Positions 1 through 7,099 of a stretch of DNA of 7,099 nt are shown here, piece by piece; the stretch's first letter is position 1, and every line of letters starts with the position of its first letter. Position numbers and translations under genes: made by a program. This DNA comes from a virus (Duplodnaviria; Heunggongvirae; Uroviricota; Caudoviricetes). The notes beneath the pieces were generated by a model. The model was not told the origin of the DNA and searched no databases. It saw only the letters and a list, made by a program, of their open reading frames with translations. The stretch lies in the IMG/VR virus record IMGVR_UViG_2541047432_000025, one strand, 5' to 3'.

Positions 1-27
1 CTTACCGGAATTGAAGCAGTTTTTACG

Positions 28-582
28 TCAAAAAGCAATAACTTTTTTCTCTATACCAAAAGCCATAACCATTGGTTTGTACAAAATAAATTCTGCCACC
101 TTTAGCCAATGCTCAATGCGTCTTTCACAGGTTCTTAAACTCCATTCCGGATGTGCATCATTCAGCAATTCAGCCATTTTGCGCTTAGTCATCCCCCGCC
201 CCACATAACGCTGACTCAGAACATTGAGCAGCCCGGGATAACCTGCCAGTACTTCACCAATAACCCTGTCGATTATTAACGCCTCTGAATCGGTACAATG
301 CACCAGCCAGCTTTTTTGCTTGCCGTTGATCATATCCCGCAAAAAAGCCTCAAGTTTAGGTTTGTCCAGACCTGCTTTTTTCATCCTCCGGAGCGCCTCG
401 TTAATTGCCGTTTTTGTCAGCTTTTTAGAGGTCAGCAACTGGTTGAACATATTTCCCGTCTTACCGCCGCCAATATACGACCAGCGCCCCCACATACGTA
501 GTTTCCCCTGAATCCAGACACTTTCCAGCGTGGTGAGACGAAGGTGCTCTCCGCTTTTTCCTGTGTTCGTTGGGTAAATCAT
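28..582 (-). CDS. Putative phage late-gene antiterminator Q-like protein, 184 aa from ATG at 582 (the ORF track extends the frame to a non-ATG start at 702)
   Basis: Long minus-strand ORF. The ATG at 582..580 overlaps the stop of the upstream YbcO-like gene (ATGA) and has AAGGA about 9 nt upstream. It is the last gene of a nin-like chain, where lambdoid phages place Q. W-G-x-W and downstream conserved-looking blocks resemble my recollection of 82/933W-type Q proteins, but this is not verified. Confidence 0.55.
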   Translation of the reverse strand: MIYPTNTGKSGEHLRLTTLESVWIQGKLRMWGRWSYIGGGKTGNMFNQLLTSKKLTKTAINEALRRMKKAGLDKPKLEAFLRDMINGKQKSWLVHCTDSEALIIDRVIGEVLAGYPGLLNVLSQRYVGRGMTKRKMAELLNDAHPEWSLRTCERRIEHWLKVAEFILYKPMVMAFGIEKKVIAF

Positions 583-869
583 AAATAACCGTCCTTTCTC
601 CAGATCTCTTGTGTGCGAAAAACACCTTCTGCATGCATCAGGCGCAATTCTTCTTTGGTGTAATCGCTGGTTTTTACTCTCCCGTCGATTAAATCGTGGC
701 ATGAGTTACAGGCAATCGCTGCCTGCATATCGTGTGGCTTTATCGCTGTTCCGCACGTTCCCGCCAGCCTGTAATGCGCCAGCACAGAGGTTTCGGGATT
801 GTGATTGCAGTAGCCAGGGATTCTGATCTGGCATATCTGGCCTTTAGCCGCTTTACGTAAATTCACCAT
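579..869 (-). CDS. ybcO: YbcO-like DUF1364 prophage protein (96 aa)
   Basis: 96-aa ORF with LRKAAKGQ-C-IRIPG-CN-NPETSVLAH near the N-terminus and IACNSCHD further on, matching the remembered E. coli DLP12 YbcO pattern. ATG at 869..867 overlaps the upstream stop (TAATG); GGAG lies about 8 nt upstream. Confidence 0.7.
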   Translation of the reverse strand: MVNLRKAAKGQICQIRIPGYCNHNPETSVLAHYRLAGTCGTAIKPHDMQAAIACNSCHDLIDGRVKTSDYTKEELRLMHAEGVFRTQEIWRKDGYL

Positions 870-1468
870 TACGCAAACTCCAGTAGTTGTGCGGCCACAT
901 TTTCAACTTCCTCCTGAGAGGAGAATTTACGGAACAGAATCCAGTTCCACAGCACATTCAGTACAGATTTATAAACCTGCTGAAACTCGACTTCGTCCAT
1001 ATTCGCAAAAGCGATGGATTTTGCCCGACGCCCACGGCTACCGTCCGGATAAATATGCTCGGTGTAAAATCCGGCCTGAATGGTTACCCACTCGCGGAAA
1101 GCCTCAAACGACTTTAGCAACGCCGTATCCCGGGTTCTACGAGTCGCAACGGTGTTAAGGTATTGCTCTGCGGCATCACTCAGGGCTGGCGTGTGTTCCC
1201 GACCAACTGATTCGCACAGGTAATCAACGAAACCAGACAGCAGTTCTCGTTCGCGAGGCGTGATCGCCCCACCGACCGGAGTCCAGTAATCGAATCCCAG
1301 TTGCAGGAGTTTGAAAAAACGCTTGTGGAATGCGTAGTTACGCACACGCTTAAAATCTGCGTGTATCCACTCACCTATTTTGATTTGATGCAGAAAATCG
1401 CAACTCTCCGGCGTCGCCGGGAGAAGTAAACCAGAAGAAGTTTGTTTGACCAGTTGTATATGCGCCAT
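869..1468 (-). CDS. Conserved lambdoid nin-region protein, DUF1367-like (199 aa)
   Basis: 199-aa ORF with ATG at 1468..1466 and phage-like GC. It sits immediately upstream of, and is translationally coupled to, the YbcO-like gene. The family name is from memory of the usual DUF1367/DUF1364 adjacency. Confidence 0.55.
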   Translation of the reverse strand: MAHIQLVKQTSSGLLLPATPESCDFLHQIKIGEWIHADFKRVRNYAFHKRFFKLLQLGFDYWTPVGGAITPRERELLSGFVDYLCESVGREHTPALSDAAEQYLNTVATRRTRDTALLKSFEAFREWVTIQAGFYTEHIYPDGSRGRRAKSIAFANMDEVEFQQVYKSVLNVLWNWILFRKFSSQEEVENVAAQLLEFA

Positions 1469-1887
1469 TTCTCAATCTCTCGATGGCGCAGTGCAGCAGA
1501 TGCCAGTTGTTCAAGCTAGCACGCAAATTGTAAACCAGAATGCCAGGAAAAAACAAAACCCGCCGAAGCTGGTTGTGTGCGGTTGCGTTGAAGTCTCCTA
1601 GCCAAAGAGTAGCGGTGACCACTCCCCGCCGATAATCTTAGTTGTTTAATTTCGTAAGCTAACTAGGCTAAAAGCTCTCTGTTGTCTGCCTGTTGTACAA
1701 TTAACAAAATGAACAACGAACTAGATATACCAACGCCAGAATGGTGCAACAAATCCCAAACAACACAGCAATGCAACAATAACATATGTTATTTTCCTCT
1801 CACGGGATTCAGTCCTGAATTCTCATAAAGCTAATCTTTTTTTAAAAACATACTGTTAGATCACATGCACTTTCTTTCTTAACATCG

Positions 1888-1915
1888 TTGACTTCGCATG
1901 CGAAGCGTTTAAAAT
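1888..1915 (+). promoter_or_regulatory. Sigma70-type promoter for the GHKL-ATPase operon, with a palindromic candidate operator in the spacer
   Basis: -35 TTGACT (1888-1893), 16-nt spacer, -10 TAAAAT (1910-1915). The spacer holds the perfect 14-bp palindrome CTTCGCATGCGAAG (1892-1905). An A/T tract lies upstream near 1830-1850. The ATG at 1968 is preceded by a weak GAGAG Shine-Dalgarno. Confidence 0.5.
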
Positions 1916-1967
1916 CAACAATTTGCACTTAAGGTATTTATTTTCCCAAACACATAGAGAGTAAATT

Positions 1968-3359
1968 ATGACTGAGAACACGACTCCAACAGCAGACTTT
2001 AGTCCTAGTAAAAGATTTTTTGTAAGTATGCTAACTCGAGATATCGACTTAAACGATGCCATACTTGATCTGCTTGATAACTGCGTCGATGGGGCTTTAC
2101 GTACAATAAAAGACACAAAAAAAACTTCAAAACCATATGAAGGATTTTATGCGAAACTTACGATTAATAAAGATGTCTTTATTATAGAAGACAATTGCGG
2201 AGGTATCCCTAAAAGCTTCCGAGAATATGCTTTTAAAATGGGACGACCCCATCAAAAAGAAGAAGAAAATGAAGGCACCGTTGGCGTCTATGGTATTGGT
2301 ATGAAAAGAGCCATTTTTAAAATGGGTAGAGATTGCTCAATACAATCGAATAATCCCGATGGCGCATTCACTGTAGATATAACACCTGATTGGATCGATG
2401 GTGATGGTTGGAAAATACCGATGCACGAGAGTGACTATGATAACAAAAATCCAACAGGCACAACTATAGAGATAAAAAAACTCCATTCTAATGTGGCACA
2501 AAAATTTAATGAGAGCACATATCTTACTGATCTCTTTTTACAGATAAAACACTCATTGTCATTTATTATTCAAAAAGGATTTAAAATAGAATTAAATGGA
2601 GTTGTTGTTGAACATAATCCGATTAACATCATAACTGATCATTCTAAAATAGAACCATACATATATAAAGCTAAAATAGACGATGTTGATATCGATTTAG
2701 TTGTTGGCTTCTATAAAAATTTAGAAGATGACAATGATGATGTTTTAGAAAAAAGGAGTTCTGATGATGCTGGATGGACTGTCATTTGCAATGACCGCGT
2801 TGTTCTATATTGTGATAAGACACATCTCACAGGTTGGGGCTTTGCTAATGTACCAAGGTTTCATACCCAATTTATAGCAATTTCTGGGGTTGTTCGCTTT
2901 ACCAGTAAAAACCCAGAAAAATTACCAATAACAACAACGAAACGAGGTGTCGATCTTAGTTCTACATTGTACAATGATGTACGAAATAAAATGATTGAAG
3001 GGATGATGCATTTTATTCGATTCACCAATCAGTGGAAAGGTGAGCATCTTGAAGAAGGGAAAAAATTACTTAAGTCAGCTCAGTCACATGAAGCTCAATC
3101 TTTATTTGAAATTACCCCACAATCAACTCCAGAAGATAAAAAAAATAACTGGTCCAACCCTAATAGAAACAAAAATGAGTGGCGATATACACCTAAGCTG
3201 CCTACCCCAGTAAAAAAAAGCTCTACTGTACGAATAATCTTCACCAGAGAGAAAGAAGATGTTAAAATTTTATCTAAATATTTCTTTGGACATGAAGATG
3301 CTAGCGCTTCTGATGTGGGGATGCAATGCTTTGATACGGTGATTGAAGAGGTGAAGTGA
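1968..3359 (+). CDS. GHKL (Bergerat-fold, MutL/MORC-like) ATPase domain protein, 463 aa
   Basis: N-box DLLDNCVDGA (D34-x3-N38-x2-D41, nt about 2067-2096), G1 box IEDNCGGIP (nt 2190-2207), G2 box GVYGIGMKRA (nt 2283-2300) and a GTTIEI motif about 50 aa later, in canonical GHKL order. The C-terminal 260 aa or so has no motif I recognise. Stop TGA at 3357-3359 overlaps the next start. Confidence 0.85.
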   Translation: MTENTTPTADFSPSKRFFVSMLTRDIDLNDAILDLLDNCVDGALRTIKDTKKTSKPYEGFYAKLTINKDVFIIEDNCGGIPKSFREYAFKMGRPHQKEEENEGTVGVYGIGMKRAIFKMGRDCSIQSNNPDGAFTVDITPDWIDGDGWKIPMHESDYDNKNPTGTTIEIKKLHSNVAQKFNESTYLTDLFLQIKHSLSFIIQKGFKIELNGVVVEHNPINIITDHSKIEPYIYKAKIDDVDIDLVVGFYKNLEDDNDDVLEKRSSDDAGWTVICNDRVVLYCDKTHLTGWGFANVPRFHTQFIAISGVVRFTSKNPEKLPITTTKRGVDLSSTLYNDVRNKMIEGMMHFIRFTNQWKGEHLEEGKKLLKSAQSHEAQSLFEITPQSTPEDKKNNWSNPNRNKNEWRYTPKLPTPVKKSSTVRIIFTREKEDVKILSKYFFGHEDASASDVGMQCFDTVIEEVK

Positions 3360-4348
3360 TGTCTGGACAATACATTCCCTATCACTTAAGGCATAATAAG
3401 TCTATTGATAGAGAGATTTTTCTCGAAAGCCTAAACCTCTTAAGCAAAAGACTAAATATTCAAGAATATACATATATAGGTTTTGGTGGTCCGATGCTTG
3501 AAGATTTTAGAATCATGCATAATCGTATCGCTCTTTCTGATATGATTTCTCTCGAAGAACAAGAGTCTACTCACATCAGACAAAAATATAATTTGCCTTA
3601 TAATTGTATTGATTGTAAGCTAATATCAGCTCATGACTTTATTCTTGATTATAGTTTTTCTAAACCATCAATAACATGGTTAGACTATGCCTCCCCGAAA
3701 AAAATACAAACGGATCTAGATGATATACACTTACTAAGTACTAAAGTAAGCTCTTTTGATATTTTGAAGGTCACCTTCCCCATAAATCCTAGTTCTTATT
3801 ACCAACGTAGAGTTGGAGAAAGTTTAGATATTTTTAAAGAAGCTTTTATTAATTCATTAAAATCATTGCTTGGGAAAAAGTATCTTGATTTTAATCTTCA
3901 GATATCAAATGCAGATCTTTCAGATCGTAAGATTAAAGCTCTTTTAATACGAATTATTACAAACGCTTTTAGATCAGCAATAGAACGTGGTCTTTCAGGA
4001 CGTAAGGATAAGATTCAGTATTACCCATTATCCTTAAATCAATATAATGATGGCAGTCATACCATGTTGACAATATCAGGTTTTTTCTCCTCAGAACAAG
4101 AATATATAGAGTTATCTAAGGCATGCGACCTTTCTAACTGGCAATTTTATTCAACAAATTGGGAAGACGTGCAAGAAATAGCAATACCAACACTAACAAT
4201 TAAAGAAAAGATAAATTTAGATAGTAAACTGCCTGATAAAGAAGCATATCAGGCAGCCGCTGAAGAGTTCTCTTTAAACGAAAATGAACGGGATAACTAT
4301 TATAAATACTATAGGTTATACCCTAACTTCCAAAGAATTATGGTTTAA
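3359..4348 (+). CDS. Hypothetical protein, translationally coupled partner of the GHKL ATPase (329 aa from ATG 3359; ORF track lists GTG at 3356)
   Basis: ATG at 3359 overlaps the upstream TGA (TGATG), with GAGGTG Shine-Dalgarno at 3347-3352. Uninterrupted 330-codon frame, K/I/L/S-rich as expected for an AT-rich gene. No catalytic motif identified by eye. Confidence 0.8.
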   Translation: MSGQYIPYHLRHNKSIDREIFLESLNLLSKRLNIQEYTYIGFGGPMLEDFRIMHNRIALSDMISLEEQESTHIRQKYNLPYNCIDCKLISAHDFILDYSFSKPSITWLDYASPKKIQTDLDDIHLLSTKVSSFDILKVTFPINPSSYYQRRVGESLDIFKEAFINSLKSLLGKKYLDFNLQISNADLSDRKIKALLIRIITNAFRSAIERGLSGRKDKIQYYPLSLNQYNDGSHTMLTISGFFSSEQEYIELSKACDLSNWQFYSTNWEDVQEIAIPTLTIKEKINLDSKLPDKEAYQAAAEEFSLNENERDNYYKYYRLYPNFQRIMV

Positions 4349-5467
4349 ATATTCGGGCTGTACTCTTTTATTTAATAAATTGTACAGCCCCTTTAATATA
4401 TATTCAGCAACTATTGGTGACACGCTATTTCCTATTTGTCTGAAACTATGCCATTTAGTTACATGAAAGCGAAACCAATCAGGGAAGCCTTGTAATCTAG
4501 CAGCTTCTCTTGGTGTAATCACTCTTGGATGATAAGGGTGGATCGGCCTGACGGCTTGAAAGCTTCCTTTATCTCTAGCGGTTCCCGCCCTTAAAGTCGG
4601 GCAAAAACCATTTGGATCTAATCTTGTAGATCTTGAAATTTTATCAGTTTCCCCAAAAGATAAGGAAGCATAACGCTCTTGGACGATTTTGCTATGTAAT
4701 GTTCCGGTACATCCAGATATGATATTATTTTTTAACTTAGCGATCGATTCTGTATCACCAACATTCCGAGGGATCTGCCCCCATAATTTTTCATAAAATC
4801 CCCCTTTTCGATCTTTTTTAATTGTTCGCCAACTCTCAGAGTCTGATTGCCAATTGGCATCGATAATATCTGGTAATCCATACAAAGCATCTTTTACAGT
4901 AACCGGATCAATCATTTTAGGCATAAATACTTCATCTGAAATATCAAGCTTCAATGATTTTTTTACACCGATAAAAAAATATCTAGTTCGAATAGTTGGA
5001 GCACCATAATCAGATGCTTTTACCTTGATGGGATCAAGAATATCATAATCACCGCTAACCAAATTAAATGCTTTATTTCTAATGCCAGAATATTTCTCTT
5101 GCATAATACCTGGAACATTTTCTGCCAAAAAGAATAATGGCTGTAATTCTGATACTAAACGGTAGAAATGCATGTAAAGCTGATTCCTGCTATCATCAGG
5201 ATTCCCCTTGCCTATTGAACTAAATCCTTGGCACGGAGGACCGCCAATAATACCATCTATGGGCATATCGTTTTTAAAAAAACCCTTAATTATTTCTGCA
5301 TTTAGTAAAGAAACATCTTCTTGGACGTGCAAACTTCTTGGAAAATTAATTGCGTGAGTATTAATAGCATGTTGATCAATTTCAACTGCCATTTTAACAT
5401 CAAATCCAGCACGTGCAGCACCAAGACTTAGACCTCCAACGCCAGAAAACAAATCTATTACATTCAT
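4316..5467 (-). CDS. DNA cytosine-5 methyltransferase, Dcm-family (383 aa)
   Basis: Canonical m5C-MTase motifs in order: I DLFSGVGG (FxGxGG), IV GGPPCQGFS with catalytic Cys79 (nt 5233..5231), VI FLAENVPG (ENV), VIII-like APTIRTRYFFIG, IX ITPREAARLQGFPDWFRF, X GNSVSP. A variable target-recognition region of about 150 aa lies between VIII and IX. The 3' end overlaps the partner gene by 33 bp. Confidence 0.9.
   Translation of the reverse strand: MNVIDLFSGVGGLSLGAARAGFDVKMAVEIDQHAINTHAINFPRSLHVQEDVSLLNAEIIKGFFKNDMPIDGIIGGPPCQGFSSIGKGNPDDSRNQLYMHFYRLVSELQPLFFLAENVPGIMQEKYSGIRNKAFNLVSGDYDILDPIKVKASDYGAPTIRTRYFFIGVKKSLKLDISDEVFMPKMIDPVTVKDALYGLPDIIDANWQSDSESWRTIKKDRKGGFYEKLWGQIPRNVGDTESIAKLKNNIISGCTGTLHSKIVQERYASLSFGETDKISRSTRLDPNGFCPTLRAGTARDKGSFQAVRPIHPYHPRVITPREAARLQGFPDWFRFHVTKWHSFRQIGNSVSPIVAEYILKGLYNLLNKRVQPEYLNHNSLEVRV
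4355..4390 (+). terminator. Possible stem-loop terminator for the ATPase-partner operon, embedded in the 3' coding end of the convergent methyltransferase
   Basis: GGGCTGTAC (4355-4363) pairs with GTACAGCCC (4382-4390) as a 9-bp stem around an AT-rich 18-nt loop, 7 nt after the partner stop codon. The downstream run CTTTAATATATATT is only moderately T-rich. Confidence 0.25.
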
Positions 5468-5499
5468 ATAGTTGCAACGTCTCTTATTAGTTTCTATGT

Positions 5500-5529
5500 A
5501 TTATAACACAACTGTTCTTGATGTTTTAA
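5500..5529 (-). promoter_or_regulatory. Putative extended -10 promoter for the methyltransferase
   Basis: On the minus strand TGTTATAAT (plus coordinates 5508..5500) is an extended -10 with a consensus TATAAT; a weak -35 (TAAAAC/TTAAAA) lies 17-18 nt upstream. It sits about 33 nt upstream of the MTase ATG at 5467. The 8-bp palindrome GTTGCAAC (5471-5478) is in the leader. Confidence 0.4.
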
Positions 5530-5729
5530 CCCCATAAGATAACCTCATAAAGGCTATCCCTTGAAAATACCGGATCGCATAAATTTAATCTTTCAAAACT
5601 ACTTGTCTATTAATCGAGCAATTTAAGGTTGTTTTAGTCATGTCGATACCGACATAGTTAACTAAACCCATTTCATCGTCCAACAAATGGGGGTAATACA
5701 CTTTGATTTATAGTCGGGTGGGTTTTTCT

Positions 5730-5765
5730 CTATCTGCCTTTGGTGTTCATGCCCAAGGCAGATAG
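5730..5765. repeat. Imperfect inverted repeat (stem-loop) in the spacer between cargo and phage genes
   Basis: CTATCTGCCTTTGG (5730-5743) and CCAAGGCAGATAG (5753-5765) form a stem of about 12-13 bp with one bulge around a 9-nt loop. There is no U-tract on either strand, so it is not a classical intrinsic terminator. Confidence 0.3.
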
Positions 5766-5898
5766 CCTCAAGCACCCGCAGCAATTCTACTTAACTCTCC
5801 TTTTCCCGCAAACCGTTTTTATCTCCAGCGACAAATCGAATACACAACCAGCACCACCGCCATTACTGTTCCTACATTTGCGAATGCTTCAGGCCAGG

Positions 5899-6294
5899 TC
5901 ATTGATTCACCTTCTGCTCAATATTTTTAAGGTCATTTTCCGCATACAGTATTGCAGTTCTTGCTGCCCGCAACCGTGCTTTGGTGTTCTTTTCTTCACG
6001 CTCGAGGCTGGCAACAGATTCTCGGAGCTGATCGTGTCTGTTATGAAGCTGTCTAATCTCTCTCACCACAGCCTCACCATCGTTCGCACACCGCAGAACA
6101 TACTGAAAAGGGTCCACAACACATCCGCACTGCAAGCACAGGATAACGTGATCCTGTTCATGAACCTCAATGGCCCGATGCTTACAGCTCTGTTGTGTGT
6201 AGTTTTTTCTGCCAGTTACTGTAATGTTCAGCAGCTTCTCTTCATCGCGCTTTGGCTGCACCAGTGTGATGATATTATCGCCTTCATTTTCCAT
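5899..6294 (-). CDS. Hypothetical phage protein with a Cys/His cluster (possible zinc ribbon) and charged C-terminal helix, 131 aa from ATG 6294 (ORF track lists GTG at 6369)
   Basis: ATG at 6294..6292 overlaps the upstream stop (TGATG) and has a strong AGGAGG Shine-Dalgarno 7 nt upstream. Contains C-x-H...C-x-x-C-x-C (SCKHRAIEVHEQDHVILCLQCGCV) and a C-terminal region rich in R/E/K/L. Confidence 0.7.
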   Translation of the reverse strand: MENEGDNIITLVQPKRDEEKLLNITVTGRKNYTQQSCKHRAIEVHEQDHVILCLQCGCVVDPFQYVLRCANDGEAVVREIRQLHNRHDQLRESVASLEREEKNTKARLRAARTAILYAENDLKNIEQKVNQ

Positions 6295-6953
6295 CAGTTC
6301 ACCTCCTGCGGCGGTTCTGGTAGCGGCATCCAGTGTGACGGTTTCCACGACGCACCAGGAATTATCCACCCATCATTAGCGTCAGGATGCCCCGGGATGT
6401 AAGTCGCCCACTTCATTCGCCAGTCACCTTTCCTGTCAAACTCCACGGCAACAAGAACGGCTGTTTTGGTATCCGGCATTCGCTCACTACAACTTATCCA
6501 ACCATCCGGAGTTACCGGAGAGTTGCCAGACAGCGCATTCTGCAACCGTTCCAGCTTAACGTATTCCTGAACCCTGTTTCCGTCGCACGCCTGAAGCCAT
6601 TGCTCAGCCTTTTGCGCATCAGTGTGAAAGGCACAAGTGCGACCGTCATCAAATTGCATTTCGTAGAGGTTAGCAATCTGTTCAAACTGCGTGTGTGGCA
6701 ACTTGTAAGTTTGGCTTACGAGTTCGGCTTCCAGTTCTGCTATGCGCTTCTCTGATGCTTCAAGTAACGCCTGCTTATCGCGTAGCGCTTCTTCCAGTTC
6801 AGCAACATGGCATTCACTATCAATAAGGTTGTTCTCTGCTGCTCCCAGCTCAACTCTCAGCTTCCCAACCGTAAGCGCAATCTCCTCGTTCTCCTGGTCG
6901 CGGCGTTTGATGTATTGCTGGTTTCTTTCCCGTTCATCCAGCAGTTCCAGCAC
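6294..6953 (-). CDS. Phage protein with coiled-coil-like N-terminal half and C-terminal DUF551-like domain (219 aa, GTG start)
   Basis: C-terminal segment WISCSERMPD...VLVAVEF...WIIPG...SHWMPLPEPP matches the remembered DUF551 pattern; the N-terminal half is heptad-like and E/L/A/K-rich. The only start near the frame opening is GTG at 6953, with AGAGG about 14 nt upstream; an in-frame stop lies at 7011-7013. Confidence 0.7.
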   Translation of the reverse strand: MLELLDERERNQQYIKRRDQENEEIALTVGKLRVELGAAENNLIDSECHVAELEEALRDKQALLEASEKRIAELEAELVSQTYKLPHTQFEQIANLYEMQFDDGRTCAFHTDAQKAEQWLQACDGNRVQEYVKLERLQNALSGNSPVTPDGWISCSERMPDTKTAVLVAVEFDRKGDWRMKWATYIPGHPDANDGWIIPGASWKPSHWMPLPEPPQEVN

Positions 6954-6973
6954 GGTAGCCGGGTTAGCCTCTG

Positions 6974-7099
6974 CTATGAATTCAGCGTTGCATAAGCCTG
7001 AGCATCTGTTTCAACCAGGCAGTTAACATGACATTCCGCAATCACGCCACCGGGTTCTCCTTTCCATTTTTGGCAAACAAAAACTCCTGTTAAATTGCC
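6974..7099 (-). CDS. 3' end of a minus-strand ORF running in from beyond the window (41 codons visible, start outside window)
   Basis: Manual translation of the minus strand from the window edge gives an open frame ending ...GVIAECHVNCLVETDAQAYATLNS, with stop TAG at 6976..6974, 20 nt upstream of the DUF551 gene's GTG. It is not in the ORF track because it has no start in the window. Confidence 0.3.
   Translation of the reverse strand, partial: GNLTGVFVCQKWKGEPGGVIAECHVNCLVETDAQAYATLNS

Follow-up and report, generated by a model that had tools for sequence, protein, structure and literature searches.

We propose that the three intact genes filling positions 1968–5467 of the window (the whole 7,099-nucleotide stretch of viral DNA analyzed here) probably constitute a restriction-modification (R-M)-like immune or addiction module, in which a C5 cytosine methylase marks self DNA and a complex of a MORC-family ATPase with its partner protein acts on DNA that is unmarked. 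The initial annotation had read the cassette as a candidate restriction or defense module with a self-marking methylase, and its interpretation is supported by the results described below; the hypothesis of self/nonself discrimination is drawn from gene context alone. The elements of the locus are these:

1600–5800, no strand: low-GC foreign island (GC 0.30–0.40, flanks 0.45–0.52, by composition profile)
1888–1915, plus strand: promoter-like site TTGACT-16-TAAAAT, 53 bp upstream of the ATPase start, consensus 10/12
1968–3359, plus strand: MORC-family GHKL ATPase, 463 aa, with a Bergerat ATP-binding domain (~1–200), an S5 transducer domain (MORC motif G269-WTVICND-R277-VV, plus K325) and a helical C-terminal region (333–463)
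3359–4348, plus strand: partner protein, PF20553 (Methyltransf_35), 329 aa, its start overlapping the ATPase stop (TGATG), with a class I SAM-methyltransferase fold, a variable helical insert (~143–218) and a helical C-terminal subdomain
4316–5467, minus strand: C5 cytosine DNA methyltransferase, 383 aa, convergent with the partner gene, 33-bp 3′ overlap
5500–5529, minus strand: promoter-like site TTAAAA-18-TATAAT with a TG extended -10, 33 bp upstream of the methylase start, consensus 10/12 plus TG

The cassette had been described from the outset as foreign and self-contained, with translational coupling of the first two genes and a methylase gene converging on them, and each of these points, coordinates included, was borne out. 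The ATPase stop codon (TGA, 3357–3359) and the partner start codon (ATG, 3359–3361) have a single base in common, an arrangement conserved for the pair, and the convergent overlap follows from the partner end at 4348 and the end of the methylase stop codon at 4316. The length of the partner is counted from the ATG at 3359, the start used in RefSeq and in every homolog; the mechanically called reading frame begins at GTG 3356. The island resides in an Escherichia coli O157-type lambdoid prophage, inserted in the nin region, and the genes that flank it are the phage genes DUF1367, DUF1364 and DUF1133 (annotation of E. coli O157:H7 PA20). The window contains no Rfam family and no notable repeats. 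The cassette had also been credited with its own promoters. Promoter-like sites are indeed found at both of the proposed ends, but a consensus scan detects such sites in the region no more often than in shuffled sequence (19 observed, 17.3 expected), and dedicated promoters are therefore only plausible.

The ATPase, initially called a GHKL ATPase, can be assigned more precisely to the true MORC family of GHKL+S5 proteins. It scores above the cutoff of Pfam HATPase_c_3 and has Bergerat motifs I–IV (N38, D75-x-G78-G79, G106/G109/G111 and G164-T165), whose residues are invariant or near-invariant in 30 and in 95 homologs. An S5-fold transducer with a conserved basic residue is present, and within it G269-W-T-V-I-C-N-D-R277-V-V fits GhXhhpXXRhl, the S5 motif specific to MORC proteins (Iyer et al. 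2008; PMC2292703); G269, C274, N275 and R277 are invariant. The closest structures, matching over 266–302 residues, are MORC3, SMCHD1 and MORC2, and the possibility, raised at the start, of a housekeeping MutL, HtpG or GyrB fragment is rejected. MutL itself was rejected because the structure is nearer to MORC and the MutL C-terminal domain is absent. At the general-base position of motif I, four residues before the Asn, all of the homologs (95/95) have an Asp (D34) where the canonical residue is Glu, and a longer MORC paralog has Asp there as well; this residue may still allow ATP hydrolysis. Relatives of the ATPase number at least 5,430 at 90% clustering.

The partner, which the initial annotation had listed as unknown, is not: it matches PF20553 over model positions 1–308 of 309 (300.4 bits, cutoff 27; E = 2e-89) and has a class I SAM-methyltransferase fold with cofactor-binding motifs. 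The system thus holds two SAM enzymes, and the likely mechanism changes as a result. The closest structural neighbors of the partner, at weak scores, are enzymes that methylate N or C atoms of RNA and small molecules. The fold points to no particular substrate and nothing favors O-methylation, so that the Pfam name, putative O-methyltransferase, is best taken as a label only. The family comprises 2,214 clusters at 50% identity, and the best 150 of these are all stand-alone proteins of roughly 320–345 aa, with no fusion among them to provide a functional clue. Since the variable insert does not covary with the target-recognition domain (TRD) of the methylase (partial rho 0.02), there is no sign of matched sequence specificity. 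All regions of the ATPase and partner covary alike, which makes covariation uninformative for mapping an interface between them.

The methylase matches Pfam DNA_methylase (PF00145; E = 2.6e-61) and the PADLOC MTase_II model (E = 2e-98), and its residues 1–367 are 100% identical to PDB 3G7U; its other PDB relatives align in the catalytic core alone. The PC(79)Q, ENV, RE and GN motifs are invariant in 95 homologs, and the enzyme retains all of its catalytic motifs. The residues singled out for mutagenesis in the initial annotation (N38 and D75 of the ATPase, C79 of the methylase) are all present and do not vary among 95 diverse homologous systems. Linked methylases fall into clusters of 69, 22, 3 and 1 (95 in all), and TRDs within the main cluster are 40% identical (median); they represent mostly one lineage with homologous TRDs, as would fit a dedicated partner of conserved specificity. 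Of 106 loci, 33 include Vsr, and an HhH-GPD glycosylase accompanies the module in 4; the company of genes that repair deaminated 5mC suggests that the methylase is active in vivo.

The arrangement of the genes recurs far beyond chance, being found in more than 170 loci from many phyla. The partner gene is next after the ATPase gene, on the same strand, in 171 of 177 loci from genomes, metagenomes and viral contigs, and the two are almost always adjacent in a nonredundant set of 120 loci, again from many phyla. As mechanically called, the two genes share 4 or 1 bases at the stop-start junction in 67 of those 120 loci, and most of the remainder have a longer overlap or a separation of a few bases. 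The linkage to a C5 methylase also held: such a gene lies within 1.5 kb in 74 of the 79 nonredundant loci flanked by 1.3 kb or more on each side. Linked methylase genes are either upstream and codirectional (51) or downstream and convergent (40), with convergent overlaps typically of 16–50 bp. Across 95 systems with overall identities of only 27–40%, the catalytic residues of the three proteins vary little or not at all. By sequence, the ATPase and partner are cotranslated, coinherited and catalytically intact. Beyond Vsr there is no recurring family of flanking genes and no conserved nuclease gene nearby; HNH_2 adjoins the module in 3 of 56 sampled loci (L020, L029 and L071). Six loci have a second MORC paralog with a different C-terminal domain and the same single methylase, a pattern to be anticipated if MORC effector modules that read the methyl mark can replace one another. 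A HEPN assignment for the C-terminus of the longer paralog is weak and was set aside (a DUF4145 match in 1 of 5 proteins, E = 5.6e-4; the arginine of Rx4-6H missing). One cyanobacterial clade keeps the pair among housekeeping genes with no linked methylase, an indication that the pair is not necessarily lethal when no methylase is adjacent; an unlinked methylase could serve.

The module occupies recognized defense sites of mobile elements: a lambdoid nin region, where it is a moron, the accessory region of a Pf inovirus, and the gpQ-gpA defense hotspot of P2 (L124), as defined in PMC9122126. Some loci adjoin Type I, EcoRII, IIG and HNH genes. The cassette is carried by 176 of 5,426 complete E. 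coli genomes, including the O157:H7 and O111 outbreak lineages, and this copy is clonal and intact (173 of 176 STEC-type chromosomes at ≥99% identity). GenBank phage records contain no match at the DNA level, and at the protein level only Pf phage PfAC20 matches; most copies of the module are chromosomal or metagenomic, without visible phage carriage.

We envision a three-component module, borne as a prophage moron, that would be immune and probably also addictive. The C5 methylase would mark a fixed short motif on resident DNA, and the ATPase and partner would together make up a single complex, dependent on ATP and SAM, that scans DNA and acts where the 5mC mark is missing. Comparison with Pfam and with known structures recognized no nuclease or known DNA-damaging activity in the ATPase or the partner, and since the conserved core has neither a nuclease fold nor a nuclease gene, the action on unmarked DNA is most likely nonnucleolytic. 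We favor ATP-driven, MORC-type clamping of DNA coupled to SAM-dependent transfer by the partner onto nucleic acid, a transfer that would prevent replication or expression. Another possibility is that the complex calls in a host nuclease. The phage early genes run in the same direction as the methylase gene of the window and opposite to its ATPase-partner operon, an orientation compatible with an effector pair expressed in the lysogen and a methylase expressed during lytic growth too. The specific proposal of restriction without a nuclease, in which MORC clamps DNA lacking 5mC and the methyltransferase-fold subunit covalently modifies nucleic acid, is tentative and, taken by itself, unlikely. 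The outcome could be base methylation that blocks replication or RNA methylation that aborts infection; in other words, foreign DNA would be silenced or poisoned rather than cut.

The cassette might instead be a DNA-modification module that serves the mobile element in antirestriction or epigenetic control and has no restriction arm, both methyltransferases modifying element or host DNA with the MORC ATPase to load them or to confer processivity. In its favor, two proteins out of three have SAM-methyltransferase folds with intact cofactor motifs, a nuclease is absent, orphan methylases are frequent in phages, the cyanobacterial pair persists with no linked methylase, and authors using PADLOC took the Pf copy for an orphan or incomplete R-M system. 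An operon antisense to the phage early operon is, however, poorly arranged for modifying replicating phage DNA, and the module sits in hotspots that contain defense cargo and is found mostly in chromosomal or metagenomic copies that show no phage carriage. Convergent, overlapping genes are typical of antagonistic R-M pairs, and we know of no MORC-type clamp ATPase that acts as an accessory to a bacterial methylase. We regard this alternative as quite improbable.

The R-M-like context is shared by a second alternative, a selfish addiction module in which loss of the methylase lets a longer-lived MORC-partner complex poison the cell, so that postsegregational killing stabilizes the prophage or island with little or no antiphage role. 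Carriage by many kinds of mobile element and the clonal, intact copy in 176 STEC-type E. coli chromosomes would suit such a module, but a module found in the P2 gpQ-gpA and Pf accessory hotspots is more likely to be antiphage cargo, and the defense reading is compatible with addiction, since classical R-M systems combine both roles. Addiction as the whole explanation seems to us very doubtful. Less probable still is a repair accessory, an ATPase and partner that help Vsr or HhH-GPD to correct the T:G mismatches left by 5mC deamination. The parallel would be E. coli MutL, which stimulates Vsr in very-short-patch repair, but some two-thirds of the loci, the window included, have neither Vsr nor a glycosylase, cyanobacteria keep the pair with no methylase at all, it is not obvious what a SAM-methyltransferase partner would do in mismatch repair, and the ATPase is closer to MORC than to MutL, whose C-terminal domain it lacks. 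We retain the R-M-like immune or addiction module as our preferred reading.

The module is very widespread and tightly conserved, and current defense finders report only an orphan methylase. If it is an immune system, then a large class of "incomplete R-M" loci would be a real barrier to phage and plasmid entry, of consequence for phage therapy and for the transformation of STEC and Pseudomonas. With no nuclease in the core, an account of how the module acts might uncover a new means of disabling foreign DNA, and it would provide a first functional entry point to the bacterial MORC ATPases, from which the eukaryotic silencing MORCs are proposed to descend. The nuclease-free reading, if true, would describe a prokaryotic forerunner of the eukaryotic link among MORC, cytosine methylation and the silencing of invading DNA.

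The initial annotation had assigned the trio to no named system, and neither the ATPase nor the partner is placed in one by PADLOC or NCBIfam. No family in PADLOC-DB v2 corresponds to either protein; NCBIfam yields only a trace of MzaB (E = 0.037, 12 bits, cutoff 850), and Pfam gives HATPase_c_3 and PF20553 and nothing further. Signature HMMs of Mza, Tiamat, Druantia, DISARM, BREX and the PDC/HEC candidates were not matched. Full-text searches of the literature yielded no paper that characterizes or names the trio, and the main texts of Rousset 2022 and of the 2026 P2/P4 paper do not mention the module. The initial finding of no nuclease, helicase or AAA+ protein stands (Pfam, PADLOC, NCBIfam and structure comparison). 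A classical Type II R-M system was rejected: the methylase is present, but a recognizable nuclease fold (PD-(D/E)xK, HNH, PLD or GIY-YIG) is not, and MORC and methyltransferase folds account fully for the models of the ATPase and partner, leaving no nuclease fold.

Similar contexts had already led to the prediction that MORC and paraMORC ATPases take part in R-M (Iyer, Abhiman & Aravind 2008; PMC2292703), a kind of prediction that the initial annotation had noted, and the cassette is a new variant of those MORC-associated systems. Common to both are a GHKL+S5 ATPase with the MORC S5 motif, linkage to a C5 DNA methylase and Vsr, and a patchy, laterally mobile distribution. The 2008 systems are mostly operons linked to helicases or nucleases, whereas the conserved core here has neither and includes a PF20553 methyltransferase-fold partner of which that paper gives no account. 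We found no experimental test of the predicted systems in the literature. [quoted passage not shown] 2021; PMC8011034) have a similar overall grammar, with an upstream C5 methylase, an HATPase_c_3 GHKL protein, a small Rossmann-like partner, frequent Vsr and occasional HNH_2, the last two likewise seen here. The window proteins do not match HEF_HK (PF19191) or Response_reg_2 (PF19192) in Pfam at E ≤ 0.1, and our partner has a SAM-methyltransferase fold, the other being receiver-like.

Type III R-M, BREX, DISARM and Druantia also join self-marking by a methylase to an NTPase-driven effector complex, and our methylase scores on the PADLOC DruM and DrmMII models. The signatures of those systems (helicase, PglZ, PLD and DUF1998) are nevertheless absent, the ATPase is of the GHKL/MORC type and not SF2 or AAA+, and the module occupies just 3.5 kb. 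In Shedu type I-D, or paraMORC3 (e.g., VcSduA; PMC12137116), a GHKL ATPase is likewise thought to gate a phage-defense effector, but there it is fused to a DUF4263 nuclease; here DUF4263 and PD-(D/E)xK are absent, a methylase is linked, and the putative effector is a methyltransferase-fold protein encoded separately. Eukaryotic MORC2, MORC3 and SMCHD1 resemble the ATPase in structure over the same 266–302 residues, in the S5 signature motif and in a functional connection to cytosine methylation. The bacterial protein lacks their CW, coiled-coil and hinge domains, has Asp where they have Glu at the general-base position of motif I and, unlike them, would work with a dedicated methyltransferase-fold subunit.

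Loci of homologous modules (numbered here with the prefix L), 177 in all, were gathered from viral contigs, from metagenomes and from species genomes, and their ORFs were scored with profiles of the window proteins. The partner gene comes after the ATPase gene, on the same strand, in 171. Of the other six, L028 runs into a contig end, L044 has a truncated partner (an N-terminal remnant, 6359-6466), the ATPase of L104 is solitary, and L172, L173 and L175 have a longer sister ATPase. The solitary ATPase gene (4983-6449) lies amid housekeeping genes, convergent with a gene for a UvrD-like helicase. Dropping near-duplicates left 120 loci; by mechanical calls, the ATPase stop and the partner start have 4 bases or 1 base in common in 67 of them, and in most of the remainder the overlap is larger or the genes lie a few bases apart. 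Of 79 loci flanked by 1.3 kb or more on each side, 74 have a C5 methylase gene no more than 1.5 kb away. This gene lies upstream in the same orientation in 51 loci; in 40 it is downstream and converges on the pair, typically with an overlap of 16-50 bp.

Of 106 loci, 33 encode Vsr, which repairs deaminated 5mC, at a distance of up to 1.5 kb, and an HhH-GPD glycosylase replaces it in four (L053, 773-1498; L060, 2879-3844; L071, 178-954; L088, 1157-1912). Since Vsr was detected in none of these four, the substitution suggests a Mig-like T:G mismatch glycosylase with the same role in 5mC-deamination repair. Clustering of 1,451 other flanking ORFs revealed no further recurrent neighbor; the largest cluster, from nine loci, is made up of P2 phage genes. 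An HNH_2 nuclease adjoins the trio in just 3 of 56 sampled loci. These linkage counts, and the lack of a recurrent nuclease, therefore define a conserved core of methylase, MORC ATPase and partner, with deamination-repair genes optional and a nuclease absent. The HNH_2 genes (270-330 codons) sit directly beside the trio (L020, 2543-3361; L029, 6613-7458; L071, 4474-5466) and could be an optional nuclease arm in some versions of the system.

The families involved are large. When clustered at 90% identity, the ATPase family yields no fewer than 5,430 clusters, its members being about 45% identical across phyla; the partner family comprises 2,214 clusters at 50% identity, and in the best 150 of these every protein stands alone, at roughly 320-345 amino acids. 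In 95 systems, each of the three enzymes keeps its catalytic residues with little or no variation. At the motif I general-base position (D34 in the window ATPase), all of 95 homologues, like the longer paralogue, have Asp where Glu is canonical for GHKL proteins; this might confer slow, switch-like ATP turnover. As the initial annotation held, neither the ATPase nor the partner contains a nuclease, helicase or AAA+ element, and PADLOC v2 and NCBIfam assign neither to a known system. RefSeq calls the trio "ATP-binding protein", "O-methyltransferase" and "DNA cytosine methyltransferase", nothing more specific. The methylase is a standard C5 enzyme (PF00145, E = 2.6e-61; PADLOC MTase_II, E = 2e-98), and its residues 1-367 are 100% identical to PDB 3G7U, deposited merely as "cytosine-specific methyltransferase" with no function or target motif attached, so that a structure already covers one protein of the three in an uncharacterised module.

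Identities of ATPase and partner track each other closely (Spearman 0.66), and that of the methylase follows either more loosely (0.33-0.38). Occasional exchange of the methylase is suggested, because in some lineages ATPases about 70% identical are accompanied by methylases only 35-39% identical. The target-recognition domains of 95 methylases (residues 170-312) fall into one cluster of 69, with a median identity of 40%, and a related cluster of 22, an unrelated domain occurring in only 3; on this comparison most methylases of the module are nevertheless of one lineage. No covariation was seen between the most variable segment of the partner (143-218) and the methylase recognition domain (partial rho 0.02, controlling for ATPase identity).

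In six loci a second, longer MORC paralogue shares a single methylase with the ATPase-partner pair, an arrangement that fits the idea of interchangeable MORC-effector units reading one methyl mark. The longer paralogue has 570-605 amino acids and the same GHKL and S5 core, followed by a linker and a helical C-terminal domain that differs from that of the ATPase and is weakly HEPN/DUF4145-like: the DUF4145 (HEPN clan) match is weak, occurs in one of five paralogues, and the Rx4-6H arginine is absent. Fusions of HEPN domains to paraMORCs in restriction-modification settings were predicted earlier (PMC3710099). The longer gene was located at L011, 7067-8830 (minus strand), and on the plus strand at L013, 8246-9964, L015, 7105-8922, L073, 8675-10336, and L094, 8764-10620. 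In L172, L173 and L175 it accompanies a methylase (and, in L173, Vsr), and the PF20553 partner is absent.

The window belongs to a lambdoid prophage inserted at ttcA in Shiga-toxigenic E. coli, and its copy of the module is a nin-region moron. E. coli O157:H7 PA20, like many further STEC chromosomes, matches positions 1600-5700 with 100% identity. This segment was found in 176 of 5,426 complete E. coli genomes, each time on the chromosome and in single copy, with at least 99% identity in 173 of the 176. Typical phage genes surround it in PA20: DUF1133, DUF1364 and DUF1367 genes of the nin region to one side, and to the other side genes for replication, recET, xis and int. The features of the window are as follows.

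Features of the window (coordinates, strand, description)
28-1468, minus: left-flank ORFs (DUF1133/DUF1364/DUF1367), ordinary lambdoid prophage genes, about 50% GC
1888-1915, plus: promoter-like hexamers (consensus scan)
1968-3359, plus: ATPase gene, 463 amino acids
3359-4348, plus: partner gene, 329 amino acids counted from ATG
4316-5467, minus: C5 methylase gene, 383 amino acids
5529-5500, minus: promoter-like hexamers, perfect TATAAT with extended -10 TG (consensus scan)
5899-6953, minus: right-flank ORFs (small hypothetical proteins), ordinary lambdoid prophage genes, about 50% GC

ORF calling recovered the three long reading frames where the initial annotation had placed them, and the flanking ORFs are outside the cassette. 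The proposed coupling of ATPase and partner is borne out by a TGA and an ATG with one base in common (TGATG), the partner and methylase genes do converge with a 33-bp overlap, and the foreign composition is evident in a GC content of 0.30-0.40 at about 1600-5800 versus 0.45-0.52 outside. On the claim that the cassette has its own promoters, promoter-like hexamers are present, but matches in the region are no commoner than in shuffled sequence (19 versus 17.3), so separate promoters are plausible but unproven. Since the flanking phage genes are all on the minus strand, in the window and in the PA20 annotation, the methylase and the phage early operon point the same way, and the ATPase-partner operon opposes them. 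An inverted repeat at 5730-5765 (14 nt, 93% complementary, 8-nt loop) sits between the minus-strand phage ORF at 5899-6369 and the promoter-like site of the methylase, with no clear T-run after it on the minus strand; it may be a terminator or an operator.

Elsewhere, many viral contigs carry the module in P2-like prophages, where the portal gene lies on one side of it and replication gene A on the other (in L124, portal 3447-4568, trio 4968-8534, gpA 9167-11383). This location is the gpQ-gpA interval defined as an anti-phage hotspot by Rousset et al. (PMC9122126). Pseudomonas phage PfAC20 (L178, PP058144), a filamentous P. aeruginosa prophage of the Pf type, 13.6 kb long, carries the trio as ORF1-3 (280-3711), a copy logged via PADLOC as an incomplete system, cytosine methyltransferase only (PMC11878078); a second, short "DNA cytosine methyltransferase" is its ORF9 (5438-6082). 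Chromosomal copies often adjoin Type I, EcoRII, Type IIG or HNH genes, integrases and recombinases. A complete EcoRII-type system immediately adjoins the trio in L024 (8645-9826) and L035 (5941-7116), where an EcoRII-N/EcoRII-C endonuclease, its own second C5 methylase and Vsr form a small restriction-modification island. In one clade, apparently cyanobacterial, the pair stands alone amid housekeeping genes and a linked methylase is absent. Its members (L002 and L003, 6001-8438; L008, L009, L010, L033, L039 and L057) have ATPases 52-82% identical to one another versus about 45% to others, and in Scytonema the pair lies between genes for NADH dehydrogenase subunits.

From this gene context we favor a self/non-self system resembling restriction-modification, because a methylase predicted to be active, often with a deamination-repair helper, is joined to two tightly linked, co-translated and co-evolving enzymes in a module that is mobile and resides in defence hotspots. 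The 5mC mark would shield resident DNA; DNA that lacks it would be acted on by a complex of MORC and partner that uses ATP and SAM, probably other than by simple cleavage, since the core is without any nuclease. The most economical guess is MORC-type clamping with SAM-dependent transfer onto nucleic acid; alternatively, a host nuclease may be recruited. Two methyltransferase folds and no nuclease would also suit a pure modification (anti-restriction) module, which is possible but fits poorly with residence in hotspots and with the fact that the pair runs antisense in the prophage. A role solely in addiction is compatible with defence, not exclusive of it. It is unlikely that the ATPase is a MutL-like helper in very-short-patch repair: Vsr is absent from two thirds of loci, one clade retains the pair but no methylase, and that pathway offers no obvious place for a methyltransferase.

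We found no paper that names or tests an architecture combining a MORC protein, a PF20553 partner and a dedicated methylase lineage. MORC and paraMORC ATPases in restriction-modification systems with C5 methylases and Vsr were predicted by Iyer, Abhiman and Aravind in 2008 (PMC2292703), and a computational parallel from 2021 joins a C5 methylase to a HEF_HK GHKL protein (PMC8011034); the partner there is receiver-like, whereas that of the present module has the PF20553 methyltransferase fold. The general idea of MORC proteins in restriction-modification had already been predicted, and the architecture with a PF20553 partner is a new variant of it; for the module to be new in category, the non-nucleolytic mechanism would have to be true.

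Follow-up and report, generated by a model that had tools for sequence, protein, structure and literature searches.

The genes that accompany a DNA methyltransferase are controlled in several described ways. In systems such as PvuII, AhdI and Esp1396I a small HTH controller gene is found upstream of or within the restriction operon, and paired C-boxes are located at or upstream of the -35 element. Other C5 methyltransferases (M.SsoII/M.Ecl18kI, M.EcoRII and M.MspI) bear an HTH and autoregulate, and in CfrBI-type promoters a methyltransferase site inside the promoter tunes the opposing operon. Operators may also be placed in the spacer between the promoter hexamers. MerR-type promoters have an over-long spacer of 19–20 nt that contains a dyad, along with a divergent merR-family gene, and Arc/Mnt-type operators are located between -35 and -10, as in Pant of phage P22. 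The ribbon-helix-helix (RHH) fold of Arc and MetJ is a strand followed by two helices, which forms an intertwined dimer with a two-stranded sheet. At the level of gene content rather than promoter control, the MORC and paraMORC families are tightly linked to cytosine methylases in restriction-modification-like systems (Iyer, Abhiman and Aravind, 2008, PMC2292703).

The stretch of DNA analysed here (7,099 nt, referred to as the window) is 100% identical to the lambda-like (lambdoid) prophage Sp10 of E. coli O157:H7 Sakai, and the region is also present in about 170 other E. coli genomes (173 at ≥99.9% identity). The phage genes are located on the minus strand, i.e., a Q-type antiterminator, YbcO and DUF1367 to the left and Ea22/DUF551-type genes to the right of a segment with a low GC content (32–37% vs. 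48–50% in the flanks). Within this segment a conserved and compact mobile cassette of three genes spans roughly 1868–5540 (~3.7 kb). On the plus strand ECs_1955 (1968–3359) encodes a MORC-like GHKL ATPase of 463 aa with a HATPase_c_3 domain and ECs_1954 (3359–4348) a Methyltransf_35 protein (PF20553, 329 aa, Pfam E = 2e-89); the ATG of ECs_1954 overlaps the stop codon of ECs_1955, which is read directly in the sequence as TGATG. On the minus strand ECs_1953 (4316–5467) encodes a C5 cytosine DNA methyltransferase of 383 aa (Pfam DNA_methylase E = 2.6e-61) and is convergent with the ECs_1955-ECs_1954 operon, with 3' ends that overlap by 33 nt. The ECs_1953 product is near-identical to PDB 3g7u (847 bits), a structural-genomics entry, and neither the ATPase nor the Methyltransf_35 protein had a sequence relative in the PDB. 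PADLOC recognised the methylase alone of the trio and neither the ATPase nor its Methyltransf_35 partner.

The borders and the gene overlap contain further repeats. Within 4316–4390, just past the stop codon of the plus strand operon and inside the methylase coding region, there is an inverted repeat GGGCTGTACTCTTT/AAATTGTACAGCCC (14-nt arms, 86% complementary, 8 nt between) that could be a terminator or a control site for convergent transcription. Another, CTATCTGCCTTTGG/CCCAAGGCAGATAG at 5730–5765 (14 nt, 93% complementary, 8-nt loop), is located at the right junction, where the GC content climbs back to the phage level. To the left, positions 1555–1790 on the minus strand hold what is left of a type I toxin locus of the hok/gef type; this DNA is 78–95% identical to the annotated Hok/Gef region of another lambdoid prophage (L193, 1214–1339), in the window the frame for Hok seems to be disrupted, and a 16-bp perfect palindrome, AATAACATATGTTATT (1778–1793), coincides with the start-codon region of the remnant. 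The cassette seems to have landed in or beside the upstream part of a hok/gef-type locus.

The architecture of the ATPase, with its GHKL ATP-binding domain ahead of an S5-like transducer domain, is that of MORC and paraMORC proteins, and its best structural matches are MORC3, SMCHD1 and MORC2. As in those systems, ECs1954 and ECs1955 are found together with a cytosine methylase in a conserved neighbourhood. The constant partner is however Methyltransf_35 and not a helicase or a recognisable nuclease. This comparison concerns the cassette and not the palindrome.

In the initial annotation a near-consensus promoter was placed in front of the ATPase operon, and this part of it was borne out. The hexamers TTGACT (1888–1893) and TAAAAT (1910–1915), both found on the plus strand by a promoter scan, match the consensus TTGACA/TATAAT at 10 of 12 positions and are separated by 16 nt, which is within the usual 16–18 nt although not the optimal 17. 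Promoter-like hexamer pairs are not enriched in the region (19 found vs. 16.6 expected), and the promoter is judged to be real because it is conserved in relatives, not because it is near consensus. Relatives with DNA available were found at 87 (L093), 85 (L082/L109), 83 (L083), 83 (L094/L095), 82 (L096), 77 (L084), and 77% (L097) protein identity; they represent six promoter lineages distinct from that of the window, as L083 and L096 share one promoter. More distant relatives at 59–75% protein identity were also recovered. A hunt for further diverged lineages that keep the promoter gave no match in a phage GenBank collection, and scans of genomes and metagenomes, along with two viral scans, yielded nothing new at 75–90% beyond L109.

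The relatives at 77–87% reside in different backbones, i.e., several lambdoid prophages with different neighbours and, in one case, a position beside umuDC-like genes. All of them keep the upstream block that in the window spans 1885–1919 on the plus strand and reads TCGTTGAC, a 16-nt spacer and TAAAATCA. Across the seven lineages this block is near-invariant: TTGAC is invariant, the spacer is exactly 16 nt, TAnnATCA is invariant or nearly so, and the ATG stays 43–54 nt downstream of the -10. The identity of the hexamers is 0.85–0.88, compared to 0.27–0.44 (mean 0.34) at 4-fold degenerate sites, which are saturated, and this shows purifying selection on a real promoter. Judged by this conservation, 1888–1915 is a genuine sigma-70 promoter of the two-gene plus strand operon; its assignment to the operon was also upheld by the TGATG overlap and by the joint change in expression of ECs1954 and ECs1955 described below. 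Homology among the relatives starts only ~20–30 nt upstream of the -35, and left of that point the window matches the unrelated hok/gef-type locus, which places the promoter at the very edge of the mobile unit.

Two minor features of the upstream regions deserve mention. The spacer bases AAG.G (1902–1907 of the window, about -20 to -15) are kept in 5–6 of the 7 lineages though neutral sites are saturated, and could reflect a preference of the promoter itself or one half of a former dyad. In related prophages canonical LexA-box-like sites (CTGT-N8-ACAG) are found ~270–290 nt upstream of the ATPase gene (L082, 4712–4727; L083, 4710–4725; L094, 2779–2794; L084, 4595–4610; L109, 4190–4205). These probably belong with small neighbouring minus strand genes, and the window has no such site.

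Among the known arrangements this promoter is most readily compared to a constitutive sigma-70 moron promoter, with which it shares the near-consensus hexamers, the fixed spacing, the location at the cassette edge, transcription in the lysogen independently of the phage operons and conservation with the cassette across different backbones. It differs in that the spacer is 16 rather than 17 nt, and that the spacer is palindromic in one lineage. In its sequence the region conforms to an ordinary sigma-70 promoter.

The palindrome itself is real. A perfect 14-bp palindrome centred on GCATGC was confirmed as CTTCGCATGCGAAG at 1892–1905, with the centre at 1896–1901 and the arms CTTC and GAAG. It had been described as lying exactly between the -35 and the -10, and it does lie inside the promoter, but its first two bases are also the final two of the -35, and 4 nt separate its end from the -10. 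A search of the window that tolerated 3 mismatches returned no second copy. Shuffling the window produced a perfect palindrome of 14 bp or more in 37% of cases (mean 0.50 per window). The same window has the longer palindrome of 16 bp, at 1778–1793, 100 nt further upstream. When only the 150 nt upstream of the ATPase gene are considered, the shuffle p is 0.04. In 79 homologous loci with a separate region upstream of the ATPase gene, 5 reached p ≤ 0.05, about as expected, and the mean longest half-palindrome was 3.67 nt vs. 3.75 nt expected. The core GCATGC was not enriched upstream in 159 loci (6 vs. 5.4 expected). Taken by itself CTTCGCATGCGAAG is not beyond chance. One apparent second site, CGCATGCG at the same distance in L137, was discarded as it falls inside the coding sequence of the upstream methylase.

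The polymorphism among the 173 E. coli genomes at ≥99.9% identity is uninformative on the palindrome. In the six other lineages the aligned 14-mers are CAATCAATCAGAAG, CATCCCTATCGAAG, CTTCACATTGCAAG, CTTCATCCTTCAAG, CTTAGCTGGTGAAG, and CATACTTTTATCAA, none of which is palindromic. In the same register CAATCAATCAGAAG has 2 symmetric pairs, CATCCCTATCGAAG to CTTAGCTGGTGAAG have 4 each and CATACTTTTATCAA has 1, compared to 7 of 7 in the window. At the centre, GCATGC, identity with the relatives is 0.31, i.e., at the neutral level, and among the compared spacers both GCATGC and CATG are confined to that of the window. The outer CTT…AAG is partly shared, and the arms are 0.71 identical to the relatives, mainly owing to the right AAG (6 of 7 lineages) and less to the left TT (4 of 7). 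Nowhere in the alignment is lost symmetry restored by a compensatory change in the opposite arm. For a repressor operator the dyad would be expected to be conserved or to co-vary with its binder, and among the relatives it does neither. Only the residual conservation of the arms speaks for a bipartite operator, and promoter sequence preference or shared ancestry account for it equally well.

These observations bear directly on the proposal that the palindrome is a repressor operator, which was not supported. Along with the lineage-specific centre and the 1–4 of 7 symmetric pairs in relatives, a second site in the prophage and a family-wide enrichment are both lacking. No site within 3 mismatches was found elsewhere in the 50-kb Sp10 prophage, where 2.5 are expected by chance. 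An operator for the prophage repressor was considered and rejected; the cI/cro intergenic region has unrelated repeats and there is no second site in Sp10. A literature search with the palindrome sequence returned no bacterial operator, only unrelated matches (NRF1 sites and primers). The statement that the cassette encodes no obvious HTH regulator was correct, as Pfam recognised no HTH domain in its proteins, only HATPase_c_3, Methyltransf_35 and DNA_methylase, and the intergenic open reading frames of at least 40 aa (1682–1828 on the plus strand, 1663–1785 and 5662–5784 on the minus strand) are all outside the conserved cassette. Equally, the methyltransferase was rightly said to have no N-terminal extension: it begins MNVIDLFSGVGG, motif I (DLFSGVGG) starts at residue 5 and the Pfam DNA_methylase match extends from residue 1.

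Set against the described schemes, the locus has the palindrome overlapping the promoter on the non-methylase side of a methylase-linked module, as C-box systems do, and there is the same expected need to delay the harmful side on entering a new host. It differs by having neither a C gene nor an HTH protein, one palindrome instead of paired C-boxes, and a site that is not conserved. With the SsoII/EcoRII/MspI and CfrBI types it shares a C5 methyltransferase gene opposite the partner operon and a palindrome in the regulatory region, but the genes are convergent rather than divergent with promoters 3.6 kb apart, the ECs_1953 product lacks the N-terminal extension that the HTH-bearing enzymes have, and in contrast to CfrBI-type promoters the relatives have no candidate target motif in common in the spacer. 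The 16-nt spacer and the lack of a MerR-family protein set the locus apart from MerR-type control. With no C gene, no N-terminal extension, a spacer of 16 nt and symmetry that is not conserved, four known control schemes fail.

The Arc/Mnt repressors offer another parallel, as the operator position would be identical and the ATPase ends in a strand-helix-helix module. This module (3219–3356, plus strand; a possible RHH dimerisation or DNA-binding domain) comprises the last ~46 residues (SSTVRIIFTREKEDVKILSKYFFGHEDASASDVGMQCFDTVIEEVK), which form an extended strand and two helices, and its motif RIxFxK…EYLF…PSxVGxxCFD is conserved family-wide. Its best structural match is a ribbon-helix-helix protein, a weak fold assignment, and searches of the module by Pfam, PDB profile and Foldseek found nothing. 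The module can thus tentatively be viewed as a candidate DNA-binding or dimerisation domain, and it provides a candidate for the suggestion that a cassette protein might bind through an unrecognised domain. The sequence of the module does not co-vary with the spacer. Between the window and L093 the strand is near-identical (VRIIFTRE vs. ARIVFTRE) while the 14-mers differ at 7 positions, and operons that give the ATPase gene no separate promoter conserve the module as well. Unlike in Arc and Mnt the module is moreover fused to a 460-aa ATPase. A strand that barely changes while the spacer varies, together with a module that is kept in promoterless genes, means that the module does not rescue the operator idea, and we prefer to assign it a role in constitutive dimerisation, as in MutL or Hsp90.

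It is conceivable that the palindrome is nevertheless a real operator, either in full and specific to this lineage or by way of the arms CTTC-N6-GAAG as a bipartite site, to which a dimeric protein would bind and occlude RNA polymerase. The most attractive candidate for the binder would be the RHH-like C-terminal module of the ATPase itself, resulting in autoregulation, and a host or prophage regulator would be the alternative. Several observations count in favour of such an operator and against chance. The arms (0.71) are more conserved than the centre and the 4-fold sites, as would be seen for a bipartite operator whose centre is not contacted; with the outer CTT…AAG ancestral, drift alone would produce the inner four pairs with a prior of ~1/256 for this register; in the 150 nt upstream the palindrome reaches nominal significance (p = 0.04); and the ATPase holds a candidate DNA-binding module. 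A true operator is overall rather unlikely, and the version set out above is given a similarly low weight. The more specific proposal that the arms CTTC-N6-GAAG are a bipartite operator bound by the RHH-like module of the ATPase, of which the O157 copy is merely the most symmetric version, is more doubtful still; if true, the potentially harmful half of the Dcm/MORC-like/Methyltransf_35 system would autoregulate without a dedicated controller protein. The promoter could instead be methylation-sensitive in the manner of CfrBI, with a site for the C5 methyltransferase inside the palindrome (GCATGC or a CG-containing subsite) tuning the opposing operon. The palindrome is GC-rich, with several cytosines in symmetric contexts in surroundings of 35% GC, and GCATGC recurs in a second lineage (methyltransferase 66% identical), there inside a repeat that is conserved upstream of the ATPase gene. 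On the other hand, the target-recognition region is 62–81% identical in six close lineages and as conserved as the catalytic core, which makes the same specificity likely in the relatives, and yet GCATGC and CATG, the only palindromic sites inside the window palindrome, are absent from all of their spacers. The arm word CTTC/GAAG is the only 4-mer present in 6 of 7 spacers and is not itself a palindromic site, and GCATGC is not enriched upstream in the 159 loci. The suggestion that the palindrome contains the methyltransferase target is therefore not sustained and is considered very improbable.

A structural or recombination element, i.e., a hairpin or cruciform, a read-through terminator or the site of cassette integration, would be in keeping with the location of the palindrome only about 25–35 nt inside the left boundary of the conserved cassette. 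This reading is largely refuted and the least probable of all: the folding energy is ordinary (-4.8 kcal/mol, z = -0.28), there is no T-run after the palindrome and the terminator scan was negative, the cassette ends share no repeat of 8 nt or more in either orientation, and the palindrome is not kept in relatives inserted in other contexts. An Rfam search of 1450–2000 for a known RNA family gave no match. We consider it likely that the region is an ordinary conserved promoter and that the palindrome is incidental, a chance product of a neutrally drifting spacer centre with no separate function. The hexamers and the 16-nt spacing are under selection, the spacer centre would be neutral, and in the O157 lineage this centre would just happen to read as a perfect palindrome.

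Expression data from the literature agree with an unrepressed promoter. Searches by locus tag returned only one CGH paper and one microarray paper. In microarrays ECs1954 and ECs1955 are transcribed in the lysogen, drop together (2.6- and 3.2-fold) on entry into stationary phase, and fall within a large growth-associated cluster (PMC2241611). Such joint growth-phase expression fits a sigma-70 promoter that is not repressed. The methyltransferase gene has its own promoter on the minus strand (5500–5529), found by promoter scan as TTAAAA, an 18-nt spacer and the extended -10 TGTGTTATAAT, and the block T.TG.TA.A.TA of this extended -10 is kept across 8 aligned relatives. This promoter contains no palindrome and has no site in common with that at 1888–1915. 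The cassette thus has two conserved promoters, one per end and both facing inward. Its orientation is constant in five different lambdoid backbones, where the methyltransferase gene is co-directional with the O/P…Q early-right genes and the ATPase operon is antisense to them.

It is tempting to speculate that expression would be set by fixed promoter strengths and by the convergent, overlapping transcripts, and not by a repressor. Upon infection or induction the methyltransferase gene would be read first by phage early-right transcription, and the opposing ATPase operon would face transcriptional interference, so that no controller protein would be needed for expression in the expected order. 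Although purely inferential, control of the potentially harmful ATPase/partner side by architecture, i.e., two inward promoters and overlapping convergent transcripts, appears more likely than control by an operator. A real operator would have shown how a controller-less, methylase-linked module of the MORC type stays safe when it enters a new host. The evidence points instead to two fixed, conserved inward promoters and to an orientation that is always the same with respect to phage transcription. The useful outcome is a promoter pair for ECs1953–1955 that is supported by conservation, along with a negative result on the operator idea, and the palindrome is a poor basis for building experiments.

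The trio in the O157 prophage is a member of a large three-gene family that extends across many bacterial phyla. Over 5,400 database proteins belong to the ATPase family at E ≤ 1e-5. The trio of C5 methylase, MORC-like GHKL ATPase and Methyltransf_35 is complete in 70 of 80 distant genome loci, and these loci include many bacterial phyla and one archaeon (L053). Taken singly, the Methyltransf_35 gene accompanies the ATPase gene in 75 of the 80 distant loci, and a Dcm homologue is adjacent, likewise in 75 of 80. The usual order, on a single strand, is methylase, ATPase, partner. In most of the family the methylase gene immediately precedes the ATPase gene on one strand, which leaves the latter without a separate promoter and with no room there for an operator. 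The convergent layout with two promoters is derived and occurs for the most part in enterobacteria and in prophages of theirs. A search of the defence-system literature returned no description of a Dcm/MORC-like/Methyltransf_35 trio; a paper on WonAB of Vibrio turned out to be irrelevant. This widespread trio is a more interesting object than the palindrome that was flagged.

Variants of the cassette are found in more distant lineages. In a second, distant enterobacterial/prophage lineage (L068, 44% ATPase identity) a conserved inverted repeat, TTTTGCAT-N8-ATGCAAAA, is located about 100–115 nt upstream of the ATPase start (5851–5874 in L068), and the same element is found in L215–L217, L222, L227, L229, and L251. 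Like the window palindrome it contains GCATGC, which may be a coincidence, and the promoter scan found no consensus promoter in this upstream repeat. In Serratia (L089 and L090, 5001–10662) there is a four-gene variant, in which the ATPase/Methyltransf_35 pair is followed by a second and larger HATPase_c_3 protein (608 aa) and then by the methylase.
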